In this document: piece after piece, positions 1-64,000 of the stretch | How the letters are laid out: every line of letters begins with the position of its first letter | How positions within the stretch are numbered: position 1 is the stretch's first letter | Sequence record: MW735835.1 | DNA: 64,000 nucleotides | Strand: one strand, 5' to 3' | Translations under genes and position numbers: made by a program | The notes under the pieces: generated by a model | The model's database searches: none | What the model saw: the letters and a program-made list of their open reading frames with translations, nothing else | Told to the model about the DNA's origin: nothing

Positions 1-14
1 AACTGATCGTCTCC

Positions 15-359
15 ATGGGCAAGATGGCCAAGACTGTGGAAGACATCGACCACATGGCGCAGATCCGTCCGCTGGGCACCATGGTCGAACTGACAAAGGT
101 CATGACCCAGGCGTACATCAACCTGTGGACCTTCTCCAGTGACCGAGATGGCGTTAATCATTTGCTAGAAGCATGCTACCATCGGCTGAACGAGGTAGAG
201 CGGAAGCACATCTTCGCCGATCAGCTCCAGACCGAGATGCTCGTCAGTATCAACGAACATCGCAAGCGCACCGGCCATCCGACCGTGACCCCATCTGCCG
301 CCTACATGGACATCGCTGTATGGCGCAGTGGTAATGGCGGCGGTGCCGTCTCCGGCTAA
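15..359 (+). CDS. Hypothetical phage protein (start may lie upstream of the window)
   Basis: 114-aa ORF with phage-like C-ending codons, ending just before the promoter motif at 378. Confidence 0.6.
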   Translation: MGKMAKTVEDIDHMAQIRPLGTMVELTKVMTQAYINLWTFSSDRDGVNHLLEACYHRLNEVERKHIFADQLQTEMLVSINEHRKRTGHPTVTPSAAYMDIAVWRSGNGGGAVSG

Positions 360-377
360 TCGAACTTTCCACAATGA

Positions 378-392
378 TACATTATCTTTGTG
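378..392 (+). promoter_or_regulatory. Phage promoter motif TACATTAT-N5-TG upstream of phuZ
   Basis: TACATTAT ctttg TG; same motif and spacing recur at six other intergenic sites. Confidence 0.7.
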
Positions 393-427
393 CACATACT
401 TCAACCACCTCCGTGAGGAAGCAACAC

Positions 428-1420
428 ATGAATCAGAACAACGGCCTCTCTACCCGCCCCGTCGGCAAGATCCGCATCTACGGTTGCGGTGGTGGTGGCG
501 TGAACATCGGTAAGGAATACCTGGATCAGGGTCACAGTGGCGACATCGCCAACATCGAGGCCTGCTTCATCGATACCTCCGACGCCAACCTGGAAGACCG
601 CCTGATCGACAAGACCTGGCTGTTCGACGACCTCGATGGCTCCGGCGCCGTTCGCCAGACCAACGTGGCCGCCATCCAGAAAGCAATTCCCGACATCATC
701 CGCAAGTTCCCGGCGGCCGACGTCAACATCGTGATCTTCACCCTGGCCGGCGGCACCGGCTCGGTCGCAGGTCCGCTGCTACTGCAACAACTGCTGGCCG
801 ACGGCCACATGGCGGTCGCCATCGTCATCGGTGCCAAGCACTCCGGCCGTAACGCCGAGAACACTCTGGCCACCGTCAAGACCCTGGACGCCATCCGTCA
901 CGTCACCGGCAAGCCGGTCGTCATGCACCTGGGCATCAACTCCACCAACGCGCCGACCGATGACGGCGTGGACCGTGAAGCTCATCTGATGATCACCTCG
1001 CTGGCCATGCTGTGCTCCCGCCGTAACCATCGCCTGGACACCGCCGACCTGCGTTCGCTGTTCGACTTCACCAAGTCCACCAGCGCCCCGGCTCAGATGT
1101 GCCGTCTGCACGTGACCGACAACACCGAAGCCTTCAACAAGGTGATGAAGACCGGCCCGCTGGCCGCTGCGTACCTGCTGCGCCAGTCCACCGACCCGGT
1201 ACCGGATCTGTTCGTGCCTTACAGCACCTACGGCACCATGCCGGCCATCGCCCAGGCCAGTGGCAGCCTGTTCTTCGGCATCGAGAGCGGTTCGATGGTT
1301 GAACTGCACAAGCTGGTCGCTGACCTGCAAAAAGAAGTCGAAACCCAGAAGCGGGCGGCTACCCAAGCCACCAACTTCGTCGATGCTCCGCCGGCCGGCG
1401 GCAGCGTCCTGGTCTTCTGA
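428..1420 (+). CDS. phuZ: PhuZ phage tubulin
   Basis: GKIRIYGCGGGGVNIG N-terminal loop, IDTSDAN, GSGAVR, tubulin signature variant AGGTGS, LDTADL T7-like loop; GAGGAA before ATG 428; upstream of chimallin/RNAP cluster. Confidence 0.92.
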   Translation: MNQNNGLSTRPVGKIRIYGCGGGGVNIGKEYLDQGHSGDIANIEACFIDTSDANLEDRLIDKTWLFDDLDGSGAVRQTNVAAIQKAIPDIIRKFPAADVNIVIFTLAGGTGSVAGPLLLQQLLADGHMAVAIVIGAKHSGRNAENTLATVKTLDAIRHVTGKPVVMHLGINSTNAPTDDGVDREAHLMITSLAMLCSRRNHRLDTADLRSLFDFTKSTSAPAQMCRLHVTDNTEAFNKVMKTGPLAAAYLLRQSTDPVPDLFVPYSTYGTMPAIAQASGSLFFGIESGSMVELHKLVADLQKEVETQKRAATQATNFVDAPPAGGSVLVF

Positions 1421-1427
1421 CCCACAC

Positions 1428-1464
1428 GGACTGTGGAGCTAACCCCTCCACAGTCCTTATGCCG
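1428..1464 (+). terminator. Stem-loop terminator followed by TTATGCCG
   Basis: GGACTGTGGAG/CTCCACAGTCC 11-bp stem directly after the phuZ stop. Confidence 0.7.
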
Positions 1465-1487
1465 TGTTACCGAGACAAGGAGATTCC

Positions 1488-1964
1488 ATGTCATCCACCC
1501 ATCCTGGCTACATCAGCGCTGCTCGCCTCGAAGACCTGCGCGACCTGTGCCAACCATCGCAGTTCAATACCACCGAAGAAGCCCACAGCGCCCTGCATAA
1601 CGGCATTATCGGTCTGCTCAAGAATACCGACAAACTCTGGGTCGATGCCCGGCGTTTGATCCCCGGTGACATGTTCATGAACGACGACGCCAGCGGTCGC
1701 GTGTTCATCGTCAAGGATCGTTTCTTCCATTACACCCACCATACCCGGCTGTCTCAGCGTATGGTGTTCGGTGAACCCCAAACCCCGCACGGGACCAACG
1801 TCCTGCAAGGCGAGTACCTCGAACTCTCCCTCAAGGACACTGTGCCCGGCGCATCGTTCTACGCATGCGTTCACACTGGTCTGATTTACAGCGCTGTCGC
1901 AGACAAAGACCCCTTCCCGGATTACAAGATCGGGAAGTCCGTTTACCTCATCACTAAGCCCTAA
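1488..1964 (+). CDS. Hypothetical protein
   Basis: AAGGAG RBS before ATG 1488; ORF track frame 1464..1964. Confidence 0.7.
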   Translation: MSSTHPGYISAARLEDLRDLCQPSQFNTTEEAHSALHNGIIGLLKNTDKLWVDARRLIPGDMFMNDDASGRVFIVKDRFFHYTHHTRLSQRMVFGEPQTPHGTNVLQGEYLELSLKDTVPGASFYACVHTGLIYSAVADKDPFPDYKIGKSVYLITKP

Positions 1965-1976
1965 CAGGAGACCATC

Positions 1977-2687
1977 ATGTCCCAGAAGAAAGAACTGATC
2001 TACGGTGCCGATGGCAAACCCATGTATGAACTGGTCGACACCACCCGTGCCAGTCAGTGCATGAAATGGGTCCCGGTCTACGGCGGCAAGCCGCTGCTCC
2101 GTGTGGGCTTCCTCTCCCCGGTACCGAAGCGTCACCTGACCGACGGCGAGTACATCCACGACAGTCGCCCGATCGCTTGGCCGGTCTACCATCCGTACTG
2201 GATCGTCCGCATGTCTGACGACGCCAACATGCTGATGGCCTACGTCGAGAAGCTGGAAGACGTCAAGGTCTACTGGCCGGAAGCGACCGAGATCACCGTC
2301 TTCGAAGAAGGCGCTGAGCGTTACGGCTTCAACGCCAACTTCCCCGAGCCTACCTGGCTGAAGGAAGTCTGGGCGCCGGAGTTCACCGTGGCTCCGCGTA
2401 AGATCGGCGTGTACCGTATCTTCGACGCCGACAACGATGTCCTGAACATCATCGGCTACAGCGACGACGTGGACTACGCCGTGCAGCTGAACAACCACAA
2501 GCTGGAGTACGGCAACCACGAGGACCAGGAGTTCCAGGCTGAATACCCGGGCTGGCAATACCTGACCATCGAGTTCTACCCGACGCCGACGCTGGAAGCG
2601 GCCAAGGCCAAGTACGACGAGCTGTACAAGTTCCACCACCAGGCCGGCAACGAAGAAGGCAACCTGCCGACCAATCTGTTGATCTGA
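1977..2687 (+). CDS. Two-domain protein with C-terminal degenerate GIY-YIG-like domain
   Basis: CAGGAG RBS; C-terminal GVYRIF...NIIGYSDD...HKLEYGNH pattern resembles GIY-YIG; N-terminal Trp/Pro-rich domain. Confidence 0.6.
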   Translation: MSQKKELIYGADGKPMYELVDTTRASQCMKWVPVYGGKPLLRVGFLSPVPKRHLTDGEYIHDSRPIAWPVYHPYWIVRMSDDANMLMAYVEKLEDVKVYWPEATEITVFEEGAERYGFNANFPEPTWLKEVWAPEFTVAPRKIGVYRIFDADNDVLNIIGYSDDVDYAVQLNNHKLEYGNHEDQEFQAEYPGWQYLTIEFYPTPTLEAAKAKYDELYKFHHQAGNEEGNLPTNLLI

Positions 2688-2692
2688 CCGGC

Positions 2693-2986
2693 ATGAAACC
2701 GTTCACGTCAGATTTGTTGAGCGGTTTCGATGAGACCACCGAGCAGGCCCAGCTTGCTCGGTTCTCCAGGAAGCGACTGGTTCAGACGAGCCCGCCGTAT
2801 CCTTGTGTACTCGAAGCGCTTGACGCAGCCGAGGCAAATAACCACATGGACTTCTGCGATTACAGTTACGTTGATTCCCGTAATCGCGTGGTAGCCATCT
2901 TTGAATACAACGATGTGACGCCTGACAAGCCCGTTGGTAAAGGGCAAGAACGCGTCCTCATCCCGCACTACGAGAGAAAGCCATGA
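2693..2986 (+). CDS. Hypothetical protein
   Basis: 97-aa ORF packed in operon, overlaps next start (ATGA). Confidence 0.55.
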   Translation: MKPFTSDLLSGFDETTEQAQLARFSRKRLVQTSPPYPCVLEALDAAEANNHMDFCDYSYVDSRNRVVAIFEYNDVTPDKPVGKGQERVLIPHYERKP

Positions 2987-3168
2987 TCAACCCGTATGGG
3001 AAACTGAACGATGAAGTCCTGGACCTTGCAGTCAAGATGAAGATCGAGCCCGACTTCTCCAACGTACGCCAACGGGTACGCAACGCATCGCTGGCCATGA
3101 AGGTCAAATACAAGCGTGCGATTATCGCCAACTCCATCGACAACCTGCTTGACGGCAACGATTTCTGA
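2983..3168 (+). CDS. Small hypothetical protein
   Basis: 61-aa ORF with GAGAAAG upstream; ATGA coupling. Confidence 0.55.
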   Translation: MINPYGKLNDEVLDLAVKMKIEPDFSNVRQRVRNASLAMKVKYKRAIIANSIDNLLDGNDF

Positions 3169-3178
3169 GGACAACCCC

Positions 3179-3382
3179 ATGTGCACCATCTTTGAATGTG
3201 AAAAGTGCGGCAACGTCGACTCCATCCATGCTACCCAGCAAACCAGCGTGGGTTACGAGTGCGGCCGTTGCAAGACCGGCGAATGGCATGGCCAGTTCCC
3301 CGAAGAGCGCTACGAGTTCGAGAAGCACGGCCCTGCGCTGAACAAGTCCAACCCCTCGGGTGACTACGCCAGTTTCAGTTGA
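3179..3382 (+). CDS. Small zinc-ribbon protein
   Basis: GAGGA RBS; CEKC...CGRC...WHG. Confidence 0.65.
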   Translation: MCTIFECEKCGNVDSIHATQQTSVGYECGRCKTGEWHGQFPEERYEFEKHGPALNKSNPSGDYASFS

Positions 3383-3390
3383 TCCATCAA

Positions 3391-3432
3391 AGAGAGCAGA
3401 GGAATTCCTCTGCTCTCTGGCTTTATTTTTTC
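3391..3432 (+). terminator. Intrinsic terminator
   Basis: AGAGAGCAGAGG/CCTCTGCTCTCT 12-bp stem then CTTTATTTTTT. Confidence 0.85.
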
Positions 3433-3486
3433 AGACGACCAACCGGTTATTATATACTGGGGTGACCTATTCTGTAGGGGGAGGAT

Positions 3487-3828
3487 ATGAATATCGAATT
3501 TAAGGGCCCTACGGCGCTCATCTTCGACGTTTCAGCCCTTACCGGTACCCTAGATATAGGTGGAATGATTCCGCCTCTTGCATGGCAGTTTGTGATCGAG
3601 CAAGACCTGATCGAAAAAGTCGGATTGACGATGGTGTCCACAACACCTCACTGTCCTTCGTTGGAGAATCAGTACAGCTTGATTCGCAAGTTGCAAGACC
3701 GGTACGAGCAGACGTTCGTTGATCAGCTTGATCAGCACTTGACAGCGCACCTGCGCTTGTTCGGGTTATCAATCGAGATGACATTGGATTACTTGGTCGT
3801 CTTTAAAGAGAACACACTTAGGAGTTAG
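3487..3828 (+). CDS. Hypothetical protein, first of small-gene array
   Basis: GGAGGA RBS; 113 aa. Confidence 0.65.
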   Translation: MNIEFKGPTALIFDVSALTGTLDIGGMIPPLAWQFVIEQDLIEKVGLTMVSTTPHCPSLENQYSLIRKLQDRYEQTFVDQLDQHLTAHLRLFGLSIEMTLDYLVVFKENTLRS

Positions 3829-3830
3829 CC

Positions 3831-4439
3831 GTGCAAAACATCGCAGTCCCCATTTCCGAGCTAGTCTCGTACCTTGATGAGACGCTCAGCCTGTGGCCTC
3901 GTGGCTACAACGTAGAGCCCACTGGCCCGGCGCGGAGTGATGTACTGGTACGAGCTGCTGCTGCGTTCGCCCAAGATTACATCCTGATGTCCATGCGTCA
4001 TTTGCGTCGGAAACCTGACCCGTTCCTGACCTTGCTGGATCATCTGGGTTACCCACTGCGCGCCATGTCGGAAGCTGAAACGGATGAGCTGTGCAATGAG
4101 GCGGATGACTTCTTCCTCAACATGACTCTGATGTTCGACCAATTCGTCGACGGTGTGGTTAAGGCTGTCGGGACCCGCAACGTGGAGTTCCGGCACATCG
4201 CGTTCACCGAAGACCTGATCATCGAGGTGAAAGAAGATGCCGCTGCCGAGCGGTACAAGCGCATGCTGATGAAAGTCAAGCGGTTGACCCCTCCGACCCG
4301 CGTGCAAGAGGTCGATGACCTCGGGCCGTATCAGGAATACATCGATTACGCGTTGGGTGAGGTGTTCAACAACATCCACAACCCGACGATTCATGATGAA
4401 GTCAAGCGCATGTTCACCGAGAGCCTCAACCGTCAGTAA
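3831..4439 (+). CDS. Hypothetical acidic protein (array member)
   Basis: AGGAG RBS + GTG; 202 aa. Confidence 0.75.
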   Translation: MQNIAVPISELVSYLDETLSLWPRGYNVEPTGPARSDVLVRAAAAFAQDYILMSMRHLRRKPDPFLTLLDHLGYPLRAMSEAETDELCNEADDFFLNMTLMFDQFVDGVVKAVGTRNVEFRHIAFTEDLIIEVKEDAAAERYKRMLMKVKRLTPPTRVQEVDDLGPYQEYIDYALGEVFNNIHNPTIHDEVKRMFTESLNRQ

Positions 4440-4450
4440 GGTGTCGTCCC

Positions 4451-4894
4451 ATGGTGAGTTTCCTAGTGTCAACTGGCGAGATGGAGAGCATGATCATGGA
4501 CATGCTTTCCGATCAGTTTGGTGGTTGCTTCACAATGGAGGCGACCAACGTCATCGGCCGCCTGGTCGATACCTATAATCGGACGGAGTCAGCCGAACTG
4601 GTTGATGCCGTGATCGAGTCGATCAGGATGCCCTTGGTTGACTACTCCCCCGTGGATGTCATCGTGGACCACTTCCTGGCTCTCGTACAGAAGCCAGTGG
4701 ATCTTACGGTGTACGTGCCGAACCTGGAATACAGTGCCGCGAACGATACGATCGTGGTACGCCAGTTCAAGCGCCCGGTGCCTAACCCTACAACCCGAAT
4801 AAAGGAAGACTTCAACCATGCCCAACAGCAGGGTGACTTCTTTCCTGAAAGGCTACGGCGCGCTTACGAAGAGCTTGTATCCTCAGGCATATAA
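4451..4894 (+). CDS. Hypothetical acidic protein (array member)
   Basis: TAAGG upstream; 147 aa. Confidence 0.65.
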   Translation: MVSFLVSTGEMESMIMDMLSDQFGGCFTMEATNVIGRLVDTYNRTESAELVDAVIESIRMPLVDYSPVDVIVDHFLALVQKPVDLTVYVPNLEYSAANDTIVVRQFKRPVPNPTTRIKEDFNHAQQQGDFFPERLRRAYEELVSSGI

Positions 4895-5306
4895 GCCTTA
4901 TCACGTCGACCGTGTCACGGTGGGTCCAGCCCCTGACACGGTACGTTTCGTGTTGGTGGAAAGCCCGATGGAACACGAGACCTTTAAGGAGTATTACCGT
5001 CAACTGGGACGGATAGGGATCATGATCCCCATGGTCGAGATGATTAACTGCGCTCTCAGGCGCAGGAGTGTCCTCGACACGCGTGCTGGCCGTTCATGGA
5101 TCAACAGAACATCAGAGGAGCGCGTCGCGCTCTTCAAAGCAGAGATAGCTAACATCAACCTAGCCATGCAGTTAGGGTTCAACGGACTCTTGCGCAATGC
5201 CTGTGGGGATTGCCTTGTCATGGAGTACTGTGACGGCTTGATGGTTATAGAGGTGAGAAGAGTTGTCGACTGGAATAAGCTCAATCGCTTTGAAGTTACC
5301 GTATGA
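4818..5306 (+). CDS. Hypothetical protein (array member; start uncertain)
   Basis: ORF track; fits tiling of the array. Confidence 0.55.
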   Translation: MPNSRVTSFLKGYGALTKSLYPQAYKPYHVDRVTVGPAPDTVRFVLVESPMEHETFKEYYRQLGRIGIMIPMVEMINCALRRRSVLDTRAGRSWINRTSEERVALFKAEIANINLAMQLGFNGLLRNACGDCLVMEYCDGLMVIEVRRVVDWNKLNRFEVTV

Positions 5307-5319
5307 CGGGGCGTTCAAT

Positions 5320-5826
5320 ATGCTCGGCAGGAAGCTGGCCGATCAAATTGGCGCCTCGGCATTACTTTATGCCGCAATAGCGTATTTTGTCTTCGATGAG
5401 GCGTTCTACCTTGAGGACCTCTCGGAGAATTTTCCCGAGTTGCATGATGATTTGCTGTGGTGGTGTGATGACATCTATTCATCGTTTTACGCCACCTTCA
5501 AGAACCTTAGGACCTTTTATGAAACTACCGATGATCCTGCCCAGGAACGCGCTCATTCGCCAATGTGCGGAAAGCGGTGGCGTCGGGCACAAAGACCGTT
5601 CCAGCTTCTCAGGGTCGTCTATTACGAACCCGATGAAGATGTCTACATTACGGCCTCGCGAGACCCGAGTGATCATCACCTTGGAAGCATCTGGCGAATT
5701 TCTGGGCAACGTCCTGAAAGTGTGCTCGGCAACAGGCATGAGCATCGAGGAATTGTTTTCCTACCTTTCCAACGCTCTCGACGCCTACCGCGCCGATCAA
5801 TTCCCACCGGCCCTGTTGATGAATGA
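5320..5826 (+). CDS. Hypothetical protein (array member; 3-prime end overlaps next gene)
   Basis: ATG 5320 in ORF 5263..5826; acidic/aromatic body. Confidence 0.55.
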   Translation: MLGRKLADQIGASALLYAAIAYFVFDEAFYLEDLSENFPELHDDLLWWCDDIYSSFYATFKNLRTFYETTDDPAQERAHSPMCGKRWRRAQRPFQLLRVVYYEPDEDVYITASRDPSDHHLGSIWRISGQRPESVLGNRHEHRGIVFLPFQRSRRLPRRSIPTGPVDE

Positions 5827-6064
5827 CCGCTTGCCACGAGCTGAGCAGGTCGACGTCCAGGCCACGCTTGGCAACCTGATCGAACAGTACACCGCAGAGA
5901 CGGAACAACTGGTGAAATTGATCGGTGTGCCACGCCTCGTGGAGGTACATGGAGATGATGATATTGCCGTTGTCGAAGTCAGCAAACCAGAACCTGAGCC
6001 CCTGCCAAGTCCCGATCGCATTGTGCATCCCCGTCGAAGGAGACTGGTTAAGCACGATCGATAG
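5669..6064 (+). CDS. Hypothetical protein (array member; probable GTG start)
   Basis: Protein-like portion of ORF 5387..6064 begins VIITLEAS at GTG 5669. Confidence 0.5.
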   Translation: MIITLEASGEFLGNVLKVCSATGMSIEELFSYLSNALDAYRADQFPPALLMNDRLPRAEQVDVQATLGNLIEQYTAETEQLVKLIGVPRLVEVHGDDDIAVVEVSKPEPEPLPSPDRIVHPRRRRLVKHDR

Positions 6065-6356
6065 AGAACTGCTCGTTGTCTGCGTTTCCTCGGCCCTAGC
6101 GGGTGTAATTAAGAACACCATTGCCGCTGAATATGGGCAAGCACTCAGTTATTGGATGAGGAAGTCTACGAATCGTCGGCATTCCATGGCACGCTTGATG
6201 GTGCAGTTGGACGAAGCTTTCGAGCTGGTGCTGGCAGTGTTTGTAGGCATTGCAGATCAACTAAGTAGATACCGGTTCATCGAATCGCTAGTCACCGAGT
6301 TGGTGGCGTACGATGCGGCTGACGGATCATTGGTAGTGAGAATTTCCGATGGCTGA
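5925..6356 (+). CDS. Hypothetical protein (array member; start uncertain)
   Basis: ORF track; C-terminal YDAADGSLVVRI like neighbours. Confidence 0.5.
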   Translation: MCHASWRYMEMMILPLSKSANQNLSPCQVPIALCIPVEGDWLSTIDRELLVVCVSSALAGVIKNTIAAEYGQALSYWMRKSTNRRHSMARLMVQLDEAFELVLAVFVGIADQLSRYRFIESLVTELVAYDAADGSLVVRISDG

Positions 6357-6705
6357 ATGTAACATCATCCTGGACGGCGTCGACATCCATCGACGCTTCC
6401 TGGACGACCTGTCAAGGGTCTTTGACCACCAGTACGATATCGATGAGGTCTACGCCTTATATCCCGACTGGTGCCGTCGTGGGCAGATTCACGTGGATGC
6501 CTACGCCCGGCCGCTGTACCCGGTTTTCCCCGGCTCCGCAAAAGAAGAGCAAGAAGAAGCCGAAGATAACTTCATAGCCTTGCGAAATGCTATGATCAAC
6601 CTGTACTGCGCGATTGATCGTGCAACTCCCGGATTGGACCGTCGCAGCGTCGTGCATGCTGGATTCTACCCGGGCGAAGAAGCACTGATCATCACCACCC
6701 GCTAA
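6349..6705 (+). CDS. Hypothetical acidic protein (array member)
   Basis: 118 aa; overlaps previous stop. Confidence 0.7.
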   Translation: MAECNIILDGVDIHRRFLDDLSRVFDHQYDIDEVYALYPDWCRRGQIHVDAYARPLYPVFPGSAKEEQEEAEDNFIALRNAMINLYCAIDRATPGLDRRSVVHAGFYPGEEALIITTR

Positions 6706-6713
6706 GGACATCC

Positions 6714-7010
6714 ATGATCATCATCAATACTTCAGAGGTCATCGCTGACCTAATACCTGAGGTATGTCACCACCTAGACCCGGATGCGCCGTTTTACGAC
6801 GAACTCCCTCTGGATGTTCGGAAGTACTTCAAGGCACTCATTCTAAAAGCCTTCAACGCTGCCAAGCAGGAAGACCTGTACTGCAACGTGAACTGGCTTT
6901 TGCGCATCCAGTGCGACCGATCGTTTATCGCCGTCGCCGACAGGCGGTGGGTAGACGTAGAAGTGGTTGACTCCGACGGGACCTTCGTTTTACTTATCGA
7001 GGAACGCTAA
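6714..7010 (+). CDS. Hypothetical acidic protein (array member)
   Basis: TAAGGA RBS; 98 aa. Confidence 0.7.
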   Translation: MIIINTSEVIADLIPEVCHHLDPDAPFYDELPLDVRKYFKALILKAFNAAKQEDLYCNVNWLLRIQCDRSFIAVADRRWVDVEVVDSDGTFVLLIEER

Positions 7011-7012
7011 TC

Positions 7013-7420
7013 ATGATTTCTGAATACGTCGGTAAGACGGTGCGTTTCAACACGCTGGCGCCCAATGTCCTGGGCGCTAACCGTGACAACGTCATCGTCA
7101 AGGCCGTCCTCGACCTCGACACTGCGCGACTGCTCAGCGATGTGCGGTCCAAGCACGCTCAGGTCAAGCCTTACATCGCCAATCTGCCGGAAGCGGCTGG
7201 TTCGTACAGTTACGTCAAGCTGGTTCACGGCAACGGTCAGTCAGAAGTTCTGGGTGTGCCGTGGGTAGACAGCAGCACCATTGAAATCATCTCCGATCGG
7301 AAACTGGTCGTCACCATCGACAAGGTGAGCGACTCCACCGAACAACTCGTGCGTGAGGCGCTGTTGCAAAATGGTGTTTCGAACTTCAAGATCGACTACG
7401 CGGGCACCGTGGCCTCCTAA
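7013..7420 (+). CDS. Hypothetical beta-rich protein, probably conserved in phiKZ-like phages
   Basis: GAGGA RBS; stronger codon bias than neighbours; position just before DNA polymerase. Confidence 0.75.
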   Translation: MISEYVGKTVRFNTLAPNVLGANRDNVIVKAVLDLDTARLLSDVRSKHAQVKPYIANLPEAAGSYSYVKLVHGNGQSEVLGVPWVDSSTIEIISDRKLVVTIDKVSDSTEQLVREALLQNGVSNFKIDYAGTVAS

Positions 7421-7880
7421 GCCTCGCCGCCCTGATTACCGCCTCGACAGACGGGAGGGCTATGAAAACCAAGTCCTCCTTCCTTTTGATGACCGCTTCA
7501 TGTCCGGTTACGGCGATTTCCTTGACAAGGTCGATTCGATCGCCTGTCAGTACGAGGTCTCCGATGACGCTCGACACGGGATGTTCCAGCTCACCCAGTT
7601 GGCCGTCCATGTCGAGATCATGATAGAAGAGAAGAACGGGGAAACAGCCCTTGCTGATAACTTCATGGAAGACGTCTACAGCACCCTTGGTGATGTCGTG
7701 GGCGGAGCTTTCATGGATGCTGTGCTGGAGTTTCACAACGACAAGCCACCCCCGCGTGATCTGGATACCTTGAGGATGGTGCATGCTCAGTCTGAAGGCT
7801 TTGTCCTGATGGGCGTGACCCCTGTACGTGAAGAAGACACGATCATCTACACGTTCGTCAACTTGGGATTCAGTCAATAA
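7353..7880 (+). CDS. Hypothetical acidic protein (start uncertain; possible frameshift near 7462)
   Basis: Protein-like frame from 7461; the best RBS-ATG (7462) is out of frame. Confidence 0.55.
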   Translation: MRRCCKMVFRTSRSTTRAPWPPKPRRPDYRLDRREGYENQVLLPFDDRFMSGYGDFLDKVDSIACQYEVSDDARHGMFQLTQLAVHVEIMIEEKNGETALADNFMEDVYSTLGDVVGGAFMDAVLEFHNDKPPPRDLDTLRMVHAQSEGFVLMGVTPVREEDTIIYTFVNLGFSQ

Positions 7881-7883
7881 AAA

Positions 7884-7930
7884 CGGAGAGTAGCTCTATT
7901 ATGAGCTACTCTCCGATACTTTATTTTTTC
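7884..7930 (+). terminator. Intrinsic terminator
   Basis: CGGAGAGTAGCTC/GAGCTACTCTCCG 13-bp stem then CTTTATTTTTT. Confidence 0.85.
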
Positions 7931-7954
7931 TTTTGTTGGGACAAGGCACGAGCG

Positions 7955-10240
7955 ATGGAAAACCCATTTGTACTTCCAAAGGACGCCTACGTTCGCGATC
8001 TCGATCTGCTGAAAGGCTACTTCAACCAGAACACCCTCTTCCTGCACCGGATGACCGGTCAGCCAAAGGAAAAATGCCTGACCTTCCTCAAGAAGACCCT
8101 GTCTCGTGGCGGCGCATTCCCTCTGCGCGACCCGAACATGCTGGTCCTCAAGCAAGAGAGCCCGGGCAACCGCGTCAAAGACGAGATGACCCTGCTGTCG
8201 TACGTCAATACGGTCACCTCGACCAACCGTATCATGTCGCCGTCGATGGTTTGCTACGAAAACCCGAAGGTATTGAAGTCCCCTTCGGCCAAATTCGTGG
8301 AATCCGGCATCGCTGGGCGTAAGAAAGCCAAGAACGAGATGTTCGTGGCCAAAGTAAACGGTGATGAAGTCCTCGAAAAGATCAAGGACGCCGAGCAGAA
8401 CGCCAAAAAGATCGCGATCAACTCGCTGTCGGGCATGCACGGCTTCACCGGCAACATTCTCTACGTGAAATCGGGCCATTCCAGCCTGACTTCCATGTGC
8501 CGTTCGGCTACGGGCTACGGTAACGCCAACAACGAGAAGCTTTTGGCGGGCAGTCGACACTATCACTCGCCCAAGATAGCCATATCAAACATGCTGGCGC
8601 TGATTGATAGCCAACCGCACGACAAATTCCAGGCGGCGATGGATCATTGCGGCTTTGTGTACCCGACTGTTGAGCAAACCGCCGAGTGCATCAAGCGCAG
8701 CACCGACCTCTACTGGCGTAACGCTGGCAATTTCCAGAAGATCGTGGACTTCATTGTCCGTCTGACCCCGCTGGAACGCGCCATTGTCGTCTACACTGGC
8801 GATCTGTACCATATCGCCAAGTACAACGGTGACTATGTCCGTGGGTTCATGGACAAAATCATCAAGTACGACCCGAAAGCCGACCCGACAGTCGTGGACG
8901 ATGGCTACGCTGTACTTACCGGCAAGAAAATCGACGACGATACCAAGATGCTGGCAACCTACCTCAACGCGGAATACACCCGTGGCGAGAACTTCGACTC
9001 CTTGAAGGAGAAGGGCATGCACGATGTGCTTGCCATGGTAGCCAAAACCGCGTTCAACGTCCAGTCTGTAGTCCAGGAGTACTTCGTGTTCATCCGCACG
9101 ATGCTGACTCCGGTGCTGTTGGCGCCGACCGTGGCAAACATCAAGGGCATCCTGCGTCGTGTGGTGCTGGCTTCTGACACCGACTCGACCATCTTCACCA
9201 CGCAAGAGTGGGTGAGCTGGTACACTGGTAGCGACCATCGCACCAAAGAAGGTGACGGTATCTGGTACACCACGACCTACGTGGCTTGCCAGTGCATCGT
9301 GCACGTCCTGGCCCAATTGTCCGCCAACATGGGGGTGATCCAGGAAGACCTGCACCGCCTGACCATGAAGAACGAGTACGCCTTCCCGGTGTTCACCCTG
9401 ACCAACCGGGCCAAGCACTACTACGCCTTCATGAGCTGCCGTGAGGGCAACGTGTACAAGGACTACGACATGGAGATCAAGGGCGTGGCTCTGCGGTCTT
9501 CTACCGTACCTGTCGCAATCATCAAGCAGGCGAAAGCCATGATGAAGGAGGTCATGACCCGTGCCGACCAGAACCGTCAGTTCACGCTCGAAGAGCTGTA
9601 CCTGACTGTCTGGAAGCTGGAGCAGGACATCTACACCTCCATCAAGAAGGGTGAGCACCGTTACCTGAAGTCGGCACAGATTCAGGCCTTCTACAACAAC
9701 ATGAACAAAGACAACCCGTATCTGGAGAAGACGAACCTTCGTCACTATCACATCTGGGAAATGGTCTTTGCTCCGAAGTACGGTCACGTTGAAAACCCGC
9801 CCTACTCGGTCATTAAGGTTCCGCTGGCGATCAACAACAAGACCGACATGCAGAACTGGTTTGCCCACATGGAATCGGTCGATCCTGACTTCGCAGCGCG
9901 GATGAAGGACTACTGTGACAAGGCAGGCCGGACCGAGATTGGTACGCTGATGCTGCCTCTGTCGATCCTGGCAGGCGTGGGGATGCCCGATGAAGTGATG
10001 GCAGTGATCGACATCCGTCGACTCACCTACGAGATCCTGGAGTCGTTCTACATGATCCTGGAATCGTTGGGTGTGTTCCAGGTGGACAGCAAATACGTCC
10101 GCTTGATCAGTGACATCTATACACCGGAAGGCGAAGTCAACCTGCAACCGGAAGCAACCGATGCGAACAGCCTCATTGAAGAAGATGAGGACCTTCTGTA
10201 CGAGGAAGACGACGATGGAGAAGATTGGCTCGCCGACTGA
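7955..10240 (+). CDS. Family-B DNA polymerase, polymerase-domain subunit (phiKZ gp50-like)
   Basis: Motif B KKIAINSLSG, motif C VVLASDTDS; no exonuclease motifs or motif A; acidic tail. ATG 7955 preferred since 7901 lies inside the terminator. Confidence 0.88.
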   Translation: MENPFVLPKDAYVRDLDLLKGYFNQNTLFLHRMTGQPKEKCLTFLKKTLSRGGAFPLRDPNMLVLKQESPGNRVKDEMTLLSYVNTVTSTNRIMSPSMVCYENPKVLKSPSAKFVESGIAGRKKAKNEMFVAKVNGDEVLEKIKDAEQNAKKIAINSLSGMHGFTGNILYVKSGHSSLTSMCRSATGYGNANNEKLLAGSRHYHSPKIAISNMLALIDSQPHDKFQAAMDHCGFVYPTVEQTAECIKRSTDLYWRNAGNFQKIVDFIVRLTPLERAIVVYTGDLYHIAKYNGDYVRGFMDKIIKYDPKADPTVVDDGYAVLTGKKIDDDTKMLATYLNAEYTRGENFDSLKEKGMHDVLAMVAKTAFNVQSVVQEYFVFIRTMLTPVLLAPTVANIKGILRRVVLASDTDSTIFTTQEWVSWYTGSDHRTKEGDGIWYTTTYVACQCIVHVLAQLSANMGVIQEDLHRLTMKNEYAFPVFTLTNRAKHYYAFMSCREGNVYKDYDMEIKGVALRSSTVPVAIIKQAKAMMKEVMTRADQNRQFTLEELYLTVWKLEQDIYTSIKKGEHRYLKSAQIQAFYNNMNKDNPYLEKTNLRHYHIWEMVFAPKYGHVENPPYSVIKVPLAINNKTDMQNWFAHMESVDPDFAARMKDYCDKAGRTEIGTLMLPLSILAGVGMPDEVMAVIDIRRLTYEILESFYMILESLGVFQVDSKYVRLISDIYTPEGEVNLQPEATDANSLIEEDEDLLYEEDDDGEDWLAD

Positions 10241-10601
10241 GTGCAAGATCCTGCAATTCCCGGAAAGGAAGCCTGAACCCAAGCTGGTATCTGGTTATGG
10301 TGACCTGGTCGGTACGAGCATCACGGCTGCCATTGTGCAGCCGTCGCTTCACCAAACGGTGGCTGATTTCCTTGCTGCCATGATGAAGGAAGCGACAGCA
10401 CTCTCGGAGACCAGTGGGGTTCCTGTACTTCGTTTGATCGAAGATAGGATTCGTCGGGAAACGGGCATAAACAGCTACGTGAAGAAAGTTCTAGCGGACG
10501 CGATGAGGGAGTTAAGGAAAGCTGATGAAAATCAACGAACTCGACTTGCCGAGGCCTCTCGGTTGCACCAAGGTCCATGCGTTCCAGATCAAGACGCTTG
10601 A
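10215..10601 (+). CDS. Hypothetical protein
   Basis: ATG 10215 overlapping polymerase end; weaker codon bias. Confidence 0.45.
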   Translation: MEKIGSPTECKILQFPERKPEPKLVSGYGDLVGTSITAAIVQPSLHQTVADFLAAMMKEATALSETSGVPVLRLIEDRIRRETGINSYVKKVLADAMRELRKADENQRTRLAEASRLHQGPCVPDQDA

Positions 10602-11109
10602 ACGCCTCGACTGGATGAACTGGGAAATGGGCGGGACTTCCTCGTCCTATACAGCGTACGGTCATCATCCGCTGCACACGGTTTCCATCCCCCACAGTCT
10701 CATGGAACTCTACAAGCCTGAGGAAGGCTGGTGGATAGTCCGGTGGCCCACGGGAATCGTGACCTTCCGCAGTGATGAATCCTTCAAGCGGGACTTCGAA
10801 CCAGGCAATGGAACGCTGTACTACACCTGGCTGGAGGGCATTTTCCAACGGGGATGGGAACATCCTGAAGGGCAGCGCCGTCACGCTGAGGAGCGGGCAG
10901 CTGAGAAAGAGCGCCAGCGCAAGCTGCACGAAGAATGGATGGCCAGACGTGCCACTGAGCCCAAGGTCCGTGATCTGGGGAACGGCTGCATTGTCAGGCG
11001 AGTTGACGTGGGATTGGTCGAGATGCCTAAAGGTATTCAAGTCCAACCCCTGTCTGAGCATGTTTCCATCCTTCCGCTGCTCAAGGCACTGACCAGGCCT
11101 AACTTCTAG
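10525..11109 (+). CDS. Hypothetical Trp-rich protein
   Basis: TAAGGA RBS; 194 aa ending at bidirectional hairpin. Confidence 0.65.
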   Translation: MKINELDLPRPLGCTKVHAFQIKTLERLDWMNWEMGGTSSSYTAYGHHPLHTVSIPHSLMELYKPEEGWWIVRWPTGIVTFRSDESFKRDFEPGNGTLYYTWLEGIFQRGWEHPEGQRRHAEERAAEKERQRKLHEEWMARRATEPKVRDLGNGCIVRRVDVGLVEMPKGIQVQPLSEHVSILPLLKALTRPNF

Positions 11110-11116
11110 TGAGGCA

Positions 11117-11149
11117 GCATAGAGAGCGGCCAGTGGCCGCTCTCTATGC
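11117..11149. terminator. Bidirectional terminator hairpin between convergent genes
   Basis: GCATAGAGAGCGGCC/GGCCGCTCTCTATGC 15-bp stem. Confidence 0.85.
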
Positions 11150-11150
11150 C

Positions 11151-12278
11151 TTATGCTGGCTCGACGTTGCGATACAAGAACGGACGGATGTTCTTGTCGA
11201 TGTACTGCTTCACCCAAGCGGCCACGTCCGACGGGATCTGATTGACCAGGTACTTGCCGCTGTCTGCTTCGAGCAGGGCACGGCGAATCCGGTTCTTGTC
11301 CGCGTCGTTCTTCTGGTTATTGTTCAGCTGGTCGAACTTGAGCAGCATCGCAATAGCCGGCATCCGAGCAATGGTGAGCGCCCAGATAGCTTGGTTGGTG
11401 AAGGCAATGTCCGGCAGACGTACCGTCTGAAGCAGGTTATCCTGCCCAAACACCGGTACGTTCGCCAGCATCGTCGTGTAGGTGTAGGTTTCCCGGGAGA
11501 ACCGCGCAGCGATCTCTTTAAGGCCTGCCTCCAGCTTGGGGTAGAGGTCAGCCGTATAGAAAGGCATGTCACTGGGTTCCCGTACGTAACCTTCCCCGCC
11601 GATCAAGCTGTGCAGGGTGTTGAGCACCGCCACGTCCAGATGACTGGTCAGCATGTTTGGGATGATCACTTGGCTGATGAAGTGCGCCGTTGGGAGTTGG
11701 AATCCGTCCGGTGCCATCGAAGCCGTGGCCATCCGCCACAGATGGTACTGACACGCCAACAACGGGATGTTAATCTCCAGCACAGCAGTAGCGCCTGCGC
11801 CCAAACCCTTGAAGGTGTGCTCACCATCCAGTTCCAGAATACCGCACCCGGATATAGGATGAGACAATACCCTCACGGGGCTCATATTCCGCCAGTTGAA
11901 CCAGATGTCGATCGGAGAAATGGAGTCATCGGCAATGGCAATGACGATCTCGTTCACGCCTTTGCCGTAGAAATGGCTGTGGTTACGGACTCGTCCGTGG
12001 TGCGCGCCGGTGCACAACCCCATCTGGCCAGAGATGCGATCGACGATGCTGGAGACACGCAGGTAGTAGTCTGGAAGGTTGCCATCGAAACTGATGTCGA
12101 CCATGGCGAGGATCTTGAGCAGCAAGTGGTCGCTCTTGATGTACCCTGGGTTCACCCGGCGGTACTCTTTATAGCGGTCCACCTGATTGGCCATCAACTC
12201 GCGCTTTACATAGTCCAGGCCCATGGTGGCGATGTTAGTCTGCCGTAGCCTGGCCTCAGTGTTGAAGAGTGTGTACAT
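11151..12278 (-). CDS. Conserved phage protein (phiKZ gp52-like position, possibly virion)
   Basis: 375-aa ORF on minus strand between DNA polymerase and chimallin, matching recalled phiKZ synteny. Confidence 0.7.
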   Translation of the reverse strand: MYTLFNTEARLRQTNIATMGLDYVKRELMANQVDRYKEYRRVNPGYIKSDHLLLKILAMVDISFDGNLPDYYLRVSSIVDRISGQMGLCTGAHHGRVRNHSHFYGKGVNEIVIAIADDSISPIDIWFNWRNMSPVRVLSHPISGCGILELDGEHTFKGLGAGATAVLEINIPLLACQYHLWRMATASMAPDGFQLPTAHFISQVIIPNMLTSHLDVAVLNTLHSLIGGEGYVREPSDMPFYTADLYPKLEAGLKEIAARFSRETYTYTTMLANVPVFGQDNLLQTVRLPDIAFTNQAIWALTIARMPAIAMLLKFDQLNNNQKNDADKNRIRRALLEADSGKYLVNQIPSDVAAWVKQYIDKNIRPFLYRNVEPA

Positions 12279-12341
12279 GGCGGGGTGTCCAGTGACGGTT
12301 AAAGTCTCAAAGGATAGCCGACGTTATAGAAGGAAATCACA

Positions 12342-12629
12342 ATGAATGCTGAAGAGCAGCGTAAAGTCATCACGCCCCTGATCCAGTCGGCGTACAACCT
12401 TACCTTCAATCCTGCGCTGCGTGGTGGGACTGAGCGTCAGGATGGTAAACAGTTGGAAGAAGGCATTACGCTCTTCCCCAACGGGATTGACGTTACCCTC
12501 AACGGGGCAACCCAGGCTATTCGCTGGGAGCTGGATGACCACAAGGTCATCAACGTCACCTACGTTCCCTTGGCCTACTTCAACCTGGCCTGGGAAGCCT
12601 TGTCCAAATACCTGAAGCACACCGAGTGA
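12342..12629 (+). CDS. Small hypothetical protein
   Basis: AAGGA RBS; 95 aa. Confidence 0.7.
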   Translation: MNAEEQRKVITPLIQSAYNLTFNPALRGGTERQDGKQLEEGITLFPNGIDVTLNGATQAIRWELDDHKVINVTYVPLAYFNLAWEALSKYLKHTE

Positions 12630-12837
12630 GAACTGAATCGTAAAAAATAACTCGATAGTGCATATGGTATAGGAGATCTGCTCCGGCCAGGGTTTAGCCT
12701 TGGCGAATGGGAGGGTATTTCCTTTTCTCGGACAGGCAGGGCGGTAAAACCACCAAACCCCGCCCGTAAATTTAAACGCACCGCCTGCATCATGTTGAGG
12801 CTAGGAATGTAAATTCCATTCGAAAAACTCACGGGGA

Positions 12838-12852
12838 TACATTATCAACGTG
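12838..12852 (+). promoter_or_regulatory. Phage promoter motif upstream of chimallin
   Basis: TACATTAT caacg TG. Confidence 0.75.
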
Positions 12853-12924
12853 AATATCGGAGCCAAGCTTCAAGATGTTCACTAGGCCCTAGTAACATTC
12901 TTTTCCATCCCAAGGAGTAACACC

Positions 12925-14832
12925 ATGGCTGTAAACAACGACGAAACCCTCGACACCGGCGCCGGCAGCGAGCAACCCCGTCGCAACGAACCGCGCGGCG
13001 AACCGCGTGGTGAGCGTCGTGAGACCAACATGAACGCCGGTCTGCTGGACATCAACCGCCTCCTGGGCGCCCCGATGAGCCGCCGTATCTCCGGCGAAGT
13101 TCTGGTCAATGCCGTCAAGGCCATCAAGCACTGGTTCGCTCCCGAGCGTCAAGTAGCCGGCGGCGGTCTGATCGATCTGACCAAGATCCAGGTTCTGGGT
13201 CTGGAAGCCTCCGAGCACAACGTCTCGATCTCCAGCGCCATCCTGGCCTACCCGGTCGAAGAAAACGGCACCGTCAAGGTGCTGGTGCACTCCATCGCTC
13301 TGGCTCAGAGCCTGACCGACGACGTCGGTGTGCGTACCGCCGAGATCAACCACCGCAGCTACACCCTGCCGGTGATCCCCTCGGACTACATCACCGAGAG
13401 CTACCTGGCTCTGATCGACGAAATCGTCAAGAAGAACTTCGAGCAGTCCCGCAAGAACGTCGAAATCGTTCGTGCCGGCTGGCGTGTGGTTTCGCCGAAG
13501 GTCGACTTCAGCGAGCCGGAAAACACCGAAGTGCGTCAGGTCGTGTTCTTCGCGCAGGCTGCGCTGGCCGCCATCTACGGCGACCTGTACAACGAGAACC
13601 TGTACTTCTCGCTCGACTGGCTGACCAAGGCCTCCACCCTGGAGATCAACGTCGACCTGTCCGGCCGCGAAGTGTTCACCGCTGACGGCCTGCCGCGTCG
13701 TTCCGACCTGGCCGTGCAAGTCGCCGGTATCGTCCGCAAGGGCGACCAGAACATCCCGGTTCCGCTGGCCAACCTGGGCGGCTACGTCAACATCATGTAC
13801 ACCCCGCCGGCGCAAGAAGAGCGTTGGGCCCGCAACCAGCGCCGTGATCAGCCGTACTTCACTCCGGTGTACGTGATCAACCGCATGGACACCGGCACCA
13901 ACGGCATCACCCCGGAACTGCTCCTGCTGGCCATGGCCGGCGCCTCGGTCATCTCCAAGGACCAGGCCTGGGCGCAGGGCTTCCTGCCGGGCGACGTGCA
14001 GCGCGGTGAAGTGGACTACCGTGACGCCGGTCTGCTGAACATCCTCGGCCCGGATCAGGACAAGCAGCCTGTCGTGTTCGACAGCCGCTCGAGCCTGGAC
14101 ACCAACAAGTGGGCCCAGTACTTCTTCAGCCTGGTGGACGACAACCTGGCCTGGGCAATCGAGCTGGAAGAAGGCGGCGACAACAGCTGGATCACCAGCC
14201 TGCTGTCCGACGCTGCAACCGACGACAGCCCGAACAAGGACGCCATCCGCCGTCTGTACGACTACGCGGACCGTCTGACCAACGGCAACTTCACCCGTCG
14301 TGCCAAGGAGCTGGGCGTCGAAGTCCCGCTGCAAATGTCCGGTGCCCGTTACCTGACCGGTACCTGGATCGACGAGAACGGCAAGGAGCGCGACCTGCGC
14401 GACTGGGACCTGCTGCGCTGGATGGCTTCCAACCCGAGCGACGAGGGCGAATCCGCTCTGCGCTACCAGGACGTCATCGACCGCACTGACCTGGACGTGG
14501 AAATCCGCGTTTCCGAGCAGTTCGACCAACTGACCCAAGCCCTCGGCGCGAGCAACGTCAAGTTCGCCCGCTACGTGGACCTGGCCTTCATCAACCCGGC
14601 CTTCATCGAGGCCCTCGCCATGGCCGTTGCTGATTGCAAGATCAACATCGACCAGCGCTCTGCGCACTACACCTTCGGCAACCGTCGCCTGCGTGGTAAC
14701 ACCCGCATCCGCGACTTCGTCGGTGGTGACCTGACCCACGGCATGCTCTCGAGCCGCCGCATGGGCAACGACGGTCAGCGTGGTCTGCGTTCCGTAGTCG
14801 GCAACGGCTTCGGTTTCGGCAACACCTACTGA
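12925..14832 (+). CDS. chmA: Chimallin, major phage-nucleus shell protein
   Basis: 635 aa, extreme codon bias; segments GLPRRSDLAV, TPELLLLAM, AWAQGFLP, GTWIDENGKERDLRDWD, NPAFIEAL, RRLRGNT match recalled 201phi2-1 gp105 motifs; directly upstream of RNAP beta-prime gene. Confidence 0.9.
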   Translation: MAVNNDETLDTGAGSEQPRRNEPRGEPRGERRETNMNAGLLDINRLLGAPMSRRISGEVLVNAVKAIKHWFAPERQVAGGGLIDLTKIQVLGLEASEHNVSISSAILAYPVEENGTVKVLVHSIALAQSLTDDVGVRTAEINHRSYTLPVIPSDYITESYLALIDEIVKKNFEQSRKNVEIVRAGWRVVSPKVDFSEPENTEVRQVVFFAQAALAAIYGDLYNENLYFSLDWLTKASTLEINVDLSGREVFTADGLPRRSDLAVQVAGIVRKGDQNIPVPLANLGGYVNIMYTPPAQEERWARNQRRDQPYFTPVYVINRMDTGTNGITPELLLLAMAGASVISKDQAWAQGFLPGDVQRGEVDYRDAGLLNILGPDQDKQPVVFDSRSSLDTNKWAQYFFSLVDDNLAWAIELEEGGDNSWITSLLSDAATDDSPNKDAIRRLYDYADRLTNGNFTRRAKELGVEVPLQMSGARYLTGTWIDENGKERDLRDWDLLRWMASNPSDEGESALRYQDVIDRTDLDVEIRVSEQFDQLTQALGASNVKFARYVDLAFINPAFIEALAMAVADCKINIDQRSAHYTFGNRRLRGNTRIRDFVGGDLTHGMLSSRRMGNDGQRGLRSVVGNGFGFGNTY

Positions 14833-14863
14833 TCGGCGCTGAGCGTCAGCAGTAAAGTAGCAA

Positions 14864-14903
14864 GGGGGAGCTAACGCTCCCCCGAGCTATTCCTTTTTAT
14901 TTT
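14864..14903 (+). terminator. Intrinsic terminator after chmA
   Basis: GGGGGAGC/GCTCCCCC stem, T-rich tail. Confidence 0.7.
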
Positions 14904-14924
14904 CACCGGAGCACGGAAAGGCCA

Positions 14925-16388
14925 ATGAAAGAACGCAATGGCGTTTACTTGCGTGTGGTGAGTTACGACACCATGTTCATGCATCAGAGTCACCCTGCGA
15001 CCCTGATGAACGACTTCAACATCGATCTTGAGGCTGATCGTCTCAAGCTGAACAACCTCATTTATGCCTCTCTGGATGGCGACTCGCTGAACAACACGGC
15101 GAGCTGTGACTGTGGGCACATCACCGGCATGGACAACTATGGCATCCGCTGCCACGAGTGTCTGAGCCTGGTCATGCCCATCACCGAGAAACCACTGGAG
15201 ACTCTCCTGTGGATCAAGGTGCCGGCTGGCATCAACAAATTCATCAACCTGACGGTGTGGCGGATTCTGTCGAAGAACCTGACGCACTCGAACTTCAACA
15301 TCCTGGAGTACTTGTGTAACCCGCGTTACAACGCACCGAGTCCGTTAGCCGCGGACAAGATGCGCAAGTTGGAGCGCCTGGAAATCCCGCGTGGCTACAA
15401 CCACTTCGTTGACAACTACGAGGCCATCCTGGTCGCGTTGTTCAAAGCGGGGCTCATCGGTCCATCCGCTTCTGCCCGTAAGCGCCGCAAGATCATGCGC
15501 TTCTTGCAGGAGAACTTTGACCGGACGTTCTCGGAGTACCTGCCGTTCCCAACTCGGCTGGGCTTCATCAAGGAGAGCAGCAACAACCGTATCACGGCCG
15601 ACCCGAAGATGGTGGCTGCGGTCAACGCCGCGCACATCCTCATCGGTATCGACAACCGCGAGACGGTCGAGAACCAACCCAAGCTGTCCCAGGCCCAGAA
15701 AGAAGGACGCGTGGTCAACGCGCTCCAGAACTTCAACGATTACTACAAGACCTTCGAGTCCGAGGTGATCTTCAAGAAGCCTGGTATCGCTCGTAAGCTG
15801 ATTTACGGCACCCGGCCGTACTTCGGGTTCCGTGCGGTGATCACCTCCCGTCAGAAGCCTCACCGGCAAGATGGCATGGAGATGCCGTGGTCGGCAAGTA
15901 CACTGCTCTTTAAGGTGCACTTGCAGAACAAGCTGATCACCCAGGGCTACATCCCTAACGAGATGCAGGCCCTGATCTACGAGAACACGCTGCGCTGGCA
16001 CCCAGAGCTGGATCGGCTGTTCAAGGAGTTGCTGGCAGAAGCTCCCAACGGGACTATTCCCACCACCTTCGGTCGTAACCCGACCCTGACGCGTGGTTCG
16101 ATCGGCTACAACCAGATCGACACCATTAAGAGTGACCCAACGGACAACACCATCTCGATCAGCCCGCTGAACTTGATCGACAAGAACGCGGACTTCGACG
16201 GTGACGCGCTCTGGGGCGAGCTGCCGCTTGACCACAAGAACGCGAAGATCATGTCCCGCCTGGACCCGGTCACTGGCGTCATGGACCTCGACAAACCGTT
16301 TACCATCTCGCGAAATACGACGCTGCCGGCGCCGTTGATTGCGACGATGACGAATTGGCTCATCGAGGGCGATAAGGTATCCACATGA
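14925..16388 (+). CDS. Non-virion RNA polymerase beta-prime N-terminal subunit (phiKZ gp55-like)
   Basis: Zn ribbon CDCG..CHEC; catalytic NADFDGD at 16185..16205; RNPTL motif. Confidence 0.92.
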   Translation: MKERNGVYLRVVSYDTMFMHQSHPATLMNDFNIDLEADRLKLNNLIYASLDGDSLNNTASCDCGHITGMDNYGIRCHECLSLVMPITEKPLETLLWIKVPAGINKFINLTVWRILSKNLTHSNFNILEYLCNPRYNAPSPLAADKMRKLERLEIPRGYNHFVDNYEAILVALFKAGLIGPSASARKRRKIMRFLQENFDRTFSEYLPFPTRLGFIKESSNNRITADPKMVAAVNAAHILIGIDNRETVENQPKLSQAQKEGRVVNALQNFNDYYKTFESEVIFKKPGIARKLIYGTRPYFGFRAVITSRQKPHRQDGMEMPWSASTLLFKVHLQNKLITQGYIPNEMQALIYENTLRWHPELDRLFKELLAEAPNGTIPTTFGRNPTLTRGSIGYNQIDTIKSDPTDNTISISPLNLIDKNADFDGDALWGELPLDHKNAKIMSRLDPVTGVMDLDKPFTISRNTTLPAPLIATMTNWLIEGDKVST

Positions 16389-16398
16389 GGAGTGAGTT

Positions 16399-17022
16399 AT
16401 GGCGATAGCTATCTACGCTGACGATCAGGAGTTCGGGGTCATGCACTACGGCCTCCCGCGATCCGAGGACCGGGCGGCTATCCGACAGCGTATGGAGAAC
16501 ACGGCTCGGTCATTTGGTTTGACCGGCAGTGACCTCTTCAGCAAGGCGATCAGCCGGTTCGAGTCGTTCGACTTCGATAAGGTGGAGCGCAAGCTCGATG
16601 CCTTGAAGCGGAAAGTCACCCACCTCTTCGACCGGGATGAAATCCGGCCGATGTGGAAGATCGGTCAGTTCCAACAGGCCGGTCCTGTCCAGCAGCGGTG
16701 GCTGATGGCAAACCCACGGGCTCAGAAGCTCTTCGAAGCGGACATGATGTATGGCTGGCGTGATACCTTCGTCAACCATCACAAAGGCCGCTACGGCGAG
16801 GAGAACCCGGACTACCGCGCCGTCATGGACGGTCTGGTGGTGTTCAACGAGGAAGGCGGGGCGGTATGCACGCAGTTCTTGACCGACCGTGATGCCGACA
16901 ACCGAGGCGTCCTCAACTTCTCGGACCAGACTCTGGTTCACGGAAGCATGTGGGCCAACTTCGGGGCATTCCTGGACGAAGGGCTGGACGATCCGGGCGA
17001 TCCGAACAACGGTTCGCTCTGA
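16399..17022 (+). CDS. Conserved hypothetical phage protein
   Basis: GAGGAG RBS; 207 aa in core block. Confidence 0.8.
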   Translation: MAIAIYADDQEFGVMHYGLPRSEDRAAIRQRMENTARSFGLTGSDLFSKAISRFESFDFDKVERKLDALKRKVTHLFDRDEIRPMWKIGQFQQAGPVQQRWLMANPRAQKLFEADMMYGWRDTFVNHHKGRYGEENPDYRAVMDGLVVFNEEGGAVCTQFLTDRDADNRGVLNFSDQTLVHGSMWANFGAFLDEGLDDPGDPNNGSL

Positions 17023-17106
17023 CCGACCTGCACCGCACATATCTCAATGGTATGTGCGGTGTACCCCCTCACGGGTACCTTTCTTTTTTCGTCCCGAGAT
17101 AATCCC

Positions 17107-17532
17107 ATGGCCCGTGTAGTCCCTGTTCTTGGCAGTGCCGGATTCGCCACTGACCTGACCATCAAGGCCGACGAAGCCTTGTCCAATTTCTACCTCTCCC
17201 AGCGGTCTCAGTCTGACCTGTACCGTGGCAGCATTGCCAGTCTGGGGGAGATCATCAGTGCCCACGGTAACAACCCTCCTGTCCTCGAATCCGAGACCCG
17301 GAAGGTGCTGCAAGGGTATTTTGAGCGCCAGTTTGAGGAAGTCACCCTCGATGTCAAGTCCGTAGTGAAAGGACCCAGTATTGATTTACAGATCTCTGTT
17401 ATCCTACGAGACGGAGACAAATCAATCGACATTGCCCACGTGGTTTCGTCCTCTGATTCCAAAATTCGCAGCATCATTGATCTGCAAAACGAAGGAAGGC
17501 CGTTCATCTCGGCCGACCTACTTTCGACCTAA
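17107..17532 (+). CDS. Conserved hypothetical phage protein (gp59-like position)
   Basis: ATG 17107 downstream of terminator; upstream part of ORF 17047 is within hairpins. Confidence 0.7.
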   Translation: MARVVPVLGSAGFATDLTIKADEALSNFYLSQRSQSDLYRGSIASLGEIISAHGNNPPVLESETRKVLQGYFERQFEEVTLDVKSVVKGPSIDLQISVILRDGDKSIDIAHVVSSSDSKIRSIIDLQNEGRPFISADLLST

Positions 17533-17545
17533 GGAGTAACACCCG

Positions 17546-18391
17546 ATGTCCGAACATGAAGCCCGCCAAGACCAGCGCATTGCTGAACTGGAAGCCCGCC
17601 TGGAAACCGCCGAGAAAAGCCTGACCACCGCGAACAGCGTCATCCTCGGCCTGCAACGCAGCATCGTCGATATCACCGCTGACCACGTTCACCGCGTGTT
17701 CAACGACCCGGTGCTGGTCGACAGCCTGGCTCAGCGCTTCTTCATCGCCGCTGCCAACGCGATCGCCTTCAAGGCCAAGTCCTCCAAGCAGCGCACCCCG
17801 CAGCTGGTCGTGATCGAGCAGTACATCCCGGGCGCCATCCGCGCTACCCTGCAAGAAAACGGCGACGTCTTCATCGAAGAGCAGACCGAAGGCGGCGAGT
17901 GGAAGTCCGGCGAAGCACTGTCCGAGCAGATGCGCACCCCGGAAGTGCAGACTGCCTTCGGCAACCTGCTGATCTCCTACACCGCCGAAGTCGGCAAGCC
18001 CTACTTCATCACCGAGGACGTGTACCTCGAAGAGTTCCGCGCTCAGGCTTCCCAGCAAGCTCTGGCCGTGGTCAAGGGCGTGGAAGACACCGCCGCCAAG
18101 GCGCAAGTGCGCATCACCACCCGTCCGGCCCCGCTGGGCGACGCCCCGGTGAGCGAAGACGCCAGCAACGACCTGACCATGGACGTACCGTTCGACGCGG
18201 TCTTCCACATCAAGCAAGCTGACGGCTCCGTCGTGGAAACCCTGGCCAGCGCCGTGAAAGAAGGCGACGTCGCCATCGTTTCCCGCAACGAGCAGGTCAT
18301 CCAGGAAGTGATCATCGCTGCCGTGCCGGTCGTGGCCGAAGAAGCTCCGGTTGAAGCCGAAGCGCCTGCCGCCGAAGCTGCCGCGCAGTAA
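17546..18391 (+). CDS. Highly expressed coiled-coil/acidic protein
   Basis: AAGGAG RBS; N-terminal heptads RIAELEARLETAEKSL; Ala/Glu tail; strong codon bias. Confidence 0.85.
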   Translation: MSEHEARQDQRIAELEARLETAEKSLTTANSVILGLQRSIVDITADHVHRVFNDPVLVDSLAQRFFIAAANAIAFKAKSSKQRTPQLVVIEQYIPGAIRATLQENGDVFIEEQTEGGEWKSGEALSEQMRTPEVQTAFGNLLISYTAEVGKPYFITEDVYLEEFRAQASQQALAVVKGVEDTAAKAQVRITTRPAPLGDAPVSEDASNDLTMDVPFDAVFHIKQADGSVVETLASAVKEGDVAIVSRNEQVIQEVIIAAVPVVAEEAPVEAEAPAAEAAAQ

Positions 18392-18395
18392 GTCA

Positions 18396-18428
18396 GCATA
18401 GAGGGAGGCTTCGGCCTCCCTCTTTTAT
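18396..18428 (+). terminator. Intrinsic terminator
   Basis: AGAGGGAGGC-TTCG-GCCTCCCTCT then TTTATG. Confidence 0.85.
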
Positions 18429-18440
18429 GGAGATAAGGTC

Positions 18441-19040
18441 ATGCAACTGACTCCCGATGATTTTGCCCGTCTGGAAGAGATGGATCGTGAAGCCAATGCC
18501 CGCCTGAGCGAGCGTGACTTTGTCGGTCGTCTGCTTCCGCACCTGATCCCGAACGAAGATGGCTCGGTGAGCAATCGCCGTGTAGACATCTATGTGGAAG
18601 CCGCTGGCCACGCTCAGCGCATGATCGACGTCTACGCTGACAACGATCCCACCAAGATCCTCTACACCGTTCCGCCGCTGATCAGCCCGACCCCGATGGT
18701 CATCCGTTCGGTCCAGGCCAACCCGGAAACCGACATCGGCGAACTGTCCGCCACGTTCGAGGCCCAGATCACCACCGCTCACCCGGGTGCTGTGATCGAA
18801 GCGTTCGTTCACCGCCTGATGGCGCTCAACTACAGCCCGGCTGACGCGATCTCCACCGTCTACAGCATGATGTGGGCGAAGATCTACCGTCGCTACAACA
18901 TCCCGCTGGAACGCCTGTTCGGCGAGAACGCCGCTGCCGTCGAGAAGCAGCTCGGCCTGGCTCCACAGGAAGAAGACGCCCAAGCGTCGAAAAGGACCGT
19001 ACTCAATGAGATTGCAGACGACGACATCGAACCGCTCTGA
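18441..19040 (+). CDS. Conserved hypothetical phage protein
   Basis: TAAGG RBS; 199 aa. Confidence 0.8.
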   Translation: MQLTPDDFARLEEMDREANARLSERDFVGRLLPHLIPNEDGSVSNRRVDIYVEAAGHAQRMIDVYADNDPTKILYTVPPLISPTPMVIRSVQANPETDIGELSATFEAQITTAHPGAVIEAFVHRLMALNYSPADAISTVYSMMWAKIYRRYNIPLERLFGENAAAVEKQLGLAPQEEDAQASKRTVLNEIADDDIEPL

Positions 19041-20172
19041 TTTGGTCATGGCGTTCATCTCGGATATCCACCTGGCCCATCCGCGTACTTCCACGTACCA
19101 CATCATCCAGAACCTCCGCAAGGCGTTCCCGGACGATGAAGCCACGGGTAAGCTGGACATCCTGTTCTTCGCAGGCGACGTCTTTGACCGCCTAATGAAC
19201 CTGCCTCAGGATGAGGTGGACGCCATCCAAGAGTGGATTGGTGACGTTCTTCGCATCTGCGCCAAGCGTAACATCTTGGTGCGTGTTCTCGAAGGTACGC
19301 CCAGTCACGACTGGCGTCAGTCCAAACAGTTCGTCAACGTCAACAACACCCTGGATAAGCCAGCCAACCTGAAGTACGTCGATACCTTGAGTGTCGAAGT
19401 CATCAGTGAGCTGAACAACCTGAGTGTGTTGTACGTGCCGGACGAATGGAACGCTGACGCCAGCGTGACGCTCCAGCAAGCCAAGGAACTCCTGTCTATC
19501 CACGGGATGGAACAGGTGGACGTCGCTTGCATGCATGGCTCGTTCGATTACCAGCTTCCGATCGAATCGGTCAAGAACCACAACAGCGAAGCTTACTTGG
19601 CCATGGTGCGCCACTTCATCGGTATCGGTCACGTGCACATTCGCTCGGATCGGTCCATGCCAGCGTACAAGTCCATCATCCTGGCTCAGGGGTCGTTCGA
19701 TCGCCTGTCCCACGGTGAGGAAGCCGCCAAAGGACACTACAGGGCTTGCATCTCGTCTGTCGGTAACTACCACTGGTTTGTGGAGAACACCGGCGCACGG
19801 ATCTACAAGACCCTGGACTGCCGCGAGATGTCGGTGGATGAAACCATCGAGATGCTCGAGCATTACGAAGAGTACCCGGACGAGTCTTGCTTCCGTCTGG
19901 TGATCAAGCGCAACAGCACGGTGCAGCACGGCATGCGTGACTTGCGCAAGCGGTTCCCGCAGTTCAAGTTGACCACCCAGATGGATGACCTGAAAGCCCA
20001 GGAAGAAGTCAACCTGGTGCAGCCGCAGGTCAAGGCCGTCAAACCCATCAGCATCACGCCCACCAACATCGTGCATTTGGTCAGTGAGCGTTTGAAGCGG
20101 CGTTACGCCGAAGACGACCCTCGTGCCCAGAAGGTACTCAAGGTGTTGGTCAAGCATAAGGAGGCGTTATGA
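19006..20172 (+). CDS. SbcD/Mre11-like metallophosphoesterase nuclease (phiKZ gp65-like)
   Basis: FISDIHL, AGDVFDR, EGTPSHD, MHG, IGHVH calcineurin-like motifs. Confidence 0.85.
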   Translation: MRLQTTTSNRSDLVMAFISDIHLAHPRTSTYHIIQNLRKAFPDDEATGKLDILFFAGDVFDRLMNLPQDEVDAIQEWIGDVLRICAKRNILVRVLEGTPSHDWRQSKQFVNVNNTLDKPANLKYVDTLSVEVISELNNLSVLYVPDEWNADASVTLQQAKELLSIHGMEQVDVACMHGSFDYQLPIESVKNHNSEAYLAMVRHFIGIGHVHIRSDRSMPAYKSIILAQGSFDRLSHGEEAAKGHYRACISSVGNYHWFVENTGARIYKTLDCREMSVDETIEMLEHYEEYPDESCFRLVIKRNSTVQHGMRDLRKRFPQFKLTTQMDDLKAQEEVNLVQPQVKAVKPISITPTNIVHLVSERLKRRYAEDDPRAQKVLKVLVKHKEAL

Positions 20173-21035
20173 GTGATCCACGGGCCATTGAGGCCGTCTC
20201 CAGCCGTGAGGTGGGGCAAATCCCCATCTCCATCGGTAGTAGTCTGGCCCTTGAGGGTGCGTTTGGCATCCTTGAGGATCACCCCAACCCGAACCCCATC
20301 ATCAACAATGTGGACGTCCTGTACGTCAACATCCGGACCCTGATCCGGAACATGGTGGGGGCCATCAACAGTGAGCAATTGACCTACGTCTTCCCCGAGG
20401 ACTTGGCCAATGCTTTGCTGAATGAGATCACGGTCCTGGAAGGGGCAGTGACTCGGGTGAGCAACGGCCGCGTCAAGGTCGTTCCTTATCTGTGCAACTA
20501 TCGGGGAATTCCCAAGAAGTTCCCGTACGCCATCCTGAAGAACGCTAACACCGAACGACAGAAAATGGCAGCGTTGAGGGAAGAGAACACGGTCATCGAG
20601 TTCCTCCACCTCTTGCAGCACCGTCCGGACATCCGGATCATCGAGACGGACATTGATCTTCAGCAGGATAACCGCAAGGTCCTGATGATGACCAGTTACG
20701 CCGTTGACTTGCTGCAACGCTACAAGTTCTCGTCCCTCACCCTGCTGGAGTCTCACACTGGCGCGGCGAAGCCGCCCGCTTTGTGGTACACCAAACTCAC
20801 CAATGGTAAGGAGTTGGAGCACATTCCGTTCGATCGGATGACGCTTCAGTTCTTTGGCGACAACGGCAACCTCTTTACCGGTTTTCCGATAAAGTTCCGC
20901 CGGGTGATGCTTGACATCGCCAAGAAAAACCGCTGGACAGCGCTGACGACCAAGGACTACATCATCCAATCCGTGAAGAAGGCTTACGAGCCGGAACTGG
21001 AGAAATTGGTGATGAATCTGTACGCGAAAGCCTGA
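20169..21035 (+). CDS. Conserved phage protein (gp66-like; possible PIN/5-prime nuclease-like fold)
   Basis: GGAGG RBS, ATGA overlap; LYVNIRTLIRN strand-helix start; fold call is tentative. Confidence 0.7.
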   Translation: MSDPRAIEAVSSREVGQIPISIGSSLALEGAFGILEDHPNPNPIINNVDVLYVNIRTLIRNMVGAINSEQLTYVFPEDLANALLNEITVLEGAVTRVSNGRVKVVPYLCNYRGIPKKFPYAILKNANTERQKMAALREENTVIEFLHLLQHRPDIRIIETDIDLQQDNRKVLMMTSYAVDLLQRYKFSSLTLLESHTGAAKPPALWYTKLTNGKELEHIPFDRMTLQFFGDNGNLFTGFPIKFRRVMLDIAKKNRWTALTTKDYIIQSVKKAYEPELEKLVMNLYAKA

Positions 21036-21116
21036 GGGGAATCCCGCGGGTAAAAAAGAAACTCTAGGTCCTATTGTTTGGACAAAAGCGATCACATCTG
21101 TTTCGGAGATCAGTAA

Positions 21117-21890
21117 ATGAGTGAACAGAACCAGCGTCCGGAAACCATTCTGGACGATCCCAGTCTGGCCCTCAAAGCAAAGCGCCAGGACGGCATGGAG
21201 GGTGATCCCACTCTGCGCCCGGCCTATTACGAGAACAACCCGCGTCTGGTCGTGAAGACCAAGGTGCCCAACGACAAGAACAACGGCAAGATCGAGGCAG
21301 CGCTGTCCAACCGCGCTTTCTACTCCGTGCTGCGTGCTCTGGAAATGGTCGCCGAGTCCTCCAGTCCGATCGTGGTCTTCCTGGACAACAAAGGTCACCG
21401 CTTCGTCGACAAGAAGCGCGACCCGAACCCGTCCATCATGAGCTGCATCAAGCTCGAGAAGAACAACGAAGGCGTGATTTCGATCTGTATCAGTGCCGGT
21501 AAGAACCGTCCGCTGATCGAGTTCCCGTTCCTCGACTGCACCTATCACCAGTTCCGCGATGGCAACGGCAGCATGCCGGTGAGCACCGCGTCCAAGCTGT
21601 ACTGCCTGGGCTGGATCGACGTGATGCGCGAATACCTGCCTGCGGTCATCGAGAAGCACTACGCCAAGCCGGCGTGGATGGCTCGTCGTGAACAAGGCGG
21701 TGGCGGTAACAACAACTGGGGCAACCGCGGTGGTAACAGCGGTGGCGGCGGCAACTGGAACAACGGCGGCAATCGTGGCGGACAGCAGTCCGGCGGTGGC
21801 GGTGGTTGGGGCGGTGGTGGCGGTCAGCAACAGTCTGCAAGTGTGTCCGGCGGAAGTGATTTCAACTTCGACGACGACGTGCCTCTCTAA
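21117..21890 (+). CDS. Conserved protein with SSB-like Gly/Asn/Gln linker and acidic tail (gp67-like position)
   Basis: C-terminus ...GGWGGGGGQQQ...DFNFDDDVPL. Confidence 0.85.
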   Translation: MSEQNQRPETILDDPSLALKAKRQDGMEGDPTLRPAYYENNPRLVVKTKVPNDKNNGKIEAALSNRAFYSVLRALEMVAESSSPIVVFLDNKGHRFVDKKRDPNPSIMSCIKLEKNNEGVISICISAGKNRPLIEFPFLDCTYHQFRDGNGSMPVSTASKLYCLGWIDVMREYLPAVIEKHYAKPAWMARREQGGGGNNNWGNRGGNSGGGGNWNNGGNRGGQQSGGGGGWGGGGGQQQSASVSGGSDFNFDDDVPL

Positions 21891-21918
21891 GGACTAATCC
21901 CATCATCGAGTAGATGAA

Positions 21919-21950
21919 TCGTCACAGGGTCGGACTCGACCCTGTGACGA
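21919..21950 (+). terminator. Stem-loop terminator
   Basis: TCGTCACAGGGTCG/CGACCCTGTGACGA 14-bp stem. Confidence 0.8.
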
Positions 21951-21999
21951 CCTTATACCCTGTTGACGGGAGGATTTCTGCTGAAGCGTTTTATAGCGA

Positions 22000-22014
22000 T
22001 ACATTATATCCTTG
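22000..22014 (+). promoter_or_regulatory. Phage promoter motif upstream of sigma-like subunit
   Basis: GTTTTATAGCGA TACATTAT atcct TG. Confidence 0.75.
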
Positions 22015-22044
22015 AATACCAGTAACCATTGAGGTTGTTAGACG

Positions 22045-23607
22045 ATGCAGATTCATATCCATGAACTGTCGGGCAAGGGCATCACGATGCTCCGACTCGA
22101 GCACAAGGGTGAGCAGTTGCTGCTATCTGCGGGCAGCTATCACTCGGCGGCTATCATCAATCGCGAAGTGCTGTTCAAGGAGACCAACGAATTTCTGAAG
22201 TCCCTTCCGGACGAAGACCAGGATCGACTGTGGAGCATCTACCAGCGTGTGGATGACTACCTGTCGTCTGAAGAGATTCGTTCGTCCTTCTTTATCCGCG
22301 CCGAAGTGGAGCGGGTGGTCAAGGAGCTGTACCAGATCATCGGGTACCCGCAGCTTCGTGCGTTCATCGACAAGATTCGTCCGGACATCCCGGGCGACGT
22401 GAGTGAGAAGTTCGAGGAATTCAACGAACGTGGCCGGAACTACCGGAGCCGTACCTACATCAAGCCGGATTACCTGGACTTGGTGGCAATGGCCTTGGGC
22501 CTGCGTTTCATGGTGCCGGTCTGGGGCATGTACATCCAGAACGTCTCGTCCATCAACGGCAACGGCTACAAGGAATCCGAAGCGGTCAAGCTCATCGAGC
22601 TGGCTGGCGTGGATAAATGGCCGCCGTACATCCGGATGAACGAGTACATCGAAGCGAGCGTGGAGAAAGAAGTCAGCATGACCATGGTCATGGCCGGCCT
22701 CTCCTCCGAGGAAGTCCCGCGGCACCTGATGGCGATGGCCTTGGTCCGCAAGATTTCCATCGGCCCGCTGAGCACCACTCAGGAACGCGACAGCTTGGCG
22801 CGCATCCTGTTCAACTACGTTACGGGCACCCACCTGCGTATGGATGGGCGGTTTGCGAGTGTGACTGGCATCGTCCAGGCCAAACGCCACCGCAATCTGG
22901 ACAAAGGTGACGAGGACAACTCCTCGGTGCTGGACGACTACAACCAGACGACTGAGATCACCGAGGGTGATCGTCAGATGATCGAGGTCTTCAGTGAGAA
23001 TGTCGCGGTGATTGTGAACCGTGCAGCTCCTGACTTGGACCTGGCCCGGGTGCAGCAGTGCATCTCGGTCTGCTCACGGCACGAGGCCCGTCCGGTCGAA
23101 GCGTTCCAGAAAGCCATCGTGTTCTGGGTTCTGCGTTCCATCTCGCCGGAAGCGCGTGAGCTGCTGCTCAAGCGTACCCATTTCCGCCTGATGGGCATTG
23201 CGCAAGCAATCCTGGATCACTGGGGTTTCCACGAACTGGCCATCCTGGTCTCGGCGGAGGAGTACATCCACGAGGACGGTGAAGCTTTCATTCCGATGGA
23301 GACCCGTAACAAAATCACCCGTCAGCAAGCCGAGATTCTCGACAAGCAGTATCCGTACTACCGTCAGGAATCGAAGCGTCAAGACCCCGGCAAACGCGGC
23401 AACGTCGCGGTAATCGCCATCGACCAAGTCGTCGATTGGATGAGCGGCCGGGCTTGGAAGCCACATGCACCGCGCGACATCATCGAGAAGATCCCGTTGC
23501 TTTCTCAGACCGGGTACCTGTACATCTCTGGTGATATTCGCCGTCAACTAGCCGACATGATCATTCGTGTCAACAACAACCTGGGGAGCCAACATGCAAC
23601 TGCTTGA
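22045..23607 (+). CDS. Non-virion RNAP promoter-specificity (sigma-like) subunit (phiKZ gp68-like)
   Basis: 520 aa, GAGG RBS; size and position before picA and the RNAP beta gene match recalled synteny; LALRFMVPVWG-type segment. Confidence 0.75.
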   Translation: MQIHIHELSGKGITMLRLEHKGEQLLLSAGSYHSAAIINREVLFKETNEFLKSLPDEDQDRLWSIYQRVDDYLSSEEIRSSFFIRAEVERVVKELYQIIGYPQLRAFIDKIRPDIPGDVSEKFEEFNERGRNYRSRTYIKPDYLDLVAMALGLRFMVPVWGMYIQNVSSINGNGYKESEAVKLIELAGVDKWPPYIRMNEYIEASVEKEVSMTMVMAGLSSEEVPRHLMAMALVRKISIGPLSTTQERDSLARILFNYVTGTHLRMDGRFASVTGIVQAKRHRNLDKGDEDNSSVLDDYNQTTEITEGDRQMIEVFSENVAVIVNRAAPDLDLARVQQCISVCSRHEARPVEAFQKAIVFWVLRSISPEARELLLKRTHFRLMGIAQAILDHWGFHELAILVSAEEYIHEDGEAFIPMETRNKITRQQAEILDKQYPYYRQESKRQDPGKRGNVAVIAIDQVVDWMSGRAWKPHAPRDIIEKIPLLSQTGYLYISGDIRRQLADMIIRVNNNLGSQHATA

Positions 23608-25096
23608 GATCGTATTCCGTGAGCGTCAGGGATACCGCGACATGCCGATTCGTCCGTTTGGTAGCGATGCTACTCCGGACTTGATCCGTATGCTCGACCA
23701 TGACACTCGTGGTGGCTCTGACATCGCGCCTGCTGCCCTTAGCCGCGTAGCTGGCCGTATCATCCGTCCATTGGCCAACACCCAAGGCCAGGCAATCATT
23801 GCCAACGGCTGGGGTGAGAAGCGCTTCATGTTCATCATGACCGTCCTGGTTCGTAAGACCACGACCGCGGTGTCGACGCTGGAAATCTCCGGCTACACCG
23901 ACCACGTAGGTGCTCACCAAGGCCTGCGTGGCATCTCGCTGGACGAAGACATGGCGATGTACTTCAACTCGATCACCGAGCTGAACCAGAGCTACATGGA
24001 CACCCCCACCGGTGGCGGCTGGCGCACCCAGATCGCTTCCTCCAACCACCTCATCACCCCGCAGACTCTGCCGGACTTCAGTCGTGACCGCCTCTCCCCG
24101 GGCACCATGACCATGCGCCCCGAGGACGTGTTCCACAACAACCCGAAGAACGTGGTGCAGAATGCGTTCCAGCGCCGTGCCTCGCAAGAGAACTGGCTGG
24201 ACATGCGCCATGGCTTCACGGGCAATGCCCTGCGGATGTCGAACCGCCTGAACGACAGCTCGACTCGCTTCCTGCACCGCTCCCTGCGAGCGCTGGCAAC
24301 GGCGAACGAAGGCGAAGTGTTCGGCCAAGATGGTCAATTCGACCGCGACACCAGCAAGATCCTCAAGGATGCCCGCAGTCAGGTCCGTGAAAAGACCCTC
24401 AGCGGTATTCCGGCTCTGGCCGAATTGGCCCGCGACACCAACATCCTCGACCAAGGTTTCATCACCTATGGCGAGCTGGTCGCAATGAACCCGGACTACC
24501 AGTGGAACGACGTCAAGATCTACTTCGCTACGCCGGAGATGACTCGTGACCACCGTAACCTGACCGGCTGGGGCGGCAAGGATAACACCACCATCGCCGC
24601 CAACCAGATCGCCCGGGCCCTGCCGACCTTCATGGCGTTCCACCACATCGGCTACGTCGAGTTCCATGCTGACAACATGTCGGCAATGGGTGAGCCGGTC
24701 GTGGTCATGCCGCAAGTCCTGCCGATGCTGGGCAAGCGTGTGACCGAACGGTCGCTGATGGCGTTCGAAGAGCGCCTGATCACCGAGATGTTCGTGGACA
24801 TGCTGCCGTGGGAGAACTGCATGTTCGACCTGGAGGTGAAGGCTGGCCTGAACAACGACATCGACATCTGGATTCAGCTCGAAGGCGAAGACCCGGGCGA
24901 GTTCAAGTTCCCGGTGTTCTGTGACTCCCTGGTAGCCCCGATCATCGTGGACGACCAGCGCACCATCGAAAGCATGAGCGAAACCATCAGCGGCATCGTT
25001 GACAGCCTGGGTAGCACTTATCGTGGCGACGACGACACCGGCTTCGAAGAAGGTCCGAGCATTCTCGATTCCACTGGCAACAAATTCAAGTTCTAA
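23594..25096 (+). CDS. picA: PicA/Imp1-like phage-nucleus protein importer (phiKZ gp69-like)
   Basis: GGGAG RBS; ~500 aa; IANGWGEKRFMFIM, GYTDH, FNSI, FCDSLVAPI segments and position after gp68-like gene. Confidence 0.7.
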   Translation: MQLLEIVFRERQGYRDMPIRPFGSDATPDLIRMLDHDTRGGSDIAPAALSRVAGRIIRPLANTQGQAIIANGWGEKRFMFIMTVLVRKTTTAVSTLEISGYTDHVGAHQGLRGISLDEDMAMYFNSITELNQSYMDTPTGGGWRTQIASSNHLITPQTLPDFSRDRLSPGTMTMRPEDVFHNNPKNVVQNAFQRRASQENWLDMRHGFTGNALRMSNRLNDSSTRFLHRSLRALATANEGEVFGQDGQFDRDTSKILKDARSQVREKTLSGIPALAELARDTNILDQGFITYGELVAMNPDYQWNDVKIYFATPEMTRDHRNLTGWGGKDNTTIAANQIARALPTFMAFHHIGYVEFHADNMSAMGEPVVVMPQVLPMLGKRVTERSLMAFEERLITEMFVDMLPWENCMFDLEVKAGLNNDIDIWIQLEGEDPGEFKFPVFCDSLVAPIIVDDQRTIESMSETISGIVDSLGSTYRGDDDTGFEEGPSILDSTGNKFKF

Positions 25097-25105
25097 GGAG
25101 TAAGC

Positions 25106-26491
25106 ATGGATCTCCCCGAGTTCAACCAACGGGTGCTGAATAGCATCGGCATCGTCGATGAGACCGGCAAGGGTCACCTGAGCCGTGTCATCGGCCCTGG
25201 CCAGCTGAGCCCGCTCACCATCGGCGGTAAACGTGTGGTGCTGCCCACCAGCGAGCACATGCGCGAAGGTGGCGACAACATCATCATCTTCCACCCGCTG
25301 TCGGAGAACATCACCCGCAGCGAATCCGACATGATCAAGTCCATGCGTGACCAGATCATGTACCGCCTGACCCTGGTTGCCGTCGATCTGATCGACAACC
25401 TGGGCCGGGTGGCCGCCACTGACAGCCTGCACGCCAAGCTGGACAAGGAATCGCAGAAGTACCTCAAGCTGGTCTCCGGCATGGACGTACGCACCTACGA
25501 GTTCCTCAAGAAGCTGATCCTGCGTATCGGCCCGCAGCCCGAGAAGCGTCTGATCTCCATCAGCCTGCGTAAGGGCAAGAACGCCGACGGCGTGCTGCGC
25601 TCTGCCCAGTTCAAGTTCCCGGTCCTCCAGGAAATGCTGGCGAACGAGCAGGAAGTCCTGGGCCTGAAATACCCGTCGAAGAAAGCCCGCAACACCCTCA
25701 TCGCCCTGTTCGAGATCGTGTTGGGCAACGAGGAGCAGCGCGCTCAGTACGACTACGGCAGCAAGAACATGACGGCACCGTACTTCGATGCGCTGATGAT
25801 GGGCTTCCACCGCATCGCCACGCACCTGAACGACGTGACCCGACGCCACCGGAAGTTGCTGGGCAAAGCCGTCAATGCCGAAGGTGAAACCCAATCGCAC
25901 GATCTGGCTGACGACCTGCTGTTCGACCTGACCTGGGAAGAAGGTATGGACCAGCTCGCTGAGCTGCGCCGTATCGTTCCGCCGCAGGAAGGTAACGAAG
26001 GTGCCATCATCGTTGCTGAACCCGGTCAGCTGGACAAGGAGAAGGTGACCCAGCGTGCCGCTGCTCGCCTGGCTCCTGCTGCACGTGCATCCAGTGAAAC
26101 GAAGAAGGAAGAAGTGGTCGACGTACCGTGGGACACCGACGACAACCAGGGTGCCCGTAGCCCGCGCCGCGAGGAAACTCGCCGTGATGCTCCGGCCCCG
26201 GCCCGTAGCGGTAAGTCGCTCGATGACTTCCTGTATGGCGACCAGCGTCGTGATGACCGCCGTGACAGCCGTGACGATCGTCGCTGGGGTCGTGATGACC
26301 GCAGTCAGGCACGTTGGGGCCGTGACAGCCGCGATGACCGCGGTGGTCGTCGTTTCGACCTGGGTCTGAGCGATGACCGCGGTGGCGATAGCCGTTGGTC
26401 CAGCATGGACTTCCGCCGTGAAGAGCGTGGCAGTGGTTCGGGTCGCCGTCCCTTCGGGTCTGGTAACCAGGACAACCGCCGTCGCTACTAA
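25106..26491 (+). CDS. Conserved protein (gp70-like) with Arg/Asp/Gly low-complexity tail
   Basis: AAGGAG RBS; FHPLSENI motif; RDDRR-type repeats at C-terminus. Confidence 0.85.
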   Translation: MDLPEFNQRVLNSIGIVDETGKGHLSRVIGPGQLSPLTIGGKRVVLPTSEHMREGGDNIIIFHPLSENITRSESDMIKSMRDQIMYRLTLVAVDLIDNLGRVAATDSLHAKLDKESQKYLKLVSGMDVRTYEFLKKLILRIGPQPEKRLISISLRKGKNADGVLRSAQFKFPVLQEMLANEQEVLGLKYPSKKARNTLIALFEIVLGNEEQRAQYDYGSKNMTAPYFDALMMGFHRIATHLNDVTRRHRKLLGKAVNAEGETQSHDLADDLLFDLTWEEGMDQLAELRRIVPPQEGNEGAIIVAEPGQLDKEKVTQRAAARLAPAARASSETKKEEVVDVPWDTDDNQGARSPRREETRRDAPAPARSGKSLDDFLYGDQRRDDRRDSRDDRRWGRDDRSQARWGRDSRDDRGGRRFDLGLSDDRGGDSRWSSMDFRREERGSGSGRRPFGSGNQDNRRRY

Positions 26492-26500
26492 CGGTCGGAC

Positions 26501-26540
26501 GGCATAGAGGAGAGGGGCGACCCCTCTCCTCTTTCTTTGC
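26501..26540. terminator. Terminator hairpin between convergent genes
   Basis: AGAGGAGAGGG/CCCTCTCCTCT stem with TTTCTTT tail. Confidence 0.8.
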
Positions 26541-26879
26541 CTAGATTCGCCCCGGCGTAAGACGGTACAGGTTCTTCAGGTTATCGACCACTCCTGGGTC
26601 GGGAACCATGATCTGTTTGAAATCCATTGTCATCTGGGTAGGACAATCGAAATTGTTGACGACCATGAAGATCAGCAAGTTTTCTATCGGGTACCCCAAT
26701 TCGATCATCAAGGAAGCGAAGTTGTACTCGAACTTGTGAACCACGCCCGGATCAAGGGCTGCCGGTACGCAGTTCGCTTTTAAGTAGGCTTCGTGAGCAT
26801 GCACAAAGCTAAGGAAGTCCGGCGAATGAAACATCGTATCGCCGCTGGCTACCATGAGTGAGTTCAATGCAGCAGTCAT
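26541..26879 (-). CDS. Small protein, possibly T4 gp53/LysM-like baseplate wedge component
   Basis: 112 aa with GAGGA RBS on minus strand; FEYNFASLMIELGYPIENLLIFMVVNN resembles gp53-type pattern (recalled, unsearched). Confidence 0.55.
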   Translation of the reverse strand: MTAALNSLMVASGDTMFHSPDFLSFVHAHEAYLKANCVPAALDPGVVHKFEYNFASLMIELGYPIENLLIFMVVNNFDCPTQMTMDFKQIMVPDPGVVDNLKNLYRLTPGRI

Positions 26880-26910
26880 GCTCAGTCCTCGTTTGAATTT
26901 TCTTCAGAAA

Positions 26911-26925
26911 TACATTATCTAGTTG
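26911..26925 (+). promoter_or_regulatory. Phage promoter motif upstream of nvRNAP beta
   Basis: TACATTAT ctagt TG. Confidence 0.75.
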
Positions 26926-26963
26926 GCAAGCCAATGCTCACCTGTAGTGTAAGGGAGTCACCG

Positions 26964-29189
26964 ATGACAAGTAACCAGTCTGTCCAGGAGCAACTGGCTC
27001 AGTACTATGCTCAGTCCGCCCGTAATCCGGTGGAACTGCATCCTGAGTTGATGTCGCTCTATGGGCTCAACCCGTTTATCCGGCACATCTCCGCATCCCG
27101 TGCGGCTATGTTCACCGGCAACCTGGCACAAATGGTGGTAATCAAGGAGCCCACCAGGAAGCACATCATGACCCTGATGGAGCGTCCGTTTGCCGATACG
27201 ACGTTCTCGATTGAATTCGAGGACAACGTGCAGATCCTTAAAATCATCCCGCGCTTCGGCCACACCGCCGGTGCCAACCGTATCCGGCATTCGCCGCAGA
27301 CGGCCATCATTTACGAGAACCAGCGCACCAACGAGATCGGGGTGACGATGCTGACGGACTACCACGTCACGCACCAGCACTTCGGCACCGAGTTCAAGCG
27401 CAATCGTGACGTGATGGACCTGATGCGCGAGAAGGCGTACTTCAAGGCTGGTACCAAGCTGGCCCACAGTCCGCTGATTGACCAGTATGGCAACTACATG
27501 TACGGCCGCGAGACGAACGTGCTCATGGCGTCTGACGTGGCAGGGACTGAGGACGGTGTGAAGGCCCGTCGGGGATACCTGGAGAAGTTGGCCCCCACAG
27601 GATTTGAGACTCGTGTCTTCGAATTCGGGCGTGAGTTCTTCCCGACCAACCAATCCACAGTCCCCGGCATCTATAAGGTCATGCCTGACCTGGGCGAGAA
27701 GGTAAGCAGCACTGGCTTGCTGGTAGCGCTGCGCCGGTATGACCCGATCAGTGGCGTGGCCAACATGACCACCGAGGCGCTGCAACAGCCGGACTACATC
27801 TTCGACCGGAAGCGGTTCGTCCAACACATCGATGCTGAAGTGGTGGACATCAAGGTCGAACGCAACACCTCGATCAACATCCCGCCGTTGCCGGTGGGCA
27901 TGGAAGATCAGCTGCTCAAGTACTACAACGCCGACACCGAGTTCTACAAGAAGATCGTGGACTTCTGGTGGGAAAAGCGTAAAGAAGCGCGCAAGCGTGG
28001 GTACGAAGAGCTGCCGATGGAGCCGGAGTTCAACCATCTGGTGTTCGAAGCCATCGGCCGGGTTGGTCCTGACCATCTGCGGTCGGACCATGGGTTCAAC
28101 CGGAAGGTCGATGAAGCCGTCTCGGGCGGTAAAGTCGACAAGGTCTACCGCGGCGTGAAGCTGGACGCATGGCGCGTGGAGATCACCTTCAAGTACCTGT
28201 CCATCCCGAACAAGGGCTATAAGATCACCGACATCAACGGCAACAAGTCCGTCGTGGTCGAGGTGGTCGATGACGAAGACATGCCGGTCGACGAGAACGG
28301 AATCGTCGCTGACATCGTCGTAGACCCGAACTCCCGTTGGAACCGGGTAACACCAGCATCCCCGATCGAAATGGTGATCTCGGGTGCCGGGCGTGACCTG
28401 GGCAAGCGCCTCCAGCATGCCTTCGGGTTCCCCATGAACGATCAGTTGAAGGAGGATGAAGTAAACGACGTCGTCTATTCTCCCGAGAACCGTGATCTCG
28501 TGGAGTATTGGTTCGACGAGCTGATGGAGTTCTACAAGGTAGTCGCTCCGTACCAGTACGACGACCTCTCGGACCCCGAGTACCACCGCTTCAACCCGGA
28601 GTACAAGCACACGCAAGTGGCCGCAGTCATGCTGGATCACCTGCTGGGCATCGACCTCACCATGCCGACCGATAACCCGGTCCACATGCCGGATGTCATC
28701 CGCGCCATTCAGGAGCGCTGGCCTCCGTTCATCACCCCTGTCCGCTTCCGCGGCCGGGACGGCAAGATGAAGGTGTCCCGTGAGCCGATGCTGATTGCTC
28801 CGTCCTACTACATCAACCTGGAGAAGACCGCAGAAGACTCGTGGATGGCTGCATCGTCCGCGAAGTGCAACGTGTTCGGTACCACTGCGCGTCTGTCCAA
28901 CAACGACAAGTACGACTCTCCCGGTCGTCAGTCGTCCATTCGTGTCGGTGAGTCCGAGATTCGCTCGGAGTCCGCTGTCTGTGGTGGTGAAGCCACTGCC
29001 GATCAGAAGGACGCCTCCAACAACCCGATTGCGCACAAGTTCGTGCTCCGTCGGCTGTTGACCCACCCGACCCCGACCAACATCGAGGAGGTTCTCGATC
29101 GGAAGGTGGTTCCGGTAGGCGGGCATAGACCGTTGGCCTACATGCGCAACATGTTCGAATGCTCGGGCAAACAACTCACCAACGAATAA
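26964..29189 (+). CDS. Non-virion RNA polymerase beta subunit, C-terminal part (phiKZ gp71-73-like)
   Basis: GRETNVLMA..GTEDG, GYKITDINGNK, DMPVDENG..ADIVVDPNSRWNR, RVGESE beta motifs; AGGGAG RBS before 26964. Confidence 0.9.
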   Translation: MTSNQSVQEQLAQYYAQSARNPVELHPELMSLYGLNPFIRHISASRAAMFTGNLAQMVVIKEPTRKHIMTLMERPFADTTFSIEFEDNVQILKIIPRFGHTAGANRIRHSPQTAIIYENQRTNEIGVTMLTDYHVTHQHFGTEFKRNRDVMDLMREKAYFKAGTKLAHSPLIDQYGNYMYGRETNVLMASDVAGTEDGVKARRGYLEKLAPTGFETRVFEFGREFFPTNQSTVPGIYKVMPDLGEKVSSTGLLVALRRYDPISGVANMTTEALQQPDYIFDRKRFVQHIDAEVVDIKVERNTSINIPPLPVGMEDQLLKYYNADTEFYKKIVDFWWEKRKEARKRGYEELPMEPEFNHLVFEAIGRVGPDHLRSDHGFNRKVDEAVSGGKVDKVYRGVKLDAWRVEITFKYLSIPNKGYKITDINGNKSVVVEVVDDEDMPVDENGIVADIVVDPNSRWNRVTPASPIEMVISGAGRDLGKRLQHAFGFPMNDQLKEDEVNDVVYSPENRDLVEYWFDELMEFYKVVAPYQYDDLSDPEYHRFNPEYKHTQVAAVMLDHLLGIDLTMPTDNPVHMPDVIRAIQERWPPFITPVRFRGRDGKMKVSREPMLIAPSYYINLEKTAEDSWMAASSAKCNVFGTTARLSNNDKYDSPGRQSSIRVGESEIRSESAVCGGEATADQKDASNNPIAHKFVLRRLLTHPTPTNIEEVLDRKVVPVGGHRPLAYMRNMFECSGKQLTNE

Positions 29190-29201
29190 GCGGAGTAAGC
29201 A

Positions 29202-31304
29202 ATGCGTCGAATCAAAGCACGTGAGTTCATGAACCGCGACGTAATCGCGGAGTGGCCGCTGCCCGATGAGAAGTTGATTATCGAGTTCGACGACGGGGTT
29301 CTTGAGACCACCACTCGCCGTACCACGACGAGCTGGTTTTGCTGGGAGCTGCACCGGCAGTTCCCCCGCACCCCGCTGAACATCAACCACCACATCGGCA
29401 ATGGGTTCCCCAGCGCTGACATGATCCCCAAGACGCTGTCCAACATCGTCCGGGATCTGCACTACACGTACTTCACGCCAGGCAGCGAACTGGCAAACCA
29501 CGATCTGTGCTACGACCGGGAGGATGTGTGGCGCGTGGTGAAGGACGTCGGTAACGAGATCTACAACGTCCTGTCGGTCAATCTGGAAGAGTGGCATGTC
29601 CACATCAACGCCTTCCACCTGCTCGAGCTGTACGACTACCCGCCGTTGGTGGCGATTCGTGCGACGCTCAAGGATAACCAGCTCTCCATCTCCAACGCGA
29701 TGGACCGGACCTCTGAAGTCCTGATGAAGGACCCAGCGATCCTGCACAACCCCATCGTACGGGGGCTGCGTTCCAAGCAGATCAAGATGGGTCAGTTCTT
29801 GCAGATCATCCTCTGCTTGGGCTACCGGACCGACCTGGACCAGGTAATCTTCCGCAAGGCCATCACGGTCGGCTTCTTCGAGGGCCTGACCAAGATGCAC
29901 GACATCATGATCGAGTCGTGCTCGGCCAAGAAAGCGCTCATGTTCACCAAGAAGCCGCTGCGGATCGTCGAGTACTTCAACCGGAAGATGCAGCTGTCCA
30001 CCACCGTGGTCGACAAGCTCATCTGGAACGACTGTGGTTCGGACGTGTACGCCGAGATCCCGGTCGACACCCACCTCTGGTCCCACCTCGACGGCAAGTT
30101 CTACCTCGATGAGTCCACCCGCAAGTTGACTGCTATCCATGCGGACAACAAAGAGCAGCAGAAAGCGCTCAAGGGTAAGACCATCAAGATGCGCTCGGCC
30201 ATGTTCTGCCGTTACCGTGGTCGTGGTGAAGTTTGCCACGTCTGCTTCGGCGAGCTGGCTTGGTCCATCCCGCGGGAAACCAGCCTGGGTCACGTCTGTG
30301 CTACCGAACTCTGCCGGGAAGGTTCCCAGCGGACGCTGTCTGTGAAACACTTGGACGGCTCGTCGGTAGTGGAGGAAATCGTCATTGCGGAGGAACACCT
30401 GCCGTACATTGACGTCTGTGCCTCGGACCCAGCAGTGAACGACAACGGGGATGTGGAGGTGATGTCTGCCGCCACCGAAGAACTCCTGGGTGAAGCTGTC
30501 CCGGAAACCGCCCGTGAATCCTCGCTGCTGAAGTTCAACCCACGGCTGAAGAAGATGAAGCCGGTCATGATCCTGCCTGCCGCCCCGGACAAGAACACCG
30601 AGAACGCAGCGGGCCTGGCCGCCATCAACAGCGACACCGTCATCGAGCGCTTGAACATCCACCGGTTCACTTCGTTCCGCGAAGTTCAGATCCGTGTGAC
30701 CAACCTGCGCGAAGAAACCACCGATGCGTTCATCCCGGTCAGCCAGGGTGCACGGTTGGGTTCGCTGTCCCGCGTCATGCTGCACTACATCAAGGACCAC
30801 GGCTACACCGTTGACGAAGATGGCAACTATTGCATCGACCTCAGCGAGTGGGACTTCGGTGCTCCGGCGTTCTCCCTGCCGCGCCGCCATGCCAGTACGC
30901 TGGACTTCATGGCTGCGGTAGAGGCATTCATCCGCTCCCCGGCGAAGAAGTCGGAACGCAACGGCTTCAACGGCCGCATGCTGACCAGCTACGACGACCC
31001 GGTAGCAGCATTGCTGGACTTCAGTGATCTGGTGAACTCGCAACTGCGGGTATCCATCAGCCACCTCGAAGTGATCCTGCTGTCGCTGTCCCGTCCGGCG
31101 GATGACCCTGACGACTACCGTCTGCCGGACTTTGACCGGCCGATGAAGTTCGAAGAGCACCGGACCCTGATGCAGTATCGTTCGGCTGGCCAGCAACTGG
31201 CCTACGAGCGGCAGCCTGACATGATCGAAGATCCGGACAGCTACCTGATCACCAAGCGTCCGGCGGGTCTCCTGGACCCGTTCGTGTTCCCGGAAGTTAT
31301 CTGA
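29202..31304 (+). CDS. Non-virion RNA polymerase beta-prime subunit, C-terminal part (phiKZ gp74-like)
   Basis: RSAMFC...VCHVCFG Zn site, LCREGSQRTLSVKH trigger-loop-like segment, HLEVIL; follows beta gene. Confidence 0.85.
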   Translation: MRRIKAREFMNRDVIAEWPLPDEKLIIEFDDGVLETTTRRTTTSWFCWELHRQFPRTPLNINHHIGNGFPSADMIPKTLSNIVRDLHYTYFTPGSELANHDLCYDREDVWRVVKDVGNEIYNVLSVNLEEWHVHINAFHLLELYDYPPLVAIRATLKDNQLSISNAMDRTSEVLMKDPAILHNPIVRGLRSKQIKMGQFLQIILCLGYRTDLDQVIFRKAITVGFFEGLTKMHDIMIESCSAKKALMFTKKPLRIVEYFNRKMQLSTTVVDKLIWNDCGSDVYAEIPVDTHLWSHLDGKFYLDESTRKLTAIHADNKEQQKALKGKTIKMRSAMFCRYRGRGEVCHVCFGELAWSIPRETSLGHVCATELCREGSQRTLSVKHLDGSSVVEEIVIAEEHLPYIDVCASDPAVNDNGDVEVMSAATEELLGEAVPETARESSLLKFNPRLKKMKPVMILPAAPDKNTENAAGLAAINSDTVIERLNIHRFTSFREVQIRVTNLREETTDAFIPVSQGARLGSLSRVMLHYIKDHGYTVDEDGNYCIDLSEWDFGAPAFSLPRRHASTLDFMAAVEAFIRSPAKKSERNGFNGRMLTSYDDPVAALLDFSDLVNSQLRVSISHLEVILLSLSRPADDPDDYRLPDFDRPMKFEEHRTLMQYRSAGQQLAYERQPDMIEDPDSYLITKRPAGLLDPFVFPEVI

Positions 31305-31310
31305 CCATTC

Positions 31311-31340
31311 GAGGGGCCTTCGGGCCCCTCTTTTATTTTG
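31311..31340 (+). terminator. Intrinsic terminator
   Basis: GAGGGGCC-TTCG-GGCCCCTC then TTTTATTTT. Confidence 0.85.
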
Positions 31341-31341
31341 C

Positions 31342-31638
31342 ATGGAGGGCCTCATGGGCCAACTGCGTATCAAAGAAGCTACCCTGTCCATGGAAGTCGG
31401 CGCCAAAGGCCACTTCTGCGTGGACAGTCTGTTCAGCGACCGTGAGATCGACGTGATCGATCAACTGTCCGTCCGGCTGGATGAGAAAGAAATCCAGGCC
31501 GACAACCCCAAGTTCGACATCACGATCAAGGACAACCACATCCACTACGTCCTGAAGGAAGGCCAGAATTCCTGGAACGACACCATCTCCTTCACTGCGT
31601 ATTTCGATCAGCCGGTGAATTGGCACCCGCATCGCTGA
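31342..31638 (+). CDS. Small hypothetical protein
   Basis: 98-aa ORF, strong codon bias; start could be ATG 31354 after GGAGGG. Confidence 0.7.
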   Translation: MEGLMGQLRIKEATLSMEVGAKGHFCVDSLFSDREIDVIDQLSVRLDEKEIQADNPKFDITIKDNHIHYVLKEGQNSWNDTISFTAYFDQPVNWHPHR

Positions 31639-31646
31639 GTGGGTAT

Positions 31647-31700
31647 CATGGACGTCTTCGGACGTCCATGGACTTCTATGGACTTAGTTTTTTATCATCT
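31647..31700 (+). terminator. Stem-loop terminator
   Basis: CATGGACGTC-TTCG-GACGTCCATG, T-run downstream. Confidence 0.7.
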
Positions 31701-31750
31701 TTTCGAGGTTTGTTATGTAACAGTCGTATGCCGCCAGTTAGGGATACCAG

Positions 31751-33304
31751 ATGAAAATTGATGTCTATAGCCACGCACTCAAGGTTACTGGCGTAACCAC
31801 AGAGCGTGACCTTCAGGCGATGTTGCAGTTCTGCCGACCCCTAATCGAGATGGGCTACGAGAAGAGGGGGAAGCGGTTTATCCCCAAGGGACTGCGAACA
31901 TTCGCCGCTGCTACGAAGAACCGACAGGAGTTCAGTTTCCACCGAAACCAGCTCCAGCAACTGAAAAGACACCTGTTCCAGAACTGCGGTTACGCAGAAC
32001 ACCTGGTCCCCATCACGCACCACCTTGTCGAAGACATCAAAGTCGAGAAAGTCAAGTTCGACGTCCGTCACATGCACCCGCCTCGTGAACGACAAGTGGG
32101 CATTATTCAGTACGTGCTTGATGATCAAGACCCCAAGTGGGACCCGATCATCAAGATGGTCACCTTGCAGACCGGCGGGGGTAAAACCTTCGTTGCGCAA
32201 TTCTGCATGAATGAGTTGGGTGTCCGCACCGTCATTCATTTCAAAGGTGGCTACGTGGAGCGCTGGAAGAACGACTTGGAGGAAACCTTCAAGTTCAAGC
32301 GCGGGGAGTTCCTGATCGTTCGGGGCTCCAAGGACCTGATCGCTCTCCAGCAGATGGCACTGGATGGCGACATCAAGGCCCAGGTGATCATCATCACCTC
32401 CGCCACCATGCGTGACTACATCAAGAACTACGAGGAATCCAACGGCAACAGCAAGATCTACCCGATCAAGCCGATTGACTTCTACCCGAAACTGGGTGTG
32501 GGTTTCCGTACCACTGACGAACTGCACCAAGAGTTCCACAACAACTACCGCATCGACCTGTACACGCACATCCCAAAAGCGCTCGGTCTGTCTGCCACGA
32601 TGACCAGCTCGGATGCGTTCAAGAACCGGATGTACGACATCGGCTACCCTGTCATGCAGCGTCACGACGGCGGTGGGTACAACGTCTACATCGGTGTGAC
32701 AGCTATCCTCTACCACATGGACCCCGAGGTCCGTATCCGCTACATGGGTGGTCAGGGTTACTCGCACACCACGTTCGAAGAATCCATCATGCGGCACAAG
32801 GGCCTGCTGAAGAACTATCTGCGCATGATTGACCACGCGATTTACAATCGCTACGTCTCGGTGCGTGAGGAAGGTCAGAAGGCACTGGTGTTCTTCGCCC
32901 GGGTGGACCTGTGCACGCTCATGGTGGAACGTCTCAAGAAGATGTACCCTGAGCTGAACGTCGTGCGGTACGTGGGTTCTGAAGGCGACTCGTACGAAGA
33001 ACTGCTGGAAGCGGATATCGGTGTCACCACCATCGGCTCTGGCGGTACGGCGATTGACATCAAGAACCTGCGGTGCTCGTTCATGACTACCGCGATTGAC
33101 TCCCGTCAATCCAACGAACAAGTGCTTGGTCGGACCCGTCCCCTCAAGGACTGGCCTGATATCACGCCTGAGTTCATTTACTTCGGCTGCCTCGAGATCG
33201 AGCAGCACTGTAAGTACCATCGCAACAAGATCGAGTTCTTCAAGGGCAAGGTCCTGTCGCACATGGAGGTCATGTCCAAGTACGTGCTCCAGCTGCAAGG
33301 TTGA
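31751..33304 (+). CDS. SF2 (DEAD/UvsW-like) helicase (phiKZ gp75-like)
   Basis: Walker A QTGGGKT, DELH, SAT, QVLGRTR motif VI. Confidence 0.9.
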   Translation: MKIDVYSHALKVTGVTTERDLQAMLQFCRPLIEMGYEKRGKRFIPKGLRTFAAATKNRQEFSFHRNQLQQLKRHLFQNCGYAEHLVPITHHLVEDIKVEKVKFDVRHMHPPRERQVGIIQYVLDDQDPKWDPIIKMVTLQTGGGKTFVAQFCMNELGVRTVIHFKGGYVERWKNDLEETFKFKRGEFLIVRGSKDLIALQQMALDGDIKAQVIIITSATMRDYIKNYEESNGNSKIYPIKPIDFYPKLGVGFRTTDELHQEFHNNYRIDLYTHIPKALGLSATMTSSDAFKNRMYDIGYPVMQRHDGGGYNVYIGVTAILYHMDPEVRIRYMGGQGYSHTTFEESIMRHKGLLKNYLRMIDHAIYNRYVSVREEGQKALVFFARVDLCTLMVERLKKMYPELNVVRYVGSEGDSYEELLEADIGVTTIGSGGTAIDIKNLRCSFMTTAIDSRQSNEQVLGRTRPLKDWPDITPEFIYFGCLEIEQHCKYHRNKIEFFKGKVLSHMEVMSKYVLQLQG

Positions 33305-33306
33305 GT

Positions 33307-33335
33307 GGGAGGGCTTCGGCCCTCCTCTTATGCCG
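33307..33335 (+). terminator. Stem-loop followed by TTATGCCG
   Basis: GGGAGGGC-TTCG-GCCCTCCT. Confidence 0.75.
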
Positions 33336-33395
33336 CGTGTCAATGAAAACCAACTCTACCCATTATCTGAATACCTCATCGCTAAGGAGTTAGCC

Positions 33396-34430
33396 GTGCT
33401 CGAGAAACATGAAAACGAAGTCTACCATCAGATGATGATCCTTGCTCAGGGTAGCGGTCAACATCACGCCCTGAGCGCTTACCCTCATCTGCAAGCTCTG
33501 TTCTTCGAGCAGGCTTCCAACATGCAGAACCTGACCAACATGTTCTTCCAGCGACATCGCGAAGAACTGTTCTACGGGTTGACTCCCTGGGCTATGCTCT
33601 ACAAGTTGCAGACGGGTCGTGATATCAAGTTGCCTACCCCAGCCATCGTGAAATATTTGGCCGATTCCAATCGGGTTGAGGTGTCACCGATCCCCATCAA
33701 GGAAATTGCCAGGTATGCCAAGAGCTATCGCCTGGACAAACTCCCTGCATCCATGCGTGAAAGTGAGCGCTGGGGACATTCGTTCAAGAAAGATACTGTC
33801 ACGGTGGACATCTCGCTGGCTGACCAGAGCGCCACCATTAGCTGGGATAACAACGACATGTACCTTAACATGCCCGACTTCGGCGCTAGTCGTGCAGAGG
33901 TGCATTGTCCGCTGTTCCATGCACCATACACCATCCATCTCGAACACAGCTTCTTGAACTCGGTCCTGTATGACCCTCTGGTCGACATGTTGATCGGCGA
34001 CGAGGCTATCACCCTGGACTTCGAATCGAAGTACCTACTCATGGACCATTACTTCGGCACCCGCCAAGAGCCGAAGGAACTGCCTACCGAACACCCGTTC
34101 GTCCAACTGCGCCATCTGCTCAACACCAGCTCCTATGGTAAAGCAGGTAAGAGCACCATCCGCCTGAAGGTGAACAACGACTACTCTATCGCGATCAGCG
34201 CTACCCGCGATTGGAACTTCCACGAGAGCCTGGTCGTCAAGATCGATTCCGCCTATCGCCATTACGAGAAAGACGGCGAGATGAAGGAAGACAGCATCTG
34301 GAACTCCACGTGGGAGAAGAACCCGTTGTTCGTCCGCGACATCATCGCCAACCTGCCTCGCATGATCGATGAAGCGTTGGCTGAACACGAACGGCAACTG
34401 GCCGGCACTGACGGTTACGTGGCGAAATAA
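33396..34430 (+). CDS. Hypothetical protein
   Basis: AAGGAG RBS + GTG 33396, in frame with ORF 33096..34430. Confidence 0.7.
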   Translation: MLEKHENEVYHQMMILAQGSGQHHALSAYPHLQALFFEQASNMQNLTNMFFQRHREELFYGLTPWAMLYKLQTGRDIKLPTPAIVKYLADSNRVEVSPIPIKEIARYAKSYRLDKLPASMRESERWGHSFKKDTVTVDISLADQSATISWDNNDMYLNMPDFGASRAEVHCPLFHAPYTIHLEHSFLNSVLYDPLVDMLIGDEAITLDFESKYLLMDHYFGTRQEPKELPTEHPFVQLRHLLNTSSYGKAGKSTIRLKVNNDYSIAISATRDWNFHESLVVKIDSAYRHYEKDGEMKEDSIWNSTWEKNPLFVRDIIANLPRMIDEALAEHERQLAGTDGYVAK

Positions 34431-34612
34431 ATAGAGGGGCCTAGGCCCCTCTTTTCTTTTGTTTCGGATGGTTTAATTCCGGAGTAAACTTTCTTCAGAA
34501 TTTCATGATACCATCGAAAGCGTTCTTTGGTTTTTTCACGGTGCAGCCATTGATTTTCTTCCCGTTGATTTACGGTGCGGGTATTATGCTTTATTGAACC
34601 GTTTTATAGCCC

Positions 34613-34627
34613 TACATTAAACTACTG
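34613..34627 (+). promoter_or_regulatory. Phage promoter motif variant upstream of HD gene
   Basis: GTTTTATAGCCC TACATTAA actac TG; upstream 10-mer identical to that at 21989. Confidence 0.7.
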
Positions 34628-34652
34628 AGAATCCAATCACCTAGGAGCTATC

Positions 34653-35246
34653 ATGGATATTGCGGAACTGCGTAATCAGATCGTCACAGCCTTCGAAGAG
34701 AAGTGGTCGATCAACGATAAAGCGCACCAACAGAATCACTTCGAGGCTGTGTTCCAATGCGGCCTGAAAATCAATGAACGGCTGAACTGTGGGTTCGATC
34801 CCAAGTTGATCCTGTTCGCTGCCTACTTCCACGATCTGTTTGCGTGGAGTCGGGTGAACCACCATGAACTGTCATTCCACTGGATGATGACCACCGATCA
34901 CAAGGTGATTACGGATAACCTCGATCCGATGGAAAACCAGTTGGTAGCCTGGGCGTGCCATCAACACCGGGCATCGTTCAAGGGTAACTTCAAGTACATC
35001 TTCTGCGAGCTGATTAACTCAGCAGATCGGGAGTTCCCGGGCAATGTGGCGATGATGCTGGAGCGGGCGGTGCTCTATCGTCAGAAGAACTTCCCCATGA
35101 TGTCGGTGGAGCAAGGTTTCGAAGATGCTGTCAAGCATCTGAAGGAGAAGTTCGGCCATGGCGGATATGCCCGTTACCCGGACATGTATCTGAAATGTTT
35201 CGCTGAGGAGTTGGAAGCTCAGCGCGACCACATCATGGCGTTGTAA
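34653..35246 (+). CDS. HD-domain phosphohydrolase
   Basis: H(QQNH), AAYFHDL, HQH, SAD metal-binding pattern; AGGAG RBS. Confidence 0.8.
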   Translation: MDIAELRNQIVTAFEEKWSINDKAHQQNHFEAVFQCGLKINERLNCGFDPKLILFAAYFHDLFAWSRVNHHELSFHWMMTTDHKVITDNLDPMENQLVAWACHQHRASFKGNFKYIFCELINSADREFPGNVAMMLERAVLYRQKNFPMMSVEQGFEDAVKHLKEKFGHGGYARYPDMYLKCFAEELEAQRDHIMAL

Positions 35247-35313
35247 GTAGGGACGGGAGAGCGATGCTCTCCCGTATGTCCGTCTCACCGTTCTATTCAA
35301 TGTGGAGGTTCGT

Positions 35314-35547
35314 ATGAACATGCTGTACAAAAACATCAATGCGAACTTCCGCATTGTACTGGACTTCGGCATGGAGTTTGACCATGCCAAGATCATCGTT
35401 GCGAGGTTGGCCGGTCGGGTCATCCTCAACATGATCCATGATGGCCCTGATCACGTGAAGATCGAGTTCACGGAGAATGGGTTGAAGAACCGTAAGCGTT
35501 TCACCAAGGTCATGGCCAAAGGTAACGCTCTCGATCTGGCGGTTTGA
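35314..35547 (+). CDS. Small hypothetical protein
   Basis: GGAGG RBS before ATG 35314. Confidence 0.65.
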   Translation: MNMLYKNINANFRIVLDFGMEFDHAKIIVARLAGRVILNMIHDGPDHVKIEFTENGLKNRKRFTKVMAKGNALDLAV

Positions 35548-35563
35548 CGAACATGCAGAATAG

Positions 35564-35603
35564 AGGAGAGCCCGAAGGCTCTCCTCTTTCTTTTTTCTTT
35601 TGC
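35564..35603. terminator. Terminator between convergent genes
   Basis: AGAGGAGAGCC-CGAA-GGCTCTCCTCT with long T tail. Confidence 0.85.
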
Positions 35604-38510
35604 TTACTTGCCGTAGTAAGCGAGCAGGTTCTGACGAGCCTTCTCGTTGGCCAGATCTTTCAGGCTGGCGTTCCAGTCGATGGTGCGCAGGGCGCGCTCA
35701 CGCTTGGCCGGATCAGCAGTGGAGATCAGGATGGAGGTCAGGCTGTTGAAGTTGCGCAGGCCCTTCGGAGTGATGGTCATCTGACCCACGCCGGTGTAGA
35801 CCTTCTTGGGCGACATGATGCCGTTGCTGTTCTTGAAGAAGAACGTCAACAGCTCGGTCCAACCCTGGACGAAGTCTTCGCCATCCAGACGCAGCACACG
35901 GTTGATGCAGCGATCCAGCAGGGTCTGGTAAGGCGCAGCTTTCACCACGTCATCACCAGCTTCCTTACGGCCGTCTTCGTAGGCTTTCAGGTCTTCGGTC
36001 ACGAATTTCACGGTCATTGTCATCGACTCCTCGGTAATGTCGCTGATACGTTTCTTGATCGACTCATCGTCGAGCAGAGTGGAGACCCCGAACAACGCCG
36101 CCGCACGACGGATCATTGCTTGAGGGGTTGTGTTGATACCTGGCAGGATCTGTCCACGTGCCCAGGCCTTGATTTCACGGCGAGTCCAGTGGTCGAGCTT
36201 ACGTGCGTCCCGGTAACGGTCACGGACGTAGATGCCCGACGGAGTGGACGGAACCACAGTGCCGTGCAGTACAAAGGATTTGGCATCCTCGTGGTACCAG
36301 AACAGCGGAACCCGGAAGCGCAGGTAGACTTCTTCCCAGAGGACGTCTTCCGACGCCTTCTCGGTTGCCGGAATCTCGCCTTTGAGCCATGCCTTGACCT
36401 CAGCGTCACGCCATTGGCCGGCCACCTTCAACGGGCGGGTCGGATCATTGAGGTAAACGCCGCTTTCCAACGCCTTGGGCTTGGTGCTGGTCTTGAGGTA
36501 CTCGATCACTTCGTTATCGGCCCAGTGAGCAGGGCTGACACCGAACTGGACGTCGATCAGTCGACGAACACGTGCTTGAGCTGCCGGATCAGTGAGGGCA
36601 AACTTCGCCACCACTTGTTCATTGGCCAGGGCCTTCAGTTCGTTCCACGACCAGTTCGACGGATCATCGCAGTTACGCAGACGATCTTCGACGTAGGTGC
36701 CGTCCGGCAGGCGCTTGGGCTCACTTCCATTACGGAAATACGCCAGGATGTGCTGGTTGGTCCAGTGCGAGTTGATCTGGTAGATCGAACGCACTTGGCT
36801 GTAGAGGAACTCGCGGTTGATGCTCTTATCGACTTCGATCTCGCCTTTGAGCCATGCCAGCAGCTGGCGTTCAGAACATGGCTTGCCTTCGACGATGGGT
36901 GGGACCGGATTGTTGGGGAGAACACCGGACACGGCAAACTCCTTGACTTCGTTGTCGTCCAACCGATCAGGAACCCTGAACCGAGCACGGATGTTCAGCA
37001 GGATTACATTGGCCGGTACGGTGGTGATGATTTTGCCAGCTGCCCAAGCTTTCAGCTCTTCTTCCGACCAATCACCTGGATGTTTACTGTCCCGCACACT
37101 GTCCTCGACCAGAACCCCCTCATCAAAGCCCGCAGGAAGCGTTTTAGCGCTTACAAACGCCTTGACTGCACCATCGGTCCAGTTCTTGACGAACGCGCCA
37201 CAGGCGATGCGTAGAGCGGCTGTGAGGGTAGCGACCGTGGTGTTCATGCCAGGAGCAATCTCACCACGAGCCCAACCTACCAACTCGACCATGGTCCACT
37301 TGCTGGCGCTGATGAATTTCCGGCGAGCATCATCGAGGATTACTTCTTCCGGAGTTTCCGCAGCCATTGCTGCGCGCAGCTCAGAACCATCAGGAACCAG
37401 TTCGGTCCAGAGGGTAGGAGTTTTCTCTTCAGGAGGGTCCACAGGGTCGACAGGATCTGTCTCTCCCGGCTCTTCCTCGTCTGTTCCTTCACCCTCTTCA
37501 GGTTCTGGTTCAGTAGGTTCAGGTTCGGTCTCTGGTTCTGGCTCATCGACCGGGTCCTCCGGTTCTGGTTCTGGCGGGGTGGGCTTGACACCCGTTTCGA
37601 TGAAGGTGAGGGCCTGGTCTTCAGTCCACCACTCTTCCATCTCATCCATGTGCCGGCTGATCAGGGTCAGCTTGGCTTTGGCGTCAGCATCATTGCGCAC
37701 CAGGCTGAGCAACTGAGCATCGGTGTACTCAGTGTACGCATGCTCAACCTCAGGGATCTTCTGATCGACCACCCAGACCTTGAGGTCCTCGCGCTTCCAG
37801 TACCATTCGCCGCCGAACACTTCCAGCGCCACAGGCAGCAGGTTGAGGTCAGATTCGAGTTCACCGGCCACCCAGGCGGTCAGTTCAGCTTCTGACCAAT
37901 CCGCAGCCAGCTTCGAGGGCCGGTTACGGTCATTGATCAGAACACCGTTGCTGGTTTCCGCAGGCTTGATGCCTTTCTGGATGTACGCGCAGTAGTCTTC
38001 CCAGGTGATTCCCATGGGCAGATCAAACCGCTGGCAGGCTTCGTCGAGGATGTAGTACTGGCTACGCTCGAGGTCACCGAAGAAGCCCGCACCGAGGTCG
38101 GACAGCTCACTGTCGTTCCAGTACTTGGCTTCCTTGACCCAGCGGTTCGGGTCATTGATGTAATAACCACCCGGGCTCTTGGCCGGTTTGCGGTCAAACA
38201 TCAGCCAGTCGTAGAGGTCTTCCTCGCCCCAATTGACAGCATCGCTGTCGGTCAGGGCGGCGCGACCCCGCAGGGCCTTGTAGAAGTCCTCCCCACCACT
38301 GACGTGGTTGGTGAACAGCTCGTTGTTGGCCAGAGCGAAGAGTTCTGCCAGGCTCCAGTCCCCGAGTTCCTTTGCTTCCCGTTCGATGTCGGAGACCCAG
38401 AGGTCATTCGACGTCTTCGGTGGCTCCTGACCCAAGGACTCGTACACGGCAATCTCTTGCTCGCTCCAAGCCTTGGGGTAGACGCCCCTGTATTTATCGC
38501 TCATGCGCAC
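35604..38510 (-). CDS. Large repeat protein: about ten Trp-rich repeats plus C-terminal gp79-like domain
   Basis: Recurrent W(S/T)xxELxAWxxGE and WxDxxVxxF motifs; E/P linker; C-terminal GWTELLTFF...TADPAKR domain; start 38504 or 38510. Confidence 0.85.
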   Translation of the reverse strand: MRMSDKYRGVYPKAWSEQEIAVYESLGQEPPKTSNDLWVSDIEREAKELGDWSLAELFALANNELFTNHVSGGEDFYKALRGRAALTDSDAVNWGEEDLYDWLMFDRKPAKSPGGYYINDPNRWVKEAKYWNDSELSDLGAGFFGDLERSQYYILDEACQRFDLPMGITWEDYCAYIQKGIKPAETSNGVLINDRNRPSKLAADWSEAELTAWVAGELESDLNLLPVALEVFGGEWYWKREDLKVWVVDQKIPEVEHAYTEYTDAQLLSLVRNDADAKAKLTLISRHMDEMEEWWTEDQALTFIETGVKPTPPEPEPEDPVDEPEPETEPEPTEPEPEEGEGTDEEEPGETDPVDPVDPPEEKTPTLWTELVPDGSELRAAMAAETPEEVILDDARRKFISASKWTMVELVGWARGEIAPGMNTTVATLTAALRIACGAFVKNWTDGAVKAFVSAKTLPAGFDEGVLVEDSVRDSKHPGDWSEEELKAWAAGKIITTVPANVILLNIRARFRVPDRLDDNEVKEFAVSGVLPNNPVPPIVEGKPCSERQLLAWLKGEIEVDKSINREFLYSQVRSIYQINSHWTNQHILAYFRNGSEPKRLPDGTYVEDRLRNCDDPSNWSWNELKALANEQVVAKFALTDPAAQARVRRLIDVQFGVSPAHWADNEVIEYLKTSTKPKALESGVYLNDPTRPLKVAGQWRDAEVKAWLKGEIPATEKASEDVLWEEVYLRFRVPLFWYHEDAKSFVLHGTVVPSTPSGIYVRDRYRDARKLDHWTRREIKAWARGQILPGINTTPQAMIRRAAALFGVSTLLDDESIKKRISDITEESMTMTVKFVTEDLKAYEDGRKEAGDDVVKAAPYQTLLDRCINRVLRLDGEDFVQGWTELLTFFFKNSNGIMSPKKVYTGVGQMTITPKGLRNFNSLTSILISTADPAKRERALRTIDWNASLKDLANEKARQNLLAYYGK

Positions 38511-38514
38511 ACCC

Positions 38515-39891
38515 TTAGGTAAAGGCTTCCAGAATGTTCAGTTTGGCCGTCTTCAGTTCTTTGGCGTGTGCCGAGGCCATCATGATGTCCATGAACTTGG
38601 ACGCCACAGAGGTGTTCTCAGCGCCGATGGCGTGCGGGATGGCCGCCAGGGCTTCACCTACGCACTTAGCGCAGAAGTCGGTAGCACCGGTCTTGCAGAA
38701 GATCGGCGAACGGGTAAGGACGGTCTTACCTTCGAGGCTGATGGCACGTTGCTCATCGAGCAGTACCGGACCTTTCGGGGTGATTTCCCAAAGGCCAGCG
38801 TAGTACGAACCTTGACCTTTCTCGATGGTCCGTTCCAGCCCCAGCGTAGCGCCGCAGTCGTCTTCGGAGATCGCGACGTTCTGGAACACCCGCATGAAGA
38901 ACTTCACCGCTTCCCCGCCGAGTGCAGTCAGTGCACCCCGGTAGAAGGAACCGGCACGAGTGGAGTTGAACATCGCCACCAGCTTGTCGGTGTCCCAGCC
39001 CTCGGTCAGCGAGTTGACCACGAGTTCGGCGCTACCGCCCTCGTTGAAGCCCGCTTCAGGACCGTGGATGAGGAACATACGCTTACGTGCCGTGCCCCAG
39101 GTCTTGTTCGACAGGAGGAAGCCTTCAGACGGGTCGTCTTTCAGCCAAGCCTTGTCCATGTCGATCAGTTCGTTCTGGATCTTCGAGACCACAACCGGGT
39201 CGTGCAGACGCTCTTGGTTCTCTTCGAGCAGCTTGGCACGACGACCGTAGACCGCCGGGTCAGTCATCAGCGACTTGGGCGTCAGGGTCGGCACGAACAA
39301 CTGGGTGAAACCAGCCAGTGCGCCCATGCAACGACCAAAGCGCATGTACATCTTCACCGGGATCTGGTCAGGCCGGGGTTCGACACCACTGACCTCAGGA
39401 TCGTCGCACAGCTTGGAGGCGATGATGCGTTCGATCTTGCTGATCTTCACCGGACCGACCTGGTAAGGGATACGGTCTTCGAAGGGTTCGACCAGCGCGA
39501 TGTAGTTGAACAGCAGATCGCCGTAGGTGGAGTCCACTTCCTCATGGAGGTTGGCGATCATGTCCGGGGTGACCTTGAGGTCATCGGCCGGGTAGAACAG
39601 CGGGGTCATCGGGACGGTATCCTCGATGGGTACCCATGCTTCTGGGTCTTCCACCGGGATGTGGCGCACCTGAGGGACACCATGATGATCACCGAGGATC
39701 ACCGTGCCTTCCGGCTCATGTTTCTCACCGGGCAGGTAGACTTCGGTGACATCGGCCTTGTAGCGGATGTCGTAAGCCTGAGGGACGATGCCGTTCTCAG
39801 GACGGACGACTGAGAAGGCACTGATGACCCAGTCCTTACGGCGGTAGCACCCTGCTCGCAGGGCGGCTACGTAGAGGTCTTGCTTCTTCAC
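38515..39891 (-). CDS. Virion RNA polymerase beta-prime C-terminal subunit (phiKZ gp80-like)
   Basis: GSFYRG, EDDCGAT, TRSPIFCKT..FCAKCVGE beta-prime Zn site. Confidence 0.85.
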   Translation of the reverse strand: MKKQDLYVAALRAGCYRRKDWVISAFSVVRPENGIVPQAYDIRYKADVTEVYLPGEKHEPEGTVILGDHHGVPQVRHIPVEDPEAWVPIEDTVPMTPLFYPADDLKVTPDMIANLHEEVDSTYGDLLFNYIALVEPFEDRIPYQVGPVKISKIERIIASKLCDDPEVSGVEPRPDQIPVKMYMRFGRCMGALAGFTQLFVPTLTPKSLMTDPAVYGRRAKLLEENQERLHDPVVVSKIQNELIDMDKAWLKDDPSEGFLLSNKTWGTARKRMFLIHGPEAGFNEGGSAELVVNSLTEGWDTDKLVAMFNSTRAGSFYRGALTALGGEAVKFFMRVFQNVAISEDDCGATLGLERTIEKGQGSYYAGLWEITPKGPVLLDEQRAISLEGKTVLTRSPIFCKTGATDFCAKCVGEALAAIPHAIGAENTSVASKFMDIMMASAHAKELKTAKLNILEAFT

Positions 39892-40721
39892 GGCGTATCC
39901 TCCGGAAGGGTAGAGAGCACGGCGGTGACGCGCTTGTAGGACTTCTGCACGACGAACGGATCATCATGCATCTCTTCTACGAAGAACATCACTTCGTCAC
40001 GCAGTGCATCGCGAGGGGTCTTGGCCAGGATGGCAATGGACAGCAATTGGTCAGCAAGATCCTCAGGACCGAGATCAGCCAATTGAGGCCGGGCGCTCTT
40101 GACCAGTTCTTCTGCCGAGGAACCGATCTCCACACCTGCGTTCAGGGATTCCATGCCGACGGTCAACTTCTCACCGACGATCTTCTGGTGAGCGTTCAGC
40201 AGACGGGTAGCGTTCTGTACGCCGTCTTCACCCTGCACGGTGTAACCCAGGTTACGTTCGACCCGTTCCTTGATGGCAAGGATCACGTCGCCGGAACACC
40301 CCAGCACGTACTCCATCAGTTCTTCAGGTTCGACCGCCATGTGGATGGCCAGTACGTTGCAGAGGGTATCGACCCCGTCTTCCCCGGCATTGACCGCGGT
40401 GAGGAATTCGTAGTCGTTGTCATTCGGGTTGAACAGCAAGCACTCGAGGATGCTTGCCAGCGGATCGAGCTTCAGGATGTCGAGGTCCAGTTCGATCTGC
40501 ATCTGCGCCAGCAAGGCACGGACCTGGTCCATGACGATGGTGCGGGCTTCGTCAACGAGGGTGATACTGTCGTGCTCGTTGGCGTTCATGCGCAGGATCA
40601 GGATACGGTCTTTGTAACCGGTAGCCTTGTACTTCTCCAGCGCTTGAGTCAGGGCCTCGAAACCATCGTAGACGGACGGGTCAACCTTATCCTGAAGGAT
40701 ATCGGAAAGTTCTTGCAACAT
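39888..40721 (-). CDS. Conserved acidic helical protein (gp81-like position)
   Basis: AAGGA RBS; coupled to vRNAP gene. Confidence 0.8.
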   Translation of the reverse strand: MLQELSDILQDKVDPSVYDGFEALTQALEKYKATGYKDRILILRMNANEHDSITLVDEARTIVMDQVRALLAQMQIELDLDILKLDPLASILECLLFNPNDNDYEFLTAVNAGEDGVDTLCNVLAIHMAVEPEELMEYVLGCSGDVILAIKERVERNLGYTVQGEDGVQNATRLLNAHQKIVGEKLTVGMESLNAGVEIGSSAEELVKSARPQLADLGPEDLADQLLSIAILAKTPRDALRDEVMFFVEEMHDDPFVVQKSYKRVTAVLSTLPEDTP

Positions 40722-40817
40722 GGCGGTTTCCTTAATAAAAAAAGTTTACCCGACCTAATATGAGTAAAGTACAAATAATTGGCCAGGCCGTAAACAAATT
40801 AACTGGGGTACAAATGA

Positions 40818-41216
40818 ATGAACACCACCGTCCAGACGCCTGCTCAGGCGTTGAGTGAGCTGCGCCAACAAGCGCTCAGACTCCTGTACAAATTCGCTGA
40901 ATCCACCCGTGATATCGCCCGCTTCCGTCAGTGGACCGATACCAACCGTCAAGCCCGTTGCAACCAACTGGTGCAGTGCATCAAGCGTGATCTCAACGAG
41001 TTCCATGGTCGGGTGCAAGCGCTCGACAACAAACACAAGCGCGAGATCTCCAGCAACGTACTGGCTCACCCGCATCACCCGGTCATGCTGGCCGCTGGCG
41101 GTGAGTGGTACTCCCTGATCGACGACATCACCAGTGTCGTCACCCCTAACTCGGCTGAACTTGCTGGCCTGCTGGCCCAAGAAGGTGCAGCCTCTCAACA
41201 AGCCGCTGTTGTATAA
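40818..41216 (+). CDS. Hypothetical protein
   Basis: 132 aa, strong codon bias, divergent from AT-rich spacer. Confidence 0.8.
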   Translation: MNTTVQTPAQALSELRQQALRLLYKFAESTRDIARFRQWTDTNRQARCNQLVQCIKRDLNEFHGRVQALDNKHKREISSNVLAHPHHPVMLAAGGEWYSLIDDITSVVTPNSAELAGLLAQEGAASQQAAVV

Positions 41217-41225
41217 GGTACTACC

Positions 41226-42830
41226 ATGAGCGACAATCAAAACGGCCAAGGTGGCATGGACGAGATCGATGGCGATCCGGCTGAGAACATGATCCAGGAC
41301 CCTGACGCGCCTCAAGGTGCTGATGCCTTTGCCGCTGCCGCGCAACAAGCCGCTGCTGCTGGTCCCGAGACTCCGGCTGAGAAACAGCCTGAGCCGAAAG
41401 TGGAAATCGAAGGTCTGTGGGATGAGGTCGACCAACCCAACCCGCACGTAACCCACAACGCCTCCATGTTCCATCGTCAGGCTCTGGCACCGACTCAGGT
41501 CGGCCTGGCAGCCCTGCACGTGGGCATGCGTGAGCTGGACATGATCATGGAAGCCCGTGGTCTGAACAACCTCACCGAAGAGAAGGCCAAGTCCCTCTCG
41601 AACGCTGACCGTCGCATGGTCAACCTAGCTCGTAACCTGACCACCATCTACCAAGACATCTACTTCGACGATGTCGACAAGGCCGGCAACTGGCACGCCA
41701 CGGTCATGCACAACGAGACCGCCCTCGGCGCTGGTAAGGTGAAAGCCGCCAACATCAAGGACCCGGTACTCGCCATTCGTGCGACCTTCGGCCAGGGTTC
41801 TCAGGTTCAGATCCCGCTGTGGTCCACTGGCCTGTGGGTGACCTTCCGTGCGCCGACCATCCAGGAACTGCTGGACTTCGAACAGAAGTGCCGCCTGGAG
41901 AAGATGAACCTCGGTCGTTCTTCCAACGGCATGGTCTTCTCGGCCGTCGAGGTGTACACCGTCGAGACTTACATGCGCTTCGCTCTGGAGCACGTGATCT
42001 CGGTGAACTACGCCTTCGAGACCGCTGACCACGTCGAAGAACTGCTGACCGTGATCCGTTCGCGCGATTACCAGCAGGTCGTGTGGGGCATGGTCTGTGC
42101 CATGTATCCGGATGGCTACCCGCTGCGTCAGCCGTGCGTGGCCAACCCCGATACCTGCGACCACCTGGACGAGGTTCTGCTGAACTTCGCCCGCATGGGC
42201 TTCGTGGACCGCGACAAGATCAGCGACAAGCAAGCGTTGATGATGGCCTCGCGTTCCACCAAGCGTGATCGCAAGTGGCTGGAAGAATACCAGGCCGAGT
42301 TCCCGTTCTTCGAGAAGCGCATCAACGTCGGCAATGGCCTGACTGCGGTACTGCGTTGCTCCTCGCTGGCCGAACAGATCGATGCAGGCCACCTGTGGGT
42401 GGACGGTATCTCCAAGGCAACCAACGAAGCCTTCGGTGCCCGTCTGTCCGAGATGGACCGCATCCGTCACATCATGCGTTCGGGCGCATTGACCAACCTG
42501 CGTCAGTACGGCCACTGGGTCGCCCAGTTCGAACACAAGACCGACCCGGAAGCTGCGCCGATCATTCACGCCGACTTCGAGAACAAGGACCGCATCCTCG
42601 AGTTGCTGTCTGAAGACCCGCAAGTCAGCGAGATGCTGACCAACGAGATCGTCGAGTGGATCAAGAAGTCGACCGTGTCCTACACTGCGCTGGCCAAGAC
42701 ACCGTGCCCGGCCTGCCAGAAGGAACCGGAAGACAAGACTCATCCGCACCTCATCCCGATCGACATCGGTTACGTTTTTTTCACCCTAGCCGCACTGAAG
42801 ATCAGCCAAGTAGAAGGCGCGGCGGTGTAA
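41226..42830 (+). CDS. T4 gp26-like baseplate/tail assembly chaperone
   Basis: IPLWSTGLWVTFRAPTIQELL resembles gp26 LPSxGxxVxFRP; Cys motifs PCVANPDTC and PCPAC. Confidence 0.6.
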   Translation: MSDNQNGQGGMDEIDGDPAENMIQDPDAPQGADAFAAAAQQAAAAGPETPAEKQPEPKVEIEGLWDEVDQPNPHVTHNASMFHRQALAPTQVGLAALHVGMRELDMIMEARGLNNLTEEKAKSLSNADRRMVNLARNLTTIYQDIYFDDVDKAGNWHATVMHNETALGAGKVKAANIKDPVLAIRATFGQGSQVQIPLWSTGLWVTFRAPTIQELLDFEQKCRLEKMNLGRSSNGMVFSAVEVYTVETYMRFALEHVISVNYAFETADHVEELLTVIRSRDYQQVVWGMVCAMYPDGYPLRQPCVANPDTCDHLDEVLLNFARMGFVDRDKISDKQALMMASRSTKRDRKWLEEYQAEFPFFEKRINVGNGLTAVLRCSSLAEQIDAGHLWVDGISKATNEAFGARLSEMDRIRHIMRSGALTNLRQYGHWVAQFEHKTDPEAAPIIHADFENKDRILELLSEDPQVSEMLTNEIVEWIKKSTVSYTALAKTPCPACQKEPEDKTHPHLIPIDIGYVFFTLAALKISQVEGAAV

Positions 42831-43285
42831 CCCTAGCAATAGGAGAACACGTCGGAGACCGAAGCTTCGGCTTAAAGCAGATCGGCAATCGTGATGAGCC
42901 TTCGCACCTGGACAGAATCTTGGGTACCTACGACAAGACGCTGGACAGTATCCAAGCGGAGATCATCACGAGGGAGTGTTACGACGAGTACTTCGGCATT
43001 TACGCTCAGAGTACCCAAGGAGCTTCTCCTTGGGCTTTGGCCGCGATGCATGAGCCGGAAGACCTAGGTAAGGTGGACCCGTTCGATGTGTACCTTGAGC
43101 GATACTTGGTCGCCAACGTGCTGAAGTACACGGGAATCAACTTTCAAGATTTCATGAAGTTGCCCCGTGATCGAGCGGAAGCCATGTTGAAAAGGTGTGA
43201 CTCGTTGTCCTCGAAAGAAGACAGTGATGTGGCCAACCTCGTCAACGGGCGGAACGCCAAGCAACCGACGATGAAACCGAAATAA
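42782..43285 (+). CDS. Downstream chaperone-like ORF (gp51/gpT-like), probably reached by -1 frameshift or a non-canonical start
   Basis: Open -1 frame from 42656 to 43285; protein-like body with INFQDFMKLP; no convincing RBS-linked start. Confidence 0.55.
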   Translation, partial: HPSRTEDQPSRRRGGVTLAIGEHVGDRSFGLKQIGNRDEPSHLDRILGTYDKTLDSIQAEIITRECYDEYFGIYAQSTQGASPWALAAMHEPEDLGKVDPFDVYLERYLVANVLKYTGINFQDFMKLPRDRAEAMLKRCDSLSSKEDSDVANLVNGRNAKQPTMKPK

Positions 43286-43329
43286 GGAGGAGGGGTTCGC
43301 CCCTCCTCTATTCCATCTCACAGTGACGA

Positions 43330-43344
43330 TACATTATCCAACTG
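43330..43344 (+). promoter_or_regulatory. Phage promoter motif at start of accessory island
   Basis: TACATTAT ccaac TG. Confidence 0.75.
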
Positions 43345-43364
43345 TCTATCCATCGGAGTTCATC

Positions 43365-43871
43365 ATGTCTGATAAACGCAGTGGTATCGAGAAACTGACC
43401 AACCCGGAAGCACTTTTGCAGGGCTATTGGCAATCAGTGGTCCACCAGTACCGGGAAACCGATTACATTATCGTGGACGAGGACATCCGCGATATCGTCG
43501 CCAAGATCAACGAAGTTTCCGGGGTCTTGGTGACCGACTGCTGCGCCTCCCATCCGGAGCGTGAGCGTCATAACCTCTACCTGGCCTTCCTCCCAACCAC
43601 CGAAGGCTTTGATTTCCTCGCCGACCTGTATAACCACTTCGTGGGCCAGGTGTTGAACGAGGCAGTCATTGGTAATCTGGTCTCGCAGATCCAATTCCGT
43701 GTTCGTCATCGACAAGTCGATGTGAAATTCCAGGAGTGGGGCACCATTTGGAGCATCCGTCTCCCGGTGGACGATCAGAACGTGAAAGATCGTGCACTCA
43801 CCTGCCTCAGGAGGGCTGTTGACAATGCCATTGGAGATCTTAGACGAGAACCTGTGGGCGATCCAAGCTGA
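43365..43871 (+). CDS. Hypothetical protein with TDCCASHP motif
   Basis: GGAG RBS; KINEVSGVLVTDCCASHP resembles the LNxxxGxxTxxSCxGH phage domain. Confidence 0.7.
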   Translation: MSDKRSGIEKLTNPEALLQGYWQSVVHQYRETDYIIVDEDIRDIVAKINEVSGVLVTDCCASHPERERHNLYLAFLPTTEGFDFLADLYNHFVGQVLNEAVIGNLVSQIQFRVRHRQVDVKFQEWGTIWSIRLPVDDQNVKDRALTCLRRAVDNAIGDLRREPVGDPS

Positions 43872-44286
43872 CACCCGCGTCATCACTGTCAACATGGTGG
43901 GTGCCATGGGTGCAGGAGTCGCCAGAACGGCCAGGAATACCATCCCTGGGCTGTACAAGCACTACCGCAAGATGATCACCCAGATCGAACCCACCCAGTT
44001 CATCACTTACCAACATGACGGCATCCGTTATTTGCTGATTCCCACGAAGCTGGATTGGCGAGACCCTTCGCCACGTGGGTTGGTGGTGCACAATTTCTGT
44101 AAACTGGTGGTCTTAGCCAACCGCCACCGCTTAGGCACCATCGTACTGCCGCCCATGGGGTGTGGGAACGGCCAGTTGGACTGGGAGAATGACATCCAGT
44201 ACCTCTACAAGTCGTTGTTGCCGTATCAAGAGACCAAGTTCATCGCCGCGTTAGGCGACATGAGGAGCAGGAATGGAAGGTCCTAA
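43825..44286 (+). CDS. Macrodomain ADP-ribosylhydrolase, DarG/OARD1-like
   Basis: VNMVGAMGAGVA, LIPTKLDWRDPS, LPPMGCGNGQLDW; AGGAGG RBS. Confidence 0.85.
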   Translation: MPLEILDENLWAIQADTRVITVNMVGAMGAGVARTARNTIPGLYKHYRKMITQIEPTQFITYQHDGIRYLLIPTKLDWRDPSPRGLVVHNFCKLVVLANRHRLGTIVLPPMGCGNGQLDWENDIQYLYKSLLPYQETKFIAALGDMRSRNGRS

Positions 44287-45166
44287 TTACTTCCGCGATG
44301 CGTTCGGGTATTTCAAGCGAAAGACAGTGATCCCTGGGACCGATGGACTCGCCAATGCGATGCAGTCGGCCATCAAGGCTCACAAGTTCGTGTTGCCGGA
44401 AGGTGGGCGGGTGCTGGATAACGACTTGCGGGCTCTGCCTGACATCGTTCGTTTGCCGTACCCTACGTTGGTGCTCGAATATGCCTGCGAAGAAGACGTC
44501 CTCAGACCAATTGCTCAAGAGGCTGTTGACAAGGGCAGTGATGACGCCGAGATCCAGTTCATGCTCAAGGGCGGTTTCCGTCGAGACAAGCTGATCGTCA
44601 TCGCCATGCAGAAAGATGACAAGGACATCGACGTCTTTATCATCTTCCATTCCCCATTGCAGAACAACTGGGCTAGCCCGCCGTTCGAATGCACCATTCC
44701 GTCGAAAAAAGAAGAAGTGATGAACTTCCTTGATTCGGCTATCATCCCTGTTCGGGTTGAAAGTGACCATGGGATGTCGCAGGAATGGTTCCAGAAGATC
44801 GTCTGGGCCACCATGCAAGGACCTGTGCGTGCTATTTACGAGGTCGTTGAGGCGCTCTCGTTCAGTAACATCACGGAGATGGACATCCCTGCGAAGAAGA
44901 TGACCTTCACCGAAAGCCGGAAGAAGGCCTTGCCCTACGACAGCTACAAAGTGCTCGTGGTGGACAAGACTCAGAAGATCGTTGGTGCAGGGCGAAGCGA
45001 ACAACGAGCACCGGTGCAGCCTGGCGAGCGTCGTCAGAGCCGTGAGCACACCCGTCGAGGTCATGACCGTACCTATAAACGGTCCGGCAAGAAGATCTGG
45101 ATCAATCCCATGGTGATCAACGCCGGAGTGGGCGGAACGATCATCAAAGACTACTCAGTGAAATAG
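44273..45166 (+). CDS. Hypothetical phage protein with C-terminal basic HxRRGHxR motif
   Basis: GAGGAG RBS; REHTRRGHDRTYKRSGKKIWINP. Confidence 0.8.
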   Translation: MEGPNYFRDAFGYFKRKTVIPGTDGLANAMQSAIKAHKFVLPEGGRVLDNDLRALPDIVRLPYPTLVLEYACEEDVLRPIAQEAVDKGSDDAEIQFMLKGGFRRDKLIVIAMQKDDKDIDVFIIFHSPLQNNWASPPFECTIPSKKEEVMNFLDSAIIPVRVESDHGMSQEWFQKIVWATMQGPVRAIYEVVEALSFSNITEMDIPAKKMTFTESRKKALPYDSYKVLVVDKTQKIVGAGRSEQRAPVQPGERRQSREHTRRGHDRTYKRSGKKIWINPMVINAGVGGTIIKDYSVK

Positions 45167-45177
45167 GAGCGTCACCT

Positions 45178-45651
45178 GTGAAAGAGAAGAAACAAGTCCG
45201 TCTGGTCAACATCAGCAAAGCCCGCGTACAGAAGATCGATCCGAAGCTGCCATTGGTGTCCATCACCGACCGTTACAGCAACGGCGTCTCCATTCCGTAC
45301 AAGGATCAGCGCCCCTTGTTGCAACTGGAGTTCTTCCCGCGCGACCATGCGCCGGAGATCGCAGTCGAGCACTGCATGACCATCGAGCGCGCAGATCAGC
45401 TGATCAAGTTCGTCGAAGAGCAGCGTGAGGCCGGTGCTGAGGTGATCTACATCCACTGCACCGAAGGTCGTGTGCGCTCCTATTCGGTCTGTGCTGCACT
45501 GGAAAGCCTGCCGGGCTTCTACCATGACCACTCCGATGCCTGCATCAAAACGGGTATCCTGGACCGCTACACCTACAACCTCCTGGGTGATCGTTGCGAC
45601 GCTTACGACGAAGCCCGCTCGGCTGGCGCCGAAGAGGAAGCAGCCTCGTAA
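45178..45651 (+). CDS. Protein-tyrosine/dual-specificity phosphatase-like enzyme
   Basis: P-loop IHCTEGRVRS (HCxxGxxRS); TAGGAG RBS + GTG. Confidence 0.8.
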   Translation: MKEKKQVRLVNISKARVQKIDPKLPLVSITDRYSNGVSIPYKDQRPLLQLEFFPRDHAPEIAVEHCMTIERADQLIKFVEEQREAGAEVIYIHCTEGRVRSYSVCAALESLPGFYHDHSDACIKTGILDRYTYNLLGDRCDAYDEARSAGAEEEAAS

Positions 45652-45661
45652 AAAAGTACCA

Positions 45662-45895
45662 CGAGGGGATAGTGTATGCGAAATACGTTGGCACGCCGTG
45701 ATGCCAGCGCCCCTTTCGGATCGCCAGTCACGCGTGATCACATCCTCGGCCTCTCACGGCGGCGCGAGGACTGGTCACCGGCTGGCGATCCCCATACAGG
45801 GGACCTGTAGAGGGCTCTCTAACCCGTTCTCGCCGCCCGTACCCGTCCGTGGCACAATGGCGTGACTACGAGGTCCCCGCCTATCCTCAACCTCG
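45662..45895. ncRNA. Candidate large structured ncRNA of unknown class
   Basis: Intergenic; closing stem 45662-72/45881-95, 10-bp stem 45718-27/45782-91, 8-bp stem 45799-806/45871-78, crossing pairing 45728-33/45860-65. Confidence 0.6.
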
Positions 45896-45909
45896 GTAAG
45901 GATCTACCG

Positions 45910-46701
45910 ATGAAACAAGTCTACCTCGGCGTCAAAATCATCGTGGGCCAGCCCATGACTCGTGGTGCTTACAACGAGTACCGCGGATGGCAAACCCCGG
46001 AGCGTGAAAACGCTGAAGACGAAGGCTATCTGGTGGAATACCCGGACAGCGCGCCGAACCACCCGGACCATGCCGGGTACATCAGCTGGTCACCCAAGTC
46101 GGTCTTCGATAACAGCCACATCGCCCTTGGCGACGTGTCGAACTTCCCGCCCTTCGCCGTCCGTCTGATCGGCGAGCGCAACCAGCTGGCCAGCAACCTG
46201 GGCAAGCTGAAGACCTTCCTGGAAGGTGACGTTACCCACCTCAGTGAGCGTAACCTCGATCTGCTGAACCGTCAGGTACAGGCACAAGAAGTCCTGCTGG
46301 ACATCCTGAACCAGCGCCTGGATTCGGTTGACCTGGGCGTGAGCGTGTCCACTTCGGTTCGCGTCGAGCTGGACCTGGCCAACAACAACGCCAAAGACCT
46401 GATGGGTCTGGCAATTGCTGCTGGTGCTGAAGGTCAAGGCCCCACCGACGTCATCGTGGCACTCGAAGATGCCAAGATCGTCGATGCCGAGGGCAACGAG
46501 ATCGCCGACTCCAGCGTCGAGATCGAGAACCTGGTGCGTGGTTTCTCCGTGAGCGGCAACATCGGCGAGAACCTCTACGGTGTTGCAGTCTGCCGTGAGC
46601 GTTGCGTAGCCAACGTGCACAGCTCCTTCGTTGAAGAAGGCACCAAGCTGTCCCTGCTGGTCAAGATCGGCAGCCACAACCGCGCGCCAGCTTTCGCGTA
46701 A
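45910..46701 (+). CDS. Three-domain phage protein (YxGxK/EGYLVxY/SWSP domain + crAss001_48-like helix pair + unknown C-terminal domain)
   Basis: TAAGGA RBS; YLGVKII..PMTRGAYNEYRGW..DEGYLVEY..YISWSPK; ERNQL..KLKTFL..LLNRQ..LDILNQR. Confidence 0.75.
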   Translation: MKQVYLGVKIIVGQPMTRGAYNEYRGWQTPERENAEDEGYLVEYPDSAPNHPDHAGYISWSPKSVFDNSHIALGDVSNFPPFAVRLIGERNQLASNLGKLKTFLEGDVTHLSERNLDLLNRQVQAQEVLLDILNQRLDSVDLGVSVSTSVRVELDLANNNAKDLMGLAIAAGAEGQGPTDVIVALEDAKIVDAEGNEIADSSVEIENLVRGFSVSGNIGENLYGVAVCRERCVANVHSSFVEEGTKLSLLVKIGSHNRAPAFA

Positions 46702-46761
46702 ATCGTTACGGCCTCCGTAGATAGATATGTGAAACCACTATTCATCTTACGGAGGCTTTCG

Positions 46762-46938
46762 ATGTATCGCGTCCTGTCACTCGAAAAGATTCGCCAGCAA
46801 CAAACCCCCGAGGAACTGGAGAACAATCGCCAGAAGACCTTGGAAGCATGCGCTCGTTTCAAAGAGGCTCAAGAATCCTTGGAGAAGCTCTGTGCAGAAC
46901 GAGGCATCGAAGTGCCCGTGATGATGTGCGCTGCCTGA
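46762..46938 (+). CDS. Small helical protein
   Basis: GGAGG RBS before ATG 46762. Confidence 0.6.
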   Translation: MYRVLSLEKIRQQQTPEELENNRQKTLEACARFKEAQESLEKLCAERGIEVPVMMCAA

Positions 46939-47340
46939 TGTCGGAGGCTCCCTAGACGTGGATGCGTTGCACGGCTTGCGTCCATTCATGTCAGGGGTGG
47001 TTCCCGGGGTACGGGGAGCCTCCACATTCTCAAGCCTGTACTCTGCCTATGGTATGTCGACCGAAGATTTCTTCCCTCGATGTGCTATGGCCCGAGACGA
47101 ACTGCGATTCAGGGGCGGTCCTGGCTTGAGAAAGGCTCCAGCTTCAACTGGAGTCGAGTCCCAACGAATTACGACAGCTCAAGGCGCTGCTGCGCTTGGA
47201 TTGGGAGATCCCGGTCGGCTGTCACCTGTTCGGAAAAGGCCCGGGTTAGCGGGCATCGGGCCAGCGGCAGCCTTTTGGCAGCGCGCGATAATGGCCGGCA
47301 GCCTACGTGGTAGCCATCCGCCGGCGCCCGGGCCTTTTCC
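46938..47340. ncRNA. Tandem structured RNA modules upstream of tRNAs
   Basis: Closing stems 46943-52/47014-23 (10 bp), 47027-36/47123-32 (10 bp), 47232-45/47327-40 (14 bp perfect) plus internal hairpins; no credible CDS. Confidence 0.6.
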
Positions 47341-47350
47341 ACCTAGTTGT

Positions 47351-47426
47351 TCCGCGATAGCTCAGTTGGTAGAGCAGCAGACTGTTAATCTGTTGGTCCC
47401 TGGTTCGAGTCCAGGTCGCGGAGCCA
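47351..47426 (+). tRNA. tRNA-Asn (GTT)
   Basis: TCCGCGA/TCGCGGA acceptor, AGCTCAGTTGGTAGAGC D-arm, CT-GTT-AA loop, GTTCGAGT T-loop, encoded CCA. Confidence 0.97.
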
Positions 47427-47435
47427 GCTTCACCC

Positions 47436-47512
47436 GGCTCCATAGTTCAGTTGGTTAGAATGCTAGCCTGTCACGCTAGAGGTCAGGGGTTCGAGTCCCC
47501 TTGGAGTCGCCA
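47436..47512 (+). tRNA. tRNA-Asp (GTC)
   Basis: GGCTCCA/TGGAGTC acceptor, CTAGC-CT-GTC-AC-GCTAG anticodon arm, GGGGTTCGAGTCCCC T-arm, encoded CCA. Confidence 0.97.
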
Positions 47513-47529
47513 TTTTCACGGATACGATC

Positions 47530-47763
47530 ATGCACGATAGAATCGTTGAACTCGCCAACGCCCATGACGTCACCACCGCTGCTTTCGAAGCGCTCCTGAG
47601 TCAGGAGTTCTTGGCAAGAGTGAGTGTGTTCCATCGTCAGGCGAAGCATGTCACCGAAGTCATCAATCGTTTGCTGGTCGTGGTCCAAGGTGAGGAAACT
47701 CACTACATTGAACTCATGATGATCTTGATTGCTCCTGATCCGAAGTGGGTTCTCGCTCAATGA
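47530..47763 (+). CDS. Small hypothetical protein inside tRNA cluster
   Basis: 77-aa helical ORF; its TGA stop is the first triplet of the tRNA-like element. Confidence 0.55.
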   Translation: MHDRIVELANAHDVTTAAFEALLSQEFLARVSVFHRQAKHVTEVINRLLVVVQGEETHYIELMMILIAPDPKWVLAQ

Positions 47764-47841
47764 GGACGTGGGGCCAGCCGGTACGGCAGTCGCTCTTGAT
47801 GCTTCTAGGAGTGGGTTCAATTCCCACCCGTCCTCAACCCA
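47761..47841 (+). ncRNA. tRNA-like element / degenerate tRNA (anticodon unresolved, TTG or CTT)
   Basis: 8-bp acceptor TGAGGACG/CGTCCTCA, D-arm GCC-AGCCGGTAC-GGC, T-arm GTGGG-TTCAATT-CCCAC; anticodon stem mismatched. Confidence 0.6.
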
Positions 47842-48186
47842 TTCAAAGTTTCTGTTGTGCGGCGGCCGCTGTGCAACGGGATGCCGAGAGATAACTCTAG
47901 AAGGTCCAGAATCCGCCGTGGGAGGCAGACTTCCGACCTCTGGGGGCGATTGCAGTCGTCGTTCTCTTGGTTACAGTGCTAGGGACCATCCCGCCCGATA
48001 CGGTGCAAGGCTGCGACGAATTCCACAAACACGACTCCCTAGAGTGCACGCTAGAGGAGCAGCCGTACCTGAGGTCCATCCAGGTGGCGGTGTTGTAGTG
48101 TCACCCTGATGGACTGCTGTACGTTCTGGACTGGTTCCAGCCGCGGCACGTGACTACGGTAGAATAGCAACCGGTTCCGCCTCTGG

Positions 48187-48227
48187 CTGCCCGCTTGACC
48201 CTCGTTGGCGAGCGGGCAGTTATGCCG
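48187..48227 (+). terminator. Stem-loop closing the RNA cluster, followed by TTATGCCG
   Basis: CTGCCCGCT/AGCGGGCAG 9-bp stem. Confidence 0.65.
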
Positions 48228-48270
48228 TTTCAACTACTTGGAACTGACTATAACAAGGACATCGGCCAAC

Positions 48271-48648
48271 ATGCACTACTTCCTGTTCTACCCAGCTCTC
48301 AACGCCTCATTCAACGACAGCACGGAACTGCTCGCTAAGTTCATGTGCCTGGGGGAGAATATCGTCGTGGCGATGGAGAAGGGTATTGAGAAGACTAAGC
48401 GAGTGGAGGAGGACGAACTCGAAGCACCACTGCTGCACCTTGTGACTGGCTTCAATGTCCGGCGCATTGAGCAGAAGTTCAACGCCATTGTAGAGAAAGT
48501 GATTGCTCGTTTCGGACAAGGATTGGAGCCCTCTCAGCCGAGCGAGAAAGGTAAACTGTCGATGATCGCCCTCCTGCTTGTACAGGACCGCTGGGACATC
48601 ATCGAGCAAGTAATAGACACTACGCCTTTGGCAATGCTGAGGCCGTAA
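48271..48648 (+). CDS. Hypothetical protein
   Basis: AAGGA upstream of ATG 48271 in ORF 48205..48648. Confidence 0.65.
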   Translation: MHYFLFYPALNASFNDSTELLAKFMCLGENIVVAMEKGIEKTKRVEEDELEAPLLHLVTGFNVRRIEQKFNAIVEKVIARFGQGLEPSQPSEKGKLSMIALLLVQDRWDIIEQVIDTTPLAMLRP

Positions 48649-48705
48649 CCATTTCATGAGGGGCGGCTGTCCGCCCTTTATGCCGTCACCCAAGGAGACT
48701 CATCT

Positions 48706-49143
48706 ATGCTGTCCAATCGTGAACTGTCCAAAGCCGTGCGTTGTGAAGTGCTCGGTAAAGTCAACCGCCGCATCAACTCGCTGTGTCGCATCCACAAACC
48801 GCTGCTGTCCAAGTTGGGACGTTGCTATTACGTCGTCTCGCTGAGTAACATCAAGCGGATCAAGATCCGCGTCATGTCGGCAGAGGCGCCGCTCGACCCG
48901 ACCAAACGCTGCCTGCTGGTGAACAGAGACCTCTACTCCCAGAATGCCTACTACGGTTGGGTCAAATACGACGACGGCAAGTGCCGGTTCGAGCGTCAGA
49001 AGAAAGTCAAAGAAGGGGTGACCTACGCCGATGGTCAGATCCTCTTCGAGATGACTTTGACGGGCATGGACGATCACTTCAGTCAAGAAGACGTCCGCCA
49101 GGCGTTCAAATACTACCGGGCGAAGAAGGAGTCGAAGAAATGA
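48706..49143 (+). CDS. Hypothetical basic protein
   Basis: AAGGAG RBS; 145 aa. Confidence 0.75.
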   Translation: MLSNRELSKAVRCEVLGKVNRRINSLCRIHKPLLSKLGRCYYVVSLSNIKRIKIRVMSAEAPLDPTKRCLLVNRDLYSQNAYYGWVKYDDGKCRFERQKKVKEGVTYADGQILFEMTLTGMDDHFSQEDVRQAFKYYRAKKESKK

Positions 49144-49616
49144 AGAGCCCTTTCTTTTACCTAGGCAAGCTCACTGGGTATATCCATGGCTGGTTCACGG
49201 GCTGGATGGAGGGTCGGCGTGTTGCTGCCCTGTGGCGTCAATACGGGGCACTGGAGGCCATCCCCACTCGTCTCCTGCGTAACACCGGTCCATCGGCACC
49301 GATGATGGTGCGGCGCCAACAGGTGAAGATCGCCACGTTCCATCTGCTCAACGCCCTGGACATGACCAATGGCCCGCAGATCCCCAACACAATCGCGATG
49401 GTGGAAGCCTGGCTGAGCTTCAACTCTCAAGGCGAAGACATCATCACCATGGAGAACATCTCACGTTCAAACGGGATCGTCCACTCGCTGATTGACCTCG
49501 CTGTCCGTAAAGACGGTCTGGACAAGACCCAGTTACAAGAAGCCTTCAAGGCCATGAACAAGGTGTGGGTCTGGGAGCAGTACCGTACCAACAGATTCTT
49601 GTCCGTGGGCGATTGA
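49140..49616 (+). CDS. Hypothetical protein
   Basis: AAGGAG upstream; ATGA coupling at 49140. Confidence 0.7.
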   Translation: MKSPFFYLGKLTGYIHGWFTGWMEGRRVAALWRQYGALEAIPTRLLRNTGPSAPMMVRRQQVKIATFHLLNALDMTNGPQIPNTIAMVEAWLSFNSQGEDIITMENISRSNGIVHSLIDLAVRKDGLDKTQLQEAFKAMNKVWVWEQYRTNRFLSVGD

Positions 49617-49678
49617 CATAAACGGGAGGGGTGCACCCCTCCCTTTCTTTTTGTTTTGATTCGAATTATTTTCGACAA

Positions 49679-49693
49679 TACATGATAGCGGTG
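49679..49693 (+). promoter_or_regulatory. Phage promoter motif variant
   Basis: TACATGAT agcgg TG after a terminator. Confidence 0.65.
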
Positions 49694-49720
49694 AATATCC
49701 CCACCAATGTCTAAGGAGAC

Positions 49721-49978
49721 ATGATGAACCGTATCGAAAACGATGTAATGGGTACTCACGTCCTGCTCAACCTGGTCAAAGAGATCATGGACTGTGCCAT
49801 CAACATGAAGGACGAAACCACAGCCGAACGTATCCAGATGGTCCGCATCTGGTTCAACCGCGCCAAGCCGTCCGTTCAGCAGGATGTTGAAATGTTCCTG
49901 CGCCACATCCTGGCTGGGGAAGAAGAACACCAGACTCGTCTGGTTCGTTCTGCTATCGACATCATCATCACGAAATAA
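49721..49978 (+). CDS. Small hypothetical protein
   Basis: AAGGAG RBS; 85 aa. Confidence 0.75.
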   Translation: MMNRIENDVMGTHVLLNLVKEIMDCAINMKDETTAERIQMVRIWFNRAKPSVQQDVEMFLRHILAGEEEHQTRLVRSAIDIIITK

Positions 49979-49987
49979 GGGATCGCC

Positions 49988-50710
49988 ATGCACAACCTGA
50001 ATGAGTTCACTGAAGACCAGTACGGCAACTTCATCATCGAGCACGATGGTGTAGAGGTCAACTACGGTCGTCTGCGCCTGATCGGGACCGAGTCGGGCAT
50101 GATGTTTGTGACCGATCTTCGTAACTACGGCGACATGGTCGAGATCTTCATGGAGGATTCGCTCTCCATGGAGAAATTCGATGGGCGGGCTAACTTCCAC
50201 CTTACCATCGAGATCGGTGAGCGAGGGGAAAGCAACTTTGTACGTTTGTGGCCGGTGCTCAATGAGGATGTCGATCGCCTCTGTCGAGTACTGACCGTGG
50301 AAACAGGTAACATCGTCGAGGTGTCGCACGAAGGCCATGTCTTGGCGGTTTATGACCGCCATGAGCTGAAGGAACAGTCTCACAACCTGGACTACTTCGA
50401 CAGCGAAGTCGCTCCCGATGCCGTCGAGGCCACTTCCTGGCCTCGACTGGAAATGGACTTCGACCTCGCGGCGAAGATCCTCAGTGAGTCCATCCGCGAC
50501 GAACTGCGTGATCATGCATTCGGCGATAAGGAAATCTACTGGCGAGATCAACACGGCCACCAAGTTGCCACGGGTTACTACGGTTCCTCTGGCGTCGAAG
50601 TGGGGATGTGCGGGTTCGACATCAACTTCTCTGAAGAAGAAGCTCGTCAGCTGGTTGGGCTGGGGACTCTGGGTGAAGTCCAGCGAAACGACTCCCAGGG
50701 GGACGAGTAA
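49988..50710 (+). CDS. Hypothetical acidic protein
   Basis: TAAGGGA RBS; 240 aa. Confidence 0.75.
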   Translation: MHNLNEFTEDQYGNFIIEHDGVEVNYGRLRLIGTESGMMFVTDLRNYGDMVEIFMEDSLSMEKFDGRANFHLTIEIGERGESNFVRLWPVLNEDVDRLCRVLTVETGNIVEVSHEGHVLAVYDRHELKEQSHNLDYFDSEVAPDAVEATSWPRLEMDFDLAAKILSESIRDELRDHAFGDKEIYWRDQHGHQVATGYYGSSGVEVGMCGFDINFSEEEARQLVGLGTLGEVQRNDSQGDE

Positions 50711-50833
50711 GAAATAACCAGGTCTGCTAGATGTATGATAGCAGGCCTGGTCTTGCAATAAATCGTATGAGGGTGTAAACTCTCTGCCACACAAACAAGA
50801 AACCACCACTAACCAGACGCCAAGGAGTGTCTA

Positions 50834-51163
50834 ATGAACGAAGCGCTTGGAAAGCGTGATTTGAAACGGATTCTTTCCGTTCGTTTGGATCAACTGGTGC
50901 ACGTCCCGAAGTTCTTTGACGATACTGGTTTTTCCACCCTGGGCCATTGCCTCCACGTGGAGGTAGATCGTGAAGACGGGTTGATCAAGTACGACCTGTA
51001 CGGTAACGTGGTAGCCCAAGCTCGTATCACCACTGGCGGCGTCGGTGACATTGAAGTCGTCGACAAGAAAGTGTGGGACGAGGATGAGTTGGGATTGGAT
51101 ACCCTGATCGAGTGCACGTGCGATTGCATGGGTATCTCTCCCAGGGAGATGTACAACATCTGA
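50834..51163 (+). CDS. Hypothetical protein
   Basis: AAGGAG RBS; 109 aa. Confidence 0.75.
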   Translation: MNEALGKRDLKRILSVRLDQLVHVPKFFDDTGFSTLGHCLHVEVDREDGLIKYDLYGNVVAQARITTGGVGDIEVVDKKVWDEDELGLDTLIECTCDCMGISPREMYNI

Positions 51164-51227
51164 TCCGAAAAGAGAGGGGCTTCGGCCCCTCTTCTTTTGC
51201 CGTTTGACCATAACCAGGAGAAAGCCA

Positions 51228-51644
51228 ATGCGGAACCTCACCGCCAAGCTGTTGGTCTCAGCCCTCAAGGTACTGCATGCCGAAGAGACGTTCTTAGACA
51301 CGTGCGATTGGGAAACCTTACCCGATTACCGGATCGTCCGCATCACCCATGATGGGGAATGGAACAGCATCATCACCTTCGGCAGTAATAAGAACAAACT
51401 GACTGGCACAGTCAGAGTCAACTACAATGTACTCCGTCGTCATCTGATGGATCTCAGTTACAGCATCATCGAGACGGCTGGTGCTTCTTTCCAGACCTTC
51501 TCCAAAGCGGGTTATCCCGGGTTCTTCTTCAAGATCATGGAAAAGAAGAACCGCAAAGGAGAAACCACATTGCAGCGCCTAGAACGTGAAGCCGCAGAAG
51601 TTCAGGCCAAGCACGAACGCATGATCGCTGACAAGAAGAAATAA
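51228..51644 (+). CDS. Hypothetical protein
   Basis: CAGGAG RBS before ATG 51228. Confidence 0.7.
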   Translation: MRNLTAKLLVSALKVLHAEETFLDTCDWETLPDYRIVRITHDGEWNSIITFGSNKNKLTGTVRVNYNVLRRHLMDLSYSIIETAGASFQTFSKAGYPGFFFKIMEKKNRKGETTLQRLEREAAEVQAKHERMIADKKK

Positions 51645-51693
51645 ACGGATAGGGGACTTCGGTCCCCTCCCCCGTCAAGCCGACGAACGGTAA

Positions 51694-51721
51694 TTGACAC
51701 GTAGCTGGGTTATGCTACAAT
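51694..51721 (+). promoter_or_regulatory. Sigma70-type promoter
   Basis: TTGACA (51694-99), 16-nt spacer, TGn-TACAAT (51713-21). Confidence 0.6.
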
Positions 51722-51747
51722 TCAACTAAGGCCACATGGAGGGCAAC

Positions 51748-52014
51748 ATGAATGCAATAAATAACAAGAAAGGTACGAGAATGAAGAAAGTTGTAAACTG
51801 GTTCACCAATCGCTTGGACAAATGGTTCAAGTTCAAAACTGTCAAGCTGTTCAATTTCGAGGCTGAAGACATGAAGGTAGTAGGCTACGGGCTGATCACT
51901 CTGGCATTCGCAATCGTCATCAACGCGGGTGTCAACGCTTACGCGATACATGAAGGTAAGACTATCCATCAAACCTTTGAAGTCAACATCATCAAGAAGG
52001 AGGAGGCTAAATAA
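51748..52014 (+). CDS. Small AT-rich single-pass membrane protein
   Basis: GGAGGG RBS; hydrophobic VVGYGLITLAFAIVINAGVNAYAI after a Lys-rich N-terminus. Confidence 0.7.
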   Translation: MNAINNKKGTRMKKVVNWFTNRLDKWFKFKTVKLFNFEAEDMKVVGYGLITLAFAIVINAGVNAYAIHEGKTIHQTFEVNIIKKEEAK

Positions 52015-52117
52015 GAGCGGCACGAAAATAAACCCAGGCCAAGACGGCCCGGGCTTTATTTTTTGTTTTGAAGGAATCCTATGCGTTAATTTTTCTTTTG
52101 TCCGCTAGGGATTCATT

Positions 52118-52723
52118 ATGAGATCTTTACTTATGGCGGGAGCCATGGTCAAGTCCGACATCAGAGGCAGTGTACTGTTCCAGACCAGTGGAACATTCAA
52201 ATGGAAATGTCCTGAAGGAGTCACCAAGGTATCGATAGCCCTTGTAGGTAGCGGTGGCTCTGGTTATTGGGAGAACCGTCAGATTGGTGCTGGCGGTAAC
52301 GTGCGGTTCGTCAACGACGTTCCCGTTGTTCCAGGTACAGAATACAACATCACCATCCCCAGTCAACGTGCAGCGAAGAACCTCAACGCCGATAACAGCA
52401 CCAGCGCTCTTGGCTATACGGCTAACTCTACGTTGTCCGCCACTGTACTGGGTGGTAACGGTCAACAACCACTCCAATCTCTTGGTAGCTCGATGCGAGC
52501 AGGCGGCGCGGTAGGTTATGTTGCCAGTGGTACCACTGGTCAAGGTATCAATCTCCTGACCTTCACTGCAACCGCCCCTTCCAGCGGTGGACGTTACGAT
52601 GGCCAAACCGCCGGCGGTGGTGGTGGCTACAATGGATCGAGTGCAGGTCTTGGTGCCGTGGGTGCCGTCCGCATTCTTTGGGGTAAAGGTAGAGCCTTCC
52701 CTTCCACCGATATTGTGGACTGA
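52118..52723 (+). CDS. Glycine-rich virion/tail-fibre-like domain protein
   Basis: TSGTFKWKCPEGVTKVSIALVGSGGSG...GAGG..VVPGTEYNITI...GAVRILWGKGRAFP glycine-rich phage domain. Confidence 0.7.
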   Translation: MRSLLMAGAMVKSDIRGSVLFQTSGTFKWKCPEGVTKVSIALVGSGGSGYWENRQIGAGGNVRFVNDVPVVPGTEYNITIPSQRAAKNLNADNSTSALGYTANSTLSATVLGGNGQQPLQSLGSSMRAGGAVGYVASGTTGQGINLLTFTATAPSSGGRYDGQTAGGGGGYNGSSAGLGAVGAVRILWGKGRAFPSTDIVD

Positions 52724-52724
52724 C

Positions 52725-52758
52725 AGCATAGAGCCCGGCATCTGCCGGGCTCTATGCT
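52725..52758. terminator. Bidirectional terminator
   Basis: AGCATAGAGCCCGGC/GCCGGGCTCTATGCT 15-bp stem between convergent genes. Confidence 0.85.
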
Positions 52759-52759
52759 C

Positions 52760-54496
52760 TTATGCTGCTTCCAGCGCCAGCTCTTTCTCGAACTCTGCCA
52801 GCAATTCCCACGGATCGGGAGCCTTCATCGTCTCGGTCATGATCTCGATCGAGTTCACAGGACCACCTGTAAGGTTGATCCCCACCAGACGTTGCTTGCT
52901 CGCCGTCACCCCGGCAATCCGACAGACCTCGTACATCGTCGTCATCTTCGACAGGTTGAGAATGATCTCACCGTTCGGATACGTCGAACCGATGTCAGCG
53001 TCAGACGTGTACCGCCGCACGTAACTGCGTACCGAGGGCAGGTCCTTGATCATGAACACGCCGTTGGCCTCTACGAGGCTAGTTGGCAAGGTCACAATCC
53101 AGTCATCTTTACCCAGAAGCAGTTTGTCCAGCTCATCTTCCATCCGGTCCGACAACGTACCCGCCACCATCCCATCTTTGAGCATGTCAAAGTAGAAGTC
53201 GTTGACGTTACGCTTCGGGTTCGAGTTGAAGATGCTGTACTCGGACGATCCCGACAGAATGCCAATCTGAGTGTTGAGGTCAGTGACTTTCTTGTCCAGC
53301 AGTTCCACACCCAAGCAGTCGTAGACGTTATACACCACGTAGTTGACTTTGTAGTGCTTCTGCATCTGCATGTGCCATTCGACACTACCAGACGCTGCGG
53401 TGGAGTCACCTGTCGGGAAGTAGAGCTTGCCCCAATCCTCGCCCAGGTTTTTCTTCAGAATTGCATCCAACGCATAGCTGGGTTCTTTACCCTTGGCCCG
53501 ACGGATGTTCCGGTAGACGGCTGCCGAGTCGATCCAGATGTGGCTGGAGGGTGTCTCCACCACGTGCCAACGATCGTACCATGCCAGGTTCTCTGACTTA
53601 CCATCGGCCTTGACCTTGGTTTCAGGACCCCGCTTATAACGGAAGTACTTGAACGGTTCCGGCACTTCCGGCGCACTGAACACCTCAGCCAGGTTGTAGC
53701 CTTCCATCTCCAGCGCACGGAGCATCACCGTGATGTCGAAGTCCATGTTCCAGAAGGACACGAAGTCTGGCTGCCATTCGTGACACTTGTCGATGCATTC
53801 CTTGACCATGGCCCCAGGGGACTTCATGATCTTGATCTCGAACTCGATCCCACGCGGCCTGGTGATGTGACCCAAGTGCTGGTCCAACGCTGCCTTAATG
53901 GTGTTGATCGGATCAGGGATACCGGCAATCCAGGTGTCCAGAATGGTCACGATGGCCTTGTTGTTGAAGGTCACCGTCGAGATGATGATGTCCTTACCCC
54001 CGTTCTCGTTCCACATGTCGGTCTCGGTGTCGAGTACCGCCACCTGGTTCGAGCGGAACAGTCCAGGCCATTTCTCCTGGTACTGACGTTTGATGAGGGT
54101 CGAAGGACTGATGTCGGCACCGTAGATGTATTGGTTCCGGCATAGGGTCTTTAACTGCTGCTTGGGGTTCCCGTAACCCAGACGGCGCACGATCTGTTGG
54201 TTCAGATCCCGCTGAGTGGTCTCACACTGGATAAGCTTATCCATGTACTCCACTTCTTTTTTGTCTTTGTGGTTGCGGTACTTCTCCTTGGTGATCCAGA
54301 AGGGTCGCTTACGGTTCGGATAGAAACGAAGTCGGGTCTGGTGAGTGCCATCCTTCAGATGGACGATCTCTTTGACCGTCAGCAGGTCATCGGTATCGTT
54401 CGCTGCTGATTCGGTATAAATGGCGTGTTTGCACTCGAGCCCAATGATGTCTTCTGGTTTGAAGACAGGTGCTTTCTTAACGACGGTCATTGGCAC
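52760..54496 (-). CDS. Family-B DNA polymerase exonuclease/N-terminal subunit (phiKZ gp82-like)
   Basis: ExoI VLDTET, ExoII FWNMDFD, ExoIII YNVYD, polymerase motif A DADIGSTYPN. Confidence 0.85.
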   Translation of the reverse strand: MPMTVVKKAPVFKPEDIIGLECKHAIYTESAANDTDDLLTVKEIVHLKDGTHQTRLRFYPNRKRPFWITKEKYRNHKDKKEVEYMDKLIQCETTQRDLNQQIVRRLGYGNPKQQLKTLCRNQYIYGADISPSTLIKRQYQEKWPGLFRSNQVAVLDTETDMWNENGGKDIIISTVTFNNKAIVTILDTWIAGIPDPINTIKAALDQHLGHITRPRGIEFEIKIMKSPGAMVKECIDKCHEWQPDFVSFWNMDFDITVMLRALEMEGYNLAEVFSAPEVPEPFKYFRYKRGPETKVKADGKSENLAWYDRWHVVETPSSHIWIDSAAVYRNIRRAKGKEPSYALDAILKKNLGEDWGKLYFPTGDSTAASGSVEWHMQMQKHYKVNYVVYNVYDCLGVELLDKKVTDLNTQIGILSGSSEYSIFNSNPKRNVNDFYFDMLKDGMVAGTLSDRMEDELDKLLLGKDDWIVTLPTSLVEANGVFMIKDLPSVRSYVRRYTSDADIGSTYPNGEIILNLSKMTTMYEVCRIAGVTASKQRLVGINLTGGPVNSIEIMTETMKAPDPWELLAEFEKELALEAA

Positions 54497-54619
54497 TTCC
54501 TGAAACTGAGTGGAGTATATTGAAGGTGGTTATACAAATGGATATCGGGCCTTTGTAAGAATTTACGCCAATCTCTATGATTGGGTACTTACGCCAAGCC
54601 ACTTTTAAGAGACTCTGTC

Positions 54620-55936
54620 ATGAAACAAGCACTCGTTGCATCTCTGGAGGCCATCGACTTCCAGCGGAACTCCACCCTCATCAAGGAGATGGGGATGCAG
54701 TTCGACACCTGCCTGCGAGACCCGTCCAAAGACACCTTCAACAAGTGCTCCGAGGCGCTCTCCGCCATCGCTTTCAAGCACACCAAGATGAAGTTCCGCT
54801 TCCACTTCGTTCGTCTTGGTGGTCCGAACGCCTTCGTGATCCCGCCGCAGGCCGACATTGCCAACCCGATGCGCCCTGACGAAATCGCCACCAAGGTTCA
54901 GCGCCTGGGTCGCATGCCCACCGAGCAGGAGCTGTTCAAGGGCACGGTGGATCTGAAGACCGGCCAAGTTGGTGGCATCTACTCGGAAATCCCGATCGAC
55001 ATCTTCACTGCTGTCGAGTTCTTCACCGACCGCAACATGGGCAACATCACCGGCGACCACATCGCTGCGATCTCTGCTCATGAAATGGGTCACGGCTTCA
55101 CCTACCTGCGCTACCTGGGCCAGATGGTCCTGTCCAACTGCGCCGTGGCCGAGATCATCAAGAAGCAGCACGAAGGCGCTGACGACAAGGTGGTCCAGGA
55201 AGTCGTCAAGGTGGTCGAACAACGCACTGGCTGGCGCCTGCGCGATCTGGGCGAAATCAACCGTTCCACCGATCCACTGGTGGTCCAGCAAGTGATCATG
55301 GCTGGCATGGTGGACAGCATCCGTTCGGAACTGGGCACCAAGTTCTATGATCGTCGCGCTTTCGAGTTCTCTGCTGACCAGTTCGTGGCCCGTCACGGCG
55401 GTGCTCAACTGATCGTGGAAGCTTTGGACATCATGTACAAGTCCTACCCGGCGTACTTCAAAGAGTACCGTGGCCGCATGGCGAACATCATGTCCTCTCT
55501 GGTCGGCTACGGTCGCCTCGTTCTCGGCTCCCTGATGGTTGCCGGCGGCATCATGATGGTCCAGCCGCTGTTCTTCATCTTCGGTCTGTTCATGGTCCTC
55601 ATGAGCCTGTTCGGCGGTGGCGATGACGGTATCTACGACCCGATTCCCAAACGCTACGAAGCGATGCGTCGTGAGCTGATTGCGTCCTCCAAGGACCAGA
55701 ACCTCTCCATCGCACAGCGTAAAGAGATCATCGACCAGATCACTGCAATCGACAGCATCCTGGAAGAAGTCGCCAAGAACTCCAAGGGCTATTTCGCTCC
55801 CGACGTTGCCATTGAGTTCCTCAAGGGTATCTTCAACGGCCGACCGGCTGAGCAGAAGTTCCAGCGCATGCTCGAGAACCTGGTCAACAACCGCCTGTTC
55901 GAACTCTCCAACCAACTTCAAGCCAAATCGGTGTGA
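54620..55936 (+). CDS. Virion protein with HExxH zinc-peptidase-like motif and hydrophobic hairpin (gp83/84-like)
   Basis: AHEMGHG, EFSADQF; long hydrophobic segment; ASLE near N-terminus. Confidence 0.7.
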   Translation: MKQALVASLEAIDFQRNSTLIKEMGMQFDTCLRDPSKDTFNKCSEALSAIAFKHTKMKFRFHFVRLGGPNAFVIPPQADIANPMRPDEIATKVQRLGRMPTEQELFKGTVDLKTGQVGGIYSEIPIDIFTAVEFFTDRNMGNITGDHIAAISAHEMGHGFTYLRYLGQMVLSNCAVAEIIKKQHEGADDKVVQEVVKVVEQRTGWRLRDLGEINRSTDPLVVQQVIMAGMVDSIRSELGTKFYDRRAFEFSADQFVARHGGAQLIVEALDIMYKSYPAYFKEYRGRMANIMSSLVGYGRLVLGSLMVAGGIMMVQPLFFIFGLFMVLMSLFGGGDDGIYDPIPKRYEAMRRELIASSKDQNLSIAQRKEIIDQITAIDSILEEVAKNSKGYFAPDVAIEFLKGIFNGRPAEQKFQRMLENLVNNRLFELSNQLQAKSV

Positions 55937-56373
55937 ACATGAAAATCCAGCGCCTCCTGCAACTCCTCGAGTCCGTTCCGAAACCCGAGCTGCGTAAGCC
56001 CTTCCTCGAAACCGCCCTGGCCGTCGAGATCGCCTACAGCCTGGCCCTGCCCAGTGGTCGTGTTGAAAGCGTGGTCGCCCACTTCGACCAGTTCCACGCC
56101 GAACAGGTGAAGCAGATCATCGGTGAAGTGAACGAACTGTACCCGTTCAACGTCAACGTCACCTACAACATGGTCGTCGACGCTTTCAAGAACCGCTACG
56201 TGATCTGCCACGAGCCCTGCCTGCTCACCGCCGATGACATCGCAGCCCAACTGCGCCGTCCGGCCTTCCAGATGTCCGTGGACCCGGTGCACGCCGAAGT
56301 CCTCCAGGCCGGTTACAGCAAACTGCTGCGCGATGACCTCTGCGAGTTCATCCGCCGGTTCATTCCTGCCTAA
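55933..56373 (+). CDS. Virion-cluster hypothetical protein
   Basis: GTGA coupling; strong codon bias. Confidence 0.75.
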   Translation: MNMKIQRLLQLLESVPKPELRKPFLETALAVEIAYSLALPSGRVESVVAHFDQFHAEQVKQIIGEVNELYPFNVNVTYNMVVDAFKNRYVICHEPCLLTADDIAAQLRRPAFQMSVDPVHAEVLQAGYSKLLRDDLCEFIRRFIPA

Positions 56374-56421
56374 TCACACCGAGGGGAGCCTAGGCTCCCC
56401 TCGCTCTATGAGGACTGATCT

Positions 56422-57687
56422 ATGCTGATCTCCGAATCCGGGGCAATCGTAGACCCGAACGAACTCGCGGCTTGCCTCGAGACCACGCCTGAAGAGCTGG
56501 CTGCTCAGGATCAACAGATCCTTGAAGCCTCTCTGGAGGACCTGCTGGAAGATCTCGAGGGCAATATCAACATTGCTCCTGACGAGGACATCCCGGTAGA
56601 CGTGCTCGAACCGGCCATGGAATCCATCCTGAATGTCGCCAACGGCATCCTTGATGCTGGCGCTATCTCTCGTTCGGATGCCCAAGCCCTGCGTCAAATG
56701 ACAGCGTCTTTGGAGGGCTTCCAGGACACTTTCACCAACATGCCGATGGCATCGTTCACCGAACTACCGTCGAAGGTCAACTACGACGCTTCGATGGAAT
56801 CGGTCCTGAGCACCGTGGGCCGGAAGATCGTCGAAATCATCAAGGCGATCATCAAGTGGGTGAAGGAAAAGGCCAAGGCTATTGTCGGTTTCTTCCGCGA
56901 CAACCGCATGAAGGCCAAGAAGACCGAAGAAGCTTCCAAGAAGGTCAGTGAAGCACTGAAGGCCTCTGAAAAGAGTCTGGAAGAGATCTTCCTGTCTGCG
57001 GTCAAGCCAGAGCACCTGAAGCCCGACGGTCAAACCGAATTCCGTACTCGGAAGAAAGGCCAGAAGGTCGATTTGCACATCAACTCGCTGGCTGCTCACC
57101 TGAGTGACAACCCGACGAGCATCGGCAAGGTACAGACCTTCATCAATGCCTTGTCCGGTGGTGCGAAAGCCATGTTGACCAGCACCACTGATCTTCAGAT
57201 GGCCAACGTGACCGGTCTGGATTCGATGTTGTTTGCCGAGAAGACACCGTACACCAAGGGCGACTCCGCCCTGGAATCGACTGCCTATCTGCACGCCATC
57301 GCCAAGCGCCTGGCCAGCACTGTCGCCGACGTCGACGTGATCACCACCGACACCCCTGAAGCCGATGTCAATAAACGTCTGGCAGTGTTCGATGGGTCCA
57401 AGATGGCCAATCTGGCCATGATCATGGCAGTGCCCTTGACCAACACCGCGAATGCCGCGGCAAAAGGTCTGGAAGAGGTTAAAGCCGAGATCACCACGCT
57501 GACTAAGGACAACGTCCGCCTGACGAACGAAGACCCGCTGTACGTGAAGGCTCGTCATTACAAGGCTATCACGCAGATGGTCGACGATCTGAACAGCGTG
57601 TACGGTTACGTCATGAAGGCGTGGACCGATCTGATTTCGGTCGGTGCCAAGGTGGCCAAAGATCCGGGCTACGGCATAGCGGCCTGA
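56422..57687 (+). CDS. Internal head protein with acidic propeptide
   Basis: GAGGA RBS; acidic N-terminus with repeated (S/A)-x-E sites (ASLE, AME, SLE, SME) matching the phiKZ-type prohead protease motif. Confidence 0.7.
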   Translation: MLISESGAIVDPNELAACLETTPEELAAQDQQILEASLEDLLEDLEGNINIAPDEDIPVDVLEPAMESILNVANGILDAGAISRSDAQALRQMTASLEGFQDTFTNMPMASFTELPSKVNYDASMESVLSTVGRKIVEIIKAIIKWVKEKAKAIVGFFRDNRMKAKKTEEASKKVSEALKASEKSLEEIFLSAVKPEHLKPDGQTEFRTRKKGQKVDLHINSLAAHLSDNPTSIGKVQTFINALSGGAKAMLTSTTDLQMANVTGLDSMLFAEKTPYTKGDSALESTAYLHAIAKRLASTVADVDVITTDTPEADVNKRLAVFDGSKMANLAMIMAVPLTNTANAAAKGLEEVKAEITTLTKDNVRLTNEDPLYVKARHYKAITQMVDDLNSVYGYVMKAWTDLISVGAKVAKDPGYGIAA

Positions 57688-57694
57688 CATGCAA

Positions 57695-57731
57695 CATACA
57701 GGGAGGGGCAGTTGCCCCTCCCTGTATGCCG
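57695..57731. terminator. Bidirectional terminator
   Basis: CATACAGGGAGGGGC/GCCCCTCCCTGTATG 15-bp stem between convergent genes. Confidence 0.85.
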
Positions 57732-60656
57732 TTACTCCGAAGCGTGCTTCATGAACACGACGTCGATGCTGTCCACCACCCCGTAGGTTCCGTTGGGGAG
57801 GGAGATCAGCTTCTTGCCGATGCACAGACGGGACGATTCGTCAGCCATGGTGATCACACTGAAGTTGCGTGGGCCACCAAAGTTCTTAATCGCCACGGCC
57901 TGGATGTCGTTACCCATGACGTTCTTGAGTGCAGTCTGCAAGTTGTCTCGCGTGACCTGCATCTCTTTGAAGTCAGCAGTGATCGACTTACGGGTCGCTT
58001 TACGCATCTCTTCCTTGAGGACTTCGTTCTTGTAGACCGAGTCATTGACGTAGTACTCGACCACCAGGTGCTGTGCCGCTTGCAGGGACATCGCCAGGCT
58101 GTCATCCACCAGTGCCTCCACCAAGCCCACCGTCGACTTCGGATGGAACCAGAGTTTGGTCTTCTCCAGAAGCTTCTTACGGATCGGTGCCAGCGTGATG
58201 TTGACCCATTCCACGATCTGGTTCGGGACCGTCTCGCGGTAGTTCAGGTCGGTCTCGTTGGTGACGAAGAAGTACACGCCGTCGAACAGGCAGAGTTCTA
58301 CCTGACGCAGTACACTGCGCGGGGACGCAATGATCGGTTCACCGTCTTGGTAGATGATGGACCCTTCTTCATGCAGCACGATGGGGAGTTCGGTCTCCTC
58401 GTCGTACTTGATGTCGCCGGCCTTGTGCTTGTACACCACGTGAGGCTTGCCTTGTCCGTCGTACTCCACGAGTACGCCACCGGTGGCCGTGGTTTCCGGC
58501 ACGTTGGTGGTCCACAGCTCGTAGACGGTCTCCTCGTAGCGAAGGTATTGCTCCTCGCCAACCGTTGAACGTGCGCGCGCCCAGAGGCCTTCCAGGGACG
58601 CTCCCAACACTAGCGTGACTTGCTCGTGGTACAGACCCGAGATCTCGTCGGTGTAGAGGAACTTGCCCATGTTCTCGTCGATGCTGGTGTACTCGCCCTG
58701 TTCCACCAGAGCCGACTTGACACCGTAGAAGATGTCGAAGACGGTGGACATCGCTGCGGGGTAGGCATGCGGTGCAATGTCCTCGGCTTGGAAGCCGTTC
58801 AGGTAGACGTTGTGTTCAGGGTCGACGTCCCAGTTCGAGTCGAAGCGGAATTCGAAGATCCATTCCTTGGACTTCGGATCACGCCCTACCAGGGTGCCGT
58901 TCAGGTACGTGCGGGTCACTTCACCCGGCGCGATGTACGCCAGCTGAGCCACCAAGCCATCGTCGTCCAACTCCTTGAGGCTGTCGGTCGAGTCAGACAT
59001 GATGCGCAGCACCCAACCTGTGTCAGTGCGCTCGAAGGTGTGACCGTTACTGTTGATGCCCACGCCCATGGTGCCGTTGTCTTCGACGAAGAACCGGCGC
59101 GTCAGCTGCGGATTGCCGAAGTAATACGGTCGTACCGTGAAGACGTTGTCCGTGATGTCGTAGACGTAATGGAACGGGGTATAGAAGTAGTTGCCGTTGG
59201 TGACCCGGTCCACCAACAGGTCTGGCGAGAGTTCCAACAGCTCTTCCTTGGTTTCCTTGTCCACGATGGACAGGTAACCCCCTTCGTCCTTATACAGGGT
59301 CGACGGCAGGATGGTCATCCGCAGACCATTGTCCTTCACGTCGGCCGTAGCCAGGATCTGGTCAATGGTCTTGCTGAGTGTGATCACGTTAGCGCCCACA
59401 CCGGTGGAGACTTCCTTGATGTCCGGTGCAGGCAGCTCACGGGAAGCGGCGTACAGACGGTTGGTCAGGTTGTCCACGTCGGTTACACAGCTGAAGCCTG
59501 CGTCAGTGAGCAGGTCAAGCTGCGATTGGATCTGCACGTTAGTGATCGGGACATCGATGCGACCAGTGGCGTTGTTGATGACACGTTCTTTCAGCTTGGC
59601 GAAGCTGATGGCATTAGAACCGCCGGTAGCGGGAGTCGATGCCATGAAGTACGCCGAGGTCAGGCGGGCCACCGGAGAGGTGTACTTGCCATTGTCGTCG
59701 TTGTCGTAGTCATCGAAGGTCGCCTTGAACATGTCCGAGCTGTAACCATTGAGCGCCAGCTCCAACACCCCACGAGTGGTGTAGATGTCGATGCGCAGGG
59801 TACGGTTCACCAAACCAGTGGTGTAGTAGACCTGCGGGATAGAGACGTTCAACTGGTTGTTGTCCAGCAGCTTCAGAACAGCTGTCGGCACCAACGGGTT
59901 GTAGACCTGGTCGCTGTGCGTGGTGTTGATCTCGGTCCACCCACCGTTACCATCGCTGGCATAGACACGACAGTGGTAGAACTGGTCACTGAACCCGTAG
60001 GTCTTGTTGAAGACCTTGGAGGCAGTCAATGGAGCCGTGACCGACTTGATCTCGACTTGCTGGCACGGCACCTCCATCTGGATGAACTCCTCGTGACCGA
60101 GGTTGTAGTTCAGCAGAGACCATTCCACGCTGTTGGTTTCCAGCGGCATGGTTGGGGAGGGTTTGCTGTTGTCGTAGACGATCTGGAGGCCGCCGTGCGG
60201 CAACACCCGGATCTCGATCGGGTACTGGAGGGTAAACGGAACATCGCCCCCAAGGATCTTGGTGTGACGCGGGATGGTCAGTTTCTTCACCCCGGCGTTG
60301 CCGGTATCGACGGCTTTCTCAATCACTTCGTTCTTGTTGAAGGCCAGCAGGATGTTGGCCACCGAAGGACTGGAGAAGACGTTGATGTAATCGACGGTGC
60401 TCATGTGACGGTAGAGGTCATCACGGGTCTGAGCCTGCTCCGGGTATTGCAGACGGTTCAGGAACTCATCCTTCCGGGTCGCGTTGGCAAACAGCGTGCT
60501 GGCGAACTCCATCAGGTAGACGAAAGCGTTCGACGCATCGGTGATCTCGACTTCGCCGTTGGTGACGCGTTCGAGGTACTCGATACCGGCGCGTTGGATC
60601 GCCATCGGATTGAGCTTGGCCAGCTCAATCATGTTGTTCAAATCTGCCCTTTGCAT
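57732..60656 (-). CDS. Large virion structural protein, probably baseplate (gp87-like)
   Basis: 974 aa; GGAG RBS; FSSPSVANI, ATGGSNAISF..LKERVI segments resemble baseplate wedge (T4 gp6-like) proteins; synteny. Confidence 0.7.
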   Translation of the reverse strand: MQRADLNNMIELAKLNPMAIQRAGIEYLERVTNGEVEITDASNAFVYLMEFASTLFANATRKDEFLNRLQYPEQAQTRDDLYRHMSTVDYINVFSSPSVANILLAFNKNEVIEKAVDTGNAGVKKLTIPRHTKILGGDVPFTLQYPIEIRVLPHGGLQIVYDNSKPSPTMPLETNSVEWSLLNYNLGHEEFIQMEVPCQQVEIKSVTAPLTASKVFNKTYGFSDQFYHCRVYASDGNGGWTEINTTHSDQVYNPLVPTAVLKLLDNNQLNVSIPQVYYTTGLVNRTLRIDIYTTRGVLELALNGYSSDMFKATFDDYDNDDNGKYTSPVARLTSAYFMASTPATGGSNAISFAKLKERVINNATGRIDVPITNVQIQSQLDLLTDAGFSCVTDVDNLTNRLYAASRELPAPDIKEVSTGVGANVITLSKTIDQILATADVKDNGLRMTILPSTLYKDEGGYLSIVDKETKEELLELSPDLLVDRVTNGNYFYTPFHYVYDITDNVFTVRPYYFGNPQLTRRFFVEDNGTMGVGINSNGHTFERTDTGWVLRIMSDSTDSLKELDDDGLVAQLAYIAPGEVTRTYLNGTLVGRDPKSKEWIFEFRFDSNWDVDPEHNVYLNGFQAEDIAPHAYPAAMSTVFDIFYGVKSALVEQGEYTSIDENMGKFLYTDEISGLYHEQVTLVLGASLEGLWARARSTVGEEQYLRYEETVYELWTTNVPETTATGGVLVEYDGQGKPHVVYKHKAGDIKYDEETELPIVLHEEGSIIYQDGEPIIASPRSVLRQVELCLFDGVYFFVTNETDLNYRETVPNQIVEWVNITLAPIRKKLLEKTKLWFHPKSTVGLVEALVDDSLAMSLQAAQHLVVEYYVNDSVYKNEVLKEEMRKATRKSITADFKEMQVTRDNLQTALKNVMGNDIQAVAIKNFGGPRNFSVITMADESSRLCIGKKLISLPNGTYGVVDSIDVVFMKHASE

Positions 60657-60667
60657 GGGTCACTCCA

Positions 60668-61858
60668 TTAAGCGATGATCTGGACGGGCGCCGGATCGTT
60701 CGGGTTCTCGATCGGCTGGATGTCGGTCTTGTCGAAATTGCCTTTGATGACGCTTTCGTACTCAGCCCGGTCTATCCACCATTCCAGCTCGTTGTTGTTC
60801 ATCATGTTGATCCACGGGAAGCCCTTGTAGTTGAACAGCTTGCGCTCTTCAGGGCTGATCTTGACCATGGACTTCTCACGGGTGCCGTCACCCATGCTGG
60901 CATTGAACGTCACCACCAGCTTGTTGAACTCCCACAGTGCCAACGGGTCGTTGTACTCGGCGACCGTGCACTCGAAGGTGGCTTGGATCGACTTGTTCGA
61001 CTCGTTGTAGGGGTTTTCACGGCTGTAGTTGAACGCAGTACCCATCGACAGGCCAGTGGGGAAACCCGCACCGCAGATGGCCCATTTCTGGATGAAGCGA
61101 CCCGACCAATCCATCACGAACCGGTAGACCCGGGTCATGTAGTCGATCTCATTTTGGACGATGCTGTAACCTGCGGGCTGGATCTTGGTGCCCATGTAGA
61201 CACCACCGATGTACAAAATCCACGCAAACAGCGTCAATGATATAGGATCGCCTAGGGTGTTTTCAAAGGTGCAGTCCAGGGAAAAACGACCATTGATCTC
61301 TGCGATCGAGTCGTTCATCATCCACACTTCTTTCGCCATGCCTTCTGCCGAACTGTACGCGTGAAGCGTCAGGTCGGGCCATCCGGACATATTCGTCAGG
61401 GTGTTACTGAGCAACGGCATAAAAGCTTGGCGGTTGTCGAAGATGGTGTTGTCACCTTTAATATCCGATTGGATACTGTCAGGCCAGAGCATCCGACGAA
61501 TGATTCGGCTGTACGACGACGGTTCTTCACTGGCCAAAACCGACAATTGTCGGAGCGCCATCACGTTATCGTATGACAGGTTCAAATTTGGGCGTGTGAA
61601 AAACGTCAGGCCCTGCATGTCGGTATTCGCAGGTACTGCCGAACCTTGTTGTGTCCGGTTGAAACCACCGAGCAGATCATGGAAACGAGCCCCAATAGCA
61701 CCCGTGCCCTGCTCTCGGGTCAGTCGGCGCATCAAGGCATCATCACTGTCAAACCCCCCGTACTTGGCAATGGTGTCCATCACCTGCGCCATGGCACTCA
61801 GGGGATTAGGGTTCGCCCTGGAAACCCGCTGAACTTTGTAATCATTCATTTCTACCAC
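60668..61858 (-). CDS. Virion structural protein, tail/baseplate (gp88-like)
   Basis: 396 aa; GLTFFTRPNLNL, IDYMTRVYRFVMD; synteny. Confidence 0.7.
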   Translation of the reverse strand: MVEMNDYKVQRVSRANPNPLSAMAQVMDTIAKYGGFDSDDALMRRLTREQGTGAIGARFHDLLGGFNRTQQGSAVPANTDMQGLTFFTRPNLNLSYDNVMALRQLSVLASEEPSSYSRIIRRMLWPDSIQSDIKGDNTIFDNRQAFMPLLSNTLTNMSGWPDLTLHAYSSAEGMAKEVWMMNDSIAEINGRFSLDCTFENTLGDPISLTLFAWILYIGGVYMGTKIQPAGYSIVQNEIDYMTRVYRFVMDWSGRFIQKWAICGAGFPTGLSMGTAFNYSRENPYNESNKSIQATFECTVAEYNDPLALWEFNKLVVTFNASMGDGTREKSMVKISPEERKLFNYKGFPWINMMNNNELEWWIDRAEYESVIKGNFDKTDIQPIENPNDPAPVQIIA

Positions 61859-61874
61859 GCCTTAATGAAGGGAA

Positions 61875-63329
61875 ATGTTCATGAAGAATAATGTCTCGCA
61901 AGAGAGTATCGGCGTCCTCGCCGGGATGGCGATCTCTACCGGGGCTGGCCTGTTGGTCAAATACACCCCGCAGATCGTTGCTGCTCTTTCGTCGAAGATC
62001 GGTCAACAAGCGGCAGGCGCGGTCATCGACCAAGCTAAGCAGACCATCGCCGATAGCATCAAGAACGGCAAGGAAACCGATTTGGTTCGCTTCACACAAT
62101 CTGCGCGTGTGGAGCCCATCCTGCTGATGGACAAGCGTGCGGTCCAGATCCCGTTCATTCAGGACGTGGTCCACACCGTGTTCAACATGTTCACCGGCTA
62201 CTGGTTGCTGGCCGTTTCCCTCGACACCAAGATCAACGGCGTCTCCGTTGGTAAGCGTCTCGACAAGTTCGCCACCGACCGCGACCTGAACGATGCCACC
62301 CTGACCATGCTCAGTGACGACTTCGGCATTCGTCCGTCCACCGAGTCCCTGGCCTTCGGCCTGCCGTTCATCGACGACATCATTGCTGAACAGGACGCTA
62401 CTGCTTCCATGGAAGCCGACAGCGACATCAGCGCTGAAGAGCTGGCCGCCCTGATCGGCAAAGCGCTCGACGAGCGTGAGCAGAAGGACGACAGCGAAGC
62501 TCAAAAGACCCTGAACAAGATCACCGACGAGCGTCTGCGTGACAAGCTCAAGCGTGAAATGGACAAGGTCCAGAAAGGTACCGCCAAAGACGCCACCGAG
62601 TTGGCCAAGAAAGCCCTCGATGAGTGGAAGCAGGAAAACGCCAAGAACGGCGGCACTGGCGTGACCAACGCTGCCAAGTACGTCGAGAAGATCACCAACC
62701 TCGCCGTGGGTAACGTCATTGACGTGACCATCAGCGAAGACGGCAAAGAAGCCGTGGTTCCGGTGACCATCCGTATGCGTGTGGCTGGTATGCCTTCTGA
62801 CACCATGGTCCAGACTCTGGCCGTGGGTGGTACTGATGTGACTTTCCGCAGCCGCTGGAGAGCTTGGCGTGCTGGCGAGATCGGTTTCTGGTCTGACTTC
62901 GTACTTCAGATGGACCGTGTCGACGCACACCGCGCCGCCATGATGAAGGACGAGACCGGCTACTACAAGACCGTCTACGCCCGTGCCAACCGCAACTCCA
63001 TGGCGCAGAACCTTGCCGGTGGTCCTTCGCTGGCCACTGCTTCGGCTATCCTCGTGCTGGACGCTACCACTGCGACCAACCTGGAACGCCGTATCGGCGG
63101 CAAGCTGGACAACTTCAAGACCCGCCAGGGCATCTTCGGCCACACCTACTCCATGCTGATGGCAGTGGTGGACCCGGACTGGGAATCGATCACCATCTAC
63201 ACCCGCGGCATCGAGATGCCGACCAAGCTGCGTAAGGACGACATCAAGACTGCCGGCAAGTCCGACAGTAAAGAAGTGATGGAAATCCTGAAGTCCTATC
63301 AGCTGGGTCGCGCTCCGGGCCGTATCTGA
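61875..63329 (+). CDS. Virion/inner-body protein (gp89-like)
   Basis: AAGGGA RBS; RVEPILL motif; S-x-E processing-like sites (SQE, STE, SME). Confidence 0.7.
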   Translation: MFMKNNVSQESIGVLAGMAISTGAGLLVKYTPQIVAALSSKIGQQAAGAVIDQAKQTIADSIKNGKETDLVRFTQSARVEPILLMDKRAVQIPFIQDVVHTVFNMFTGYWLLAVSLDTKINGVSVGKRLDKFATDRDLNDATLTMLSDDFGIRPSTESLAFGLPFIDDIIAEQDATASMEADSDISAEELAALIGKALDEREQKDDSEAQKTLNKITDERLRDKLKREMDKVQKGTAKDATELAKKALDEWKQENAKNGGTGVTNAAKYVEKITNLAVGNVIDVTISEDGKEAVVPVTIRMRVAGMPSDTMVQTLAVGGTDVTFRSRWRAWRAGEIGFWSDFVLQMDRVDAHRAAMMKDETGYYKTVYARANRNSMAQNLAGGPSLATASAILVLDATTATNLERRIGGKLDNFKTRQGIFGHTYSMLMAVVDPDWESITIYTRGIEMPTKLRKDDIKTAGKSDSKEVMEILKSYQLGRAPGRI

Positions 63330-63355
63330 TCACCCCACCCTCAAGGAACCTTGAA

Positions 63356-64000
63356 ATGATCCTCGACTTCCTGCGCCGTCTGGCGGCATCCTTCACCAAG
63401 GATGAGTTGAAAGAAAAGCTTCGTGTGCTGGCGCAAGCCGGCCAGAAGGCCATCGAAACCTACATGAACGCCGAAACCGTGCTGACCTCCTTCAAGTCGA
63501 AGGCCGGTAAGGAGTTCGAGAACGAGATGGGCAAGGCCGTGCGCCTGCCCCCTCGCATGACCCTGGTGGCATACATCCGCCAGGTGCTGACCAACATGTC
63601 GGTGACCCTGGAGCTGCTGGGTGCCATTGCCGAGAAGTCCTACGGCAAAGACATCGTGGTGGAAGGCATCACCTACAAGCGGGCAGAGCTGCTGCGCACC
63701 ATCGGGTACATGGACTTCGTTGTCGCGTATTCGATGCAGCTGCTGCACTACCTGACTGTGGCTGAAGCCTCCGTGGTCTCGAAGGAACATGCTGACGGCC
63801 AAGAGCGTCCGCGCCCTGAGCTTCAGTACCTGAAGATGAACCAGAAAGCCTTCTTCACGCTGCTGCAAACCTTCAGCAAGCCGTCGCGTGAATTGGCAGC
63901 CCTGATCGAGTCCATTCCTGACATCACCGTCGGCGCCGACGATGAGAAGGTGATCGTTCCGCAGGTCGGCTACTCCAAGCTCGACCCGCTGAAGAACAAC
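63356..64000 (+). CDS. Virion protein (gp90-like), truncated by window end
   Basis: AAGGA RBS, ATG 63356, open frame with strong codon bias to position 64000. Confidence 0.75.
   Translation, partial: MILDFLRRLAASFTKDELKEKLRVLAQAGQKAIETYMNAETVLTSFKSKAGKEFENEMGKAVRLPPRMTLVAYIRQVLTNMSVTLELLGAIAEKSYGKDIVVEGITYKRAELLRTIGYMDFVVAYSMQLLHYLTVAEASVVSKEHADGQERPRPELQYLKMNQKAFFTLLQTFSKPSRELAALIESIPDITVGADDEKVIVPQVGYSKLDPLKNN

Follow-up and report, generated by a model that had tools for sequence, protein, structure and literature searches.

A conserved, structured non-coding RNA of an undescribed family upstream of a Sequestin-domain gene in the jumbo phage pPa_SNUABM_DT01

Described RNAs of similar position or form

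The closest described systems are leaders of the riboswitch or protein-binding type, among them three-way-junction aptamers and the gene 32 and regA operators of phage T4. In common with these, the RNA element described here occupies a 5' leader before a ribosome binding site (RBS) and has a closing helix, a multi-helix junction, covarying stems and invariant loops; its closing helix, P1, touches the RBS hairpin. It differs from them in matching no curated family, in having no predicted alternative fold that masks the Shine-Dalgarno (SD) sequence, in its very narrow distribution and in a peripheral domain that ranges from 11 to ~570 nt. Intercistronic RNase III signals of the T7 type and processing stems of the rRNA type share with the element a place between the cistrons of a phage polycistronic mRNA and a long irregular helix (P1 on the core stem P2) formed from the flanks of a structured insert. 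By analogy with RNase III-type signals, the P1-P2 helix could lend stability to the mRNA upstream of it and release the RBS that follows. The T7 signals are, however, ~60 nt in length, and the element is far larger and more elaborate, with invariant hairpin loops that a simple double-stranded RNA signal does not need.

A further likeness is to tRNA-like structures and model substrates of RNase P (minihelices, the 4.5S RNA precursor and RNAs of the mascRNA type), with which the element shares a 12-bp helix that starts with G and runs into RCC on its 3' side, and a second arm whose loop contains GUC. In contrast to these, it has no cloverleaf, no T-loop and no match to tRNA models or by ARAGORN, and the 3' RCC continues into P1. 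The large phage-associated non-coding RNAs GOLLD and ROOL, which occur near tRNA genes, resemble the element in phage origin, elaborate fold and nearby tRNAs, and one version of the element, at locus L045, reaches 836 nt. The element nevertheless has no match to their Rfam models, is much smaller in pPa_SNUABM_DT01, lies between protein genes and adjoins an RBS.

The intergenic gap and its folded RNA

The window analysed is a stretch of 64,000 nt from the Pseudomonas jumbo phage pPa_SNUABM_DT01 (MW735835.1), a nucleus-forming, phiKZ-like phage of a kind whose gene regulation is poorly understood. The non-coding gap at 45652-45909 separates a cysteine-phosphatase-like gene (45178-45651, + strand, 157 aa) from a Sequestin-domain gene (45910-46701, + strand, 263 aa). 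The former assignment is based on an HCxxGxxRS motif, a weak DSPc match and the record annotation; the latter on residues 80-138, which correspond to the Sequestin / crAss001_48 domain (PF21825; Pfam E = 3e-12). Sequestin proteins have recently been shown to bind and sequester 3'cADPR, the signal of Thoeris, and they block the type I form of that system (bioRxiv 10.1101/2025.07.12.664507); from this domain the downstream gene product is likely an anti-Thoeris or anti-immunity sponge-like protein. Its N-terminal 70-aa domain is widespread in phages, where relatives are annotated as DUF2829; the Tad2-like family PF11195 was matched by one of 17 homologues (5e-6), and the window's own copy gave no sequence match in Pfam or the PDB. 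Among the genes clustered here is one for a Macro-domain protein, and tRNA genes are grouped 1.4 kb downstream of the element. The genes of the phage include tRNA-Asp(GUC), tRNA-Asn and a CCA-adding enzyme. All neighbouring genes have the same orientation (+) as the element, which, judged by that orientation, would be co-transcribed with them.

The original prediction for this gap was of a novel phage non-coding RNA with a long-range pseudoknot, on an assumed + strand. The gap does hold a real, conserved, folded non-coding RNA on the + strand, without a match in Rfam; the pseudoknot was not borne out (see below). The + strand of 45652-45910 folds with -114.9 kcal/mol, as compared with -93.8 ± 5.2 kcal/mol for dinucleotide shuffles (z = -4.06), a value equalled by none of 200 shuffles. 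For the - strand of the gap region z is -3.48. Conserved G.U wobbles in the helices of the core and long arm count for the + strand, in agreement with the orientation of the neighbours. The element fills the entire gap and ends at the next RBS, as had been noted, and is single-copy in the 265-kb genome. No reading frame is open across all of its homologues. A coding reading was rejected accordingly for a 131-aa ORF (45470-45865) that crosses the element in the window, and the AUG of a conserved UAUG motif was likewise discarded as a start codon, the resulting ORFs being of 1 to 44 codons and not conserved.

The element belongs to a previously undescribed family with no relative in Rfam, in keeping with the earlier statement that it matches neither tmRNA nor RNase P, SRP or group I cores. 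At gathering thresholds, Rfam 15 returned for the whole window only two tRNAs (47351-47509), and none of the 4227 families was matched by the element even at E <= 10. A search of 45500-46050 at E <= 10 gave two chance-level matches (16.8 and 12.5 bits, versus thresholds of 99 and 76), and seven homologous loci showed no match on the element at E <= 1. Neither the tRNA and tmRNA models nor the ribozyme models (hammerhead, twister, twister-sister, pistol, hatchet, HDV-like and glmS) matched at E <= 10. No T-loop motif is present, and ARAGORN detected no tRNA or tmRNA in the element, finding only the two true tRNAs.

Architecture and covariation

Ten further distinct homologues, all metagenomic relatives of pPa_SNUABM_DT01, became available for comparison; the relatives were recovered by an alignment-based search of viral contigs. 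Among 50,697 GenBank phages, DNA similarity and tblastn of the two upstream proteins each gave the source phage as the sole match. An exact 24-mer of the long arm found nothing in IMG/VR, and neither did a single-protein query with the phosphatase-like protein in viral contigs. MAFFT misaligned P4 and distal P1 of the trimmed elements, and for this reason the covariation alignments were made by hand and padded with N, so that they lean towards the structure. P2 and P3 were supported independently by RNAalifold on an unfitted MAFFT alignment.

The conserved core (45799-45878) is a 12-bp stem with two hairpins and the invariant loops UCUA and CCCnGUC. Its cells are 96.9% paired, 16 of the 27 pairs carry compensatory (double) changes, and none of 500 shuffles was as good; slid-alignment controls reached 36-47% pairing. 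All complementary segments listed in the original prediction are present in the sequence at their positions, and most of the helices drawn from them are upheld by the comparison. The right arm, here P2, pairs GGGGACCT and GTAG (45799-45810) with 45866-69 and 45871-78; its 3' strand (45866-45880) comprises CTAC, a bulged G, AGGTCCCC and, by comparison, an invariant RC linker (GC). All 12 pairs are formed in ten distinct sequences (100%), with compensatory changes at seven of them, and RCCUA at the 3' end is invariant in 11/11 sequences. Within P2, hairpin P3 (45812-45825, + strand) pairs GGGC with ACCC, three of its four pairs showing compensatory changes, and its loop ends in TCTA (45818-21), the UCUA motif being invariant in 11 sequences. 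Hairpin P4 (45829-45864, + strand) has a lower stem CTCGCC/GGCGTG and an upper stem GCCCG/CG(T)GGC, with compensatory changes at 3/6 and 3/5 pairs, respectively, a 3' A-rich internal loop ACAAT and the loop TACCCGTC, in which CCCnGUC is invariant.

This core recalls the top half of a tRNA. An A(-1)/G(+1) boundary, the 12-bp stem and RCC immediately 3' are seen in 11/11 sequences, as a resemblance only, and the invariant GUC of the P4 loop is also the anticodon of the tRNA-Asp that the phage encodes. Minihelix and 4.5S-type substrates are cleaved by RNase P. The core could conceivably serve as a tRNA-like punctuation or stability element. RNase P or another tRNA-handling enzyme would then recognise it and cleave the mRNA, so that the sponge message would begin with a protected, structured 5' end; the genes of the phage for tRNA-Asp(GUC), tRNA-Asn and a CCA-adding enzyme would be in accord with this. 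We consider this improbable, given the negative tRNA and tmRNA covariance models and ARAGORN, the missing T-loop motif, a GUC loop of 8-10 nt rather than 7, and an RCC that runs into P1, and is part of P1 in some sequences, leaving no free 3' end.

The closing helix P1 stands as predicted. Its 5' strand, CGAGG and GGATAG (45662-45672, + strand), ends in an invariant UAG and pairs with CTATCC, a TCAA bulge and CCTCG (45881-45895, + strand). The cognate duplex in the window amounts to -15.3 kcal/mol. In eight of ten homologues the strands are complementary though their sequences differ, with duplexes of -15 to -19 kcal/mol and z of -2.1 to -4.9 versus shuffled 3' strands; L041 and L042 have no convincing P1. 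Just 5' of P1, the stop codon of the phosphatase-like gene leads into a conserved A-run, TAAAAAAGTACCA (45649-45661, + strand). In 10/10 element-bearing homologues the stop codon is followed at once by TAAAAAAGTmC or TAAAAAAtwAC, a sequence that is unique in the window; the A-run is missing from two element-less relatives (L048 and L049).

At the junction J1 (45673-45682, + strand), TATG (45675-78) followed by nRAA, which is UAUGnRAA in the RNA, is invariant in ten sequences and is also found at L045, as CACUAUGAAG. The GCGAA-loop hairpin that had been proposed for 45674-86 has no counterpart in any homologue; the stretch instead contains this junction motif. The late promoter of phiKZ, T(-3)ATG(+1), needs each of its four bases, and the sequence that follows also matters (PMC7598289); pPa_SNUABM_DT01 has phiKZ-type RNA polymerases (PMC8541153). 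By its letters, 45675-78 coincides with this 4-nt consensus and is a candidate promoter within an invariant TATGnRAA. The locus might then act as DNA, with a late promoter of the non-virion RNA polymerase followed by an initially transcribed leader; otherwise it might be the functionless remnant of a selfish insertion, for which one could cite presence/absence polymorphism among relatives and the likeness of the 5' flank GTAAAAAAGTACC to the RBS region GTAAGGATCTACC (9/13 positions). Action at the level of DNA, in either form, appears very improbable. A transcript from G45678 would be without the 5' strand of P1, yet P1 is kept by compensatory change, G.U pairs included. TATGnRAA is not enriched in the window, where neither it nor the A-run or the RBS hairpin shows promoter-like repetition. 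Selection on ~60 base pairs and ~30 loop nucleotides is, moreover, incompatible with a remnant of no function.

The variable domain between the closing helix and the core consists in pPa_SNUABM_DT01 of a hairpin, H1, and a long arm. H1 (45686-45709, + strand) is the TGGCA/TGCCA hairpin of the original prediction, with a stem that in fact extends to 8 bp (45686-93 / 45702-09). In a comparison of the window with L040 and L042, seven of the eight pairs vary in a compensatory way, and the 8-nt loop CGCCGTGA (45694-701) is identical in all three. The long arm (45718-45791, + strand), predicted as the left arm, comprises four stacked helices in which CA bulges are conserved, capped by a 9-nt loop, TCTCACGGC (45752-60). 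Its 29 pairs are 98.8% paired, 14 of them with compensatory changes, and two U.G wobbles are kept in the three long forms. H1 and the long arm together have compensatory changes at 21 of 37 pairs in these forms.

The claimed pseudoknot between TCACGC (45728-33) and GCGTGA (45860-65) is complete only in the window, at 6/6 pairs, as against 3/6 in L040 and 4/6 in L042. Its 72% of paired cells is owed to the window's six pairs, and no change on both sides is seen. Seven homologues are without the long arm altogether. The 3' half (45859-64) is, furthermore, the 3' strand of the local P4 stem and covaries with 45829-34. By our own arithmetic, an 8-nt complement in ~235 nt is expected ~0.4 times by chance, and a repeat finder listed 29 inverted pairs of at least 6 nt in 351 nt. 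A better candidate for a tertiary contact, as read from the sequence, is the putative kissing-loop pair of GCCGTGA in the H1 loop (45695-45701, + strand) and TCACGGC in the loop that caps the long arm (45754-45760, + strand). Its seven pairs, within an 8-nt match, are invariant in three sequences with diverged stems and show no covariation.

Distribution and possible roles

The P1 3' strand leads directly into the RBS hairpin CGGTA-AGGATC-TACCG (45894-45909, + strand), with the SD sequence in its loop and the ATG following at 45910. The last two nucleotides of P1 (45894-95) are the first two of the hairpin, and an overlap of 1-3 nt occurs in 6/10 homologues. The hairpin is identical or different at 1 nt in 10/10 homologues and unique in the window; a sequence like it, with the SD in a loop (GTAAAGGAAGTACC), occurs in the relatives that lack the element. 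From the end of the element to this conserved hairpin of the same gene there are 0-10 nt in 10/11 loci, and the phosphatase-like gene is its left neighbour in 11/11.

The reading we favour, at a little short of even confidence, is that of a cis-acting leader or intercistronic element of a polycistronic mRNA that sets expression of the downstream Sequestin-domain gene. The constant abutment to the RBS hairpin of one gene and the overlap of P1 with that hairpin argue for it, as does a scan for terminator-like and sigma-70-like sites, in which none was found between the element and either adjacent gene. The long-range P1 joins sequence after the upstream stop codon to sequence before the downstream RBS, and would insulate the fold and place the SD hairpin at its foot. 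It is followed by the junction with UAUGnRAA, a plastic peripheral domain, in pPa_SNUABM_DT01 the hairpin and long arm whose two invariant loops could kiss, and a core of invariant length. The conserved core loops would be recognised by a protein partner or a small ligand, and the sponge gene would be affected by way of translation efficiency or of the processing or stability of the mRNA. Invariance extends to ~30 unpaired nucleotides, against an identity of only 58-72% in the flanking protein, which points to a specific tertiary fold or partner. To our knowledge, there is nearly always a specific molecular partner for an RNA with such covariation and so many invariant loop nucleotides. Should the element control or process the sponge mRNA, it would be a first case in which a phage counter-defence gene is controlled by an RNA.

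Several observations weigh against a cis-acting leader. The predicted unpaired probability of the SD sequence (0.24-0.81, partition function) shows no consistent shift between full and 5'-truncated RNA, so that a simple RBS-masking riboswitch is not indicated. P1 is not convincing in L041 and L042. L048 and L049 manage without the element; these relatives are nested among carriers on a midpoint-rooted phosphatase tree, so that it is dispensable and was probably lost in one sub-lineage. The element was also not found at 38 other loci with homologues of the downstream gene, and it is thus not a general regulator of that gene family. At L045 the core precedes a different gene by ~146 nt, with a strong 13-bp hairpin after the core, an arrangement that looks more like a self-contained RNA.

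It is possible, if rather unlikely, that the element is indeed a stand-alone stable non-coding RNA embedded in the operon, with P1 stacked coaxially on P2 (~25-30 bp) as a processing stem and the excised RNA acting in trans, for instance as a protein-binding or decoy RNA in phage-host conflict. The self-contained fold closed by a long-range helix, the invariant loops and the lack of a consistent effect on predicted SD accessibility are consistent with this, as are the tRNA cluster 1.4 kb downstream, as in other phage non-coding RNA loci, and L045, where the core sits inside a strongly structured gap of 836 nt (z = -7.0) that closes with the strong hairpin and has no RBS attached. Such an RNA would represent a new class of phage non-coding RNA. 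However, the scan described above gave the element neither a promoter nor a terminator signature among the signals covered, which exclude those of phage RNA polymerases; the same RBS hairpin is strictly adjoined in 10/11 loci, and P1 is missing in 2/10 sequences.

The element is confined to one jumbo-phage lineage, with about 11 distinct sequences. With a stricter core pattern, matches in IMG/VR were confined to the known lineage and 185,579 prokaryotic genomes gave no genuine match; a permissive pattern gave only chance matches among the matches listed for metagenomes. The core pattern CCGCCTA...GGTAAGGA was likewise too unselective. Weak covariance model matches in coding regions of L082, L096, L110 and L104 (16.8-18.3 bits) were judged to be chance. 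The reach of the element is limited by this confinement and by its dispensability in one branch.

This distribution also bears on whether the core is a riboswitch aptamer, or a protein-assisted sensor, that reads a host immune signal (3'cADPR or related ADPR derivatives, NAD+ or its depletion, or cyclic oligonucleotides) and tunes sponge production. Compensatory pairs surround invariant UCUA, CCCnGUC and junction bases, as is looked for in an aptamer, in a 5' leader whose gene has a Sequestin domain and is clustered with Macro-domain and phosphatase-like genes, and P1 overlaps the RBS hairpin. If so, the locus would be an RNA-level 'alarm-responsive' counter-defence switch. Nevertheless, we regard a sensor as the least probable of the readings and very unlikely indeed: there is no predicted switch in SD accessibility and no likeness to any known aptamer, the gene downstream differs in L045, and the ~11 sequences of one lineage, with the element absent beside other Sequestin or Tad2-like genes, do not show an association with related genes across diverse genomes. 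Confinement to one phage lineage is better suited to a lineage-specific leader, processing or protein-binding RNA than to a widespread metabolite riboswitch.

The variable domain measures 11, 24, 115 or ~570 nt on a constant core; in other homologues the long arm gives way to a short hairpin, to ~570 nt or to nothing at all. The series provides a clean natural case of modular growth of an RNA fold.

Genomic setting of the element

The window matches Pseudomonas phage pPa_SNUABM_DT01 (MW735835.1; genome 265.5 kb) with 100% identity, and positions 45640–45910 correspond to 169640–169910 of the record. It is a phage of the phiKZ-like kind and has multisubunit RNA polymerases of both virion and non-virion type (PMC8541153). 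It encodes a PhuZ tubulin, and no close relative was found among 50,697 GenBank phage records. The element occupies a 258 nt intergenic gap flanked by two + strand genes. To the left is a cysteine-phosphatase-like gene (45178–45651; 157 aa) whose product carries an HCxxGxxRS motif, and to the right is a Sequestin-domain gene (45910–46701; 263 aa). Residues 80–138 of the latter protein match PF21825 (E = 3e-12), the family named Sequestin, for which 3'cADPR binding and cancelling of type I Thoeris defence have been demonstrated and whose domains are frequently fused to other sponge domains (bioRxiv 10.1101/2025.07.12.664507). The N-terminal 70 residues correspond to a widespread phage domain (phrog_872), relatives of which are annotated DUF2829 in some records; a PF11195 Tad2-like match was returned for one of 17 homologues and not for the window's own copy. 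The + strand gene run 43792–46701 also includes a gene for a 297-aa unknown protein and, upstream of the element, a Macro-domain gene (43792–44286, +; Pfam E = 1e-4). The run looks like a counter-defence cluster because Macro-domain, phosphatase-like and Sequestin-domain fusion genes occur together. Separately, a perfect 9-bp GC-rich hairpin (GAGGAGGGG-CGAA-CCCCTCCTC, − strand) lies at 43287–43308 between two + strand genes, and a terminator scan rates it terminator-like for the − strand alone.

Fold, homologues and covariation

The + strand of 45652–45910 folds with −114.9 kcal/mol and is more stable than dinucleotide-preserving shuffles (−93.8 ± 5.2; z = −4.06); the − strand of the same region gives z = −3.48. 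The complementary segments listed in the original prediction are all present where it placed them, and the minimum-free-energy fold contains its closing helix, TGGCA hairpin, left arm and right arm, but not its GCGAA hairpin. The element has no match in Rfam 15, either at gathering thresholds across the whole window or at E ≤ 10 across the region, and ARAGORN finds no tRNA in it, only two tRNAs 1.4 kb downstream.

Because the phage is a GenBank singleton, the homologue search was started from the upstream protein. Among 5.8 billion proteins nine relatives (61–98% identity) were found, on syntenic contigs, and scanning IMG/VR by alignment yielded five more contigs of ~276 kb each. The distance from the phosphatase-like gene to the gene after it is 258–262 nt in the window and in L040 and L042 (L numbers denote homologous loci of metagenomic relatives), 159–187 nt in L041, L044, L047, L349, L353, L051 and L052, 836 nt in L045, and 29–30 nt in L048 and L049. 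A single-sequence covariance model matched the element in all loci but L048 and L049, and a covariance model of the core (45799–45878) confirmed the same loci and found nothing further. The family comprises 11 distinct sequences, and every one belongs to this lineage of jumbo phages. When IMG/VR and 185,579 prokaryotic genomes were scanned with patterns, no members turned up outside it. The whole phage genome holds a single copy, and the RNA is absent next to a further 38 downstream-gene homologues and from Xanthomonas jumbo phage Xoo-sp14.

RNAalifold, run on seven cores that MAFFT had aligned without fitting, recovered helices P2 and P3 with compensatory changes in 8 of 20 pairs. Because MAFFT misaligned P4, the core was aligned by hand, with N-padding to hold register in MAFFT. 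Standard pairs then fill 96.9% of 255 cells, against 82.7% in shuffles and 36–47% with slid partners, the paired percentage being inflated by the fitting of this alignment to the structure; slid controls, shuffled controls and the unfitted alignment all point in the same direction. Both sides have changed in 16 of the 27 core pairs, every helix has compensatory pairs, and none of 500 shuffles reached the observed values. In the three long forms (window, L040, L042), compensatory changes occur in 7 of 8 pairs of H1, the variable-domain hairpin at 45686–45709, and in 14 of 29 pairs of the long arm (45718–45791; 98.8% paired), and two U.G wobbles are kept in all three. The closing helix P1 could not be placed in alignment columns because of indels. 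In 8 of 10 sequences its cognate strands pair at −15 to −19 kcal/mol (z −2.1 to −4.9 versus shuffled 3' strands), with identities between clades of 47–95% (5' strand) and 67–84% (3' strand); a convincing P1 is absent from L041 and L042. G.U pairs in P1, P2, P4 and the long arm, which would turn into A.C mismatches on the other strand, fix the + strand together with the gene orientation.

None of the reading frames stays open through the homologues. In this phage alone the +1 frame runs open for most of the element's length (ORF 45470–45865), which was judged to be chance as it is not conserved. The stop codon of the upstream gene lies inside UAAAAAAG (45649–45656), within which there is a slippery heptamer of the A-AAA-AAG type, off the zero frame.

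The most striking feature of the original prediction, a pseudoknot between TCACGC (45728–33) and GCGTGA (45860–65), did not survive comparison. The homologous columns pair at 3/6 positions in L040 and 4/6 in L042, there is no compensatory change among these and the window, the left arm is absent from seven family members, and the 3' half serves as 3' strand in the lower P4 stem, where it covaries with 45829–34. The complementarity in the window is actually 8 nt long, and we conclude that it is coincidental. As a candidate tertiary contact, the H1 loop GCCGUGA (45695–701) with the complementary apical loop UCACGGC (45754–60) is the better choice; both are invariant in three sequences with diverged stems, and the support is one of conservation alone. 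With the pseudoknot removed the prediction was largely right, and its reading as a new structured RNA of the phage, lying on the + strand, is supported. The element defines an RNA family of its own, familiar in general kind and narrow in distribution, and it stands outside every curated family because it is new; its position is an interesting one.

Architecture and variation among relatives

A conserved A-run (TAAAAAAGTAC) follows the stop codon, P1 pairs 45662–72 with 45881–95, and the junction consists of an invariant TATG (45675–78) and then nRAA. The variable domain (45683–45798) is followed by the core, in which the 12-bp stem P2 (45799–810 with 45866–78; one bulge) encloses hairpin P3 (45812–25), with an invariant UCUA at the loop end, and hairpin P4 (45829–64), with an invariant CCCnGUC in its loop, L4, and an A-rich 3' internal loop. 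The linker GC (45879–80) is R-C in 11/11 sequences. The RBS hairpin CGGTA-AGGATC-TACCG (45894–909), with the ATG directly 3', shares 1–3 nt with the P1 3' strand in six sequences, and P1 by its placement links the end of the upstream cistron to the RBS of the downstream one. About 30 unpaired nucleotides of the element are invariant, with the flanking proteins just 58–72% identical.

The invariant UCUA of the P3 loop is also a complement of the invariant UAGA in GUAGAG, where P2 meets P3 (45807–45825 and homologues), and in the window an alternative hairpin UAGAG...CUCUA, mutually exclusive with P2b and P3, can be drawn. This region is a possible bistable element; both sides of the alternative hairpin are invariant and hence uninformative for covariation.

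The variable domain is an unstructured 11–13 nt in L044 and L353, a single hairpin of 24–37 nt in five sequences, a hairpin plus long arm of 111–115 nt in the window, L040 and L042, and ~570 nt in L045. When the phosphatase-like protein is placed on a midpoint-rooted tree, the type of variable domain tracks the clades. L048 and L049, which lack the element, branch inside the hairpin-type clade (support 97/96) and have the C-terminal sequence common to it, and on both grounds loss of the element is more likely than primary absence. The 5' flank at 45648–45660 (GTAAAAAAGTACC) and the RBS region at 45896–45908 (GTAAGGATCTACC) are identical at 9 of 13 positions, and element-less relatives have a single GTAAAGGAAGTACC at that site; the likeness could be a degenerate duplication from insertion, or coincidence.

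Possible function

Our leading explanation, held tentatively and at somewhat less than even odds, is that the RNA acts in cis, as a leader or an intercistronic element, and would set how strongly the sponge gene is expressed by way of a partner that recognises the core. In partition-function calculations the Shine-Dalgarno (SD) sequence has an unpaired probability of 0.24–0.81, and SD accessibility does not differ consistently among the full RNA, one that begins with the G of UAUG, and the RBS region by itself.

The 836 nt gap of L045 (919–1754) folds with z = −7.0 and holds no conserved ORF. Its core lies at 1515–1609, with a UAUGAAG motif ~25 nt past the stop codon and a 13-bp hairpin 3' of the core, and the gap may represent a far longer form of the RNA. 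A core within so long a structured region, with a strong hairpin at its end and a different gene downstream, speaks for an excised, trans-acting ncRNA, which we regard as unlikely though worth weighing. No terminator-like or sigma-70-like sites flank the element in scans whose models exclude the phage's own polymerases. The invariant TATG is identical to the consensus of phiKZ late promoters (PMC7598289), but a transcript starting there would be without the P1 5' strand, and P1 complementarity is kept all the same; a late promoter, or a selfish remnant, is a very improbable account. A tRNA-like, RNase P-type punctuation element, suggested by the 12-bp stem starting with G, the RCC that comes after it and the GUC that never varies in L4, finds no match with tRNA models and is improbable. 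Least probable is a riboswitch sensing an immune signal.

Two stretches of ~400–500 nt each with no annotated gene (46939–47350 and 47764–48270) flank the tRNA-Asn/tRNA-Asp pair. The corresponding place in relatives (L349, L353, L041) has 4–6 tRNA matches versus two in the window, and decayed tRNAs or additional ncRNAs could lie in these stretches. Outside the window, at MW735835.1 215010–218525, a CCA-adding enzyme is encoded beside a PolX-type nucleotidyltransferase and an HD-type hydrolase, though the phage has only two tRNA genes; this could matter should the RNA core be treated as a tRNA-like substrate.

Follow-up and report, generated by a model that had tools for sequence, protein, structure and literature searches.

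Four structured RNA modules ahead of the tRNA genes of a Pseudomonas jumbo phage represent new RNA families with cassette-like behaviour

Structured RNAs encoded next to the tRNA genes of phages have long posed a puzzle. The tRNA region of phage T4 yields small non-tRNA RNAs whose role is still unknown, namely RNA C and RNA D, or 'species 1 and 2' (PMC3014915; PMC9697503), and GOLLD and ROOL are structured phage and prophage RNAs of unknown function that are 'often near tRNA islands' (bioRxiv 10.1101/2024.12.08.627333). With the locus described here, at least four new families of small RNAs with clear boundaries join them, carried by a cultured Pseudomonas aeruginosa jumbo phage, pPa_SNUABM_DT01 (hereafter DT01). 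RNA C and RNA D offer the closest analogy to what its modules probably are; in both cases non-tRNA RNA genes would lie inside a phage tRNA region, the DT01 modules being on the tRNA strand and directly upstream of the tRNAs. The two cases differ in host and phage lineage, and DT01 has four adjacent predicted modules that are closed by long stems. The DT01 modules resemble GOLLD and ROOL in that they also adjoin a tRNA island, ending 10 nt before tRNA-Asn, whereas GOLLD and ROOL are each a single RNA of 580–800 nt with long-range pseudoknots, and the DT01 units are 80–125 nt in length, singly closed and independently assorting. The domains of one large RNA of that type would be expected always to occur together, but the modules were found singly, in subsets and in other orders. 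Among tRNA mimics (YrlA, the tRNA-like domain of tmRNA, and minihelices), the minihelices are the ones that module 3b resembles, in that its 7-bp closing stem is continuous with a 7-bp hairpin and followed by a 3' ACC, and it lies among tRNAs; however, a T-loop sequence is missing, and none of the tRNA, tmRNA or Y-RNA models of Rfam matches it. Overall, the feature is real: its RNA families are new, their general kind, the structured RNAs of phage tRNA islands, is known, and its cassette-like behaviour is unusual.

The window, i.e., the whole stretch of 64,000 nucleotides that was analysed, is part of the DT01 genome (MW735835.1, 265.5 kb; 100% identity). Published comparisons place DT01 among the nearest, though distant, kin of a nucleus-forming phiKZ-like phage (PMC12390700). 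The structured block consists of approximately 410 bases without annotation ahead of two DT01 tRNA genes, tRNA-Asn (GUU; 47351–47426, + strand), which is the first gene after the modules, and tRNA-Asp (GUC; 47436–47512, + strand), both called by ARAGORN and Rfam (72.3 and 69.5 bits, respectively). An aberrant tRNA-like gene is located in the same island (47764–47840 of the window). On the upstream side, the small coding sequence PA10_00178 (46762–46938, + strand; 58 aa; GenBank annotation and the list of open reading frames) has its stop codon 4 nt 5' of module 1, and the + strand carries every gene from 44273 to 50710. The spacers between modules are 1–10 nt long, and modules 1, 2, and 3a are just 1–3 nt apart in DT01. 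Retron or guide RNAs were dropped as candidates because, going by the annotation and family searches, no gene for a reverse transcriptase or nuclease adjoins the block. A 153-aa protein encoded approximately 2.7 kb upstream contains a macro domain similar to that of the DarG antitoxin (E = 1.6e-21, short of the cut-off for a full-length match); such a neighbour would fit, as weak evidence, an accessory or counter-defence neighbourhood.

On the + strand, which also carries the tRNAs and flanking genes, the 421-nt stretch folded to −206.5 kcal/mol (z = −4.84; none of 100 shuffles did as well), compared with −169.4 kcal/mol (z = −2.18) on the − strand; the fold is thus + strand-specific. Folded singly, modules 1 to 4 had z-scores of −3.75, −4.74, −3.56, and −4.32, respectively. 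Every module forms a junction of several helices and has its own closing stem of 8–17 bp. In the alignments with relatives, G·U pairs were kept or interchanged with G-C and A-U pairs, which would give A·C mismatches on the opposite strand. No conserved pairing between modules was seen. The pairs of closing-stem arms of the four modules (10–14 nt) each occur once only in the 64-kb window, no sequence is common to different modules, and nhmmer found each module matching itself alone in the window. A first-pass annotation of this DNA had listed the strings from which it built the four modules, and a string check located all of them where they had been placed; comparison with shuffled folds showed that the structure exceeds chance.

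The block is considered non-coding because all six reading frames are broken in a relative, contig L051, with at least four stops in each. A chance open frame spans the block in DT01 and continues into tRNA-Asn. Known RNA families gave no alternative identity. A cmscan of 46600–48400 against Rfam yielded no family match inside 46940–47350 at E ≤ 10, including models for RNase P RNA, tmRNA, SRP RNA, 6S RNA, riboswitches, and ribozymes, and neither ARAGORN nor the Rfam tRNA model, even at E ≤ 10, called a tRNA in 46940–47350; nothing but the two tRNAs was recognised. GOLLD and ROOL, models of which the Rfam library should include, were absent from 46600–48400 at E ≤ 10 and from the window and seven relatives at the gathering score. 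Of the functions suggested earlier, a Y-RNA-like nature drew no support, as no Y-RNA-type model of Rfam matched at E ≤ 10, and toxin-neutralising RNAs of type III (ToxI-like) were rejected, since the modules are not tandem repeats of one unit by nhmmer and the flanking proteins, searched against NCBIfam and PHROGs, gave no toxin-family match. A role as decoys is possible. No intrinsic terminator or sigma-70-type promoter was predicted inside the block. A candidate promoter motif (TATGTGAA / CCCTAGAGTGCA) was too rare in the window for evaluation.

Relatives were retrieved mainly through neighbouring proteins. Among cultured phages (50,697 phage records), megablast, blastn, and tblastn searches with the region and the neighbouring small proteins returned only DT01 itself and tRNA matches. 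A decoration-like neighbour protein was abandoned as bait, as it recovered unrelated phages via a shared N-terminal domain, and a 77-aa neighbour protein gave no matches. A protein search with the downstream gene identified an ENA contig (L040) that was 96–98% identical to DT01. The DNA polymerase encoded 5 kb away retrieved eleven IMG/VR contigs of 50–277 kb (polymerase 68–87% identical) and, with the same bait, further metagenome contigs including L065 (93%). The uncultured relatives with the same modules have DNA polymerases that are 81–93% identical to that of DT01, and their modules have diverged in sequence with the pairing kept. Compensatory changes were found in every module. Such substitutions preserve the folds, and the motifs in loops and junctions are fixed. 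Together with the strand-specific folding and the lack of a conserved reading frame, the compensatory changes support the earlier proposal of non-tRNA structured RNAs in the tRNA array.

Module 1 (46943–47024, + strand) is a three-way junction with an 11-bp closing stem (GGAGGCTCCC at 46943 and GGGAGCCTCC at 47014) and a long hairpin. Homologues with different stem sequences were found in L051 and L065, and RNAalifold predicted 27 pairs for the three lineages, 11 of which changed on both sides. The motif AGGGGUGGUUCCCG (46993–47006) is invariant in all three lineages with module 1 (DT01, L051, and L065), and the apical stretch GUUGCACGGCUUGCG is common to DT01 and L065. The closing stem, as first drawn, is upheld by compensatory changes in relatives. 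The inner pairing between GTGGATGC (at 46958) and GCGTCCAT (at 46978) was not confirmed, since the minimum-energy fold takes another register, GACGUGGAUG/CAUUCAUGUC, which by our reading of the predicted folds corresponds to the stems of L065 and L051. When the IMG/VR collection was scanned for the conserved motif of module 1, the L051 contig alone was returned.

Module 2 (47027–47132, + strand) has a 10-bp closing stem (TTCTCAAGCC at 47027 and GGCTTGAGAA at 47123), a conserved helix (CUGCC/GGCGG) further inside, and a long arm whose tip is the hairpin GAAG/CUUC. Its covariance model picks up L051 (E = 6e-9), and the covariation concerns two lineages, compared with three for module 1. The closing stem, proposed from the DT01 sequence, shows three two-sided changes between DT01 (UCUCAAG../..CUUGAGA) and L051 (UCUUGAG../..CUCAAGA). 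Two-sided changes also occur twice in an inner helix (UCGA/UCGA in DT01 and CUGA/UCAG in L051) and twice in the inner hairpin (GAAG/CUUC and GAGU/ACUC, respectively). The mean column identity of modules 1 and 2 to DT01 is approximately 71–75%. Covariance models for these two modules found no further members in approximately 600 kb of related loci.

The third module resolves into two parts. Module 3a (47134–47172, + strand) comprises an 8-bp hairpin (47134–47155) with the loop CUUCAA, followed by a conserved single-stranded tail, GAGUCCCAACGAAUUA. Between the hairpins of DT01 (GGCUCCAG/CUGGAGUC) and L051 (GGUGUUGG/CCAGCAUC), four of the eight pairs changed on both sides and one further pair on one side; the tail is kept, and the loop of L051 reads CUUCAC. 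Module 3b (47173–47226, + strand) is closed by the 7-bp stem GACAGCU/GGCUGUC with an inner U·G pair and contains a variable hairpin and a conserved hairpin, with ACC at the 3' side. The closing stem carries two two-sided changes relative to L051 (GGUAGCU/GGCUACC), and the conserved hairpin GAUUGGG-AGAU-CCCGGUC (47199–47216) is conserved in sequence and 100% paired in six sequences. Both the 8-bp hairpin and the GACAGC/GCTGTC pairing (47173 and 47218) of the original proposal are thus confirmed by compensatory changes in relatives. A pseudoknot that had been suggested between TCCCAA (47159) and TTGGGA (47201) is disfavoured, as it would overlap the 5' arm of the conserved hairpin GAUUGGG/CCCGGUC and relatives lend it no support: UCCCAA and UUGGGA are invariant on both sides in the two lineages having both strands, and the conserved hairpin stands alone, with no TCCCAA partner, in L054, L074, L073, and L076.

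The JGI metagenome collection was scanned for the 23-nt core of module 3b, GGATYGGGRGAW(N)CYCGGTCGGCT. Beyond the clade, this core was found in two unrelated lineages of uncultured contigs. The first, an AT-rich contig (L073; also L077), has the core inside a cluster of seven tRNAs, and the second, a GC-rich contig (L076; also L078 and L079), has it directly after a tRNA-like element without an anticodon arm. The core folds into the same hairpin in either lineage, flanked by closing stems of different sequence. Among 185,579 bacterial and archaeal species, each represented by one genome, a single match was obtained, in a Burkholderiaceae MAG; it lies inside a protein-coding gene and was taken as chance. 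As an isolated core match can be chance, the assignment of the two metagenomic lineages rests on their context and flanking stems. The recurrence of the core at a tRNA cluster and at a tRNA-like element, together with the lack of a real site in the bacterial and archaeal genomes, points to an RNA motif that is specific to phages and has a conserved partner.

Module 4 (47232–47343, + strand) has a closing stem of 14–15 bp, a second short helix, two arms, and ACC at the 3' side. Each arm is a GCAGC(C)-loop-G(G)NAGC hairpin containing an A·A mismatch (47267–47282 and 47297–47315). Eight homologues, folded independently, converged on one architecture, in which two arms follow a long closing stem and a second helix, and two to four GGCAGC-type hairpins with the conserved A·A mismatch are carried across the homologues. 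The covariance model, built from the DT01 sequence alone, matched homologues with E-values from 1e-26 to 2.5e-4; L052 and L072 matched weakly (0.37 and 0.47, respectively), and L052 is among the eight sharing the fold. In the model-guided alignment of eight sequences, pairing holds in 94.6% of cells, with two-sided changes at 24 of 39 pairs, a result reached by 0 of 500 shuffles, and pairing dropped to 33–44% when the partners were slid by 1–3 columns; this alignment was fitted to the model and favours the structure, a weakness of which the independent folds are free. An alignment of the eight homologues by MAFFT and RNAalifold was replaced, since it misaligned the stems (15 pairs, −3.7 kcal/mol). 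Module 4 of L065 is 74% identical to that of DT01. The perfect 14-bp stem noted at the outset (arms at 47232 and 47327) is thus backed by compensatory changes in relatives, but the inner GCCGGC/GCCGGC pairing proposed with it (47294 and 47320) falls outside the architecture shared by the eight homologues.

The flanking gene order is kept in the relatives, with a non-coding RNA island of 0.4–2 kb in between, longer in L051. The tRNA content of the island varies by phage (Tyr, Asp, Gln, Asn, His, Ser, or Thr). L048 and L050 have almost no island, and the polymerase relatives L081 and L082 have no comparable non-coding gap. The complement of modules varies as well. L051 carries modules 1-2-3-4 in the DT01 order and then tRNA-Asn; in L065, module 1 is joined directly to module 4 in an island without a tRNA; module 4 is followed by module 3b in L054; and module 3b precedes module 4, directly after a promoter-like motif, in L074. 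In L044, L046, L047, and L052, module 4 is the only one of the four families, located ahead of tRNA-Tyr, and it is deleted from L045, which is otherwise near-identical to L046. This deletion lies between GGC(Y)TT microhomologies, loses 12 nt outside the stem, and keeps the last 5 nt of the stem, and its offset from the stem ends indicates that it arose by slippage and not by excision at terminal repeats. Gains, losses, and changes of order affect each module independently of the others and of the tRNAs, and such natural presence/absence variants show that the modules are separable. They are accessory, since L045 lives without module 4 and some clade members without the island.

The comparison with L040 reveals a further mode of change. 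L040 and DT01 have zero differences over 46846–47351, and ordinary flanking genes and spacers differ by 1.6–5%; PA10_00178 has three substitutions relative to L040, and the modules have none. This zero-substitution tract may reflect selection, recent exchange, or both. The adjoining tRNA-Asn of L040 differs from that of DT01 at 24 of 76 positions and is the allele of L075 with one mismatch (L051, L063, and L075 are the same phage). This replacement means that the island exchanges cassettes by recombination.

The interpretation that we prefer, with about as much confidence as doubt, is that positions 46943–47343 contain four separate structured non-coding RNA genes, of at least four new families, which belong to a plastic RNA island of this Pseudomonas jumbo phage clade, would be processed together with the tRNAs, and would act in trans. 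It is rather unlikely that the modules are instead domains of one RNA of approximately 400 nt like GOLLD or ROOL, with module 4 as a conserved 3' domain and variable 5' domains, which may assemble into an RNA particle. The modules abut with spacers of 1–8 nt, and the closeness of modules 1, 2, and 3a and the order kept between DT01 and L051 would also fit one multi-domain RNA; moreover, the widespread module 4 and the variable 5' modules resemble the conserved 3' and variable 5' parts of GOLLD (bioRxiv 10.1101/2024.12.08.627333). However, Rfam gives no match of any kind at E ≤ 10, each module has its own closing stem with no conserved pairing to the others, and the arrangements in relatives (module 4 upstream of 3b in L054, joined to module 1 in L065, and the only one of the four families in four relatives) do not follow that scheme. 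The first-pass annotation had offered both an array of separate small RNAs and a single GOLLD-like RNA; with subsets and orders varying among phages and no Rfam match, the former fits better.

We consider it improbable that the modules act in cis within the tRNA precursor or neighbouring mRNAs, serving processing or stability, or as a protective leader or the 3' UTR of the small upstream gene, with no function of their own. Their position directly upstream of the first tRNA in DT01, L051, L044, L047, and L052 would suit such a role, as would the highly structured non-coding stretches bordering tRNA clusters in two other large phages, Ralstonia phage FLC1-1B (z = −3.6) and Pseudomonas phage RVTF4 (z = −3.9). 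These stretches are not homologous to the DT01 modules. On the other hand, the L065 island, which has no tRNA, keeps modules 1 and 4 intact with compensatory changes, and tblastn located the upstream gene (c178) in none of the relatives searched, including the carriers of module 4. In addition, the loop and junction motifs are invariant though the stems have changed, which points to specific recognition over generic stability.

Far less probable is that the inverted repeats act as DNA, whether as miniature mobile elements, as signals for recombination or replication, or as palindromes that bind proteins. Perfect inverted repeats of 10–14 bp are present, module 4 is found in L046 and absent from the near-identical L045, and the island is a recombination hot spot in which tRNA-Asn was swapped in L040. 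Against this, one strand folds much better than the other, G·U pairs are retained or alternate with G-C and A-U pairs, and compensatory changes extend beyond the termini to inner helices. The closing stems are also single-copy in the window, the modules have no common sequence, and the L045 deletion occurred at microhomology, not at terminal repeats; a MITE- or REP-like element was rejected on the grounds of the single-copy stems in 64 kb and the offset of the L046/L045 indel from the stem ends. There is similarly little chance that the modules are tRNA genes that have decayed or diverged strongly and lost their function, a reading favoured by their tRNA-like size and spacing, by the aberrant tRNA-like genes of the same islands (47764–47840, and tRNAs of approximately 110 nt in relatives), and by the acceptor/T-arm minihelix topology of module 3b, in which the 3' arm of the hairpin runs into the 7-bp closing stem and ACC, but countered by the blank results of ARAGORN and the Rfam tRNA model in 46940–47350 even at E ≤ 10, the absence of a T-loop and cloverleaf, and folds that are kept by compensatory change rather than eroding.

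If the modules are separate RNA genes, as we prefer, they and the tRNAs would be transcribed as one precursor, which we infer because they share a strand, are separated by spacers of 1–10 nt, and have no terminator between them. The host enzymes that mature tRNAs would then cut the modules out of this precursor. RNase P may cut at the base of each closing stem, as suggested by the ACC located 3' of the closing stems of modules 3b and 4. Within the Pseudomonas-phage clade, ACC always follows the closing stem of module 3b and usually that of module 4; it is not universal, and GUC, GUU, and AUC were found after closing stems in L051, L054, and L044, respectively. A stem followed by ACC is reminiscent of hairpins that RNase P accepts as substrates, e.g., the precursor of 4.5S RNA. 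The long closing stems may shield the products from exonucleases, leaving stable RNAs that would bind a partner in trans. The invariant loop and junction motifs of modules 1 to 3 suggest specific partners, and the iterated GGCAGC hairpins of module 4, with their A·A mismatch, look like a candidate multivalent platform for protein binding. Counter-defence or capture of a host RNA-binding factor would be the likeliest benefit to the phage.

A bolder version of this mechanism, which we regard as doubtful, would have the modules as the first of a system of phage small-RNA cassettes that travel with tRNA genes and serve as multivalent decoys or sponges against host defences that target tRNAs or sense RNA, or that capture a host RNA-binding protein, with module 3b as an acceptor-arm mimic and module 4 as a hairpin platform. 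If true, phage tRNA islands would be counter-defence RNA islands more generally. As DT01 is cultured on P. aeruginosa, the RNA families can be tested at the bench if the phage can be engineered.

The islands of the relatives contain additional elements. Some of their tRNAs are approximately 110 nt long and carry inserts. Other families of stem-closed modules are located between the tRNAs of relatives, e.g., 'A' and 'B' in L045 and L047, and the phenomenon is thus wider than the four families of DT01.

The tRNA-Asn gene of the window (47351-47426) and that of L040 (881-956), a contig 96-98% identical to pPa_SNUABM_DT01, differ at 24 of 76 positions. The L040 gene instead corresponds, with a single mismatch, to the allele of L075, which represents the same phage as the uncultured relative L051. 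The tRNA-Asp genes of L040 and the window differ at 7 positions, mainly in the anticodon arm. Judging from these alleles, the phages evidently swap tRNA cassettes among themselves.

The RNA islands of the relatives, i.e., the non-coding stretches carrying tRNAs and structured modules between conserved protein genes, contained two more families of stem-closed RNA modules, 'A' and 'B', both absent from pPa_SNUABM_DT01. They were located between tRNA-Gln and tRNA-Asn in L045 (4386-4615) and L047 (3504-3735; both in reverse-complement coordinates), with a further site in L044 (4181-4292). Module 'A' has a closing stem of 20 bp, while module 'B' is closed by GYUCACUG/CAGUGARC with a compensatory change and also contains GGCAGC motifs. 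The Rfam tRNA model additionally detected tRNA genes of approximately 110 nt on the minus strands of L044 (17002-17110), L045 (16868-16982), and L047 (17751-17862), with scores of 48-52 bits; ARAGORN called none of the three. In L045, the additional ~45 nt were located in the anticodon loop, and these tRNAs may be intron-containing or disrupted. The island of another clade member, L072 (17690-18640, minus strand), contained a weak module resembling m4, the fourth module of the window (19.4 bits; closing stem GGAAGGGCCGGG/CCCGGCCCUUCC), as well as a tRNA-like element that was not called by ARAGORN.

A tRNA-like element was also observed downstream of the tRNAs in the window (47764-47840, plus strand), where it overlaps the 3' end of CDS PA10_00181. 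It has an acceptor-type stem of 7 bp, a T arm (GUGGG-UUCAAUU-CCCAC), and an irregular anticodon region. Neither ARAGORN nor the Rfam tRNA model called it, and the sole match was between the T arm and the tmRNA model's 3' end (E = 0.0014). The element showed zero differences from L040, and its folding energy relative to shuffled sequences gave a z-score of only -0.8. Outside the clade, the unrelated GC-rich contig L076 encodes a tRNA-like element (1590-1700, plus strand) with acceptor, D-like, and T arms and without an anticodon arm, directly 3' of which lies the conserved hairpin of m3b, part of the third module.

A second long non-coding stretch follows the tRNAs (47841-48271, plus strand; z-score of -1.85 for the whole stretch), within which 48029-48227 showed 95% identity in L065 and ~75% in most relatives. 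This stretch includes a long GC-rich hairpin near 48185-48222 and CCCTAGAGTGCA, which is similar to CCCTATAGTGTGCA, found in L051 and L074 upstream of their module arrays; motifs of this type may be phage promoters. In Ralstonia phage FLC1-1B (L043, 1921-2401; z-score of -3.6) and Pseudomonas phage RVTF4 (L042, 1994-2500; z-score of -3.9), long non-coding stretches adjoining the tRNA clusters were likewise much more stably folded than shuffled sequences; that of RVTF4 extends into an annotated small CDS. Structured RNA beside tRNA islands may be common in large phages.

Approximately 2.7 kb upstream of the modules, PA10_00174 (43825-44286, plus strand; 153 aa) encodes a macro domain similar to that at the N terminus of the antitoxin DarG (E = 1.6e-21 in NCBIfam). 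This gene, labelled 'phosphatase' in PHROG, may be an anti-DarT counter-defence gene.
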